NCBI GenBank assembly: GCA_009695005.1 | Contig: SIBU01000005.1 | Location: forward strand, 1-48,627 | Reading direction: 5' to 3' | Origin: Candidatus Tayloriibacteriota bacterium | Lineage (GTDB): Bacteria; Patescibacteriota; Minisyncoccia; Phycocordibacterales; SIBU01 | DNA: 48,627 nt | Part shown: positions 1-48,627 of the stretch, one piece after another | Layout: every line of letters starts with the position of its first letter | Position numbering within the stretch: position 1 is the first letter of the stretch | Made by a program: the position numbers and the translations under genes | The notes under the pieces: model-generated | The model's input: only the letters and a program-made list of their open reading frames with translations | Databases searched by the model: none | Told to the model about the DNA's origin: nothing

Positions 1-1
1 G

Positions 2-388
2 GGGGATGATCGGCCTAGACAATTGGACGTTTCGTCCATGTTGCAAAGTAGAGCTGTAGTAACTCTTAAAAAGGCTACAAAAACTAACTGCAAAAACAGT
101 TGCAAAAGCCAAGGGAATTCTCTCGCCATACATGGCGGGCTTCCCCGCTTTCGCTTACGCGCGAGCCTAAGCGACATTCGACCGGCTGACTTCCGATAAG
201 TCGTCTCGGGTGTTATACATTCGGAATAAGATTTGTGTCGTTCCGCCACAAATCCCAAACTAAGGAACTCGGTACATTTTGTATTTTGCTTGTTTAGAGC
301 AAAACGGCTTAAAAAAATAAACAACCTAGACTTTGTAGACGCATGAACACTCACCTTTTGCACGCGCGTTCGATTCGCGCCATCTCCA
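2..388 (+). ncRNA. ssrA: tmRNA (SsrA)
   Basis: 5' GGGGATG (2-8) pairs with CATCTCC-A (381-388), giving the G3:U70 alanine identity pair. T-arm is GCGCG-TTCGATT-CGCGC (364-380). A pk1-like region precedes an internal tag ORF. CCA is not encoded (..CTCCA-CAAAA). Confidence 0.93.
90..170 (+). other. tmRNA tag reading frame, (A)AKTVAKAKGILSPYMAGFPAFAYARA*
   Basis: Resume codon GCA follows TAACT. 26 codons run to TAA, with an Ala/aromatic-rich C-terminus. Confidence 0.8.
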
Positions 389-588
389 CAAAATTTTCAA
401 AAGCGCCCTCTAGGGCGTTTTTGATTTGAAAATTTTGTGGAGATGAGTAAGCCAACTACTTGGCTTACTTGCGCGAATCGAAGCCCTTCTCCCATATTTT
501 TGAGCAACTGGTGTCGTGAAAAAATGGGAAAGGGGTACTGACCCTGTAAGGGTCGATAAATGTACTCATGGTCGCGCCATCTCCACCA
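369..588. repeat. Palindromic element with inverted and direct copies of the tmRNA 3' end
   Basis: 381-401 and 425-445 form a perfect 21-bp inverted repeat. 471-482 is the reverse complement of 369-380. 572-586 repeats 375-389 directly and continues to give a CCA end at 588. Confidence 0.9.
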
Positions 589-735
589 AGAGAAACGTTT
601 GCAAAATTAGAAATTCGGGGCGTTTTTGCAATGCATCAAAAGCAGCCTGCTATCCGCGAATATGTTCTCGAATTTCTGAAAACTTCTTCTTCGGATTCTC
701 AAACCCCACGCTTTCATTGTATAATTAAAATTGTC

Positions 736-2220
736 ATGAAATCAATGGAATCAGCCGGGGCAATAAGAGATTGGAAAGAAGAGATTCGTCGCAAGTTAAA
801 TCTCTCTGTCGAAACATTTTCAGCGATACAAGACCTATCTAGGCAGGTACAGGCACAACTTGAAAAGACAGGTGCAAGCATCACAGAAAAACAGGAACAA
901 GTCCTTCTCCACAAACTCGGATTATTTGTAAGGGCGAACCATACCGAAAGTGTGGAAACGATTGCGGAGGCCATCAGTATCTCTCCGCAAGTACTGGAAC
1001 AAAAAGGAAAACTGGACATTAGCGAAGTTGTCGGACAGACACAACAACACTTCAACAAAAAAGAAGTGCGGTTGTGGGAACGACTGTCCGAAAGAAAAGA
1101 TGCCGTGCCGATGATTGCTGAGACCTCGCTCGGCGATGGAACATATTATCTTGGCAGACTATTCACGCGCGGGCATTTTATTGCGAACAGTACCGTGTTG
1201 GAACACTGCTTGGGAAAGAAAAGCATTGAGCGGTATTTTACGAAATCGAAGAATAAGGATATCGAAGTGTATGCGGTAATGGAACAATCGGACAGCGAGC
1301 CAGTAGCAACAGTAATATATGACACCAAACTAAAAAGCATTCTTCAGATCAAACAGGCGGGAGATCGACATCTAACCGGAACAGAACCGTATTTCGAAGC
1401 CGTCATAGAGTCGTTGTCGCGGTTAACAACACAGGAGAGTATCAACGAATCAGGACGCGCTTACCAAAGGCCGATTGAATCGGTGCAAGACCTTGAAAAC
1501 GTTTTTCGCGGCTTTCCCGAGGTGTTCGTGCGGAGTGGAACGCTTGTATCTATAAGCGATGCGCTCACTATGGATGCGAAAGAAGTTCTCGGTGGGAGCG
1601 CTTTCCCCGTTGACGAGGATACAGATCCGGAACTTGTTGTCCAGATAGCAGAAAAGCTACCTCTTGCTATAGACATGACAAAAGCCACGGAGGAACAACG
1701 CCAAACTGTTATCAGTATTGCTGGTACTTTGATAGACAACAGAGACGCTATTAGTGGCTTTTCCAACCTTAAGATCGTCAATGGTCAAATTCTAGTGAAT
1801 AATGCAAAGGAGGTACGATTTGATGCCTTGGAGGAAGTCGGGCGCGGATTATACGCGACTCAAACGGAACAGTTGTCTCTGCCTGCGCTTCGGAAGGTTG
1901 GTGGCAGGGTTGACGCTCCAGTCGCGCGTGTGATTGCGGCCGAACAATTGACCGAAGTTACGGGTAATATTGATGCGTCGTCTGCGTCCCAACTAACAAT
2001 GCCCGCTCTTCGCAAAGTCGGTTGGCACATTGAAGCGGGTATGGCGGAGCGCATAGATTTGCCCAACTTGGTGCATGTGGGAGGGAAGGTATACGGAGAT
2101 TCTGCATCCGTTATCAACCTACCGAACCTTAAAGATGCCCTCCTAGTTCAATGCAACGAAAAAACCGAGACAATAATCGGCAATAAAAATATTCCGATTG
2201 AACGCACCACTAAAATATAG
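736..2220 (+). CDS. PcfJ-like domain protein with C-terminal ~22-aa leucine-rich (L-domain-like) repeats
   Basis: Motifs 'ANSTVLEHCLG' and 'PVATVIYD..ILQIK' resemble PcfJ. Repeats of the type LPALRKVGG/LPNLVHVGG. Start placed at ATG 736, downstream of TATAAT at 720-725; the ORF track start is 568. Confidence 0.7.
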   Translation: MKSMESAGAIRDWKEEIRRKLNLSVETFSAIQDLSRQVQAQLEKTGASITEKQEQVLLHKLGLFVRANHTESVETIAEAISISPQVLEQKGKLDISEVVGQTQQHFNKKEVRLWERLSERKDAVPMIAETSLGDGTYYLGRLFTRGHFIANSTVLEHCLGKKSIERYFTKSKNKDIEVYAVMEQSDSEPVATVIYDTKLKSILQIKQAGDRHLTGTEPYFEAVIESLSRLTTQESINESGRAYQRPIESVQDLENVFRGFPEVFVRSGTLVSISDALTMDAKEVLGGSAFPVDEDTDPELVVQIAEKLPLAIDMTKATEEQRQTVISIAGTLIDNRDAISGFSNLKIVNGQILVNNAKEVRFDALEEVGRGLYATQTEQLSLPALRKVGGRVDAPVARVIAAEQLTEVTGNIDASSASQLTMPALRKVGWHIEAGMAERIDLPNLVHVGGKVYGDSASVINLPNLKDALLVQCNEKTETIIGNKNIPIERTTKI

Positions 2221-2225
2221 AGGTG

Positions 2226-3212
2226 TTATTCGCGAGGTTTAAGATGTTTTTTCACAATCGTTATAACTTGTTCAGGAGAAAGTTCGGAACTTTTTCCCTG
2301 AGGGCTGCCGATAATGTTAGGCGACCCGCCCCACCCTTCTTCGAGTTGTGCCAGCTCATTTTTTGCGGCAACAAGGTCGGCCCACGTGCCTTCATACTGA
2401 CATACTGTATATTTTCTGTATGCTTCGCCCGGACCTTGCTTGAACGCAGGATTAAAGGCCACAACGACAGGAGCCTGAGAATAGCCTAGAGATGTTCCTG
2501 CCCGATGCGAACTCTCCACGTATGCGATATTTCCACCGGCAAACATCTCTATTTTTATAGCACCCTTTTCAAGAGCCGCCGCCATGTCCGCTCGTTCTGC
2601 TTCTACCTTTTCTCGATAACCCGCAGGCTCGGTGCCAGTGGTTAGATACTCTTCCACGGATTTCATTCTGTCAGCCAAAGGCGCTTTGAAATCCATCACT
2701 CGTGCAGCAATAGCGGCAAGCGATTCAGTTTCAGACGCGCTTCCAGATTTTGGCCATGGCTGTTCTTTGCTTGGGAGATCAGTTTTGCCTGGCCACCCGC
2801 CGCGGGCGAATTTATCTGATGACGCAATATTCTGAATGCGAGCGATCATCTCCGACGTTACCTCGCCTCCGCTTGCGCGATGTTTCAAAAGGGCCATCGC
2901 TCCAAGGGCGTCGATGTCCGCTCTCACTGTAACCATAGAAGCTCCGCTTGGCGGTACTTCAAGAGTCTGGGCAACTTCAATAGCCGCAAGGTCTACATTT
3001 CCATCCGAGTGTTGAGGATCGATATTTCCGAGCGTACACTTTTCTGCATAGGCAGGAATGGTGACTTCAATACCCAGAACTCCATAGGGATTTTCAAAAA
3101 GCTTTTCGTTTGCAACCTTTGCCTCAGGGATCGACCGAGGGTCGATCAGTCCGAATTGATAATCTTTAAATTGCTCTTGTGGTTCAAAGCTTCTTGTGGG
3201 TTGTTTTTCCAT
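2226..3212 (-). CDS. Hypothetical protein, DHH/DHHA1-like phosphoesterase (possibly permuted)
   Basis: 328-aa ORF with 'IDPQH', 'TVRADIDALGAMALL' (DxD followed by a helix), 'IASSD' and C-terminal 'GWGGSPNIIGSP'. The family call is inference. Confidence 0.55.
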   Translation of the reverse strand: MEKQPTRSFEPQEQFKDYQFGLIDPRSIPEAKVANEKLFENPYGVLGIEVTIPAYAEKCTLGNIDPQHSDGNVDLAAIEVAQTLEVPPSGASMVTVRADIDALGAMALLKHRASGGEVTSEMIARIQNIASSDKFARGGWPGKTDLPSKEQPWPKSGSASETESLAAIAARVMDFKAPLADRMKSVEEYLTTGTEPAGYREKVEAERADMAAALEKGAIKIEMFAGGNIAYVESSHRAGTSLGYSQAPVVVAFNPAFKQGPGEAYRKYTVCQYEGTWADLVAAKNELAQLEEGWGGSPNIIGSPQGKSSELSPEQVITIVKKHLKPRE

Positions 3213-3272
3213 AAAATTTTAATGTAAAAAATTAACTAATAATAAAACGCTGCCGACGTACTGTTTTCTATA

Positions 3273-5672
3273 TTAAAGTTTAGCCTTTATCAAGGCGCTT
3301 AATTTATCAGCCGCCGGAAGTAGCCAGCGCAATGAGGCGACCGAAGCGACATCCGCTTTCCAAATTTCCCGCACCATCGCCAAAGCCGATTCGTCGTCGA
3401 AGGCGGTTTTTGTTTTGAGTGCACGTACTTTCTCGCGAACCTTTTCCGGATCTAGAGCACCTTTATAGGCGGGCTGGGCGGTAACATCGAAATTAGGATC
3501 GCCTAGCTTCGCAGTTGCTTTTTCGGTTATGCCACGCGCCAATCTACCGAAGAGATCGTGGTTGCTAATAAGAAACTGCGCAAGTTCGGCCACATCATCG
3601 GGGACCCACGCGGGCTTATACTTCAGAAACATTTTCGCACCGGCTCCCTCATGAGCGCCTGGGGTATCCAGGTTAAGTAGTTTACCCACATCATGATATA
3701 GAAGAGCGACCCTTGATGCCAAACGAACCAACTCCTTTGTTTTTACATCCTCGATACCTTGCAACAAGGAGTCCGTGTCTAACTGCAACATGCTTTGTTT
3801 GAGGTGCATATAAAGCGGCCATCCTGCATGAGTCGCTTTCTGTTCCGCTTCAAAATTTTTTATTCTCTTATCCTCGGCGAACTTATTGAATGTCAGTACA
3901 CTCTCAATTTCCGGGTCTCTCCCTCCGACTGGTTGACGTGAGCGGGTTTGGTTAATGAGCCACTCTCGAAACTCTGCATCCGGCGCGGTCGCAGAAACAT
4001 AATGAAGCCAGTTCTCATAACCATCTGGAATTTGTTCAGGTTTGCGGATTCCAGCCCTCACTTCTTCAACAAGCGCGGGTAATTTTGATTTACGAGGAAC
4101 TGGCGGGGCGCTCTCGTTCCGTTCAGCAGATACATAAAAATTCACGATACCATCGGCAATACGACGCTCCTCCGGAGTCCAATCAACATAATTCCACCGC
4201 TCCTTTCCACCCTTCTCCATTTTGAGCACTTTCTGTTCTACTTTTGCCCACGATTCTTCAATTTGTGCGGGAGCATGCGTATAGCCGTACGCTTCCTTAA
4301 AAAGGACCGCGAGTTCTGGATCAAGCGTAAGGCCTGGATACTCATCAAGAAGTTTTTTTAAGGTTCCGATAGTTTTGCTCAGATGATACTCTCTATTTTC
4401 CGGCGAAAGCCGGTCAATGGCCACTTGATCCATTCGTACAATGCCGTTGCGAAGGTCGCTCTCCGCCTGAGGAGTCAGCTTGACTACAAGTTTACCTTTC
4501 TCAATTTTTGCCGCCCCTTGTCGGAACGTCAGCACACGGCTCTTGAGATCGTCCGTGAAGCTCAATTCGCCCTCGGTATTGTATTTGTCTCCGGCATGTT
4601 CCTGCCATGAATATACCGACCATCGCCGGTCAGGAAAATATTTTTCCAGATACACTTCCAGCTTTTTTGCCTGTTCCGGTGTATCCACTGTTACGTCAAT
4701 ATCAAGGGATTCCTGCGTCGGACCGTACTTTTTATTCCAAAAAGCGCGATAGATACTGCCGCTCGTAGCCCAAGCTTCTATACCGGTTTCTTGAGCGGCG
4801 TACTGAAGCTCTTGTAAAATATCTAACCGCCAAGGCAATTGTTCAAAGCCGAGACCTAGCCTTTCTCGTATGGCATCCGCTATCTCGTCGGGAGACTGCT
4901 GAGCATCTATGGTCAACGGTGCTTTATCCCGCCCGCGCAATTCTTTCACAACAGCCATGTCTTGTGCTAACGCGCGTTCTATTTTTCCAACGTATTTTTC
5001 ATGATCAGGTTCGCGCCCGCTTTTTGCATCTCTTTCCAATTGGCGAACATACGACTGCCGCACCTGATCTGTGCCAGAGACGCGAGCGCGCTCATCCTCC
5101 GATGTGAAAATCATAACCTCTCCTTCAACGGAAGGAACAAAGTCAAGAAATATAAATTCCATGTCTGCGCCTGCCTTCTGGGCTTCCATCTCAAGCAAAC
5201 GAAGTTGTTCAAGGCTACGTGGAAAACCATCGAGCACAACGCGGGGCGAGCTATCCTTGGCGATGGTTACGAGAAAATCCTCGTCCAAACCTTGTATCAG
5301 CGATCCCTTTCCGCCTTTTTCTATATTCTTATCACTTTTTTTCGCGAAAGCGCCCATGTGATAAGCTGGCGGTGCGCCAATGACAGAAGTCAGACGCTCA
5401 ATCTGGGTACTCTTACCCGCTCCCGGCATCCCCAAAAAAGATATCCATGTTTTTGAGGCAGGCGCTTTTTCAGTTTCCCGCTCATTTTTACGTTCCGGAC
5501 GATACAAAAGAAGACAGTTGCCTCTTCTGGCAGCTTCGCAATGCTCAAAACATGCGGGAACTGCCACGCGCGAAGTGGTCGGTGTTTTAGAAGGAGCTGT
5601 CTCCTGACTTTCCAATCCTAGTTTTTCTTTCTCAATTACTTCCAACGGAACTGATTTCGACACTCTTTCCAT
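3273..5672 (-). CDS. Adenylate-kinase-like P-loop kinase + nucleotidyltransferase (NTP_transf_6/DUF925-like) + HD domain fusion
   Basis: GMPGAGKST and VLDGFPRSLEQ (ADK signature); WATSGSIYRAFWN...DIDV (Pol-beta NTase); ALLYHDVGK..HE..HD..AD (HD domain). Confidence 0.8.
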   Translation of the reverse strand: MERVSKSVPLEVIEKEKLGLESQETAPSKTPTTSRVAVPACFEHCEAARRGNCLLLYRPERKNERETEKAPASKTWISFLGMPGAGKSTQIERLTSVIGAPPAYHMGAFAKKSDKNIEKGGKGSLIQGLDEDFLVTIAKDSSPRVVLDGFPRSLEQLRLLEMEAQKAGADMEFIFLDFVPSVEGEVMIFTSEDERARVSGTDQVRQSYVRQLERDAKSGREPDHEKYVGKIERALAQDMAVVKELRGRDKAPLTIDAQQSPDEIADAIRERLGLGFEQLPWRLDILQELQYAAQETGIEAWATSGSIYRAFWNKKYGPTQESLDIDVTVDTPEQAKKLEVYLEKYFPDRRWSVYSWQEHAGDKYNTEGELSFTDDLKSRVLTFRQGAAKIEKGKLVVKLTPQAESDLRNGIVRMDQVAIDRLSPENREYHLSKTIGTLKKLLDEYPGLTLDPELAVLFKEAYGYTHAPAQIEESWAKVEQKVLKMEKGGKERWNYVDWTPEERRIADGIVNFYVSAERNESAPPVPRKSKLPALVEEVRAGIRKPEQIPDGYENWLHYVSATAPDAEFREWLINQTRSRQPVGGRDPEIESVLTFNKFAEDKRIKNFEAEQKATHAGWPLYMHLKQSMLQLDTDSLLQGIEDVKTKELVRLASRVALLYHDVGKLLNLDTPGAHEGAGAKMFLKYKPAWVPDDVAELAQFLISNHDLFGRLARGITEKATAKLGDPNFDVTAQPAYKGALDPEKVREKVRALKTKTAFDDESALAMVREIWKADVASVASLRWLLPAADKLSALIKAKL

Positions 5673-6055
5673 GACAATATTTTATCATATTTCTTAATGA
5701 GAGAACAACACACCCAGCAAAAATAAACTCCACCCATGATAAAGACATAATAGACTATCAAGCAAAACTCAGATTTTCTCCATACCTCTCCTCCCCCACA
5801 ATCACCCCAGACACCTCCAAAACCCAAGGATATAGTTGGTTCCAACTTTGACACACCATGTCCACAAAAATAACAAGCGGTATTCCTCGACTATATTTTT
5901 GTAGGATGCCGACAATTCTGATTGTCGTCGCCACAAACCAAAATCTGCCCTAATACTATATGCTTTTTTTTGCATAATATTAATATAAGAAGTGCGAAGA
6001 TGGAATTAAACTATAGAAAAGTGTAAACTTAAAGTATATAAATTATATTTTTAAT

Positions 6056-6874
6056 ATGAATCCCTTTGAACAAAGGAGTAGAGAAGAATTAAAAACTCCT
6101 CCCGTTGATGATGCTGTTGAGCTCAAACTTGCTCAGGACAATTCAGGTGAGGACAGGAAAGCGATTGCCAAAAGATTAGGCCTTAACGAAAATGCTCGTT
6201 GGGTCGATATCTATAGAGTAAAAGACGAGGAAATTAAAAAAGAGAAAGCAACAGCTCTGGAATCTTTGAACTTACAAAATAGTCCTGACGCGAGTGTTAC
6301 AACAAGTGATAACGGCTCGAAGCATGAAGCTGTTAGAAGACATTTAGACAGTTTGATAGAGCGTAAACTCGATCAACAGCAACTCATAATAGAACACGTA
6401 GGGTATATTGAAACATCTTCACGGCAATTGAGAAAGCGCATTCAAGTGGTACTCGAGCAAGCGCAAGCTAATTTTCAAGGGCTTGCTACAGGTACACTTA
6501 TACAGAACCTTGAAGAAGGTTTTAATAAATTGGAAAAATCAAGCTCTGTTTTAAGGGCTGGCAGTTTGTTAGCTACGGAAAAAAGCAATCAAATACGAGA
6601 ATTCGCATTGAGTCGACCGGAAAATATATCCGCCCTTGTTGAGCATGGCCTCGTCAAGCAACTCGAGAGTGATGTCGACGATGCGGATGCTACTCTTCCT
6701 GGAACTATTGCTAAGATAAGAGGCAACGCGGACAAATTTTTTCAACAAGTGAATGACCAGATCACTAAAATTGATAACCTTCTTACAGAGCGAAAATTGC
6801 CTGCCGATGAGCGAAAATTGAAAGAAAAATTGGAAAAACTTCTTAAATTCAACCCGGGTTTTGAAAATAACTAA
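6056..6874 (+). CDS. Hypothetical helical/coiled-coil protein
   Basis: 272-aa ORF, charged and heptad-rich, no recognisable motif. Confidence 0.75.
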   Translation: MNPFEQRSREELKTPPVDDAVELKLAQDNSGEDRKAIAKRLGLNENARWVDIYRVKDEEIKKEKATALESLNLQNSPDASVTTSDNGSKHEAVRRHLDSLIERKLDQQQLIIEHVGYIETSSRQLRKRIQVVLEQAQANFQGLATGTLIQNLEEGFNKLEKSSSVLRAGSLLATEKSNQIREFALSRPENISALVEHGLVKQLESDVDDADATLPGTIAKIRGNADKFFQQVNDQITKIDNLLTERKLPADERKLKEKLEKLLKFNPGFENN

Positions 6875-6998
6875 CTAGCAGGTTTGATGGTAAAGTACAT
6901 CCTACTGTCTGCCTCCCCAAATCCAGTATGTAAATATACCGATTCTCCTCTTAAAAAATAGTTCTGACGGCCGACACAGCGCTCCACAAAAACTTAAC

Positions 6999-8129
6999 CT
7001 ATTGATACTTTATATCACCATCTACAATAACCGCCGTATCAAAATATTTTTTAAGTAATTTAGGAGAATGAGTTATTCTAAAACCATCTATATTTGCCCT
7101 GTCCATGGCAACATTGTCCGGGAAATAATGTAAATATGAATCCATTCCAACACCGCAAAACATTTTAAAACCCTTTGAAACAAGATAAGCTCGTCTCGGA
7201 TCACTCGATTTGAATATATCCCCAAATGGTCCGACAAAGATATCCGTATCTCCAACCAAAGATTTAACTTCCCTATCCCACTGTTCGGTATCATTTTTCA
7301 AATTTTCTAAAGTAATCGAATCAGTCGAAAATGCTTTGCTGTGCGTATAACTATGACTGGCAAAACGCCAACCGGTAGCCTTTAGTTTATTAATCACAAC
7401 CTTTGCAAAAGCCAAGTCAAGAGGATATTTGGAAATGTCATCATAGTCCGTCCGATACCCAAGGATACCCTCAAAACCAGTAACGGCAATTACTCCTTTT
7501 GCACCTTTAAAAGAAAAATTCGGATGAGCCGACACGAAATCATCGAGAATTGGCACGACATCGCCATCTCTAGTTACTTGAGTAATACCCTCCGGAGTAA
7601 TAATTTGTGTAGAAACATTACCGTTTTTATCCAACACTAATTTGTCAGCAAAACCGTGACCTTTCATAGAAGAATAATAGGATTGATCGTCAAGTGAAAT
7701 GACCAAAGGTTTCTTATTGACAGGCAAATACAAAACCTTTCTTTCTACACTCCCATCATTACCGACATCGTACAGAGATTTTATATCTATCAATATATAA
7801 TTATTTTTATAGAGCTCTGGAAGAATTTTCTGAAAATCATCCCTAGTAATCATATAATCTTTATATACTTGATTGTTCGGACCCCCATCAAAAGCCAACT
7901 TAGGATAAACAATTAAACTATGAAAAAAAATGTGGCTGATTGCACCTTTATACAAAACATTCCCCAATTCATCCTTCTCCGGCAACATCACGTTCTGAAT
8001 ACTGGCAATCTGGTTTTTCAGATGCCAAGACACCAACTTATAATTGTTAGCGAACGAAAAAAATAAAACTGCCGACGTCACGACAGCCCCGAATACCGAA
8101 ATTAAATAAACTTTATTTTTCCTTTTCAC
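6999..8129 (-). CDS. Membrane-anchored polysaccharide deacetylase (CE4/NodB-like)
   Basis: N-terminal TM helix, 'ISLDD', 'FASHSYTH', 'GPFG'. GTG start at 8129 chosen because TG-n-TATACT lies 7 nt upstream. Confidence 0.8.
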   Translation of the reverse strand: MKRKNKVYLISVFGAVVTSAVLFFSFANNYKLVSWHLKNQIASIQNVMLPEKDELGNVLYKGAISHIFFHSLIVYPKLAFDGGPNNQVYKDYMITRDDFQKILPELYKNNYILIDIKSLYDVGNDGSVERKVLYLPVNKKPLVISLDDQSYYSSMKGHGFADKLVLDKNGNVSTQIITPEGITQVTRDGDVVPILDDFVSAHPNFSFKGAKGVIAVTGFEGILGYRTDYDDISKYPLDLAFAKVVINKLKATGWRFASHSYTHSKAFSTDSITLENLKNDTEQWDREVKSLVGDTDIFVGPFGDIFKSSDPRRAYLVSKGFKMFCGVGMDSYLHYFPDNVAMDRANIDGFRITHSPKLLKKYFDTAVIVDGDIKYQ

Positions 8130-8230
8130 AAAATGAAGTATATCAATATTGATATAAACTTCTAGGGACAACCAAGAAAATTTAGAAAATCATATGTTCA
8201 ATAAATATAAAATAGTGTATAGTAGCATTT

Positions 8231-8338
8231 ATGGCAAAAAGATTATCACAAGATGTAAAAAATAAGACATCGCGCTCAAGAAAGACCAAGAAACGACTGT
8301 CTACCAAGTACGCAATGTTGGCTTCAAGAAAGAAGTAG
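8231..8338 (+). CDS. Small basic protein MAKRLSQDVKNKTSRSRKTKKRLSTKYAMLASRKK (35 aa; below the ORF-track cutoff)
   Basis: ATG..TAG read directly from the sequence. TATAGT -10 box lies 7 nt upstream (leaderless). 14 of 35 residues are Lys/Arg. Confidence 0.6.
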   Translation: MAKRLSQDVKNKTSRSRKTKKRLSTKYAMLASRKK

Positions 8339-8405
8339 TCCGTCGGATACCTCTTATTTTAAAGTAAGTGAAACAGACACAACCGTCTGCTTTTAATTTT
8401 GTATG

Positions 8406-8434
8406 TTGACAAAAAATTCAATATATGATAGGCT
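8406..8434 (+). promoter_or_regulatory. sigma70-type promoter of the csp gene
   Basis: TTGACA-17 nt-TAGGCT with an extended -10 TG. Confidence 0.7.
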
Positions 8435-8512
8435 ATCTGTACACAAAGAGTGTTGTTATATAGAGTCGATCTCAACTTATTTTTGTCTTAATCATCTAAA
8501 CCATAAACTAAA

Positions 8513-8710
8513 ATGACTGGTACCATCAAGAAGCTCACAGATAAGGGCTTCGGATTTATCACCGGAGAAGGGTTGGCGAAAGATTTGTTCTTTCACAGCA
8601 ATGCTCTAGTTGGAGTTTCATTCAATGAACTTCACGAAGGTGACGCCGTTTCATTTGACACTGAAGAGTCCCCAAAGGGCCTTAACGCTGTCAATGTGAA
8701 GCGAGCATAA
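8513..8710 (+). CDS. cspA: Cold-shock protein
   Basis: RNP1 KGFGFI, RNP2 DLFFH, C-terminal KGLNAVNV. Confidence 0.95.
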   Translation: MTGTIKKLTDKGFGFITGEGLAKDLFFHSNALVGVSFNELHEGDAVSFDTEESPKGLNAVNVKRA

Positions 8711-8715
8711 TCTAC

Positions 8716-8753
8716 CAAAACCGCCCCGACGCAAGTCGGGGCGGTTTTGTTTT
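8716..8753 (+). terminator. Rho-independent terminator
   Basis: CAAAACCGCCCCGAC-GCAA-GTCGGGGCGGTTTTG followed by a T-tract. Confidence 0.9.
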
Positions 8754-9049
8754 GGGAAAACCAGATTGACATTCGAATGGATCAGCACCCCAGACTACAA
8801 AAAGATTGTTCGCGAAGTGCTCTGCGTCAAGATCAAAAAACCGCCACTACTGTTGGTTCCTAACCAAGCCTAGATACCATGTCTCATAGACGATAAAGCG
8901 GAAAACCTAATTATTATTCGAAATGGAAACCTAAATCCATTTCCACCGGAAACGCTTACTTTTGTGCGTTTTTTATTTAAAAAAGCACACTCATCTCGTG
9001 CTACAATTAAAATCGGTTAGTTCATCGTCAAACTCTCGCTTACACAAAT

Positions 9050-10036
9050 ATGAAAAATCTTCCTTTTGGTGCTTTCCGGAACGAAGAATCCGAGCAAGTA
9101 GAAACACTTTCATTCTTGAATAAATTCTTCACCTTCGCGGCGGTTTTTATACCGCCAACAGGAGTTCTCATAGCGATTATTCAGTGTTGGGGTTGGGGTG
9201 TTAATATCACCTGCCTCCTGCTTACCGGCCTCTTTTATTTCGTCACCGGTTTTGGCATCACGGTTGGATATCACCGCCTTTTCACTCACCGATCTTTTCA
9301 AGCCAAATCGTGGCTTCGTATTGCATTGGGTATTGCCGGTAGCATGGCTCTGGAAGGTTCGGTCTTTGACTGGACTACATGGCACGGCTGGCATCATGAT
9401 TACAGCGACACGGATAAGGACCAGCACTCCCCTCACCGAAACAGCAAGGGATTTCGGGGGAAGCTCAACGACTTCCTCCATGCTCATGTTGGATGGATAT
9501 TCCACACGTTACCGCCAAACGAAGTACTCAAACGCAAGTACATCCCACACCTCATCTCCGACCCTCTCATGGTATTTGTGAACAAATATTTTCCCCTGTG
9601 GGCTCTGCTTAGCTTGGCTCTGCCGACACTTCTGGGAGGACTTCTTGAGTGGTCATGGAAGGGGGCCTTTTTGGGATTTCTCTGGGGCGGACTGGTACGC
9701 ATCTTTCTTGTCCACCACATCACGTGGAGCATAAATTCAGTCTGTCACATATGGGGGAGACGTGAATACGGCACGGGAGACCAGAGCACAGATAACTGGT
9801 TTTGCAGAGTCTTTGGTCTGGGCGAAGGCGGACACTGTTACCATCATATGTGGCGTTACTCCGCGAGACACGGTTTCCGGTGGTGGGAATTCGACCCAAG
9901 TTACATCCTGATTAAAATTCTGGAAAAACTAGGTGCGGTTTCCAAACCACTCACTCCGAAACGCGAAGAAATTCTGAAAGAAATCGAGCGTTTCCGTTCC
10001 ATAAAAAACAAGCAATCGAACCGTCAACACAGATAA
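9050..10036 (+). CDS. Delta-9-type fatty acid (acyl-CoA/acyl-lipid) desaturase
   Basis: His boxes HRLFTH, HGWHH and EGGHCYHH; D.HSP motif, 'WSINSVCH', TM helices. Confidence 0.93.
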   Translation: MKNLPFGAFRNEESEQVETLSFLNKFFTFAAVFIPPTGVLIAIIQCWGWGVNITCLLLTGLFYFVTGFGITVGYHRLFTHRSFQAKSWLRIALGIAGSMALEGSVFDWTTWHGWHHDYSDTDKDQHSPHRNSKGFRGKLNDFLHAHVGWIFHTLPPNEVLKRKYIPHLISDPLMVFVNKYFPLWALLSLALPTLLGGLLEWSWKGAFLGFLWGGLVRIFLVHHITWSINSVCHIWGRREYGTGDQSTDNWFCRVFGLGEGGHCYHHMWRYSARHGFRWWEFDPSYILIKILEKLGAVSKPLTPKREEILKEIERFRSIKNKQSNRQHR

Positions 10037-10050
10037 TTGGCGGTTTTTTT
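10019..10050 (+). terminator. Rho-independent terminator overlapping the desaturase stop
   Basis: AACCGTCAA...TTGGCGGTT followed by a T-run. Confidence 0.55.
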
Positions 10051-10071
10051 ATTGATTGGTACAATGCAAAT

Positions 10072-11091
10072 GTGAAAAAATATATTCCATTCAACAATAC
10101 GTACCAGAAAGGCGGGGCTGGCATTTTTGTCATTCTACTGCTCGTAATTATTTCAAGCATAGTTTTTATCGTAAAAAGAAATGGTCTGGAAGGTGAAAAA
10201 GCATATGATACTCTGAAACGTACTGTATCAGAAAGTGAACTAGGAAAATTGCTCGGTATCGATAGCGCCTGCCGTTTCCCCATTCTTTGGAGCGCGGGAA
10301 GGATCGATTCGGGATTTAACGTGACGAAAGGCGAACTTGAAACGGCCGTTGAAAAAGCTTCTCTTCTTTGGGAAAAGTCCGTCGGCACAAAACTTTTCGA
10401 GGAAACTCCGACTGGTCCTCTAAAAATCGGATTGATTTACGACGAAAGACAAAAGGAAACAACGATGCTGGCTAAGCTTGGTCTTACGATAGACCAAAGT
10501 AAAGAATCTTTTACACGCCTGCAACAAGCCTACGACAATATGAAATCCGCATATATTGTCAAAAAAACATCATTTGGCGAAAAAATTGCTCAATTCCAAA
10601 GCAGAAGATTTGCCCTGGAAAAAGCCGTGGGGAGTTGGAATAAAAAAGACGGAGCGCCTGAAACAGAATATTCACGTCTACAACAAGAACAAGCTTCTCT
10701 ACAATCTTTATCTAAACAGCTCGAACAAGAACAGGCTAAGCTTAATAATGAAATCTTGGACATAAACAAATTGGGCGCAATCATCAATCAAACGGCGAAG
10801 GAATTGAACATTAAAGTTTCAGAGTACAACAGCGGAGGAGAAACCGTGAGAAATGTTTTTGAAGCCGGAGTTTACGAATCCGACCAAGCGGGAAAAAGAA
10901 TTTTCGTATATCAATTTGACGACAAAGATAAACTTTCGGGAGTATTGACCCACGAATTCGGTCACGCACTAGGTCTGGATCACAACGATGATCCCAAATC
11001 AATAATGTACAAACTAAACCAAGGTCAAGTGCAAGCAATAACAAAAACCGACGTCGAGGCTCTTAAATTAAGATGCCCAAATCTTAAATAA
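10072..11091 (+). CDS. Matrixin-family (M10) zinc metalloprotease with TM anchor and coiled-coil insert
   Basis: HEFGHALGLDH plus Met-turn SIM; N-terminal hydrophobic helix. Confidence 0.9.
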   Translation: MKKYIPFNNTYQKGGAGIFVILLLVIISSIVFIVKRNGLEGEKAYDTLKRTVSESELGKLLGIDSACRFPILWSAGRIDSGFNVTKGELETAVEKASLLWEKSVGTKLFEETPTGPLKIGLIYDERQKETTMLAKLGLTIDQSKESFTRLQQAYDNMKSAYIVKKTSFGEKIAQFQSRRFALEKAVGSWNKKDGAPETEYSRLQQEQASLQSLSKQLEQEQAKLNNEILDINKLGAIINQTAKELNIKVSEYNSGGETVRNVFEAGVYESDQAGKRIFVYQFDDKDKLSGVLTHEFGHALGLDHNDDPKSIMYKLNQGQVQAITKTDVEALKLRCPNLK

Positions 11092-11165
11092 TACAAATTG
11101 CTAATCTCTACAAATACGCAAATGGCGAAATACACAAAAGACTCTGCTTTGCATATTCGCAATCA

Positions 11166-12395
11166 TTAGTAATTCGTATTGAGCCGTGAAGCGGGAAATA
11201 CAACATCCCAAAGTTTTCCGGAGGGGTCGATTGGCTCGCCATACAAAGGCATGTGATGGAGATCAAGAAAAGGCAAGCTGTTACACTCTATAGCCCCACA
11301 AAGTTTTTGCTCAGTCCAAGGTTTTTCAATATCCTGCATTATAAAATCAACACCTACCAAAGGATCCCCTAATACCTTCACAAGCTTTTCAAACAACTTC
11401 ACATTTTCCGGATGTACATGTGGAAGCATTTCAGTGTTCGAACCACCCTGCCCTCTTCCAACTTTCTGATTAAGAGTTACAAACATGTTCTTCTCCGGCA
11501 CACTCTCCCATTTTAAACCCTGCCTTTTCAATTCTTCTACAGCTTCCGCATCCATCGGAATTTCATGAAAAACTCCATTATGTCTTTTAGGATTTTCATT
11601 TTCCTTTGTAACAAGTTCGCGAACAGTCGAAATACCGTTACCCATCACAAATGGTGGCTCTCGGCGAAGCGCTCCCGCCAGTTTTCCACCAATCAAAGTG
11701 ATTCTAAAAACAAATCCTTGGAGCTCTTCCTCAATCACTACCCATGGGCTAAGTTGTCGCGCCTTAAGAAAAGCCTTAAGGAAACTAACTTCGTCAGAGA
11801 GATGTGTTGTGGTGTGACGACTTCTTGATCCCAAGTTAGGTTTTGTAATCACGGGATGGTTCAAAAAATAAAACAATTTTTTTGCCCCAAGAATTGTCAT
11901 TGCCGTTCCACCTTTTGCCACAGGAATTCCACCTTTCTGGAATTTCTTCTTCATAATCCCTTTGTTATCCATCCACTCCAAGGACTCCCGACTTGCCCCC
12001 TTTGGTCTGGGCAATCCTTCGAAAATAATTTTTTGCCCACCAAACTCCGCCATAAAAATGATGGTTGGACGGTTAAAAATTCTAAATTGTTTCATCACAA
12101 TTCCCCGAGTAGTTGCCGCTTTCCAAATAAACTTGGTTCGGTCGATATTATCATCCTCCAACTTTTCTGTAATTCTACCCAATCGCAATAAAGATAAACC
12201 CTTAAAAAAATATGGCAAAAACGCCTCAAAGTGAGGCATAAAAACTGAAACTACGGCATCTTCCAGTTTAGCCAAAGGTCTGGTCATCACTCTAATCATG
12301 AAACCGATTATTAAAGTGGTTTTAGATACAACATGATTCACTGTGGCCGGCCCGCAGTCGGGACAGATTTTTTTATTTATTTGAGAATGAGACAT
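11166..12395 (-). CDS. ATP-grasp ligase (cyanophycin synthetase/GshAB ATP-grasp-like)
   Basis: PVITKP..GS, RREPPFVMGNG, GVDFI, IECNSLP; N-terminal CPDC. Confidence 0.85.
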   Translation of the reverse strand: MSHSQINKKICPDCGPATVNHVVSKTTLIIGFMIRVMTRPLAKLEDAVVSVFMPHFEAFLPYFFKGLSLLRLGRITEKLEDDNIDRTKFIWKAATTRGIVMKQFRIFNRPTIIFMAEFGGQKIIFEGLPRPKGASRESLEWMDNKGIMKKKFQKGGIPVAKGGTAMTILGAKKLFYFLNHPVITKPNLGSRSRHTTTHLSDEVSFLKAFLKARQLSPWVVIEEELQGFVFRITLIGGKLAGALRREPPFVMGNGISTVRELVTKENENPKRHNGVFHEIPMDAEAVEELKRQGLKWESVPEKNMFVTLNQKVGRGQGGSNTEMLPHVHPENVKLFEKLVKVLGDPLVGVDFIMQDIEKPWTEQKLCGAIECNSLPFLDLHHMPLYGEPIDPSGKLWDVVFPASRLNTNY

Positions 12396-12569
12396 GCAGT
12401 CTAGTCTAGCAAAAGTGACGAAAAAATCATAGGTATTCCCCTATCTTTTGGCCGTTATTTAAAGGAAATAATCATAAAACTGTTACAGAATCTGAATCCA
12501 GCTACCGAGTTGATTAAAAATTGACAATATGCTTAAATATAGCTTCACGAAGCGGTACCAAGTATAAAA

Positions 12570-13085
12570 GTGGCATACGAACCTAGAATACGAATAAATC
12601 ACCAAATCCGCTCAGCGGAACTTAGAGTTATTGGTGATGAGGGCCAAAACTATGGAGTTATAAACCTTCAAGAAGCTTTGAAAAAAGCCCAGGAGCTGGG
12701 CCTTGATTTGATAGAAATATCACCCAATGCCAAGCCTCCGGTAGCCAAAATAATGGATTTTGGCAAGTATCAGTACGCCGAAAACAAAAAGCAAAAGGCT
12801 GCAAAAGCCAAATCGCACGTCACTGAAGTAAAGAGTATTCAAGTGAAAGTGGGCACTGGCGAACATGACCTCGCCCTCAAGGCCAAACAGGCTTCAGAGT
12901 GGCTTAAGGACGGTCATCGAGTACGCGTCAACCTTTTTCTTACAGGTAGAGCAAAATACATGGAAATGAAATTTTTCCAGGAAAGAATCGAGAGGGTTTT
13001 AAAACTTATTACCGAACAATATAAAATTAGTGACACCGCAAAAAAAGGTCCAAAAGGAGTATCACTTATGATTGAGAAAGCTTAA
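12570..13085 (+). CDS. infC: Translation initiation factor IF-3
   Basis: RINHQIR, LDLIEISPNAKPPVAKIMDFGKY. Confidence 0.97.
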   Translation: MAYEPRIRINHQIRSAELRVIGDEGQNYGVINLQEALKKAQELGLDLIEISPNAKPPVAKIMDFGKYQYAENKKQKAAKAKSHVTEVKSIQVKVGTGEHDLALKAKQASEWLKDGHRVRVNLFLTGRAKYMEMKFFQERIERVLKLITEQYKISDTAKKGPKGVSLMIEKA

Positions 13086-13089
13086 ATTT

Positions 13090-13269
13090 ATGAAAACAAA
13101 CAAATCATTTTCAAAACGACTTAAAGTTAGCAAGAACGGTAAAATTACCGCTCGCAAAGCCGGACAAAACCATTTTAACGCCAAGGAGTCAGGACGTGGA
13201 CAGCAAAACAGGAACCGTTCGGTACCAATCCACATGACCAAAGGAGCGATAGCAAGATTTTTACCATAA
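13090..13269 (+). CDS. rpmI: 50S ribosomal protein L35
   Basis: MKTNKSFSKRLKVSKNGK..H..AK; lies between infC and rplT. Confidence 0.92.
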   Translation: MKTNKSFSKRLKVSKNGKITARKAGQNHFNAKESGRGQQNRNRSVPIHMTKGAIARFLP

Positions 13270-13366
13270 TTATTAAGAATAAAAGAGTACAGAAGTAAGA
13301 GTCTAGTATGATTCCGAAAATTTTGGAAAACTAAACCCTCCTCCCCGTACCTTAAACCCCAATCCC

Positions 13367-13708
13367 ATGACCCGAGTCAAAAAAGCAGTAAACGCATTAA
13401 AGTCTCGCAAGAATATGTTGCGAAAGGTGAAAGGCTACCGTTTCGGTCGCTCCACCAAAGAGAAGATGGCTCAAGAAGCTATCTTTCACGCTGGTTCTTA
13501 TTCTTTCGCACACAGACGAGATAAGAAAAATGACTTCCGCAAATTGTGGACCGTCAAAATCAATGCCGCCCTCGGTGACACCATTTCGTACAGCAAGTTC
13601 ATGGGTGCAATGAAAAAGAAAAACATCGCCATCGACCGCAAAATTCTCGCCGAATTTGCAGAACATTCTCCCGAAACATTTAAGAAAATCCTAGCTCAGG
13701 TAGCATAG
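13367..13708 (+). CDS. rplT: 50S ribosomal protein L20
   Basis: MTRVK, KGYRFGRS, FRKLWTVKINAA, IDRKILAE. Confidence 0.97.
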   Translation: MTRVKKAVNALKSRKNMLRKVKGYRFGRSTKEKMAQEAIFHAGSYSFAHRRDKKNDFRKLWTVKINAALGDTISYSKFMGAMKKKNIAIDRKILAEFAEHSPETFKKILAQVA

Positions 13709-13739
13709 ATAGATTTAAATGATAGATTCATGATTCAAG

Positions 13740-13766
13740 AAAAGGCCCCGAGATAGGGGCTTTTTT
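13740..13766 (+). terminator. Bidirectional terminator
   Basis: AAAAGGCCCC-GAGATA-GGGGCTTTTTT between convergent genes. Confidence 0.8.
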
Positions 13767-13909
13767 GATGTCTTACGAACATTAACAAACATATTGCTCC
13801 CACCGCTTTAACAGGCAAATAACGAATTGACTCTAAATTGTCTAGCTCTTGGTATTCCAAATCCCACATCACACCACTTGAAGATACGTAACTACCTTTT
13901 ATTTTCATT

Positions 13910-15286
13910 TTAAATAAGTTCCACTCTCTCCCCCAATTCCGGATGCCTTGCCTCTACACCAAGATATTCGCGTAAACGTTGAACCAAAAATAGAGCTGAT
14001 TTTGGCTCGCCCATAACGGCAAAAACTTTTATTTTTGGATTGCTCTTAGCAGCCGTTTCCACAAACTCCACAAGATGATCGGAATCTTTATGGGATGAGT
14101 AACCGGAAATCGTTTCAATATGAGCACGAACAGAGACTTTTTGGCCGTTTATATGAACCTCCTTAACACCATCCTGCAACTGACGTCCCAAAGTGCCAGC
14201 CGCTTGATAACCAACGAGAAGCAACGTGTTTTGAGCTCCAGGAAGGTAGTTTATTTCATGGTGCAACACTCGCCCGCCGTTGGACATCCCAGAACCTGCA
14301 ATTACAATCTTTGGCGGAGGAACGTGCAATATCGCTTTTGATTCTTCCGAATGAACAACATGTTTCAGTCTTGGAAATTTGAAAATGTTTGGACCTTCGG
14401 AAAGAGCGGCGGAATTAAAATCTTTTTTCATACTTTGATAAACTTTTGTAATTTCTATAGCCAGAGGTGAGTCCAAAAACACGGGCAAGCTTGGAATAGC
14501 ATGTTGCTCTTCCAATTCATGGAATTCGTACAAAAGCGTTTGAGTTTTCTCCAATGAAAATGTCGGGATAACCAAAGTGCCTTTACGATTTGCGGTTTCA
14601 ACGATAACATCTTTCAAATGCTTTCGTCGTGAATCCCTATCCTCATGATTTCTATCACCGTATACACTTTCCATAACCAAATAATCAGCATCCGTGATAG
14701 TTTCAGTATCTTTCAAAAGCGGAGTCGGTGAATTACCCAAATCACCTGTAAAAACAATTTTTCGCGTTTCAAAGTCAGAATCTAAGAATGATATTTCATA
14801 CATGGCCGAACCGAGAACATGTCCCGCATCCTTCAAATAAACACTGACTCCTTCTACCAACTGTCGATTTTCATGATAAGGAATGTCGCTCCAAAGAGCT
14901 AAAGTTGCTGACACATCCCTCCGTTCATATAAAGGGAGAGTACCGTTCTGACGACATTCATCTTCAATCAACTTAAGAGCATCCTCAAGCATAATACTAA
15001 CCAGTGCGTGAGTTTCAGGAGTGCTATGGATTTTCCCCTTAAAACCACCGGCCACAAGACGCGGAATTCGGCCAATATGATCAATGTGAGCATGAGTAAC
15101 CAAAAGAAAATCAATTGTAGAAGGATCATAAAGAAAAGATCTGCGATTTTCTTCATCAGCAAAACGAGAACCTTGGACCATACCACAGTCTATAAGAATT
15201 TTTTTACCTGAAGTTTCAAGCAGAAAATTTGCCCCAGTAACACTTCCCACCCCTCCGCAAAAAGTAAGTGCAGTAGAATTAGACAT
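13910..15286 (-). CDS. MBL-fold beta-CASP RNase (Ysh1/CPSF-like)
   Basis: THAHIDHIG, AGHVLGSA, TGDLG, ESVYG, YSSH. Confidence 0.93.
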   Translation of the reverse strand: MSNSTALTFCGGVGSVTGANFLLETSGKKILIDCGMVQGSRFADEENRRSFLYDPSTIDFLLVTHAHIDHIGRIPRLVAGGFKGKIHSTPETHALVSIMLEDALKLIEDECRQNGTLPLYERRDVSATLALWSDIPYHENRQLVEGVSVYLKDAGHVLGSAMYEISFLDSDFETRKIVFTGDLGNSPTPLLKDTETITDADYLVMESVYGDRNHEDRDSRRKHLKDVIVETANRKGTLVIPTFSLEKTQTLLYEFHELEEQHAIPSLPVFLDSPLAIEITKVYQSMKKDFNSAALSEGPNIFKFPRLKHVVHSEESKAILHVPPPKIVIAGSGMSNGGRVLHHEINYLPGAQNTLLLVGYQAAGTLGRQLQDGVKEVHINGQKVSVRAHIETISGYSSHKDSDHLVEFVETAAKSNPKIKVFAVMGEPKSALFLVQRLREYLGVEARHPELGERVELI

Positions 15287-15291
15287 AATAT

Positions 15292-15699
15292 TTACATAGT
15301 TAATCTTTTATTTTTAATAGCAACCAAAACATGAGCTAAATATCCGCCCAGCATATCCACTATCAAATCTTTAACAGTATCTAAAGGATAACTTCCGATA
15401 GTGTTGAATGTAATTCCAGAAAAATACTCGAATATTTCCCAAGCAACCCCAAAAACAAAAGATCCTGCGACTGCCATAAAAAGAACAGTAGTTCTTCTCG
15501 GCACCCTTTTTCCAATCAAAATCAACGGATAAAATGACCACAGAGTCAGCGACGCCAAGCAAAAGCCACCAACAAAATGCAGGGGTATATCAAACCACCA
15601 ATAATATGAATACAAAAAAAGAGTCATAGCAGAAAAATGAAAAACGGCAATAAAAACAGCCGAGAGAAAGGTACATCGAAGTATGAATTGACGAATCAT
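15292..15699 (-). CDS. Small integral membrane protein (VanZ/DUF2238-like)
   Basis: D..LHF.GG, WEIFE, DT..DL..D; about 4 TM helices. Confidence 0.75.
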   Translation of the reverse strand: MIRQFILRCTFLSAVFIAVFHFSAMTLFLYSYYWWFDIPLHFVGGFCLASLTLWSFYPLILIGKRVPRRTTVLFMAVAGSFVFGVAWEIFEYFSGITFNTIGSYPLDTVKDLIVDMLGGYLAHVLVAIKNKRLTM

Positions 15700-15782
15700 A
15701 ACTTAAAGTATACTAGATAAAAGATTAATTCGATACAAAATCCGCACTGATTCTGGAAACAAATTAGAATGGAAAAGAAATC

Positions 15783-16079
15783 TTAAAGCAAAAAACCGTC
15801 CAAGGAAGGATCGGTATTTTGCTTAGGGCTACCAAGATATTTCCCTAAGTAATACTTAGGTGGGTGACCGCAATTACATCTGTCAGAACGCTTCTCGCTG
15901 TCTCGAAATGTTAAAATATCGGGACATCGAGAAGCGCTCATCGTGACGTAACAATGTAAGTCTCCCTGTTTAAATGTTATAGAGTAAATATCAAAAGTAA
16001 CCCTACAATCAATTGTACGCCGAGGTTTTAGTTCCGCAATATGCACAACATACTCCGACACAAAAATGCTTTGATGCAC
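15783..16079 (-). CDS. Hypothetical protein (Cys/His-containing)
   Basis: 98-aa ORF with GGAGG 7 nt upstream of the GTG start; no homology recognised. Confidence 0.35.
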   Translation of the reverse strand: MHQSIFVSEYVVHIAELKPRRTIDCRVTFDIYSITFKQGDLHCYVTMSASRCPDILTFRDSEKRSDRCNCGHPPKYYLGKYLGSPKQNTDPSLDGFLL

Positions 16080-16482
16080 AACTACGCCTCCGAAACGATT
16101 AGTAAACTACAAGTAAAAACGCCATCCTCATAAAATAGCGTTTTTACTTATCGGTCGCAGTAGCGAGTTGTGCCATACATTTAATATAGGTGGAACTGTA
16201 AGTGTAATCCAGAGATTACAACAATAACGGTGTTCCTTTTAAATTTATTTAATTTAAGATGGACAACCGCGAGTGAACCTTATACAAACAATACATCTGC
16301 AAGCCGATTTGTAAAGTTTAGAAGGTTTAAAAACCTGTTAGCAAGCTTCTAACAACCTGGGGAAAACGAGGGATAACTTTTGAACATGAACTTAAAGGCT
16401 GAAAAGTATTAACTTTGACTTTGACTTTGAAATATTTTCAATTACGTAACCTTGCTATTACTTTACTCCATTTAGTAAAAAA

Positions 16483-17088
16483 TTACTTCAATAAACCACC
16501 CAAGTTTACATCGTAGAGAATTCTTTCTTGAACCAAAGTATAATCGATAATTTCCTCTTTCTTGAACCAATGAGTAATTTCCATTTCTGCCTCTGCAGAA
16601 GAACCTGAAGCATGGATAAGGTTGCGCACCGCTCGTTTATCCGTATCCGCCATTTGATATGAGTCGAGCACAAAATCTCCTCGAATAGTTCCAACGCCTG
16701 AGGTCAGTGGTTCCGTGCCCCCGGTGATTTTTCTAGAAATTGCAACGGCATGAGCTCCCTCCCAAACCATAGCTATTACAGGTCCACTTGTCATGAATTT
16801 TCGGAGACTTTCCAAAACCACCTTACCCAATTTAACTGGATCATTTGATGGTGCTTTCAAACCTTTTTTCAAATACGCTTCAATGCTTTTCTCGCCAACA
16901 TTCCTGAGCCAGCTCGGATCGAGAGTGTAGTGTATTTCAACATGTTTATCTGTTGGAACAAGCATTTTAAGTGCCACAAGCTTAAGCCCTACGCGTTCAT
17001 AACGCTTTACAATTTCACCGACAAGGGTTCGCTGTATTCCGTCTGGCTTGATAACAACAAGAGTTCGTTCATTTTTTAAATGTTTCAT
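16483..17088 (-). CDS. ndk: Nucleoside diphosphate kinase
   Basis: ERTLVVIKPDG, GTIRGDF, NLIHASGS. Confidence 0.96.
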   Translation of the reverse strand: MKHLKNERTLVVIKPDGIQRTLVGEIVKRYERVGLKLVALKMLVPTDKHVEIHYTLDPSWLRNVGEKSIEAYLKKGLKAPSNDPVKLGKVVLESLRKFMTSGPVIAMVWEGAHAVAISRKITGGTEPLTSGVGTIRGDFVLDSYQMADTDKRAVRNLIHASGSSAEAEMEITHWFKKEEIIDYTLVQERILYDVNLGGLLK

Positions 17089-17147
17089 ACTAATGTAATT
17101 AAGTTAATAGCCCACAGCTTATAGCTTTTGAAAGAAAAAAGCAATTT

Positions 17148-17474
17148 CTATAACCCTAATAATATTTTCAATTTTTTATCGACATCCTTAATAAAAACTG
17201 CCTCTACCATGCCGAGCTCACCAAGTATGATTTTCTTTTGCAAGGTTGCAAGGTGGTCAAGCTTAATTATCGAATCGACAACAAGTCCGTTCTGTTTTGA
17301 AAAGACGACCGGCACATCAAATTCATATGACTTCTCTCTCTGTGTTGAGGTGATAAACGCGACGACACAATTTTCACCTTTCAGGGAACTAAAAAGTATC
17401 AATGCAGGTCTTACTTTTTGGCCGGACAAATCGGTAAACGGAAAAGGAACAAGTACAATTACTCCCTTACGCAT
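17148..17474 (-). CDS. PemK/MazF-family toxin
   Basis: GVIVLVPFPFTDLSGQKVRPALIL, ITS, GL..DS. Confidence 0.92.
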   Translation of the reverse strand: MRKGVIVLVPFPFTDLSGQKVRPALILFSSLKGENCVVAFITSTQREKSYEFDVPVVFSKQNGLVVDSIIKLDHLATLQKKIILGELGMVEAVFIKDVDKKLKILLGL

Positions 17475-17718
17475 ATTTTTTCTTTAGATCAGACAACGAA
17501 TATAAATCGGGTTCACCTTTCAAAAAATCGAAGCTTTTTGAGTACGCATTGATATTGGTGATATCATTCACCGCGCTGTTATACATTTCCGGAAATTTAA
17601 GCACAACCGCATCAATCGAATCGCGACGACCGATGCCGAACACTTCGCCGTGGTATTTTACTCGGTCTATAATGGCACTTATGTTCTTTCGAGCATTTGT
17701 AGTGGTTACTATCTTCAT
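17467..17718 (-). CDS. Antitoxin with Phd/YefM-like N-terminus
   Basis: MKIVTTTNARKNISAIIDRV...GRR; overlaps the toxin start by 8 nt. Confidence 0.8.
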   Translation of the reverse strand: MKIVTTTNARKNISAIIDRVKYHGEVFGIGRRDSIDAVVLKFPEMYNSAVNDITNINAYSKSFDFLKGEPDLYSLSDLKKKYA

Positions 17719-17719
17719 T

Positions 17720-17734
17720 TGTACATATTGTACA
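17720..17734. promoter_or_regulatory. Probable TA operator, TGTACA-tat-TGTACA, overlapping the -10 box (TACAAT)
   Basis: Two palindromic hexamers immediately upstream of the antitoxin ATG. Confidence 0.6.
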
Positions 17735-17834
17735 CAATGTGACTTTTTATGCAAGCGATAGCATAAACCTCACTTCCTAGTTTTCTTTACCAAATATCAA
17801 AGCAAGTCAAAAAAACCTCGCCGTGCCTCATCAA

Positions 17835-18473
17835 CTAGAAATCCTTAAAATCCGGAGGGATGTATATCTTCTTCCTGCTTCCAGAGCTAGATCTTTCCAC
17901 CTTGTCTTTAAAAATCTTCTCCGCCATTGGACTAATTTTTTCACCATCTTTCTGATCAGAAGTTCGCCCTACAACACTTTCCCTTGACTCTGGAGTTCCC
18001 ACAACCATGCGCACAAGCCGCAATTCTTCTGCCGTATAGTCGTCCGGGCCAACCGGGATAAACTGCCCGTCAACTTTTATCTCAACTGGAACGGTACGGT
18101 ACGCTTTTGTTTCAATCGTGCTTCCTTTGTTTACCGACCCACCTTTCAAAATTATAATTTCTAACGCCCTCGCTACAATACGTTTATCCTGACCTTCCGC
18201 CGGAAAATTTCCTGTATGAATATTATGACGATACTCTGCAAGTAGAGCGCGATCTACAGACATGTAGCCTTTTTGCGCCTCAATTTGCTTATCCGGACCG
18301 CCTACTTGCTCCGCATCATTCCTATTGTCCTTCGAGCATGCCTCCCCCGCCAAAGCGGTAAATACTACGGCCCCGAGCATAGTGGCTTTTTGGAGCTTTT
18401 CTTTAAAACTCTCAGCCGATTTTTCGGCCAGCATACCACCATTCGACACTTTAAACTCTGGATTCTCAAGCAT
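17835..18473 (-). CDS. Hypothetical exported/lipoprotein-like protein
   Basis: Charged N-terminal extension, then a hydrophobic stretch ending in Cys (LGAVVFTALAGEAC). Confidence 0.7.
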   Translation of the reverse strand: MLENPEFKVSNGGMLAEKSAESFKEKLQKATMLGAVVFTALAGEACSKDNRNDAEQVGGPDKQIEAQKGYMSVDRALLAEYRHNIHTGNFPAEGQDKRIVARALEIIILKGGSVNKGSTIETKAYRTVPVEIKVDGQFIPVGPDDYTAEELRLVRMVVGTPESRESVVGRTSDQKDGEKISPMAEKIFKDKVERSSSGSRKKIYIPPDFKDF

Positions 18474-18486
18474 TTTTTTTATTAAG

Positions 18487-21240
18487 TTATTTCTGATACT
18501 TCTTCATTATCTCCCCCTCCACCTCACTTCGATCTCGGCCAAATTTAAGATATGAAAGTTCTTTCAAGTTCGCAATGATGTCCTTGTTACCTGGTGGTGG
18601 TGCCATAGTTTCAATATTGAAAGGCTTCACAGGACTACCGTTGACCAAAAGTTTGAGATAGGCGTTGCGGTTGTCCAAATTGACAATGTCATGCTCGGTA
18701 AACACCGGCTCAAGCTGCTTCGCCAAAAATTCTGCATCCTCTGAACCGACTCGGAACACCGCAAGAGAACCAACGTTACCGAACACAGCATCGCGAATCT
18801 TTTCTTCAAGTTGCTTAATAAATTGGTGAGCAACATGAAGAGAAAGTTTGTACTTGCGTGCCTCCGAAAGAATCGTTGAGATTGAGTCGGTGGTAATGTT
18901 CTGGAACTCATCGATATAGAGATAAAATGCCGGTAAGTCCTTACCATAGGAATCAACACGAGAAAGAGCGGCCATCAAAATTTTACCGACAAGAATAAGC
19001 CCAATCAAGTTTGCGTTTATATCACCAAGCCTTCCCTTAGCCAAATTGACCAGGAGAATTTTCTTACTGTCCATAATCTCGCGAAAATTGAAACTGGATT
19101 GCTCCTGAGCAATAATGGGCCGCATGATATCGTTTGCCAAAAAGTTATCGAACTTTGAAACGATGTACGGCACAATATTTGCAAGCGACGCTTCCCCACC
19201 TGCCTTATCCGCCACCTCACGCCAAAACTGAACAACAATAGGGTTTTTACATTTCGAAAGTTTCATTTCTCGAAATGTTTTGTTGGCTAGCACTCTTGAA
19301 ACATCTAAAAGTGTATTTCCCGTAGTAGGATCTTCGATAGTCAAAAGAACCGCATTTCTAAAATACTGCTCAAACATCGGACCACCTGCGGTTTTCATAT
19401 CAAACAACTTATTGAAAATCGAAAGTAACTCATTTACCACAAACGTCTTCTGCTCTGGGAATCGGACGTCGTATTCGAGCATATTGAGCGCCATAGGGCG
19501 CGCGGTATAAGATGGATCAAAATAAATCAAATCCTCATATCTTTCAGGAGGGATGGAGGCCAAGATATCTTGAATGTCGGCTCCGTGCGGATCAATCATG
19601 CACACACCTTCACCGTTTTGAATATCCTGAACAATCATATTTTTAAGAAGTGTAGTCTTACCGGTTCCGGTCTGACCAATGACATAAAAGTGTCGAAGAC
19701 GATCTTCTTTATTCATAAACACCTTTGTCTCGGTTGTGCGATTACGATTTACGCCAAGAAGAACACCTTGCTGAGGTAAATCAATCGGCGCGGCTGCGCT
19801 TCCGGCCTTGGCACTTTTAAGTTGTGGGGAAGATTGAATACGACTAGATGGAAAATGCATCATGGTGGTTACTTCTTTTATATTCAAAGGTATAGCTTCA
19901 TCTTCTTCAAAAATTCTAAAAGAGTAATCGTGAAGCAAACGCTTAAATTTTCTACCCCCAAAAAATCTCTCGAATTTCAATTTATTGCCATGGGTATTCT
20001 CAAATTGGTTAAAAGCCGCCTCCAGATCACCCAAAATGGCCAGAGCAGAAGATTTGTCTTCTGCCGACGCAATCACCCTAATTGACACCAAAAGCATCGG
20101 GCTACTCACTTTATTTTTCACTTGCTCAATCGCCACATCATCTGTTTTTGAAGGCTCAGGATCATCTTTTTTCTTTTTAGTATCGGAATGACGCCCAGAC
20201 AAGGCGTCTTTAAAACCCTTTGCGAATTCTCCAAAAAAAGTCATTCGAATATCAGTTGCCCTCCTGACTGATACACCCTTCTGCAACTTCTTTAAAGCTT
20301 CCTGGTATTTTTCATGATACTTTTCCGGCGCAGTCCTGAAAACAAACTGGACCGCTGCACCTTGTCCATTTTTTTTTATTTTAGAAAAACTGTTAAGTAA
20401 AACATTTAACGGGTCGATTTCAAACTCATCGTAAACCTTAATCGGAAAAATACAGTTACGCGACGATTCGGCAAGAGAACCGACAGACACGCCAGTCTCA
20501 TTAAAAACATTGTAATCGTTTTTTGCCTCGCGGATTTTTGCATTATGAAAAATCGACAGTATTTGTTTTTCAAACAGTGGCCGTTTGGAATTCGGAACAG
20601 AAGCGTAAAAAATAAACTCCTCGCTACCGTTACTGTTGGCAATCTCAATTGAAAAAGATTGCTCGCTTGTGTCGGACTCGTGGGAAATACTGAGCATGCC
20701 TGCATAAAACTGTTCCATACCAGAAATAAGTTTTTTAAGCTCCTTCTCACCTTCCTCTTTGTTAATTTCGGGCAGAGTAATCTCATAAAGAGTGCTATTT
20801 AGAGCTTTGCCGAGCAGGTTTTTTTCATTTAGTCCTTTAACGGCAAAACCCGCCTTTATGTACTGAACCAAAAAACGATGAAAATCGTCCTCAAGATGGA
20901 AATCATTGATTTTTTGAATGATACTTAAGGTATTTTTTATCCCCTTTTGCTCGAGGATGCCAATCAGCTCCTCGATTTTTTTATCATGCGTTTCCGGAGA
21001 CAGGTCCAAAACAATAGCGTCCTGATGAAAATGTCCCATTTCAAGACTTGGAGAAATTACCTCCTTGGCAGGTATTGCAGAATACTCCTTAATAACTTCT
21101 TTTACTGCCTTGTCCTGACTGATTTCGTTACCTCTGGAAATCGCTTCCGCCTGATGACGGGAAACTTCTTGACGCAAAAAATTCAGCTCTTCTTCGGGTG
21201 ACGAAAAACTTTTTTTCTCTCGGCTAAATTGTTGCTCCAT
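18487..21240 (-). CDS. VirD4/TraG-like (HerA/FtsK superfamily) ATPase
   Basis: RLRHFYVIGQTGTGKT, IDPHG, YLYIDEFQN, EARKY, AHQ, FGNVG. Confidence 0.92.
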   Translation of the reverse strand: MEQQFSREKKSFSSPEEELNFLRQEVSRHQAEAISRGNEISQDKAVKEVIKEYSAIPAKEVISPSLEMGHFHQDAIVLDLSPETHDKKIEELIGILEQKGIKNTLSIIQKINDFHLEDDFHRFLVQYIKAGFAVKGLNEKNLLGKALNSTLYEITLPEINKEEGEKELKKLISGMEQFYAGMLSISHESDTSEQSFSIEIANSNGSEEFIFYASVPNSKRPLFEKQILSIFHNAKIREAKNDYNVFNETGVSVGSLAESSRNCIFPIKVYDEFEIDPLNVLLNSFSKIKKNGQGAAVQFVFRTAPEKYHEKYQEALKKLQKGVSVRRATDIRMTFFGEFAKGFKDALSGRHSDTKKKKDDPEPSKTDDVAIEQVKNKVSSPMLLVSIRVIASAEDKSSALAILGDLEAAFNQFENTHGNKLKFERFFGGRKFKRLLHDYSFRIFEEDEAIPLNIKEVTTMMHFPSSRIQSSPQLKSAKAGSAAAPIDLPQQGVLLGVNRNRTTETKVFMNKEDRLRHFYVIGQTGTGKTTLLKNMIVQDIQNGEGVCMIDPHGADIQDILASIPPERYEDLIYFDPSYTARPMALNMLEYDVRFPEQKTFVVNELLSIFNKLFDMKTAGGPMFEQYFRNAVLLTIEDPTTGNTLLDVSRVLANKTFREMKLSKCKNPIVVQFWREVADKAGGEASLANIVPYIVSKFDNFLANDIMRPIIAQEQSSFNFREIMDSKKILLVNLAKGRLGDINANLIGLILVGKILMAALSRVDSYGKDLPAFYLYIDEFQNITTDSISTILSEARKYKLSLHVAHQFIKQLEEKIRDAVFGNVGSLAVFRVGSEDAEFLAKQLEPVFTEHDIVNLDNRNAYLKLLVNGSPVKPFNIETMAPPPGNKDIIANLKELSYLKFGRDRSEVEGEIMKKYQK

Positions 21241-21306
21241 AATAAAAATTATACCCTATTACCGCTTTGGGTAACAGGGTTAATTTATAAATAAATTTGA
21301 AATACA

Positions 21307-22242
21307 TTACTTGCCTGGACGCCTCCCTTTTGATTCTGGTCTTGGCCCATTGTGATTGTCCCTTGATCCGCCCGGCCCTTTGGAGACTCCTCCGATTCCA
21401 AACGTAATAGTCTGAGATAGTTGAGGACCTGGAAAAATTTTTACTTTATGTACGACAGGGGCAGAATCAAAACCACCAACAACCTGACTGCTGTATCCAA
21501 TAGTTTGAGTTACAGCAGGTATTACCCTTATGCCTGGTTGCTGATTTGCTACCTCCACCTGAGGAACGGTGCTTTGATTAAAATTAGTAGCAGCTTGGAC
21601 AGAATAACCCGGTGTTTTCAATGCTTGAGATTCTGCTTGGGCTCGTTCCTCAAGCCATTTTCTAGCCTTTGCGGCATTTTCAAAATCTTTTTCAGTTGTT
21701 GGTTTCCACACACCAGCTTCTTCACCATACACAAACTTATTTGTACTAGCAGGCTGAGCCTCGGCTTGAAAAATCGGAACTTTATTCACTTGAGTCCCTG
21801 ATGGCACTTTATCACCAACCTTATAAATAGGTACACCTCCTGAACTATTTTTTGAGTGCGCCTTAACATCTTCCGCATGAAGCTCCTCACCTCCAATCAA
21901 ACCCAGAGTTGCAAGTCCTAAAACTGCCCACCTTCTAAATCTTGTTAGAAGAGTTTTATTTATCCTTTTACTTTCGAAAGATCCACTTTGCAAATCATTC
22001 TGCAGTGGTATAAATTCTTTCTCTGGTGGATAAAGAGGTACAAAACCTTTTTCCTTCAAATTTTTACGAACATTTCCAAGCAAAAGATCATCAACCTCTG
22101 ACTGGCCGACTAAACCTGACTCAGACTCCGCCTCAACCTCCTTTATTTGATTTAACGGTAAAACCTCTAATGGGATTTTCACTTCCTCAATCACTTCTCG
22201 AGCACCTGAATCAAAAGGTGAGACTTCCGATGAATTTTTCAT
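21307..22242 (-). CDS. Hypothetical protein with internal signal-like/TM segment
   Basis: 311-aa ORF; RFRRWAVLGLATLGLIGG follows a ~100-aa acidic N-terminal region. Confidence 0.7.
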   Translation of the reverse strand: MKNSSEVSPFDSGAREVIEEVKIPLEVLPLNQIKEVEAESESGLVGQSEVDDLLLGNVRKNLKEKGFVPLYPPEKEFIPLQNDLQSGSFESKRINKTLLTRFRRWAVLGLATLGLIGGEELHAEDVKAHSKNSSGGVPIYKVGDKVPSGTQVNKVPIFQAEAQPASTNKFVYGEEAGVWKPTTEKDFENAAKARKWLEERAQAESQALKTPGYSVQAATNFNQSTVPQVEVANQQPGIRVIPAVTQTIGYSSQVVGGFDSAPVVHKVKIFPGPQLSQTITFGIGGVSKGPGGSRDNHNGPRPESKGRRPGK

Positions 22243-22275
22243 ATTACTAATATGATTATGAATATAGCATTAGAA

Positions 22276-22364
22276 TATCACTATTTGGTCAAAACTTCAG
22301 CCCCTCCTTCGGTTATGAGGATGGTTTTCTTGAAATGAGCGTTAGTTTAGCGTCTGCTTTGCGG
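22276..22364 (-). pseudogene. Degenerate duplicate of the map 3' end
   Basis: Aligns to 25035-25124. 46 bp are identical (22285-22330 = 25044-25089). Encodes ..HFKKTILITEGGAEVLTK*, with a 1-nt deletion upstream. Confidence 0.92.
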
Positions 22365-22421
22365 CATAAGTAGTCATTTACGATTAAAAGAACCCTCCTC
22401 TCGTCGCACAAAAAAAGAAAA

Positions 22422-22748
22422 TTATTTCGAGGATAGTGACAACCTTACCTTAGCTAAATTATACTTCTCATCAAAATTTTTACGCATCTCATCAAGTTTT
22501 TTCCACTCCCGCACCGTTTCCTCAAGAGACTGTTTGTAGTGAGCCAAAATATTATTCGTGACATCAAGATAAGCTTCCGCTATCGCAACATGGACCGCCC
22601 CAACTTCAGATTTTGAAAGCGGAGTTTGCCTGATATCAGCAATCAAGTCATCAATATTATTCCAATCAGCCACATCGCCCTCAACTTTATTTTTTGACTC
22701 TTTTTTACCAACAGGACTTATCGTCTTTATGTGATTATTTCTCTTCAT
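22422..22748 (-). CDS. Hypothetical helical protein (108 aa)
   Basis: ATG directly after the stop of the 759-aa gene, suggesting translational coupling. Confidence 0.7.
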   Translation of the reverse strand: MKRNNHIKTISPVGKKESKNKVEGDVADWNNIDDLIADIRQTPLSKSEVGAVHVAIAEAYLDVTNNILAHYKQSLEETVREWKKLDEMRKNFDEKYNLAKVRLSLSSK

Positions 22749-22749
22749 A

Positions 22750-25029
22750 TTATTTCTCTTGAACAATCGCCCTTTTCTGCTCCCCGACAAGAGCCTCCAA
22801 ATGAATCGCCTTCTGACGGGATTCTTGAGCTTGTTTTTTACCACTAATAGTTAATATATCAAATTTTACTTTGCTAATAACCCCTAACTCTTTCTCGAGT
22901 TTCATGACTATTAAACCCCTAACCTCCTCTCGCGATTTTGAACCCAATTTCTCCTTGGCAGTCAGCTTATCTAAGGCCTTCTGTAGGGTGCCAAATCGTC
23001 CTGAAGATAGCGCCATTGAGTGGCTAATGGCCTTTTCTACATCTCGTTCTATCCCACTATCCAGAGCCGTATCCAACCATTGTTTTAAAACACCTAAATC
23101 AACCGTCCCAGGCTCATCAAGATAATCTACACCTTTATCTAAACTTGCCTGAACAGCCCGCTCAAAAAGAGTGTGTGCCTCATCAATTTTTTCAGTATTC
23201 TCTGAACCACTTTTCACAGCAACAGTAATCTTTTCTCTAACCTTTGCACGAGCCAAACCGACGAGTTTTGCTTTCAATTCACTGTCTGCAAAAAGTTCAA
23301 TTTTCCCAGCATCTAATTTTCTACAAACTTCCACTCTTCTTGCCTCAAATTCCGCCATCTTCAGATTAGTGTTTTCAAAATTTTTAATTTCTTCAGCAAT
23401 CTGGATCTCAATCAGATTCAATCCAGTCCTAAGTTCCTTAGACGAAAGACCCTGACCAAAGGTGCTGATAAGCTCCAACCCACTCGAACGTGCCATTGTT
23501 TCTCTAACTTCTGAACGAATTCTTGCCTTTTCCGCGCTTGCCTCAGAACCGAAAAGAGCCGCGACGGAGTGCGTCCACCCAGCCCCAGTCCAAAAATCAT
23601 TTGTATCCAAAGCAACCTGAAAATTTCTTTGCCTTGCTCTAAGACATTGAACTGCCTGGTCATGTGCCTCTTGAGTTAGACAAGCCTTAAGAGCCGCTAC
23701 TTGGCTTTCCAATAAAGCAACCGAGTCTGAAAGTTCCTTGTTGGTTTTTAACTTCTCGCCGAGAACCCGTAGTGCTTCTGGATTATTATGTGCTTGTCGT
23801 TCTATATGCTCGCGTACAGCCTTCTTCCCTTCCCCATCAAGAGAAAGGCCTATATCCTTCGTAATGGCTTCCGCATACAAAGCGTGTACGCTATTCGCCA
23901 CAGCGTCTTTGGTCGCAAATACCTCAAACAATTTACGGACTGCTTCTTTGTCCTCCATATCTACATTTTTGCCAAACTTTTCCGACTCGATGATAAACGA
24001 ATCAAATCCTGGCACATCCATCGCCTTTCCAATATCAAAACCTGCCGGGTCTTCTAGGACAGCTTGGACAATTTCAACACTTGGTGAACTTATTATCTGA
24101 ATCGGCTGCTCGGTAGCTACTTTAGAAGCTTCAGGACGAGGAGGCGCATCAGGAGCAGGAGTTGATTTAGAATCAACTTTTGTTAGATACTCAACATAAA
24201 CCGAATGATTTTCCCTCATGCCAGGATCAACAGGATAAATTGGGTCATCCTCAAATCTCGCGGCTACTTTGCCATCACCGTCTTCCCAAAACGCAATAAT
24301 TTTCTTAGGACTTTTCCAAACAGGTAAACCTCCATTCTCAAGCACCATCACCTCATCCCCAACATTCAACCCCCTTCTCCTTTCCAGAGAAATTTCAGTT
24401 TTATTTTTTTCCTCTTCATTGGCTGGTTTAAGTACGGTTTCTTCGGAAGCCTTGATGGACATCAGGTATTCGATATACCCCTCAAATATTGTTACAGCTT
24501 TCAAATTAGCAATTCGCTCATCAATTTTCTTTAGGCTGTTTACAAAACTTTGTATTAAAATTGCCTTTTGGCCAGACTTCAATTTGCCGAAGTCGTCATT
24601 ATCAATATAAGCCAAATTCTTCTGAAGAGTATCCGCAACATCTTTACCTGGGTGCTTGCCAGATTCAAATGAAACCTCACTTAACTTCGAAATCTTAACA
24701 ATTAACTCCTGCATAGTTTCTGTCTCAGTAAGCTCGAGAGTCTCTGCATTATCAGTATTCCTATCAATCTTGCTTTCCATTAAAGTTCCAACTCCTTGAT
24801 TAAGTTGAAGTGCTTCTTCAAGACGTTTTATATCCGGTAAACCGGCAATTTTTGCATCAATGACTTCATCTACACTCAAATTATTAGGCAATTTTAATCC
24901 TTCAGCTGATGTGGGAACCTGGAGGTTAGGGTTTTCACCAACAATTTCCAACCTCTTCTCACGAAAAGCATCACTGACTTCATTTACACTTGGATTATTA
25001 TCAACTTTTTCAGAACTTTCCATGTGCAT
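22750..25029 (-). CDS. Large hypothetical helical protein with a possible SH3/Tudor-like insert
   Basis: 759-aa ORF; small beta-rich segment 'LNVGDEVMV..' followed by a Pro-rich linker. Confidence 0.8.
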   Translation of the reverse strand: MHMESSEKVDNNPSVNEVSDAFREKRLEIVGENPNLQVPTSAEGLKLPNNLSVDEVIDAKIAGLPDIKRLEEALQLNQGVGTLMESKIDRNTDNAETLELTETETMQELIVKISKLSEVSFESGKHPGKDVADTLQKNLAYIDNDDFGKLKSGQKAILIQSFVNSLKKIDERIANLKAVTIFEGYIEYLMSIKASEETVLKPANEEEKNKTEISLERRRGLNVGDEVMVLENGGLPVWKSPKKIIAFWEDGDGKVAARFEDDPIYPVDPGMRENHSVYVEYLTKVDSKSTPAPDAPPRPEASKVATEQPIQIISSPSVEIVQAVLEDPAGFDIGKAMDVPGFDSFIIESEKFGKNVDMEDKEAVRKLFEVFATKDAVANSVHALYAEAITKDIGLSLDGEGKKAVREHIERQAHNNPEALRVLGEKLKTNKELSDSVALLESQVAALKACLTQEAHDQAVQCLRARQRNFQVALDTNDFWTGAGWTHSVAALFGSEASAEKARIRSEVRETMARSSGLELISTFGQGLSSKELRTGLNLIEIQIAEEIKNFENTNLKMAEFEARRVEVCRKLDAGKIELFADSELKAKLVGLARAKVREKITVAVKSGSENTEKIDEAHTLFERAVQASLDKGVDYLDEPGTVDLGVLKQWLDTALDSGIERDVEKAISHSMALSSGRFGTLQKALDKLTAKEKLGSKSREEVRGLIVMKLEKELGVISKVKFDILTISGKKQAQESRQKAIHLEALVGEQKRAIVQEK

Positions 25030-25036
25030 AATGTTA

Positions 25037-25810
25037 TCACAACTTGGTCAAAACTTCAGCCCCTCCTTCGGTTATGAGGATGGTTTTCTCGAAATGGGCG
25101 CTACGTTTAGCATCTGCTGTGCGGTAGGTATAACCATCCGCGTCCAAAATAACGTTTTTTGTGCCCTCATTTACCATAGGCTCTATAGCAATCACCATAC
25201 CAGGCTTTAGAACTGGGCCTTGATTCTTTTTGCCATAATTCGGAACGTAAGGATCTTCATGGACCTTGTATCCAACGCCGTGACCAGCAAGCTCTTCAAC
25301 AATACCAAAACTGTGAGGTCTAATATAAGATTCTATAGCGTAACTAATATCCCCCACCTTACCCCCACCTCGAGCAGCCTTAATACCGACATCAAGAGCT
25401 TCCATGGTAACTTTTAAAAGTTTAACCGCAATCTCATCAACTTTTCCGACAGCCACAGTGGTTGCCATATCGGTGTATAAACCATTATGAATAAGCCCCA
25501 TATCTAAAGATACGATGTCACCTTCCTTCAAAACCTTTTCGCTTTCGTTTGGAATGCCATGCACAACTTCGTCATTTACAGAAACACAAAGAGACGCCGG
25601 ATAAGGACGCAGTGCGCCATAAGGTTTGTAGTTAAAAAAAGCAGATTTGTCTCCTCCCGCAGCGACAAGCTTTTCTGCTAAGGAATTGAGTTCGGCTGCG
25701 GTTCGCCCTGGGCGAACCGCAGCTTCTAGTTCGCGCAAAATTTTTGCCAGCCTCTTTCCCCCCTCCCTTAAAATTTTTATTTCCGATTCTGTTTTGATAG
25801 TAATATTCAT
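25037..25810 (-). CDS. map: Methionine aminopeptidase type I
   Basis: CVSVNDEVVHGIP, GHGVG..VHEDP, AIEPM, SAHFE. Confidence 0.97.
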   Translation of the reverse strand: MNITIKTESEIKILREGGKRLAKILRELEAAVRPGRTAAELNSLAEKLVAAGGDKSAFFNYKPYGALRPYPASLCVSVNDEVVHGIPNESEKVLKEGDIVSLDMGLIHNGLYTDMATTVAVGKVDEIAVKLLKVTMEALDVGIKAARGGGKVGDISYAIESYIRPHSFGIVEELAGHGVGYKVHEDPYVPNYGKKNQGPVLKPGMVIAIEPMVNEGTKNVILDADGYTYRTADAKRSAHFEKTILITEGGAEVLTKL

Positions 25811-25942
25811 AAAATTGAAAACCAAAATCCTAAAAAACGATACTAAAGTTACAATACCAGAACCTCAAACAAATGCCAATCGTTTGTAATTTCTAATTTA
25901 TAACTCGTGATTTTTTTGGGTTTAGTGCTTGAATTTTGAGAT

Positions 25943-26632
25943 TTATCCTTTTATCACTGTTCCTTTAAACGGCGTACCTTCAATATAGTTTTTTAAATTA
26001 TCTATAGGTTTACCGTTCATCAAAGCAACTTCCAACCCAAGTTCTTGCGCTAATTTTGCAGCTATAGGATCAAACGGGGCATTAAGTCCCGGCTCCCATT
26101 TTTCCGGAATTATCTTTCTAAAATCACTCCATGATATTTTTTCAATTTTTTTGGCATCGGGATTATTTTTAGGATCCTTGTCATAAACGAAATCAATATT
26201 GGACAAATTTATAACCTGTTTAGCCCCAACTTCTTTGGCAAACAATACCGCAACATAATCCGTACTATGCCCAGGAGCTTGTGCACCGCCAACTACCAAT
26301 GGTTTAGTAGTCTTGGAAATATCCTTTGGATCAGTTACCACTTCTGGATGCGCAAGAGAGCCGAAAATAATACGGATAAACTCGGCATTCAAACGCAAGG
26401 AATAAATTCCCACCCAATCTAACTCGTCTGATGAAAGATTGGCAATTTCCTTACCTGCTGATTGGTAACGGCGCGCTGTCCTACCTCCTCCCGCAACCAA
26501 AATAAACTCTTTACCTTCCTTTATTTTAGATTCTAAAAAAACTTTTAAACAGGAAACAAAGTTAACATCCACAACGTCTGGAACAATCAGAGACCCACCA
26601 AGAGATATGACAATTTTTTGGTTACTAGCCAT
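25943..26632 (-). CDS. pyrH: UMP kinase, archaeal type
   Basis: VISLGGS, GGGRTARRY, D..GI, PGHSTD, DP.A. Confidence 0.92.
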   Translation of the reverse strand: MASNQKIVISLGGSLIVPDVVDVNFVSCLKVFLESKIKEGKEFILVAGGGRTARRYQSAGKEIANLSSDELDWVGIYSLRLNAEFIRIIFGSLAHPEVVTDPKDISKTTKPLVVGGAQAPGHSTDYVAVLFAKEVGAKQVINLSNIDFVYDKDPKNNPDAKKIEKISWSDFRKIIPEKWEPGLNAPFDPIAAKLAQELGLEVALMNGKPIDNLKNYIEGTPFKGTVIKG

Positions 26633-27200
26633 TGTGTTCTGAAAGTTTTTTCAAAACTTCCTCGTGTATTTTTTCGGGAGTGCTCATTCCATCGATACCG
26701 ATCACCTTATTTATACTTTTAAAGAAATTGATGGCCTGTTCAGTGTAAGTACGATATTCATTCAAACGAACTTTTATTTTAGCTTCGTCATTGCTATCCA
26801 TTCGTCCGCGCAAAAGTTGACGCTTTATAACTTCTTCATCACTTACTACCAATTCGAAAACTATGTAATCGCGTTCAAGCCATTTGGCCACCTCATCAAA
26901 AAGTCTCGCCTCCGGCTCCTTCCTACCAATCCCCTCGCACACCAACCCCTTTGAAGGTTCTAGATTTAAAAATGCATTCTCAAAAAGATAAGATGCATAC
27001 CAATGAGGCATAAGAATTCCCTGATCATATTCACTGCGCACCCGCTCACCTAATGCATCTTTTCTGGCACGAAGTTTTCGAAATTCATCACCTGTGGAAA
27101 AAACCTCGAATCCAAGCTTTTTCGACAAAAGTTCGCTCTGTGTGCCCTTGCCCGAACCAGTCTTCCCCATCATTAAAATAGTGTTGACATTTGATTTCAT
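26625..27200 (-). CDS. adk: Adenylate kinase family (short, LID-less)
   Basis: GKTGSGKGTQ, STGD.FR, R.D; canonical position after secY. Confidence 0.88.
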   Translation of the reverse strand: MKSNVNTILMMGKTGSGKGTQSELLSKKLGFEVFSTGDEFRKLRARKDALGERVRSEYDQGILMPHWYASYLFENAFLNLEPSKGLVCEGIGRKEPEARLFDEVAKWLERDYIVFELVVSDEEVIKRQLLRGRMDSNDEAKIKVRLNEYRTYTEQAINFFKSINKVIGIDGMSTPEKIHEEVLKKLSEHNG

Positions 27201-27298
27201 GACAAATTTATAGCACAAATACTTATCTTTTACTAATAGTAAAAAACATCCGGAATAATTATTTTCTGGATGTTCTCTATTCCAAACCCTAAACTCTT

Positions 27299-28588
27299 CT
27301 AGTATTCCCTCATTGAAAGCTGAGCATCCACCTTTTTAACCAAATCAAGCACCACAGAAACAACGATAAGAAGTGCAGTACCTCCGATAGCTAAAGATTG
27401 GTCCTGAGTGAAACCTTGAACAATAAACGGCAATACTGCAATAAATCCCAGAAACAACGCGCCGACAAGCGTGATACGAGTCAAAACTTTTGAAATATAA
27501 TTAGAAGTTGCCTGCCCTGGTCTGACACCCGGAATAAAAGCTCCGCTCTTCTGCAAATTTGTAGCGATTGAATCAGGATCAAAAGTAACCGCGGTGTAAA
27601 AGTATGTAAACAAAAATACCAGAAGGAAATAGCTTACTGAATGGAACCAACCATTTGCAAGAAGACCGAGCATAAAGGAAGAGAAATCCTTAACAAAAGA
27701 AATTGACACGTTAGATGACAGGAAGGTGAAAATCAATTGCGGGAAAAGCAAGATTGAAAGTGCAAAGATAATAGGAATAACTCCAGCCTGATTTACGCGA
27801 AGTGGAAGGTACGTTGAAACCCCTCCGTACACTTTATTACCCCTGACACGTTTGGCATAAGTTACGGGAATCGGTCTCTCGGCTTCAGTCACCAACACCA
27901 CGCCAAACACCACCACAAAAGCCACGATGATAAAGCCGATAGTCGTCGGTAAAACACTTGGATCAAAAGATGGGTAAATATATTTATATATAAATTGACT
28001 AATCTCCGTTGGAATACGAGAAACGATACCGGCAAAAATGATCATTGATAAACCATTACCAACACCAAATTCTGTCATAAGTTCACCTAGCCACATCAAA
28101 AGCACAGAACCTCCAGTAATAACTGTGATATTTACGATTCTTCCGAAAAAAGTAATATCTCCCAAAATCCCCTGCTTTTCCAAAAGCAAAAGAAACCCAA
28201 ATGACTGAAGAAGCGCTAAAGGAATTGTAATAATGCGAGAATATTGTGCAAATCTAAGTCTGCCAGCTTCACCCTCTTCATGGTAAAGAGCCTTTAACTT
28301 TGGCGACATCATGGTGGCCAACTGCATAATAATTGAACCCGTAATATAAGGACCAACTCCTAGCATAACAATCGAAAGATTTCCCAACCCTCCACCGGAA
28401 AAAACATCCAAAAGACCAAGAAATTGTTGACTGGCAAGTAGAGCGTGCAACCTTATAGCATCTACTCCAGGAATCGGAATCGAGGCCAACAAACGGAATA
28501 TCACCAAAAGCAGGAGCATAAAAATCACCTTCTTTCTTAGAAGTTTATCTTGAAATACTAATTTGGTTTTAGTGAGAAAATCTTGCAT
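27299..28588 (-). CDS. secY: Preprotein translocase SecY
   Basis: LGVGPYITGSIIMQL, GVGNG.S, NQAGVIPIIFA, IPGVRPG, GGTALLIVV. Confidence 0.98.
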   Translation of the reverse strand: MQDFLTKTKLVFQDKLLRKKVIFMLLLLVIFRLLASIPIPGVDAIRLHALLASQQFLGLLDVFSGGGLGNLSIVMLGVGPYITGSIIMQLATMMSPKLKALYHEEGEAGRLRFAQYSRIITIPLALLQSFGFLLLLEKQGILGDITFFGRIVNITVITGGSVLLMWLGELMTEFGVGNGLSMIIFAGIVSRIPTEISQFIYKYIYPSFDPSVLPTTIGFIIVAFVVVFGVVLVTEAERPIPVTYAKRVRGNKVYGGVSTYLPLRVNQAGVIPIIFALSILLFPQLIFTFLSSNVSISFVKDFSSFMLGLLANGWFHSVSYFLLVFLFTYFYTAVTFDPDSIATNLQKSGAFIPGVRPGQATSNYISKVLTRITLVGALFLGFIAVLPFIVQGFTQDQSLAIGGTALLIVVSVVLDLVKKVDAQLSMREY

Positions 28589-28682
28589 GTCGGGTAAAAT
28601 CAAAAATTAAAATCGAAATCTGAAACAATATCTATTTTCTAATTTTTAAAATTCTAAACATTTCGGGATTTGGAATTCTTTT

Positions 28683-29150
28683 TTATTTCGTACTCAGAGC
28701 TTCTGACTTACCTTCAATGGTCCCTCCGGCCTTTTCAATCTTTGCCTTTGCTGTGGCGGATACGGAACATTTTGAAATTATAAGCTTCTTGGTAATTTCA
28801 CCGGTTGCGAGAATTTTTACAAAAAATTTTCCTCCGGTATTACCTTGAACTAAACCTTTCTCAACAAGAATTTCCGGACTGACAGTATCCCCTGCTGAAA
28901 AGTGCTTTTCAAGCATATCCACATTAACAGGAGAAGCCTTGATCTGGAAAGAACGAAAACTGTTTTTGCCGCGTCCGCGAAGTTTCGGGATACGCTTAAT
29001 CATGTCGCGAATTTCTGGACGAATTTTATGACCAGCGCGAGCTGTTTGACCCTTGCCTCCACGTCCGGAAGTTTTACCGCGAGTACCGCCGCGTCCAACT
29101 TGGACACTTTTCTTATTAGGATGAACTCTTTGTAAGTTGTTGATTTGCAT
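28683..29150 (-). CDS. rplO: 50S ribosomal protein L15
   Basis: GRGG..GKTSGRGGKGQTARAG, KIEKAGG. Confidence 0.97.
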   Translation of the reverse strand: MQINNLQRVHPNKKSVQVGRGGTRGKTSGRGGKGQTARAGHKIRPEIRDMIKRIPKLRGRGKNSFRSFQIKASPVNVDMLEKHFSAGDTVSPEILVEKGLVQGNTGGKFFVKILATGEITKKLIISKCSVSATAKAKIEKAGGTIEGKSEALSTK

Positions 29151-29159
29151 AGTGGTAAA

Positions 29160-29810
29160 TTATTTTGTGACGGCTATTTGAGGTACACCCGCAACAGCTA
29201 TTTTTTGTTCAATTTGTCTTAATGCTGGGAATTGACTCAGCGCCTTTACAGCAGCACGGGCAATATTAAGTTTATTCTTGCTTCCCGAAAAAATCTTCCC
29301 GGCGATATCGTGAATACCAGCCAACTCAAATACATCTCGGAGTGCGCTTCCAGCGATAAGACCGCGGCCCTTTGCTGGCATAATCATAATGCGAGCACTA
29401 GAATACTTAACGGAAACCTCGTATGGAATTGATAAATTTTTTGTAAGTGCTATTTTCAAAAGATTCTTTCTAGCATTTTTTGTGGCCTTATCGATAGCCA
29501 AAGAAGTGTCACCGGCCTTGCCTGTGCCAACTCCAACTGAACCCTTGCGATTACCGATAACAATGGCAACACTAAAACTGAATCGGCGTCCACCAGAGGC
29601 AACTCGAGTTACTCTTCGAATATTTAAAATCTTTTGATCGAATTCTGACTTAACTCTCTCCTCTCGTGGTCGTTTTCTGTCAGGGCGAGAACTTCGAAAA
29701 CCTCCTCGTGCCGGTTGAGCATCCTTTGAGGCGCCGACAACAGGAACACTCTTACTTATAACAGTAGCGACTACAGAAGGTACAGATGATTGTTTTGTTT
29801 CGTTTTCCAT
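29160..29810 (-). CDS. rpsE: 30S ribosomal protein S5
   Basis: RVTRVASGGRRFSF, GVGTGKA. Confidence 0.97.
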   Translation of the reverse strand: MENETKQSSVPSVVATVISKSVPVVGASKDAQPARGGFRSSRPDRKRPREERVKSEFDQKILNIRRVTRVASGGRRFSFSVAIVIGNRKGSVGVGTGKAGDTSLAIDKATKNARKNLLKIALTKNLSIPYEVSVKYSSARIMIMPAKGRGLIAGSALRDVFELAGIHDIAGKIFSGSKNKLNIARAAVKALSQFPALRQIEQKIAVAGVPQIAVTK

Positions 29811-29812
29811 AA

Positions 29813-30163
29813 TTAAAATTTAAGACCCCCTTCTCTTGCGCCGTCAGCCATCGCCTTAATACGGCCGGTGTAAACGTAACCACCACGATCAAACACCACC
29901 TTTTGAATTTTCTGCTCTACAGCCTTTTTTGCGATAGCCTTTCCTGTCTCACGTGCAGCCTCAGTCTTATTGGAAGCCTTAATGCCAAGAGAGGAAGCGG
30001 CAACAATGGTCACAGCCTTTTCATCATTGATAAGTTGGGCGTAAATGTAGCCGTTGGACTTGAAAGCCGAAAAACGAGGTATCAATGCAGTACCAGAAAT
30101 ACGAGAACGGATTCTCTTATGTCGTCTTATCCTTTTTTCAATTTTGATTTTGTTTTTATCCAT
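29813..30163 (-). CDS. rplR: 50S ribosomal protein L18
   Basis: FDRGGYVYTGRIKA.ADGAREGGL. Confidence 0.97.
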   Translation of the reverse strand: MDKNKIKIEKRIRRHKRIRSRISGTALIPRFSAFKSNGYIYAQLINDEKAVTIVAASSLGIKASNKTEAARETGKAIAKKAVEQKIQKVVFDRGGYVYTGRIKAMADGAREGGLKF

Positions 30164-30257
30164 GTTTTTAGTTGAAAGTTGTTAGATTAAAGATTTAAGT
30201 TAAGATACGCAATTCTTGATTTTTCTCTTACTTTAATCTTTCAACTTTAATCCTGCT

Positions 30258-30791
30258 CTACGCTGTCTTCTTACCTTGCTTTCTTCTGATAACTTCATCG
30301 TGATATCTGATACCCTTACCTTTGTACGGCTCAGGCTTCTTCAAATCACGAATTTTAGCGGCAAATTGTCCAACCAATTCTGTATTAATTCCGGATATTA
30401 ACAAAGCACCTTTTTCAGCAACAACCTTAAGTCCCTCTGGAATTTTAACTTTTATCTGATGTGAAAAACCTAAGTTTAGCACCACTTCACTACCCTTCAC
30501 TTCGGCCTTAAAACCGATACCTTCAATAATCAATCTTTTCTGAAATGGTGTGGTAACACCTGCAATCATATTTGAAGCATGCGCAGAATAAGTTCCCCAT
30601 AGAGATTTAGACGCGCGGTCATTTTTTTGCAAAGAAACCTTAAGCGATCCATCTACAACTTCAAAGACCACAGCTGTACTGAAATCACGAGTGATTGTTC
30701 CTTGAGAACCTTTCACTGAAAGTGTCTGACCGGCTACTGTTACAGTAACGCCAGCTGGAATAGTTATTGGTTTTTTTCCAATTCGTGACAT
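30258..30791 (-). CDS. rplF: 50S ribosomal protein L6
   Basis: MSRIGKKPI, PEPYKGKGIRY. Confidence 0.97.
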   Translation of the reverse strand: MSRIGKKPITIPAGVTVTVAGQTLSVKGSQGTITRDFSTAVVFEVVDGSLKVSLQKNDRASKSLWGTYSAHASNMIAGVTTPFQKRLIIEGIGFKAEVKGSEVVLNLGFSHQIKVKIPEGLKVVAEKGALLISGINTELVGQFAAKIRDLKKPEPYKGKGIRYHDEVIRRKQGKKTA

Positions 30792-30796
30792 AAATT

Positions 30797-31192
30797 TTAC
30801 CAAATTAAAAACAAAGCTTCCCCACCAACATTCTCCTTGCGGGCTTCTTTATCGGTTAAAACACCCTTTGGTGTTGAAAGAATTAAACTACCAAAACCGC
30901 TCTTGATTGGCTTAACATCATCAATTTTCTTGTAGATTCTTTTTGAAGGCTTGGAAAGTCTTCGGGCACCCTTAAATCTTGGTGAGCCGTCAACAAGAAC
31001 AAGCTTTGCCTCAATTTGCTTGGTAACTTTTTTACCTTTCTTTGGAAGCACCTCAACGTACCCTGCTCTCTCCAAAGCAACGAGGACAGCCAAAACAAAC
31101 TTCGAGTGTTGAAAAACTACCTGCTCCTTGTTTGTAAGAGCGGCATTTTTGATCCGTACGATCATATCTGCAATTATATCTGTTGGTACCAT
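30797..31192 (-). CDS. rpsH: 30S ribosomal protein S8
   Basis: DIIADMIVRIKNA, SKPSKRIY, ILSTPKGV, GGE. Confidence 0.97.
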   Translation of the reverse strand: MVPTDIIADMIVRIKNAALTNKEQVVFQHSKFVLAVLVALERAGYVEVLPKKGKKVTKQIEAKLVLVDGSPRFKGARRLSKPSKRIYKKIDDVKPIKSGFGSLILSTPKGVLTDKEARKENVGGEALFLIW

Positions 31193-31268
31193 TGTTTTGA
31201 TTTTCTTATCTTTACCGCCGCGATTTCGACATTCAAATTATTAAATATCGGAATCGTGGCGAGAATTA

Positions 31269-31454
31269 CTACCATGACGATTTCTTAACTCCTGGAATCA
31301 TACCCTCGTTGGCATACTCTCTAAAACAAATACGGCACAAACCGAAATCTCTCATATATCCATGCTTTCGGCCACATCTAAAACAGCGTCGCACCAATCG
31401 TGTGCTAAATTTTGGTTTCTTCTGTGAACGCGCTATTACTGATGTTTTTGCCAT
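31269..31454 (-). CDS. rpsZ: 30S ribosomal protein S14, zinc-binding type Z
   Basis: 61 aa; CFRCGR...LCRICFR. Confidence 0.96.
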
Positions 31455-31544
31455 ATATATTTACTTTGAACTATATTTTTAGCTTTATTTTAACAAAGGT
31501 CGTCCCTTTAGAAAAAATAAAAGCTCTTCGAAAGCTTGGCCGTA

Positions 31545-31573
31545 ATGCTATCAAAGGCCGAATGTCCTGTCAA
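31545..31573 (-). promoter_or_regulatory. Internal promoter upstream of S14
   Basis: TTGACA-17 nt-TAGCAT with extended TG on the minus strand. Confidence 0.65.
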
Positions 31574-31596
31574 TCAAAAAACAAAGCAACTAAAGG

Positions 31597-32154
31597 TTAC
31601 TTTTTATCTTTTCCTACCGAAGCCTTCTTAAAAGGAAAGCCCAAGTGCTCAAAGAAAGCTTGCGCCTCTTTTCTGGATTTAGCGGTAGTAACTACGGTTA
31701 CGCCAATTCCAAAAACGTCCTTAAGTTCCTCATCGATAGTTTCAGGGAAAATAGTATGCTCCTTAAGTCCCAAGCTTATGTTTCCCATGTCATCAATAGA
31801 CGTAGTAGACAAACCTCGAAAGTCCTTTGTTCTTGGTAGAGCAATATTTAAAAGCTTATCCAAAAAACTAAACATCCGAGCTCCACGAAGAGTTACTTGA
31901 GTACCAACAGGGTCATTTTCACGAACCTTGAAAGAAGCGATAGATTTCTTGGCACCCTTAGTGGTGATTTTCTGGCCAGCAATTTTTGAAAGACGATCTT
32001 TAACAATTTCAATTTTTTTCTTATCTTTAAATGAACCTATACCAGAAGACAAGACAATCTTAACAAGCTTCGGTGCCTGCATAACATTGGTATAACTGAA
32101 ATCCTTTTTCAGTAGTTCAAATATTCCTTTTTCTATTTCTTTTACGGTTTTCAT
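31597..32154 (-). CDS. rplE: 50S ribosomal protein L5
   Basis: AKKSIASFKVRE, VTLRG, LPRTKDFRG, IFPE. Confidence 0.97.
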   Translation of the reverse strand: MKTVKEIEKGIFELLKKDFSYTNVMQAPKLVKIVLSSGIGSFKDKKKIEIVKDRLSKIAGQKITTKGAKKSIASFKVRENDPVGTQVTLRGARMFSFLDKLLNIALPRTKDFRGLSTTSIDDMGNISLGLKEHTIFPETIDEELKDVFGIGVTVVTTAKSRKEAQAFFEHLGFPFKKASVGKDKK

Positions 32155-32241
32155 AAATGTAGGGTTAGGGTGGGGAGTTTAGGGTTTAGTCTTTTCCGAA
32201 TCGGAGTAGATACTAGCCTCTCTCTCTTCCCTTCTGTAATC

Positions 32242-32547
32242 TTAAATTTCTTTTCCGCTCCTTCTGCTTATTCTGACAAATCGCTCTCCAACCAACTTCT
32301 TACCAACTCTCACTGCCTTTTTTGTATCCGGATCGGAAACCATCACGTTAGAAATATGAATCGGCATAGCCTTATCGATTATTTGCCCTTTCTCCCCTCC
32401 TTTTCTAGGCTTCTGATGTTTCTTGCGAAGATTAAGACCAGTTACAACAACCATATCCTTCTTTGGAATTGCAAGCGAAACCAAACCGGACTTTCCTTTG
32501 TCCTTACCTGCGATAATTATTACTTTGTCATTCTTTTTAATCTTCAT
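32242..32547 (-). CDS. rplX: 50S ribosomal protein L24
   Basis: KIKKNDKVIIIAGKDKGK, PIHISNV. Confidence 0.97.
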   Translation of the reverse strand: MKIKKNDKVIIIAGKDKGKSGLVSLAIPKKDMVVVTGLNLRKKHQKPRKGGEKGQIIDKAMPIHISNVMVSDPDTKKAVRVGKKLVGERFVRISRRSGKEI

Positions 32548-32561
32548 AAATCGTATGTTAT

Positions 32562-32933
32562 CTATACTATTTCAGGAGCTCTTGATGCAATCGTCTGGAA
32601 ACCAGCCTCACTTATCTCTCGTGGAATTGGACCGAAAACACGTCCAGCGATCGGTTCATTCTTTCCCTTTTCCAGAATCACAACCGCATTCTCGTCAAAG
32701 CGGATATAAGAACCATCCTTGCGCCTGTAAGCCTTTCTCTGTCGTACAACAACGGCATGGAGCACGTCCTTCTTCTTTACTGCCTTGCGTGGCTCAGCCT
32801 TTTGAACAGACAAAACAACAATCTCTCCTAACTCCGCATAGTGCTTCATTGAACCTCCAAGAACCTTGAAAATTCTTCCGATTTTTGCTCCGGAGTTATC
32901 AGCTATATTCACAATGGATCTTGGTTGAATCAT
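32562..32933 (-). CDS. rplN: 50S ribosomal protein L14
   Basis: ADNSGAK, IRFDENAVV, RVFGPI.RE. Confidence 0.98.
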   Translation of the reverse strand: MIQPRSIVNIADNSGAKIGRIFKVLGGSMKHYAELGEIVVLSVQKAEPRKAVKKKDVLHAVVVRQRKAYRRKDGSYIRFDENAVVILEKGKNEPIAGRVFGPIPREISEAGFQTIASRAPEIV

Positions 32934-32950
32934 ATATTTAAATTAAAAAT

Positions 32951-33205
32951 CTATACAACCGTAAAATGCTTATCTTTAGAAATTGGACGACATTCAACAA
33001 TCGAAACAAGCTCTCCTTCTTTTTTGGTATTACCCGCATCATGAGCCTTGAATCGTTTCGTAACCTTAAAATACTTATCGTATTTAGGATGCTTAATAAA
33101 ACGATCAATCGCCACAACGATCGTATCCTTCATCTTAGTAGAAACAACCTTGCCGCGAAGTGGTTTTTTTGATGGCTCTGATTTTGTTACTTTTTTTGGT
33201 TCCAT
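32951..33205 (-). CDS. rpsQ: 30S ribosomal protein S17
   Basis: GKVVSTKMKDTIVV, HPKY, ECRPISK. Confidence 0.97.
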   Translation of the reverse strand: MEPKKVTKSEPSKKPLRGKVVSTKMKDTIVVAIDRFIKHPKYDKYFKVTKRFKAHDAGNTKKEGELVSIVECRPISKDKHFTVV

Positions 33206-33215
33206 ATATTTAAAA

Positions 33216-33401
33216 TTATTTTGTCTTCTGAATATTTAATTCAGTCAAAATCTGAGCAATGGCAGTGCGAATTGCCCGACCGGATTTCACATTTTTTATT
33301 TTGCCACCAGACATAGCAAAACGAAAAACACGAAGCTCTTCTCGCTTATCTGAAAGCACTTTGTTCAACTCATTTTCAGTTTTTCCTTTGAAATCTTTCA
33401 T
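33216..33401 (-). CDS. rpmC: 50S ribosomal protein L29
   Basis: LRVFRF, IRTAIAQILT; canonical position. Confidence 0.93.
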   Translation of the reverse strand: MKDFKGKTENELNKVLSDKREELRVFRFAMSGGKIKNVKSGRAIRTAIAQILTELNIQKTK

Positions 33402-33410
33402 GTTGATAGT

Positions 33411-33836
33411 TTAAAATATCTCGCGACTTACTATCTTAATTTTCACGGGCAATTTAGTACCTGCCTTTCGCAAAGCCTCACGGGCGACAGCCTCAGGAAC
33501 TCCATCAATCTCGAAAATCATTCGCCCTGGTCTAACTTGTACACAGTAACCCTGGATATCACCCTTACCCTTTCCCATGCCTACTTCAGCGGCCTTTTGA
33601 GTAAATGGTCTATCGGGAAAAATACGAATCCAAATTTTACCGCCCTTACCGGCTGAACGTGACAAAACTTTTCGAGCGGCTTCTAATTGCTTTGACTCGA
33701 TACGCTCTGCAGCCATGGCTTTCACACCAAAAGAACCAAAACTTAATTCTGTTCCACGGGTTTCAACCCAAGCACGCTTGGCGTTTCGCCTTGAAGTGTG
33801 CCACTTTCTGTATTTTACTTTCTTTGGTACTAACAT
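33411..33836 (-). CDS. rplP: 50S ribosomal protein L16
   Basis: PKKVKYRK, IWIRIFPD, MGKGKG. Confidence 0.98.
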   Translation of the reverse strand: MLVPKKVKYRKWHTSRRNAKRAWVETRGTELSFGSFGVKAMAAERIESKQLEAARKVLSRSAGKGGKIWIRIFPDRPFTQKAAEVGMGKGKGDIQGYCVQVRPGRMIFEIDGVPEAVAREALRKAGTKLPVKIKIVSREIF

Positions 33837-33922
33837 GGTTTTTTACTTAAAACTGACAACCTGCAATCTCTAACAAAATATTCCTTTCGATTTTTTGTTA
33901 GTTGCAAGTCTTATGTCGTTGG

Positions 33923-34588
33923 TTATTTTTTATCTTTATCAAAAACATCGCCCTTATACACCCAAACCTTAATTCCGATATCGCCGTAGGTCATATGAGC
34001 CTTATCACGTGCAAAATCGATATCAGCGCGGAATGTTTGCAATGGAATTCTCCCTCTCTTGAGTTCCTCTGAACGTGCCATGTCGGCTCCTCCCAAACGA
34101 CCTCCAAGATAAATCTTCACTCCCTTAACGTCCCTGTTGGCCATAACCTTTTCAATGGTCTGCTTCATAACACGTCGGAAAGGCATACGCTTCTCCAAAC
34201 CTTCCGCCACCATCTGACAAACAATCGCGGAGTTAGACTCTGGTGAACGAACTTCCTCGATGTCGAGTTTAAGTTCTTGAGTCATTGGAACTTTTTCCTT
34301 ATTCAAAAGTTTTACTATTCCTGTCTTAAGTTTAGTTGCACCTTCGCCAACTTTGCCGATAATCATACCCGGTCTTGAAGTTTTAATGACAATTCTGTAG
34401 GTCTTCTGACTTCTCTCCAATTCAACACCAGCAACATACATGCCACGAAGTTTTTTATCCAAAAATTCTCGTACCAAAATATCAGCGCGAAGGAATTCCT
34501 TGTACTTCTTATCCATTGAAAACCAGCGGCTTTTCCAGTCGCGGATAATTCCTAGTCTATGTGAATATGGATGGACAGTGTGAGACAT
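33923..34588 (-). CDS. rpsC: 30S ribosomal protein S3
   Basis: MSHTVHPYSHRLG, RPGMIIG, GRLGGADMAR, GIKVWV. Confidence 0.98.
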   Translation of the reverse strand: MSHTVHPYSHRLGIIRDWKSRWFSMDKKYKEFLRADILVREFLDKKLRGMYVAGVELERSQKTYRIVIKTSRPGMIIGKVGEGATKLKTGIVKLLNKEKVPMTQELKLDIEEVRSPESNSAIVCQMVAEGLEKRMPFRRVMKQTIEKVMANRDVKGVKIYLGGRLGGADMARSEELKRGRIPLQTFRADIDFARDKAHMTYGDIGIKVWVYKGDVFDKDKK

Positions 34589-34598
34589 AAAATTAACT

Positions 34599-35012
34599 TT
34601 ACGACTTACTACCAACAACTGATAAAGGTTTTGATTGCATCTTTTTATTTGACTTCACTGTTGACTGATTATTATCAACCGTTTGTCGTTCATCCAAAAC
34701 AAGCGATACATGGCAAGTTCTTTTTAAAATTGGAAATGCACTTCCTCGAGCTCGGGGCATAGAGCGTTTCAAAGTCGCTCCCGCATCAACGCGAAATTCT
34801 TTAATGAACAAAGTTTTCTCGTCGATACTGTAAGTGTTCTTTGCACTTTGAATGGCTGACTTTATAAGTTTAACCAAAGGAAGAGCGGCTGCTTTTGTGG
34901 TCACTGACAAAATTTCAATGGCCTTTTCCACAGATTTTCCTTTTACCAAATCGCTTACCAACCGAACTTTTCGGGGTGACTGGCGGTAAGTTTTAAGTTG
35001 GGCGGTAATCAT
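34599..35012 (-). CDS. rplV: 50S ribosomal protein L22 with C-terminal extension
   Basis: RQSPRKVRLV, PRARG, KRTCHV. Confidence 0.97.
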   Translation of the reverse strand: MITAQLKTYRQSPRKVRLVSDLVKGKSVEKAIEILSVTTKAAALPLVKLIKSAIQSAKNTYSIDEKTLFIKEFRVDAGATLKRSMPRARGSAFPILKRTCHVSLVLDERQTVDNNQSTVKSNKKMQSKPLSVVGSKS

Positions 35013-35017
35013 AAAAA

Positions 35018-35362
35018 TTATTTTTTAGCGTCCGAGGTGGCGGCTTTAGCTGCTTGAGCGGCGGCGATCTCACCTTCCTTGGCCTTGATTTCTATATCTT
35101 TTTGCATTTTACCTCCGTGCTTAATAAATTTTCGAGTCAAGGAAAATTCGCCCAAACGGTGTCCTACCATATCTTCCTCTACAAGCACTTCTGGAAAACT
35201 CTTGCCGTTATGTACTAAAAATTTAAAACCAACCATCTCAGGGGCAATCTGACAAGCTCTTGACCATGTCTTAATAGGCGCGGATTGTTCCGGTCTTTTG
35301 CCTGCAATCTTTTTCAAGAGTCGCGGGTCTACATATGGTCCTTTTGCGAGTGAACGTGTCAT
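35018..35362 (-). CDS. rpsS: 30S ribosomal protein S19
   Basis: MTRSLAKGPYVD, KTWSR, VHNGK, GHRLGEF. Confidence 0.97.
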   Translation of the reverse strand: MTRSLAKGPYVDPRLLKKIAGKRPEQSAPIKTWSRACQIAPEMVGFKFLVHNGKSFPEVLVEEDMVGHRLGEFSLTRKFIKHGGKMQKDIEIKAKEGEIAAAQAAKAATSDAKK

Positions 35363-35399
35363 TTTTAAATTAAAAAGCCCCGTAAAGAGCGTGGCTACT

Positions 35400-35427
35400 A
35401 TCCTAACAGAATGGCAATAAAAGTCAA
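35400..35427 (-). promoter_or_regulatory. Internal promoter upstream of rpsS
   Basis: TTGACT-16 nt-TAGGAT with extended TG. Confidence 0.6.
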
Positions 35428-35768
35428 ACTCCTTGCGACAACTCCGACCTATCAATTTTCCTCGTGATTTTTCCTCCCCTACAATGCGACAACACATCAA
35501 GATAGAAGACCAAATATTTAGGAGTTATTCTCACCAGTATTCGCCGTTTCGTCCTTGTCCGCAGTACCCGATAGTGCAGTAGTGTTGCACATCCCAGAAA
35601 ATCAACGTCTTACAGTAATTTTTTGACTTAAACTTCTAACCATTACCAACCGTTGCCCTGCTTCGCGGGGCCGACTGCACAGTCGTAAATTATTATATAA
35701 AGAAAATCCCCCTTCACAAATCCAAGAAGGGATTTTTGAAGAGGGATAGAAATCGAAGAAAATAAGGT

Positions 35769-36566
35769 TTAAGGTTTGAGGGAAAGGACAATTGCCTCAC
35801 GAAAAGCCATGTCGTCGGCCTCGTGGCCCGCGTCGTAGTCGCGGAACCACACATCGCCGTAAGTCGGACTGAAGAAGCCGTACGCGACGCGACCGTCGGG
35901 CAATGCGTTTTCCGGAAACCATGTCCGTGTCGGACCCGAGTCAAGAAGCTGCTCCTCAACCCCACGCCAGAGACTGGTACCGATGCCGTAGCCACGGAGG
36001 TGGAGCGGGTGAGTTTGCCTACCCGCAAACCAATGTTTGGCAAACTTAGGCGGAAGGCCCATGGTTGCCGGAGTCGGTGTGATAGAGCGCTCAACAAGAT
36101 ACAAACGTGGGGTGTCGAACGTACCCGAACCGCAGTACTTCATGACGTCCGTGCCTTCGTACACCGATAGCCCTCGCGATTTCAAAGCCTTGTCCACCAT
36201 GTCCCGATTTGTAAAACCAGGGTCAAAGATGGGCAAAACATGTTTCCATGGAAGCCGGGCCGGAAGCGGAAACTTATCACGGAGAATAATTTCCGTACCG
36301 AAGTGCTCCTTCGTGAACCGCTCCATATGATCAAACCACTGTATGCAATCGGTCTCTTCAATCGGGAAGCCTGTCGTTTCAACAGGAACTGCCGTGACAG
36401 GAATAGCCCCAGGAAGCGCGAAGGTCTGTTTTAGCCTTTGGGGAATCTGTGGCCGGTTTTCTCCCCGAAGATAATGTTTGCATTCTTCAGTGCCGGCCGC
36501 CCTAATGTGTGGAACAATCATAGCGAGCAGATCCACTTGCTCTTTCTGCAAGGTTGCCTCGTTCAT
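35769..36566 (-). CDS. Probable DGR variable (target) protein with a CLec-like C-terminus
   Basis: C-terminal LD...TW......DG.V..G.F......VWF.........MAFR.A pattern, NNC-codon-rich 3' end and a downstream hairpin. Visibly more GC-rich than the flanks. Confidence 0.7.
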   Translation of the reverse strand: MNEATLQKEQVDLLAMIVPHIRAAGTEECKHYLRGENRPQIPQRLKQTFALPGAIPVTAVPVETTGFPIEETDCIQWFDHMERFTKEHFGTEIILRDKFPLPARLPWKHVLPIFDPGFTNRDMVDKALKSRGLSVYEGTDVMKYCGSGTFDTPRLYLVERSITPTPATMGLPPKFAKHWFAGRQTHPLHLRGYGIGTSLWRGVEEQLLDSGPTRTWFPENALPDGRVAYGFFSPTYGDVWFRDYDAGHEADDMAFREAIVLSLKP

Positions 36567-36738
36567 AATGAGGATGCCTTTCTTCCTTTTGGCGAGTCGC
36601 GTATACGACTACTTTGTTTATGCCGGGGATTTTTGGCCCCGAGTCTCCTCGAGAGGCAAAAATCCCCGGCCAAATTAATATTTAACCTTGTATTTGAAGG
36701 TACTTTTAGCTACCAATTTTTACCATATTTATAGTCAA

Positions 36739-36777
36739 AAGCAAGGCCGGTTCCGCTTTACGGAACCGGCCTTGCTT
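36739..36777 (-). terminator. Terminator after rplB
   Basis: 17-bp perfect stem AAGCAAGGCCGGTTCCG/CGGAACCGGCCTTGCTT with a 5-nt loop. Confidence 0.8.
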
Positions 36778-36785
36778 GATTAATT

Positions 36786-37640
36786 TTATTGATTACCCTT
36801 TCTTGACTTCCCAACCCTTCTTCTTGAAACAATAAACACGTTTGAGTATTTCTTCGGTGTTCGGGACTTTTGTCCTTTGCCGACATGCTTGCCCCAACGA
36901 GTTTTGGCAAAGCGAAGCCCACGACCTTGTTTACCTTCACCTCCTCCGTATGGGTGGTCAACAGGGTTTTGAGCGCTTGCTCGAACTGTCGGTCGGATAC
37001 CGAGCCATCGTGAACGCCCGGCCTTTCCGATGTTTACCAATCGATTTTCATCATTTGAAACTTCTCCGATTGATGCCCAAGCTGTATCTAAAATCTTTCG
37101 AACCTCAGTTGAAGGCATCTTAATATGAGTATAGCCGGCATCTTGAGCAATCACTTCAGCGTAATTCCCCGCCGAACGGCCAATCTTTGCGCCTCCAAAA
37201 GTTTTTAACTCAACGTTATAAACAAAAGTGTTGATTGGAATTTTTCTGAGTGGCAATCGGTTACCAGGGGTAAGAGGTGCATTTTCGGAAATTATAAATG
37301 AATCACCAACCTTGAGAGATTTCGGTAAAATAACATATCGTCTTTCACCGTCCTTATAACAAACAAGAGCGATAAAAGCAGTCCTATTAGGGTCATACTC
37401 AATGGTTTCAACTACGGCCGGAATATCTCGCTTTTCAAGAGTAAAATCAATTTCACGGAAAAGTCTTTTGTGACCGCCTCCTTTGTGACGTGTCGTCATT
37501 CTTCCACGATTGTTACGTCCTACATGGCGCTTAAAACCGCTGGTCAGAGACTTATGTGGCTCTGAAGCAGTCAGAATATCACCATACGAAATGGTGGTCA
37601 TGTGTCGGCGTGATTTACTTGTTGGTTTGTAGGATTTCAT
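36786..37640 (-). CDS. rplB: 50S ribosomal protein L2
   Basis: GRNNRG, EYDPNR, GKAGRSRWLG, NPVDHPYGGGEG. Confidence 0.98.
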   Translation of the reverse strand: MKSYKPTSKSRRHMTTISYGDILTASEPHKSLTSGFKRHVGRNNRGRMTTRHKGGGHKRLFREIDFTLEKRDIPAVVETIEYDPNRTAFIALVCYKDGERRYVILPKSLKVGDSFIISENAPLTPGNRLPLRKIPINTFVYNVELKTFGGAKIGRSAGNYAEVIAQDAGYTHIKMPSTEVRKILDTAWASIGEVSNDENRLVNIGKAGRSRWLGIRPTVRASAQNPVDHPYGGGEGKQGRGLRFAKTRWGKHVGKGQKSRTPKKYSNVFIVSRRRVGKSRKGNQ

Positions 37641-37650
37641 AAAAAAATTA

Positions 37651-38073
37651 TTATGCCAATTCTATCTTATCTCCGGCTTGCAAATAGACATAAGCCTTGT
37701 AAGCGGTCTTGCCATAGGAAATATGACCGCGGACAAAAGATTTTTTAGGTGGTACTCTCAAAACTGCCACCTTTACCGGAACAACTTTATACAAAACCTG
37801 AACAGCTAATGAAACGTTTCGAGCGTTAGCTTTCTTTGTAACTTCAAAAACGCAAACCATTCTGCCTTGCTTCTCTGAAAGAATAGCTGGCTTTTCAGTA
37901 ATTCTTGGTCTTACGATAATGCTTGAAGCATCAACGTGTGATAAACCTAAACCCACAGCCATGTTAGTTTTAGGCTTCACTACTGATACTTTAGTCGCCT
38001 TAACAGCCTTGACTGTCTTCTTAGCAACTTTTTCAGAAGCGACTTTATTCTTTTTTAAATTGAGAATTGCCAT
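37651..38073 (-). CDS. rplW: 50S ribosomal protein L23 with Lys-rich N-terminal extension
   Basis: IVRPRITEK, FEV, YKAYVYL..GDKI. Confidence 0.93.
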   Translation of the reverse strand: MAILNLKKNKVASEKVAKKTVKAVKATKVSVVKPKTNMAVGLGLSHVDASSIIVRPRITEKPAILSEKQGRMVCVFEVTKKANARNVSLAVQVLYKVVPVKVAVLRVPPKKSFVRGHISYGKTAYKAYVYLQAGDKIELA

Positions 38074-38081
38074 GATATTTA

Positions 38082-38744
38082 TTATGCAACTTTAGCTTCC
38101 AAAGTCTTAAGTGCCTCTTTTGGTCCGACGACTACAAGATACTTGGTCTTCATAAGATCGAGCACATTCAAATTGCGGAACTCTCCAACCGAAACAGACC
38201 CTAAGTTCGCAAAACTTCTCTCAACGGCCACATCCTTGGTAGACAATGATAAACAAAGAGCGTTAGTCTTCTTCTTTGTTAAATATTCAAAACCTTTTAT
38301 ATTAGCAAGAGCAAAAAGCACCTCCTTGGCTTCCTTAGTTTTTGGTTTCGACAAGGCTAAATTTTCAAGGAAAAGAACTTCTCCATCTTTAAATTTCTTA
38401 GACAATACAACTGACAAAGCTTTTGCTCTTGTTGATTTGTTAATCTTTCGCGCAAAGACTTTTTCATTCGAAGGACCGTGAGTTACACCTCCACCAACCC
38501 AGATAGGGCTGCGGATAGAACCGTGACGAGCTCGGCCGGTACCTTTCTGTCTCCAAGGCTTCTTACCTCCACCACGAACAGCACTTCTGTCTTTAACATG
38601 AGCCACGGTAGTTCGGAGATTTGCTTGCATCGAAACAACAACCTGATGAACCAAGTCTGCATTCCAAGGCAATCCGAAAATACTCTCGGGAAGCTTAAGC
38701 TTTCCTACCTCTTTGCCTGTTTGATTGTAAACTACAGTTTCCAT
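38082..38744 (-). CDS. rplD: 50S ribosomal protein L4
   Basis: GGGKKPWRQKGTGRARHGSIRSP. Confidence 0.98.
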   Translation of the reverse strand: METVVYNQTGKEVGKLKLPESIFGLPWNADLVHQVVVSMQANLRTTVAHVKDRSAVRGGGKKPWRQKGTGRARHGSIRSPIWVGGGVTHGPSNEKVFARKINKSTRAKALSVVLSKKFKDGEVLFLENLALSKPKTKEAKEVLFALANIKGFEYLTKKKTNALCLSLSTKDVAVERSFANLGSVSVGEFRNLNVLDLMKTKYLVVVGPKEALKTLEAKVA

Positions 38745-38762
38745 GGTAATTATTTATTTCGT

Positions 38763-39386
38763 TTAGGCATTTACACTTCGAATTTCAACAAACGTACCTC
38801 GTCGTCCCGGAACCGCTCCGCTAACCAATATAAGATTCTTTACTGGGTCAACTTGGACAATTCGAACACCTTTAATAGTTACTCGATCGCCTCCCATACG
38901 TCCTGCCATACGAATACCTTTCGCTACACGGCCTCCAGCTCGTCCTCCACCTCCGATACCTCCTGGTTCACGTTCTGAGTGCTTCTGACCGTGCGTACGT
39001 CGTCCTCCGTGGAAACCATGACGCTTTACACCTCCTTGGAAACCCTTACCTTTTGAAATTGAAGAAATGATAACATCGTCCCCCACTTTAAAAGCTGAGG
39101 CGTCGATCTTATCACCTAAAATTTGAGCTGGTGCGTCCTCCATTCTAAATTCTTTCAAAAGAGCAAAACTACCGAGAGTCTTTACGTGACCTTTGACAGC
39201 CTTACTTATGTTCTTAGCGTTTCGCTCTCCGAAACCTACCTGCAACGCGCAATAACCGTCTTTCTCGACAGTTCTAACCTGAGTAACAACATTCGGTCCT
39301 GCAGAGATAACAGTAACCGGAGTCACCTTTCCATCTTCGCCCCAAACTTGGGACATATTAATTTTTGTTCCTAGTATAAATCGCAT
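38763..39386 (-). CDS. rplC: 50S ribosomal protein L3
   Basis: SKGKGFQG.VKRHGF, MAGRMG, GAVPG. Confidence 0.98.
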   Translation of the reverse strand: MRFILGTKINMSQVWGEDGKVTPVTVISAGPNVVTQVRTVEKDGYCALQVGFGERNAKNISKAVKGHVKTLGSFALLKEFRMEDAPAQILGDKIDASAFKVGDDVIISSISKGKGFQGGVKRHGFHGGRRTHGQKHSEREPGGIGGGGRAGGRVAKGIRMAGRMGGDRVTIKGVRIVQVDPVKNLILVSGAVPGRRGTFVEIRSVNA

Positions 39387-39461
39387 ATGATTTTGAACTT
39401 AGCTCACGGCCAGAGGTTCCTTGTTCTTCCTTAAAACATCCGTAAAGTAGCAGTGGGTAGT

Positions 39462-39490
39462 AGCCTAACAAATAGTGATAAAAAAGTCAA
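39462..39490 (-). promoter_or_regulatory. Promoter upstream of rplC
   Basis: TTGACT-17 nt-TAGGCT with extended TG. Confidence 0.65.
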
Positions 39491-39519
39491 AAGTCATTAC
39501 TTTTGTTATACTTCTACAA

Positions 39520-40521
39520 ATGGATCATTTTCCAAAAAATGAACTAAGTAACATAACTTTCACAAACGAACCCTTGATGTCTAAGCATGAGGTGGACAAA
39601 GGTCGTAACGAACGTAAGACTGCTCTCGTTCCACAAATTAGAGAACTTCTTAACACCCACAAAAAATTTAAGGGTGAAAATATTAGTGTAACTTTTTCTC
39701 ATCGAGGAGTATCGTCTCTTGTCGCCTTTTTGGAATCTAAGGAAGGAAAATTTGTTTTAAAAATTCCTATAAGAAATGATTTGCCTCAAGGCGAAGCAAA
39801 ATTCTTGCAGGAATGGGAAAAAACTGGCGTCGAAGTTCCTCATATTCTTGAGGAAGGACTTATCGACGACCGTCCCTATCTACTTATGGAACAAGTGACA
39901 GAGAAAACTCTTTTTGAAACATTTAGTGAAAGAGAGATGATTGACAGAGGAATTTATCTTGAGATGGGTAAAACCTTGCACTCTATGCACCAACCTAAAA
40001 CAACCGGTTACGGTCAAATATTCAACGGCAAACCCGAGTACGATGATTTTGCATCATGGCTAAAATATACTACTGACAAAAGTCGTTTGTATACGGAAGA
40101 AAATCAACTTTTAGACGAAAATGAACACGGCTCAATAGATTTGGCGATTACAATACTTGAAGATTACGGAAGGAAGCAAAACCAAAGTTCATATTGTCAT
40201 TATGATTTTCATACTGAAAATATTTTCGCCACAGAACCGATTACAGTTTTCGATCCAGATTGTGTATTGAACTTACCGTATATCGACCTTGGAAGGAGTA
40301 TCGTAATCGGCCCAGCAAAAAGTAAGAACAATGATACCGTAAAACAAATGATTGAAGGGTACGAATCTGAAGGTGAGAAAGTTGATTTGAGAGTGTTGCA
40401 AGCCTCAATTCTAATAAATAGCATCCAGAAATTTCAGTATTGGAACAAAAAGAAGAGTACAGAAGGTATTCAAAAAGTTAAGAAATATCTGGCAGAGAAC
40501 AAACACCTATTGGAGTGTTAG
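39520..40521 (+). CDS. APH/choline-kinase-like phosphotransferase
   Basis: VLKI, E..FL, VP.I, YLLME, CHYDFHTENI, FDP. Start moved to ATG 39520 (TATACT 7 nt upstream). Confidence 0.85.
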   Translation: MDHFPKNELSNITFTNEPLMSKHEVDKGRNERKTALVPQIRELLNTHKKFKGENISVTFSHRGVSSLVAFLESKEGKFVLKIPIRNDLPQGEAKFLQEWEKTGVEVPHILEEGLIDDRPYLLMEQVTEKTLFETFSEREMIDRGIYLEMGKTLHSMHQPKTTGYGQIFNGKPEYDDFASWLKYTTDKSRLYTEENQLLDENEHGSIDLAITILEDYGRKQNQSSYCHYDFHTENIFATEPITVFDPDCVLNLPYIDLGRSIVIGPAKSKNNDTVKQMIEGYESEGEKVDLRVLQASILINSIQKFQYWNKKKSTEGIQKVKKYLAENKHLLEC

Positions 40522-40563
40522 ATGTTTACTATCTCCCAACTTACCACAAAAATAATAAGAAAA

Positions 40564-40827
40564 TTATCTGTAAACATCGTGGTCGCCAATAGCGAGGAGC
40601 TCAACAAAATTTTTTGATACATGCCGAAATACAATCCGGATTTTATAGTTTACCGATAAACTCCAACGGCCAGAAAGTGCACCGTGCAATTTGTGAACCT
40701 TGAGAGCTTCGTGATTTTCGGGATTTTTAAACAACTCTATCTTTTCAAGAACTTCGGCAATCAATTCTTTCTCAAGATGCTTCATAGCCCGCACAAAAGA
40801 CGGCTTGAATCCGATTTCAAGTGCCAT
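40564..40827 (-). CDS. RelE/YafQ-family toxin
   Basis: F.R..K.L, LKVHKLHGAL.G.WS.SVNYKIRIVF, IGDHDVY. Confidence 0.9.
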   Translation of the reverse strand: MALEIGFKPSFVRAMKHLEKELIAEVLEKIELFKNPENHEALKVHKLHGALSGRWSLSVNYKIRIVFRHVSKNFVELLAIGDHDVYR

Positions 40828-41033
40828 TATATTTTCTTCATTAAATCCCGCAAATTTCCTTTAAGAGTGGTTTCGGTCTCGGCACGAAGCACAGCATTCA
40901 CCGCCTCTTCTTCAGAAAGACGTTTAAGAGCCCGGCGAACAACGTCAGCCTTATTAGAACCATAGCCACTTTTTACAAGCCGGTTTACAGTTTCTTCAAG
41001 TTGCGGAGTCAAAGGTACGGATAGAGTACTCAT
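40827..41033 (-). CDS. ParD-like ribbon-helix-helix antitoxin
   Basis: MSTLSVPLTP.L...V..LVKSG...NKADVVRRAL; stop overlaps the toxin start. Confidence 0.88.
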   Translation of the reverse strand: MSTLSVPLTPQLEETVNRLVKSGYGSNKADVVRRALKRLSEEEAVNAVLRAETETTLKGNLRDLMKKI

Positions 41034-41045
41034 AAAGTTTATGAT

Positions 41046-41077
41046 TATATGATAATATAATATTATATTATCATATA
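41046..41077. promoter_or_regulatory. 32-bp perfect palindrome, probable TA operator/promoter
   Basis: TATATGATAATATAATATTATATTATCATATA is self-complementary and lies 12 nt upstream of the antitoxin ATG. Confidence 0.75.
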
Positions 41078-41220
41078 TATTTTTGCGACGCAAGACACTA
41101 TCCCCCACTCCGCGCGGGGTAGCAGAGCGAGAATATTTTCCTTGCAGAACACTCACAGAAAAATCTGAGCATCCTCTCGCCCCGAAGGAATCGGAATCTG
41201 TCGTAGTAAAGGTTTTGCTA

Positions 41221-41255
41221 CCACAAAAAAACCGCCAAGTGGCGGTTTTTTGTGG
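41221..41255 (-). terminator. Terminator after rpsJ
   Basis: CCACAAAAAAACCGCC-AAGT-GGCGGTTTTTTGTGG, extendable to 41208-41267. Confidence 0.85.
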
Positions 41256-41265
41256 GCAAAACCCT

Positions 41266-41667
41266 TTACATCATCTTGACATCAATATTCACTCCAGAGG
41301 GAAGCGAAAGATTGGTCAAAGATTCAATAATTTTCGCGTTAGGATTCACAATATCAATCAAACGTTTATGAACTCTCATCTCAAACTGTTCTCGTGCATT
41401 TTTGTAAACGAAAGCTGAACGATTAACTGTGTATTTCTTAATTTCTGTTGGCAATGGAATTGGTCCCAAAATTGTAGCGTCAAATCGAAGCGCTGTATCA
41501 ATAATCTGCTTCACTGAGGCGTCTAGAATTTTGTGCTCGTAAGCGCGAACCCGAATTCTAAGTTTGGCAACCACATCCTTTTTTGGAATGGTTACAACCT
41601 TAGGCTTAGTTTTTGCTGGAGCCTTTGGCTTAACTGATTTTTCTGCTATTGGTTTGATTGGCATCAT
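41266..41667 (-). CDS. rpsJ: 30S ribosomal protein S10 with Lys/Pro-rich N-terminal extension
   Basis: [36 protein letters not shown]. Confidence 0.97.
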
Positions 41668-41674
41668 AAACTGC

Positions 41675-42865
41675 TTAAGCAACAATCTTAGTAACAACCC
41701 CCGCTCCTACGGTCTTACCTCCCTCGCGGATAGCAAAACGCTGTTTCTCTTCCAGAGCTACTGGAGCTACAAGCTTAACTTTGAAAGTAATAGTGTCTCC
41801 TGGCATAACCATTTCAGTCTTTTCAGGCAAGGTAACATCACCGGTAACATCAGTGGTTCGAATGTAAAACTGCGGCTTATATCCTGAGAAGAATGGAGTG
41901 TGGCGACCACCTTCCTCTTTCTTCAAGATGTAAACTTCGGCTTCGAAATCAGTATGAGGAGTAACTGTACCAGTTTTAGCAAGAACCTGACCGCGGTGCA
42001 CATCTTCTTTCTTTGTACCTCGGAGCAAAATTCCTGCGTTATCCCCAGCCATACCTTCGGCAAGAGACTTATTGAACATTTCAATACCGGTGACAATTGT
42101 CTTACTTGTCGGCTTCAAACCAACAATTTCAATTTCCTCACCAACCTTAATCAAACCGCGTTCAATTCTACCAGTAACCACAGTACCACGGCCTTCAATA
42201 GAGAAGATGTCTTCGATTGGCATTAGAAACGGTTTGTCTGTCTCGCGAACAGGAACCGGAATATATGAATCAAGAGTATTAGTGAGTTCAAGTACTTTCT
42301 TAACCCATTCGTCATCCTTTGAAGTTGCCTCCAAAGCCTTTAGAGCGGATCCTCTGATAACTGGAGAGGCCTTACCGTCATAACCTTGCTTGGTCAAAAG
42401 TTCTCGAACTTCCTCCTCAACAAGATCAATCAACTCTGGATCTGGCACCATGTCCACCTTGTTCAAGAAAACAATGATTTTTGGAACACCAACTTGTTTT
42501 GCAAGCAAAACGTGTTCGCGAGTCTGAGGCATAACACCGTCGGTAGCTGCGATTACGAGAATAGCACCGTCCATCTGAGCGGCACCTGTAATCATGTTCT
42601 TAATGTAGTCAGCGTGACCTGGAGCATCGATGTGAGCGTAGTGACGATTGGCGGTCTCATACTCATTATGAGAAAGCGCAATAGTAATACCTCGAGCCTT
42701 TTCCTCTGGTGCGGAATCAATTTCGTCTACTTTTTTCAACTTAACAGTGAAACCGGCAAGATGAAGTGAATTCAAAATTGCGGCCGTTAAAGTTGTCTTG
42801 CCGTGGTCAACGTGGCCGATGGTGCCTACGTTTACGTGAGGCTTACTTCGATTAAATTCTGCCAT
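41675..42865 (-). CDS. tuf: Elongation factor Tu
   Basis: [41 protein letters not shown]. Confidence 0.99.
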
Positions 42866-43047
42866 ATTATTTTTAGTTTACTTGTCTAAATCAAACGCGC
42901 GAGAACTTGCTTGAACAAGACAATTAAACCCTAATTAAACTTATAAATAATAAATTAACCTTTAGGCTGTCCTTCGCCTAGTGGCGAGCGGCAGAGCAAA
43001 AAGAACGCGAGAAGCGATAGCAACCATATTATCAGAACATAATACAA

Positions 43048-43088
43048 TGTCAACGCCCCGGCTCGCAAAGCGAGTCGGGGCGTTGACA
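43048..43088. terminator. Hairpin after the surface-protein gene; contains the probable tuf -35 box
   Basis: TGTCAACGCCCCG.CTCGC-AAA-GCGAG.CGGGGCGTTGACA. Confidence 0.7.
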
Positions 43089-43110
43089 AAATTAATCCCT
43101 AAATACCTTC

Positions 43111-46100
43111 CTATTTCAAGGAAGCCTTAATTCCCTCAAGCGCCACTCGAACACTTTCTAAGACACTCGCCATTTGAGTTGCCTTATCTTGCTTAAGTGA
43201 GGTAGATGATTTAATCACCTGGAATTCACTAGGTGATACACTTGAAACACCAGAGGAAATATCGGTAATGCGTATTTTCATTAAACCTTTTCCAACGTAT
43301 GCGTCGGCTGAATCAATAGCCCAATAATAACTTCCGCTAGAAGCGTTTGTACTGGAAGTAATAGTTGAACACTGACTCATGCTACTCCAGCATGCTTCTA
43401 TCTTAACCTGCGTCGCTCCGCTCGAAGTCCATGTTATTGAAGCGTTATATGGAGCGAAAAAGGAATTCAGAGGGCCAGTCACATTGATTGAAACACTTGA
43501 AGCTACTGGAGTGGCAATTTGAGCAGGAGTCACAGTAACATAAAGATTAGCTGAAATTTTTTCACCAACTACATTATGGCAAACAAGACCATAACTTGAG
43601 CTTACTGATGGTGTCAGAGTTAAACTACCGGACACACCTATACTGTTATTCCAATCACTCAAAGCAGTACAACTTGTTGTGTTTGAGCTACTCCATGTAA
43701 GAGCTACAGGGGTACCGGCGGTAACGCTAATAAAAGAAGCGGAACCATTAGCTCTAAAATAATTTATTGTTGGTGAAACTTGCACTGGTCTATTTTGAAC
43801 AGTCACATTACATGGCCATGACACAGAGCTGAACCCAGAGGTTACAGAAACGGAAGCGGTCTTGTATCCGGCAGTAGTGTAAGTAATAGTGGCGACAGGA
43901 CTGTTCCCCCCTGACAAGCCGTCACTACCTGTCCATGAGAACGTGTAAGAACCTGTTCCGCCTGAAGGATTAACTCCCCAGGTAACAACATCCCCAACGT
44001 AAGGACTTGAGGGAGCTGCGCTGCAAGAAACTGATAATGGAGCGGTTGTCTGGCTTGCTGGCAAATTTACCTGTTGGTTAGCTACTGCAGGAGCAGAAAC
44101 TACCACCGTGGTCGTCTGAACAACACTCCCCCCTTGTGTATCACTGGCTGTAAAGCTTAAAGCATAATTCCCTGCTGTTGAATAAGTATGACTAAAATTT
44201 CCGGGCAAATCTCCGCCATAATAACTGTACCCTACAGATCCTCCAGCGGAAGTTCCATCGCCCCAACTAACGGAGTAAAGAATGCTTGAACCGTCAGGAT
44301 CGTAGCTGTTTGTGCTCCAACTGCCACTTTGACCGGTGGTCAAAGTAGCTGGTCCAGTCGGAAAACCTCTAAAAATTGGTAACTTATTCGTAGTTGCCGA
44401 AGGGATAGTCGTTGTTGTAGTAACAGCAGCCACAGGTTTAACTGTCACAGGAATTAACAAATCCTTGGAATTAATTGCTCCTCTCGCATCAGTAACTGTT
44501 ATCCTTGTGGTGTAATTGTAATTTCCACTGACATAACTATGTGCAAAATCTGCACTCATTATCGAGTTCGCAGAAGATGTAGTAATCGTTCGAGTCTCCT
44601 CTGCAGTACCGTCACCCCAATTTACTTTTGCCGTGAGTATTGTTCCGTCAGGATCAGAAGCTGTTAAACTCCAAATTCCACTGACTCCAGCTTGGATCGT
44701 TGAGAGTCCATTCCATGTTCTTATTACTGGACTTTGATTTGCTACTACGGCTGTAGCTTGAGCAACATTCACCGTCACATCCCCACTTACTGAAGCTCCC
44801 GCACTATTGAAGCAGGTCACAGTAAAATGTTTAGTGCTGGTAATCGGGCCGTAAGTCGTTGCTCTGTTTGAAGTTACTCTATCTGGTGCGTTGAAATTGT
44901 TGGTGCAATAGGAAGCATTAGTTGAATTCCAACTTCCTGTGGCCCATTGACCACTTTGAATACTGAGTGGGCCTTTTGAACCGTCGACGGTTACATTGAC
45001 TGTGGGAGCAGGAACGGTTGCGGTAGTTGGTGCGGTAATGGTGAAATATGAATCGCTCCAATCAAAAATACCAATTTTCAGGTCACCTATTCTAATTTTA
45101 TAATTACCAGGACTCAAGGTGGTCTGCCCATTGCCATTAACTACACTACCTACATTCCACGAATAAGAATCAGGATAGACAGAATCTGACGGCAAACCAA
45201 CAATAGAAATGTCAGCGCCAGGACATAGGGTTGAGTATACACATGAACTATTTACGGGAGCAACAATGACGGACGTCCCCTCACCGCCAATTTTTTTCCA
45301 TCTAATTGACTGAACTGTGCCACTTTGCCATGACTCTCCTCCATTCGGACTGACAACAGTAACATCAACGGTGGGAGCAGGAACGGTTGCAACTGTTGGA
45401 TTAGAAAGTGTGAAGTAATTACTGTCCTTCCCCACTGCTCTACCGGCAATTGAATCCAACACTGCTTGACTGTAACTTGACGACTCGGAAAGAATTAAAC
45501 TGACCTTGTATGATCCTGAATCATTCACAGAGGCTGGAATGTTAGGACACTGATACCTACTAACGATACTTAACGTTGTTTGAAGATAAGAAGCCGGCAC
45601 AGAAGAAAGAAAACAACCTGAACCGTCAGCTAATTTCAGATACACATGAACGTAAGCACTTGAGGATATGCCACTGTATTGCCACCTTATCGGTACGGAG
45701 CCGTTAAAAGCAAAATTCTCTCCTCCGTTCGGTGACAATACCTTCAAAGTTAATTCCGGTCTTGTTGCAGTACAAACACCCGATGAATCCTGAACAAATC
45801 CAGAAATACAAGTTGAGGTTGAATGAGAAACGTTTTGATACTCTACACTTTCTAACATTGCCGATTTAATCTGATCAATGCTTGTACCTCCGTTGTAAAA
45901 ATAGTAGAAACCACTATTGTCAGGTTCACGATTTAAGATAGTTCTATAAAGCGAAATAATCTGTAGAGCGCGAGTATCGGATGGAAAAAGAGAAAAGGTA
46001 GTAGTGTTATTTACGGAAGAAACTGTAAAAGGTATAACTTTACTTCCTTGATCCCCCGGACCGTTTAAACCGTAACACGAACTACCTACCCTACTGCAAT

Positions 46101-47775
46101 AGAGACCTAGCTTTAAATTATATGAACCTGCGGCTGGAACATTCATGCTAACATTCCAATAACCTGTTGATGAGTTGTATGTTCCGTTGAATGAATCTCG
46201 AGGGTAAGGCACAACGTAATTGCCGGAAAAATTGGTGTCATTTACAGGAAATATATATGCTTGAATATTAAATCCTTTATCACTTGAGGCGATATTCCCC
46301 TTTCCATCTATCCCTTTAATCGTTAGATTGATTGTTGAACCTGGAGCGTAGTTAGACTGATTACCACTAACACTGGAAATAGTGAAGGGTGTAGTGGTGA
46401 TTGAATCGTTCTGAGTAGGAATTGTAGATTGGAATGTTAAAGTGTTTGTATAAACAACGGAACTATTGCCATTTTGGTCAATAAGAACTGTATTTAGTAT
46501 TTGCGACCCTGAGAAATTAAAGGTAAAAGCGTTTGGCACAGATACTGTTTTTTGAGCACCTGCTGCAAGCCCAGACACGACTACTGCAGTACCCTGTACA
46601 ACAACCCTAAATGGTGTATTTATGTCTACTGTACTTTTATTAAGCAAGACTACATCTGTTGTTATCCATTCATTTACTTTTGGAGAAGAGGGAGAATACT
46701 TCACGTCTGTTATAACCACACCTTGCAAGGAAGAAGAACTAGGATTACTAACTTGATTTTCCTTCTCTCGAACCTTAAAACCGTTCGAGCCAACCGAGAC
46801 ATATATTTTCTCGGTATCGGCGTTATTATTCTCCTTAGCACTCAAAATATACTCTTCTTGATTTAGCGGAAAATAAAAACTTCCGCTATTTGAGGTCAGA
46901 AGAATTGTTGTTCCAGATTTTTTGGTGACATCGAAAGAAAATTCGCTCCTATTGGCGCCTTCATTCACAACAGCTTTGACTTCATTACCATTTCTTGTAA
47001 GGAATACTTCTGCGTTAGCAGTTACACCATTTGAAATTAAGTTATAGAAATGATAACCGCTAGCTGAAACATCTGCCATCGCAGAAAGATTTTCAACACG
47101 ACTACCTTCTGTTTGAGAAATCAAAACCTTGTATCCAGAAAGAATAGGTAGATCTGGAAAACGTTGGGGATTTAACACGACAGGAGCTCCAGATGGAGTG
47201 AATACGGATATTTTAATTGTTGAATCAAGACTTCCATTTGAAGAATATACAGAAATTGAAAGGGGGTAATTTGCTTGATTTTTACCACAAGGGTACAAAC
47301 TATTTAGCTTAGCTCTCGTCATAGGTCCCACAGTACCGGTCTTTTTGATACCGTACTTTGCCTGAAAATCAATGACAGCAGAAGCAGTAGATTCGGTAAA
47401 ATTATACGTTTCCCTACCATCACCCGTAACAGAAGAAGATTCTAAAGGTTGGAAACCCTCTGAAAACAGAGCTTTGTGTAAAGCTTGAACATCAGCTCCG
47501 TAATCATCTAACTTTAAACTTTTATTCCACTTGTGACAAAAACCGTCTGAGGAAGATACAGAAGTTGTACCGGAATAGTCCCCAGTAGAACCACCCGAAG
47601 TAGCTGGAGTTCCTTGTGATGTATTAAGTTGTGCCTGAAGTCTCTGAATTTGCGCCATAATAGCACTTAATTGTGCCTGTAAATCCGAAGCAGTATCAGC
47701 GGATACTATTGGTACAAAAGGAGTAATTACAAAAGATAAAACCAACACACCAGCAAGGATAAATTTCTTAAACAT
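43111..47775 (-). CDS. Giant modular cell-surface protein (signal peptide, coiled coil, peptidoglycan-binding domain, CARDB/Ig/PKD-like domains, DUF4214-like module)
   Basis: N-terminal signal; 'DVQAL...T..AV..FQ..YGI..TG.VGP.TR..LN'; 'SPNGGE' twice; 'WGDG' twice; 'LY...LNREPD'; Ser/Thr-rich. Confidence 0.9.
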   Translation of the reverse strand: MFKKFILAGVLVLSFVITPFVPIVSADTASDLQAQLSAIMAQIQRLQAQLNTSQGTPATSGGSTGDYSGTTSVSSSDGFCHKWNKSLKLDDYGADVQALHKALFSEGFQPLESSSVTGDGRETYNFTESTASAVIDFQAKYGIKKTGTVGPMTRAKLNSLYPCGKNQANYPLSISVYSSNGSLDSTIKISVFTPSGAPVVLNPQRFPDLPILSGYKVLISQTEGSRVENLSAMADVSASGYHFYNLISNGVTANAEVFLTRNGNEVKAVVNEGANRSEFSFDVTKKSGTTILLTSNSGSFYFPLNQEEYILSAKENNNADTEKIYVSVGSNGFKVREKENQVSNPSSSSLQGVVITDVKYSPSSPKVNEWITTDVVLLNKSTVDINTPFRVVVQGTAVVVSGLAAGAQKTVSVPNAFTFNFSGSQILNTVLIDQNGNSSVVYTNTLTFQSTIPTQNDSITTTPFTISSVSGNQSNYAPGSTINLTIKGIDGKGNIASSDKGFNIQAYIFPVNDTNFSGNYVVPYPRDSFNGTYNSSTGYWNVSMNVPAAGSYNLKLGLYCSRVGSSCYGLNGPGDQGSKVIPFTVSSVNNTTTFSLFPSDTRALQIISLYRTILNREPDNSGFYYFYNGGTSIDQIKSAMLESVEYQNVSHSTSTCISGFVQDSSGVCTATRPELTLKVLSPNGGENFAFNGSVPIRWQYSGISSSAYVHVYLKLADGSGCFLSSVPASYLQTTLSIVSRYQCPNIPASVNDSGSYKVSLILSESSSYSQAVLDSIAGRAVGKDSNYFTLSNPTVATVPAPTVDVTVVSPNGGESWQSGTVQSIRWKKIGGEGTSVIVAPVNSSCVYSTLCPGADISIVGLPSDSVYPDSYSWNVGSVVNGNGQTTLSPGNYKIRIGDLKIGIFDWSDSYFTITAPTTATVPAPTVNVTVDGSKGPLSIQSGQWATGSWNSTNASYCTNNFNAPDRVTSNRATTYGPITSTKHFTVTCFNSAGASVSGDVTVNVAQATAVVANQSPVIRTWNGLSTIQAGVSGIWSLTASDPDGTILTAKVNWGDGTAEETRTITTSSANSIMSADFAHSYVSGNYNYTTRITVTDARGAINSKDLLIPVTVKPVAAVTTTTTIPSATTNKLPIFRGFPTGPATLTTGQSGSWSTNSYDPDGSSILYSVSWGDGTSAGGSVGYSYYGGDLPGNFSHTYSTAGNYALSFTASDTQGGSVVQTTTVVVSAPAVANQQVNLPASQTTAPLSVSCSAAPSSPYVGDVVTWGVNPSGGTGSYTFSWTGSDGLSGGNSPVATITYTTAGYKTASVSVTSGFSSVSWPCNVTVQNRPVQVSPTINYFRANGSASFISVTAGTPVALTWSSSNTTSCTALSDWNNSIGVSGSLTLTPSVSSSYGLVCHNVVGEKISANLYVTVTPAQIATPVASSVSINVTGPLNSFFAPYNASITWTSSGATQVKIEACWSSMSQCSTITSSTNASSGSYYWAIDSADAYVGKGLMKIRITDISSGVSSVSPSEFQVIKSSTSLKQDKATQMASVLESVRVALEGIKASLK

Positions 47776-47879
47776 ATAATAAATATTACTTATAATTTGG
47801 GCACATTAATAAACATTAGTAGAAGTTTAACATTTATTTTTTCTAAAATATACTGGGGGGATAGAAATGGGGATAAAAC

Positions 47880-47916
47880 AAACTCGCCTCAGCAACGAAG
47901 TTGCTGAGGCGAGTTT
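47880..47916 (-). terminator. Terminator between the surface-protein genes
   Basis: AAACTCGCCTCAGCAAC-GAA-GTTGCTGAGGCGAGTTT. Confidence 0.85.
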
Positions 47917-47937
47917 TAACTTTAATTCTTTAATCCC

Positions 47938-48627
47938 TTATCTCCCAATCGAAGCCTTGATACTCTCGAGGGTAGCTTTCAAACTTTCCAAAGCACTCGC
48001 CATTTGATTAACGGCTCCCGCACTACTTGTCGGGTGAAGAGCTCTGTACTCAGCCGTACTCATGAAAACCGTGCGAATGTAATCTACACTGCTTCCTGTA
48101 CTGTCCCAATACTGGAGTCCTCCTTGATCTGGGTCTCTATTGAGCAAGGTTTTATACAAATCTGCAATGGCCTTCTGTCTATCTGTGGTAACGAAAGAAG
48201 GATATGAAGAAGTGGTAACTACAGGCGCCACAACTGGAGTAGGAGCTATACACTGAGAACCGGATAATAAGTACCCACTGTTGCAAGTAATACTGGAAGT
48301 TTCTGTACCCGCTGTAAATGTGCCGTTATTACAAATGAAAGTATTTGAAGCCAAACGATTACCGTTAGATATTGAATTTGTAACACTCACAGTGGCACTC
48401 TCCCCACTGTTTTTTGATGGAACTGAATAACTGTTCAAAGTTGTCGCGGCACATGCAATAGAGACAGATGTTTGAACTGGCGCCACAACTGGAGCTGGAG
48501 CAGCGACTGGAGCAACTACAGGAGTGGTAGAAACTGGATTGGCATTTCGATATTCAGCGGTGCTCATGAAGATATTACGGATGTAATCTACACTGCTTCC
48601 TGTACTGTCCCAATACTGGAGTCCTCC
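47938..48627 (-). CDS. Surface protein with repeated DUF4214-like modules (5' end outside the window)
   Basis: Frame is open to the window edge. 'LY..LLNRDPDQGGLQYW...EY' module; its second half recurs at the edge. Confidence 0.85.
   Translation of the reverse strand, partial: GGLQYWDSTGSSVDYIRNIFMSTAEYRNANPVSTTPVVAPVAAPAPVVAPVQTSVSIACAATTLNSYSVPSKNSGESATVSVTNSISNGNRLASNTFICNNGTFTAGTETSSITCNSGYLLSGSQCIAPTPVVAPVVTTSSYPSFVTTDRQKAIADLYKTLLNRDPDQGGLQYWDSTGSSVDYIRTVFMSTAEYRALHPTSSAGAVNQMASALESLKATLESIKASIGR
48077..48627. repeat. 47-bp identical direct repeat (48077-48123 and 48581-48627)
   Basis: ATGTAATCTACACTGCTTCCTGTACTGTCCCAATACTGGAGTCCTCC occurs twice; the second copy is cut by the window edge. 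Confidence 0.92.

Follow-up and report, generated by a model that had tools for sequence, protein, structure and literature searches.

What is the structured stretch of some 197 bp that follows the tmRNA gene (ssrA) of this Candidatus Tayloriibacteriota bacterium? Within the window (the whole stretch of DNA that was analysed, 48,627 nucleotides) ssrA occupies positions 2-391 of the forward strand, the strand on which all features below are given (ARAGORN 2-389; Rfam RF00023 2-391, 96.9 bits). The gene sequence ends with the T-arm (364-380), the acceptor 3' strand (381-387) and the discriminator A388, which is followed by CAA and not by CCA. A preliminary description of this DNA had proposed that antisense and sense copies of this end lie downstream, and a 15-nt direct repeat, TCGCGCCATCTCCAC, is indeed found twice, at 375-389 and at 572-586. 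This is far beyond chance (0.02 matches expected; two or more matches in none of 100 shuffles), so that the repeat described earlier is real, although its first copy had been placed one base off. The proximal copy lies in the gene and consists of the end of the T-loop, the T-stem 3' strand, the acceptor 3' strand, the discriminator and a C. Extended identity amounts to 17/18 (375-392 versus 572-589). Directly after the repeat the proximal copy continues with AAA and the distal copy with CAA; therefore A-CCA reads at the distal copy only, as had been claimed for ssrA. No gene was found inside the 197 bp.

The DNA between and including these copies has a modular build. An A/T-rich trailer (389-424) comes first and contains a terminator-like GC hairpin (~403-418) with a T-run; hairpin and T-run (~401-424) were called by our own script and missed by a simple terminator scan. 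The first antisense arm, aA (425-445), is the reverse complement of the trailer, the discriminator and the acceptor 3' strand (21/21 against 381-401). An A instead of a G stands opposite U70, so the arm complements the acceptor 3' strand and was not copied from the 5' strand of the tmRNA. Hairpin H (446-469) follows with a perfect 10-bp stem (446-455/460-469, 10/10) and a 4-nt loop, and separates aA from the second antisense arm, aT (471-482), the reverse complement of the T-loop and the T-stem 3' strand (12/12 against 369-380). All of these inverted repeats, together with hairpin H and the terminator-like hairpin, lie where the preliminary description had put them. Its two further hairpins correspond to P2 (484-534) and P3 (541-553, loop UGUAA), which are joined by the invariant linker GUACUG (535-540) and belong to a three-way junction that we call the type A core (477-557), as delimited by covariance model R1, covariation and the column profile. 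To these we add an optional mini-hairpin, P4 (560-569), predicted by folding with a 3-bp stem and the loop UACU and forming an insertion within the T-loop portion of the distal copy; its stem varies (AUG/CAU, GUG/CAC, GCG/CGC) in the relatives' copies behind tmRNA, tRNA-Ser and tRNA-Arg. The unit ends with S, the distal sense copy of the gene's 3' end (572-588, including the CA that completes A-CCA).

The arrangement is not confined to ssrA. Applying a criterion of 12 nt with at most one mismatch within 700 nt downstream, we found an antisense T-arm behind 16 of the 36 tRNA and tmRNA genes of this genome, against 1/36 upstream and 29/1232 for mismatched gene pairs. A sense copy of the 3' end lies downstream of 11/36 genes and upstream of none of the 36. 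In the family as a whole the host genes comprise at least 17 tRNA identities in addition to tmRNA, which contradicts the earlier suggestion of an element that targets ssrA specifically. The co-variation check proposed at the same time had a positive outcome: the arms follow each host gene, while the internal core is conserved. In another genome of the same genus (G006), for example, aT reads GGCGG and not GCGCG, and the T-stem of its tmRNA differs too. Hairpin H is also a conserved module, with two sequence types among the copies; by eye, tRNA-His is followed by a near-identical one and other tRNAs by related ones. The fit of the arms is closer to the proximal gene than to the distal copy with its 2-nt or P4 insertions. 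A CCA follows the distal copy in 4/24 pairs and the proximal copy in 1/24, a polarity too weak to mark the distal copy as the original gene end, and it is absent from the ssrA element of G006. The encoded CCA looks incidental and is no feature of the family.

Covariance model R1 (best match 86.2 bits) was used to follow the type A core further. In this genome it gives 22 matches at E <= 6e-8, and 75 of the 121 genomes of the order contain a match, with hundreds of copies in these 75 (18 in a genome that consists of one contig). Elsewhere in a phylum-wide sample only 1/150 other genomes has a match (2/151 including this genome). Upstream of 61/68 core matches (46 loci) lies a same-strand tRNA or tmRNA gene, in 53 of these at 700 nt or less, and a T-stem 3' strand complementary to aT is present 3' of the core in 52/68 matches. 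The recurrence of a conserved core with gene-matched arms at many genes supports the small gene-less element of the preliminary description and speaks against an ordinary att scar. Besides type A there is at least one other core type in this genome, and G006 has a type B unit. At gathering score, Rfam recognizes only the tmRNA in the whole window; with the threshold relaxed to E <= 10, region 330-700 and three other element loci yield only tRNA/tmRNA and sub-threshold generic hairpins. A search of full-text literature (articles without their supplementary files) returned no account of such elements in Patescibacteria, a paper on E. coli tRNA-linked repeats (TLRs) alone being relevant.

Base pairing in the core is well preserved: 95.1% of cells are paired (57.3% in shuffles, at most 51.9% with slid partners) and 227 cells show double changes against 64 in shuffles, figures that overstate independence since the copies are related, and the alignment (A3) had in addition been adjusted to the model. 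The linker GUAC(U/A)G and the UGUAA loop are near-invariant in the column profile. Folding favors the sense strand over the antisense strand in 57/67 cores (Wilcoxon p = 1.5e-9). Wobble pairs lean the same way (30 G-U and U-G against 10 A-C and C-A), yet one pair gives 22 of the 30, and without this column the bias is weak. P3 is broken in 3/68 cores, two of which stop directly after TGTAA; three cases are too few to propose a nick site in the P3 loop.

Comparison with relatives shows that the units come and go. At ssrA an antisense arm is present in 9/20 loci and lacking in the other 11, which provides the empty sites that the preliminary description had suggested looking for; the ssrA genes at the empty sites of two genomes (G001 and G005) have kept their CCA. 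The ssrA gene of G006 is followed by both the type B unit and an orthologous type A unit, the latter 89.7% identical over 117 nt but with its arms re-fitted to G006's own T-stem; the trailers are orthologous as well (87.6% identity, window 359-445). Behind tRNA-Leu(gag), the elements of G000 and G001 have aT, core and S in common and differ in trailer and H, and the site is empty in G005; the flanks of this gene differ and synteny within the genus is poor, so that comparison of filled and empty sites there does not fix exact insertion boundaries. Some distal copies are remote, at 1.1-3.4 kb from their tRNA-Asn or tRNA-Ala gene, and the genes that separate the two are ordinary and co-oriented. 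For the window's gene next downstream of ssrA, no homologue stands beside ssrA in 29 relatives. Excision or circle junctions, also suggested earlier, were not seen in four runs, a weak test given that it used assembled contigs only.

The unit at 390-588 is one copy of a lineage-specific, gene-less and modular family, and on balance we consider it probable that this family is a kind of TLR, similar to those of E. coli, and encodes a structured RNA on the sense strand. Anatomy, family membership, the co-variation of arms and host genes, the covariation of the core, the strand bias and the patchy distribution are shown by the data, whereas transcription, processing, the role of the RNA and its way of spreading are inferred. 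The unit consists of an optional trailer and terminator, the arms aA and aT with hairpin H between them, the three-way-junction core and S. It would be transcribed in the sense direction from the promoter of the host gene, in the case of ssrA by read-through of the terminator-like hairpin. The arms may then pair with the distal S and would thereby close the core, giving a discrete structured RNA with a terminal helix that reproduces the host's acceptor and T-stem duplex. Folding of the element alone (425-590; -66.4 kcal/mol, z = -7.2) is consistent with this, as S pairs with aT and aA and, in particular, aA 437-445 with 578-586 of the distal copy. In this predicted structure, tRNA mimicry by the terminal helix is imperfect because the discriminator is also paired. 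What speaks against the RNA reading is that a closing stem alone would not call for arms that fit the proximal copy more closely than the distal one.

The distribution of terminators bears on the supposed transcription. In 42/67 copies no terminator-like hairpin lies between gene and core, and co-transcription is therefore expected. A terminator-like site precedes the arms in 25/67 copies and follows the core in 9/67, so a dual-terminator layout as in E. coli rrB is not general. The ssrA element itself has a terminator-like hairpin before the arms and no promoter-like site was found inside it; hence its expression would depend on read-through. Contigs from two RNA-library runs contain only relatives' tmRNA-like parts, leave 401-517 uncovered and say nothing on expression. 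A 151-nt RNA-library contig holds a relative's type A core, where DNA carry-over is possible. Separately, one RNA-library contig stops at 390 beside the adapter; it belongs to a different organism.

At the DNA level the unit behaves as a dynamic non-autonomous module: it is gained, lost, swapped in its parts and multiplied in tandem at tRNA 3' ends, in some cases together with 1-3 kb of cargo, and no dedicated recombinase correlates with it. It may spread by host recombination or by template-switching during replication at the palindromic T-arm and the duplicated S. A point against this main reading is that no mechanism accounts for the re-writing of the arms at a new host gene.

An unlikely alternative is a miniature mobile element that acts as DNA only and depends on a protein: single-stranded DNA would fold into a double-stranded mimic of the tRNA 3' end with H extra-helical (compare attC and the CTX attP), a host Xer or HUH enzyme would recombine it, and the core hairpins would be DNA signals. 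The alternating sense and antisense copies can form a near-perfect duplex, and tandem arrays, the patchy presence among relatives, cassette-like versions with co-oriented single genes and the two copies that stop exactly after TGTAA (the P3 loop) fit as well. A suitable enzyme would be at hand in most of the order, as a single-copy Xer-like recombinase (PF00589) occurs in 116/121 genomes; it is, however, equally present in genomes without the element, does not discriminate the carriers and is uninformative. Y1/HUH enzymes (PF01797; 74/121 genomes) are not associated with the element either, being found in 44/75 genomes with the core and 30/46 without (counted by hand over the 121 genomes: both 44, element only 31, Y1 only 30, neither 16), and no Y1 match occurs in the one-contig genome that carries 18 copies. 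Profile searches of this 89%-complete assembly gave no match to PF00589, PF01797 or PF00078, the three families to which the recombinase searches were limited. The better folding of the sense strand (57/67) also argues against a DNA-only role, as does the lack of excision joints, looked for in contigs only.

Rather unlikely, in our opinion, is a protein-less cassette system on tRNA genes that is guided by nucleic acid. Here the arms would steer the module (as RNA or single-stranded DNA) to a tRNA or tmRNA 3' end, S would restore or duplicate the gene end, promoterless cargo would use the strong tRNA promoter, the three-way junction would be catalytic or would recruit an enzyme, and the E. coli TLRs would be relics of the same system.

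The direct repeats could also be taken for attL and attR, in which case the locus would be the scar of a decayed tyrosine-integrase island or prophage in the T-loop of ssrA. A repeat that runs from T-loop to 3' end belongs to the classical integrase crossover class, the region is variable (the downstream gene is non-syntenic in 29/29 relatives), and the distal copy has the CCA that is also seen on the empty-site ssrA of G001 and G005. Nevertheless, a scar appears distinctly improbable and is already largely refuted by the family data: random decay cannot yield a core with gene-matched arms behind many tRNAs in 75 genomes, the distal CCA is found in only 4/24 pairs, and no integrase lies in the window, nor does the 89%-complete assembly match PF00589.

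The arms might instead act in cis. In a read-through trailer, aA and aT would pair with the acceptor 3' strand and the T-arm of the tmRNA and block or mark the tRNA-like domain (e.g. for RNase III), as a control on maturation. Their perfect complementarity to the proximal gene (21/21 and 12/12), better than that to the distal copy, points in this direction, and so does the minimum-free-energy fold of 340-600 (-114.8 kcal/mol, z = -9.5; none of 200 shuffles equally stable), in which the arms pair with the proximal gene copy. Such a trailer leaves the conserved core, the distal S, the tandem arrays and the copies 1-3 kb away unexplained, however, and 11/20 relatives manage without any element at ssrA, which makes this reading very unlikely.

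Scarcely credible is an intervening sequence in the T-loop (an intron-like ribozyme or the precursor of a permuted gene), after whose removal the tmRNA body would continue into the distal CCA end. It would account for the complete, CCA-encoding distal copy and for the ribozyme-like invariant unpaired bases of the core; a sub-threshold match to permuted tmRNA (RF04321) is also present at 364-446, but with 22.9 bits against a gathering score of 47 and restricted to model positions 36-94 of 213. Against it, the gene has an intact proximal 3' end, the distal copies of G006 and others lack CCA, group I, group II and small-ribozyme families of Rfam give no match at E <= 10, and the joined form was not seen among the assembled contigs of four runs. 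In the arrays behind tRNA-Glu and tRNA-Tyr, moreover, the final distal copy is truncated and the proximal end must therefore be the working one; the same observation contradicts the earlier idea of an excisable T-loop insert by which 3' ends would be swapped. Finally, an artefact of assembly or fold-back can practically be dismissed: chimeric reads can produce long inverted repeats and run X1 has contig breaks at 392, 434 and 586, but a 1002-nt contig of DNA run X2 (possibly the sample of origin) spans 1-709 of the window with one letter different and argues against it, an orthologous element occupies the same site in the genome of another species, and hundreds of copies exist in 75 genomes.

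The family of hundreds of copies with a clear modular anatomy turns the TLR from an anecdote into something open to modelling, searching and tests in vitro. Should the RNA have a function, ultra-small bacteria would have an abundant class of unannotated non-coding RNA; if the arms guide insertion, there would be a new, integrase-free way to target tRNA genes. In either case the units mimic att sites and tRNA fragments, and will thereby mislead island finders and tRNA annotation in Patescibacteria.

How does the family relate to known systems? Complementarity to the DNA that flanks an insertion is a hallmark of nucleic-acid-guided targeting, and the arms share this property with the EBS/IBS pairings of group II introns and with IS110 bridge RNA. 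To our knowledge they are far longer than known guides, and, in contrast to guide-bearing RNAs, there is no match to an intron or bridge-RNA family and no reverse transcriptase in this assembly. REP/REPIN sequences and other derivatives of IS200/IS605 are likewise small, gene-less hairpin repeats with short conserved motifs by the hairpin; here, however, Y1 does not track the family (44/75 versus 30/46), and we know of no REPIN with 12-21-nt arms matched to a neighboring gene or with a duplicated gene end. Integron attC sites, the CTX-phage attP(+) and Xer modules show similar hairpins of a site with its imperfect inverted copy, extra-helical hairpins included, and likewise occur in arrays of small units, sometimes with one co-oriented gene. 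In our family, however, no integron integrase lies beside the arrays and the sole tyrosine recombinase is the single-copy Xer-like one, which is present with or without the element. Tyrosine-integrase islands and prophages of the T-loop class share the T-loop-to-3'-end direct repeat and the use of ssrA and tRNA sites, and some family copies bracket 1-3 kb of extra genes in the same way. They differ from our family, which has no integrase, a unit of 197 bp, and antisense arms with a structured core at many genes.

The closest parallel is provided by the E. coli TLRs (tyrT/tyrV, rtT with RttR RNA RF00391; rrA/rrB/rrF). TLRs have been known in E. coli since 1978 without an accepted origin or function. 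According to PMC8144298, they directly follow a tRNA or rRNA gene in the same orientation, are often tandem, contain no genes, are of largely unknown function, and finish with a copy of the upstream gene's last 18-19 nt, and three of them yield small RNAs by read-through. There is no homology in sequence or structure with the present family, and RtT RNA (RF00391) has no match in the window at gathering score, nor at E <= 10 in 330-700 and the three other element loci. The family further differs in its longer arms (12 plus up to 21 nt), which are split by a conserved hairpin, in its core, a covarying three-way junction unlike theirs that coexists with one or more other core types in a single genome, in a CCA that is usually outside the repeat, and in its density, at up to ~40% of the tRNA genes of a 0.8-Mb genome. 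The architecture is nonetheless shared: both have the same-strand site 3' of the gene, the gene-end copy (15-19 nt) that closes the unit, frequent tandems and no genes. In tyrV, moreover, each 178-bp repeat closes with 19 nt copied from the tRNA end, and a perfect 10-nt antisense copy (10/10) of ATCCTTCCCC, i.e. of the T-stem 3' strand and the start of the acceptor, is present in each of the 3 units, 67 nt downstream of one sense copy and 91 nt ahead of the following one. Both thus run in the order sense copy, antisense arm, core, sense copy, and with its downstream same-strand site, gene-end copy and antisense copy (the last a criterion from our own observation and not a published one) the ssrA element falls within the architectural class of the TLRs.

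The window opens with the tmRNA gene ssrA (2-389 with ARAGORN; 2-391 with Rfam RF00023, 96.9 bits), and the modular element at its 3' end is real and not a product of chance. A 15-nt direct repeat, TCGCGCCATCTCCAC, is found at 375-389 and 572-586, where 0.02 matches were expected and two matches occurred in 0 of 100 shuffles. After the proximal copy the sequence continues with AAA, after the distal one with CAA, which limits a discriminator-CCA reading to the distal copy. Inverted repeats connect 381-401 with 425-445 (complementary at 21/21 positions) and 369-380 with 471-482 (12/12), and positions 446-455 pair with 460-469 in a hairpin stem. The repeats and hairpin reported in the preliminary description are thereby confirmed. 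A 1002-nt DNA contig from sequencing run X2 (which may be the source sample) covers window 1-709 with one letter different.

RNA folding gives -114.8 kcal/mol (z = -9.5) for window 340-600 and -66.4 kcal/mol (z = -7.2) for the element alone (425-590). In the latter predicted fold the arms antisense to the acceptor 3' strand (aA) and to the T-loop and T-stem 3' strand (aT) are both paired with the distal sense copy (S), enclosing three hairpins. At ssrA, aA has an A opposite U70 while the tmRNA itself has a G3-U70 pair; the arm is therefore the complement of the 3' strand rather than a copy of the 5' strand. An optional small hairpin (P4; loop UACU, stem AUG/CAU, GUG/CAC or GCG/CGC) is present at ssrA and in some tRNA-Ser and tRNA-Arg copies, placed inside the T-loop part of S. 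The longest frame 3' of the element (568-2220) opens with the ATG at 568, which falls within the distal copy of the tmRNA end, though an in-frame ATG at 631 is the likelier start; Pfam gives no match for its protein, and none of 29 relatives has a homologue beside ssrA.

The element is not confined to ssrA: a DNA search of this organism's assembly (G000; 793,660 bases, 24 contigs, 89% complete) locates parts of it behind other genes, and a survey of the 330 nt 3' of each of 35 tRNA genes and the tmRNA gene reveals the same layout behind many tRNA genes. Going from gene to distal end, this comprises a trailer (often with a terminator-like hairpin), aA, a conserved hairpin (H), aT, a conserved core (a three-way junction with hairpins P2, 484-534 at ssrA, and P3, 541-553) and S, in which T-loop, T-stem 3' strand and acceptor 3' strand recur in sense orientation. 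A gene's own aT (12 nt, at most 1 mismatch, up to 700 nt downstream) is present downstream of 16 of 36 genes and upstream of one, against 29 of 1232 mismatched pairs in which the arm of one gene was sought behind another. Arms and host gene thus change together, a positive outcome of the test suggested in the preliminary description. Sense copies are seen downstream of 11/36 genes and upstream of 0/36.

Tandem units are frequent by eye (Glu x2, Tyr x1.9, Lys x3, Leu(tag) x2), and at least two core types exist in G000. The ssrA core is of type A; type B, GC-rich, was found by eye behind Val(gac), Ser(cga), Lys (three tandem units), Cys, His and Met, with the same arrangement of arm, hairpin and sense copy (contigs C13 and C24, for instance extracted loci L002:1000-1290 and L004:1270-1500). 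At loci holding both, type B is gene-proximal and type A lies farther away (by eye). Two type A cores stop abruptly just past the TGTAA of the P3 loop (C13:33281-33347 and C22:25000-25065), one of them an orphan with tRNA-Arg(tct)-type arms upstream of tRNA-Lys.

The ssrA unit is a member of an order-wide family tied to tRNA and tmRNA 3' ends. R1, a covariance model built from an alignment of 18 type A cores, yields 22 matches at E <=6e-8 and three weak ones in G000; it matches 75 of 121 genomes of the order (as many as at least 38 times per genome) and 2 of 151 in a phylum-wide sample, G000 included. Of 68 matches drawn from 46 loci, 61 have a tRNA or tmRNA gene upstream on the same strand within the locus, 53 of them within 700 nt, with typically 44-90 nt between gene end and core. 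The hosts include tmRNA and the tRNAs for Ser, Lys, Cys, Glu, Arg, Leu, Gly, Tyr, Met, Trp, Gln, His, Asn, Ala, Pro, Asp and Val. A T-stem 3' strand complementary to the unit's own aT follows the core in 52/68, aA is present in 32/68, and a terminator-like site between gene and core is absent from 42 of 67 copies.

The core covaries and contains invariant unpaired bases. Over the 11 modelled pairs of these 68 matches, 95.1% of cells hold standard pairs (against 57.3% when shuffled and at most 51.9% with slid partners) and 227 cells show double changes (64 when shuffled), figures that overstate the case, given a model-fitted alignment of related copies. Independently, RNAalifold on a MAFFT alignment finds compensatory changes in 10 of the 11 pairs. 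The linker between P2 and P3 reads G-U-A-C-(U/A)-G, with five of its six positions identical in 63-68 of 68 copies, and in the P3 loop, (U)GUA(A), 67-68 copies keep the G, the U and the A. The sense strand is preferred: compared with the reverse complement it gives the better fold in 57 of 67 distinct cores (-26.7 kcal/mol, reverse complement -23.5; p = 1.5e-9), and wobble pairs outnumber A-C pairs by 30 to 10, though one column gives 22 of the 30.

Among close relatives the element turns over. We compared the 20 relatives' ssrA loci with an ARAGORN tmRNA and at least 300 nt downstream (of the other ten among 30 loci, six lacked a tmRNA call by ARAGORN, two did not reach the required length, one was G000's own and one was unlisted). 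An antisense T-arm lies 52-88 nt past ssrA at nine and a sense copy at five; at 11 the T-arm is absent, so that the empty sites which the preliminary description proposed to look for do exist. Within the genus, G001 and G005 have no unit at ssrA, G002 has type B, G003 another type, and G006 type B followed by type A. The type A units of G006 and G000 are 89.7% identical over 117 nt; their tmRNA genes align partially with BLAST (74-88%; window 1-114, 147-175, 359-445). The aT/S letters are GGCGG/CCGCC in G006 and GCGCG/CGCGC in G000, each fitting its own T-stem. Behind tRNA-Leu(gag), G000 and G001 have aT, core and S in common with unrelated trailers and H hairpins, P2 differs in G002, and the site is empty in G005. 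A strain variant in sequencing run X1 has 393-433 swapped for a different GC terminator hairpin, again with complementary trailer flanks; its contigs part from the window at 392 and 434, and both the end of the tmRNA and the arm beyond 434 are retained. In G024, a type A-like core 3' of ssrA (L035:1900-2100) is apparently nested within a type B unit, which suggests that units can insert into one another.

From these patterns we infer that the unit would be co-transcribed with its host gene; at ssrA this would require read-through, given the terminator-like site before the core. Its arms and S would then pair to give a self-folded, discrete RNA. The palindromic T-arm may be where host recombination or template switching spreads and re-fits the DNA module. 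The main rival seems unlikely to us: a miniature element acting purely as DNA, dependent on an enzyme and bearing a folded mimic of an att site. The assembled contigs of four runs contain no joints or circle junctions, for which a search had been advised at the outset. Phage_integrase, Y1 transposase and reverse transcriptase have no match in the G000 assembly (89% complete). A single Xer-like gene occurs in 116 of 121 genomes of the order, with or without the element, and Y1 transposases in 44 of 75 genomes with the core and 30 of 46 without (hand count); one single-contig genome holding 18 cores has no Y1 match. The order's Phage_integrase-family (Xer-like) gene, usually present exactly once, is lacking in G000, probably as part of the missing 11% of the genome. 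No Rfam family matches arms or core at E up to 10, the library including RtT (RF00391), all small ribozymes and intron models; permuted tmRNA (RF04321) gives a partial match only (22.9 bits, gathering score 47). The boldest reading, in which tRNA genes anchor a system of guided cassettes that needs no protein, is a long shot.

Distant R1 matches in G000 lie 1.1-2.4 kb past tRNA-Asn (four) and 3.4 kb past tRNA-Ala(ggc) (one), with arms and S fitting the respective tRNA. The genes in between are ordinary and co-oriented (a methyltransferase-family protein, small proteins without clear Pfam assignment), no recombinase is among them, and in two other genomes they resemble a short-chain dehydrogenase and a pterin dehydratase (by eye). 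The roughly 2.2 kb from tRNA-Ala(ggc) to its distal type A copy (L047:200-2440, G000 contig C21) hold no frame above 81 aa on either strand and may represent an island in decay or an extended non-coding stretch; the start shares short words with the region 3' of ssrA in G021 (by eye).

An excisable insert swapping 3' ends, as once proposed, is opposed by the truncated last copies of the Glu and Tyr arrays in G000, where the proximal end is therefore the functional one. CCA comes next after the distal copy in 4 of 24 pairs and after the proximal copy in 1 of 24, and the CCA at 586-588 is probably incidental. Most G000 tRNA genes encode no CCA and have CA(A) after the discriminator instead (at ssrA, window 388-391); of 24 gene/copy pairs taken from several genomes, 11 have CAA after the gene-proximal end.

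Our literature search (supplements aside) found no published description of such elements in Patescibacteria. The closest comparison is with the tRNA-linked repeats (TLRs) of E. coli K-12. The passages of PMC8144298 describing them list 22 TLRs at ten loci, each closing with 18-19 bp that exactly repeat the 3' end of its upstream tRNA or rRNA gene; for most the function is stated to be not known, and rrA, rrB and rrF yield small RNAs when a first terminator is read through. In the tyrV region we find three 178-bp units, each terminated by a 19-nt tRNA-Tyr end and each containing a perfect 10-nt antisense copy of ATCCTTCCCC, that is, the T-loop end, T-stem 3' strand and acceptor start of E. coli tRNA-Tyr. 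This antisense copy lies 67 nt past one sense copy and 91 nt ahead of the next. Sense copy, antisense arm, core and sense copy thus come in the same order in both systems: the E. coli repeats and the Patescibacteria element are alike in layout, although their sequences are unrelated.
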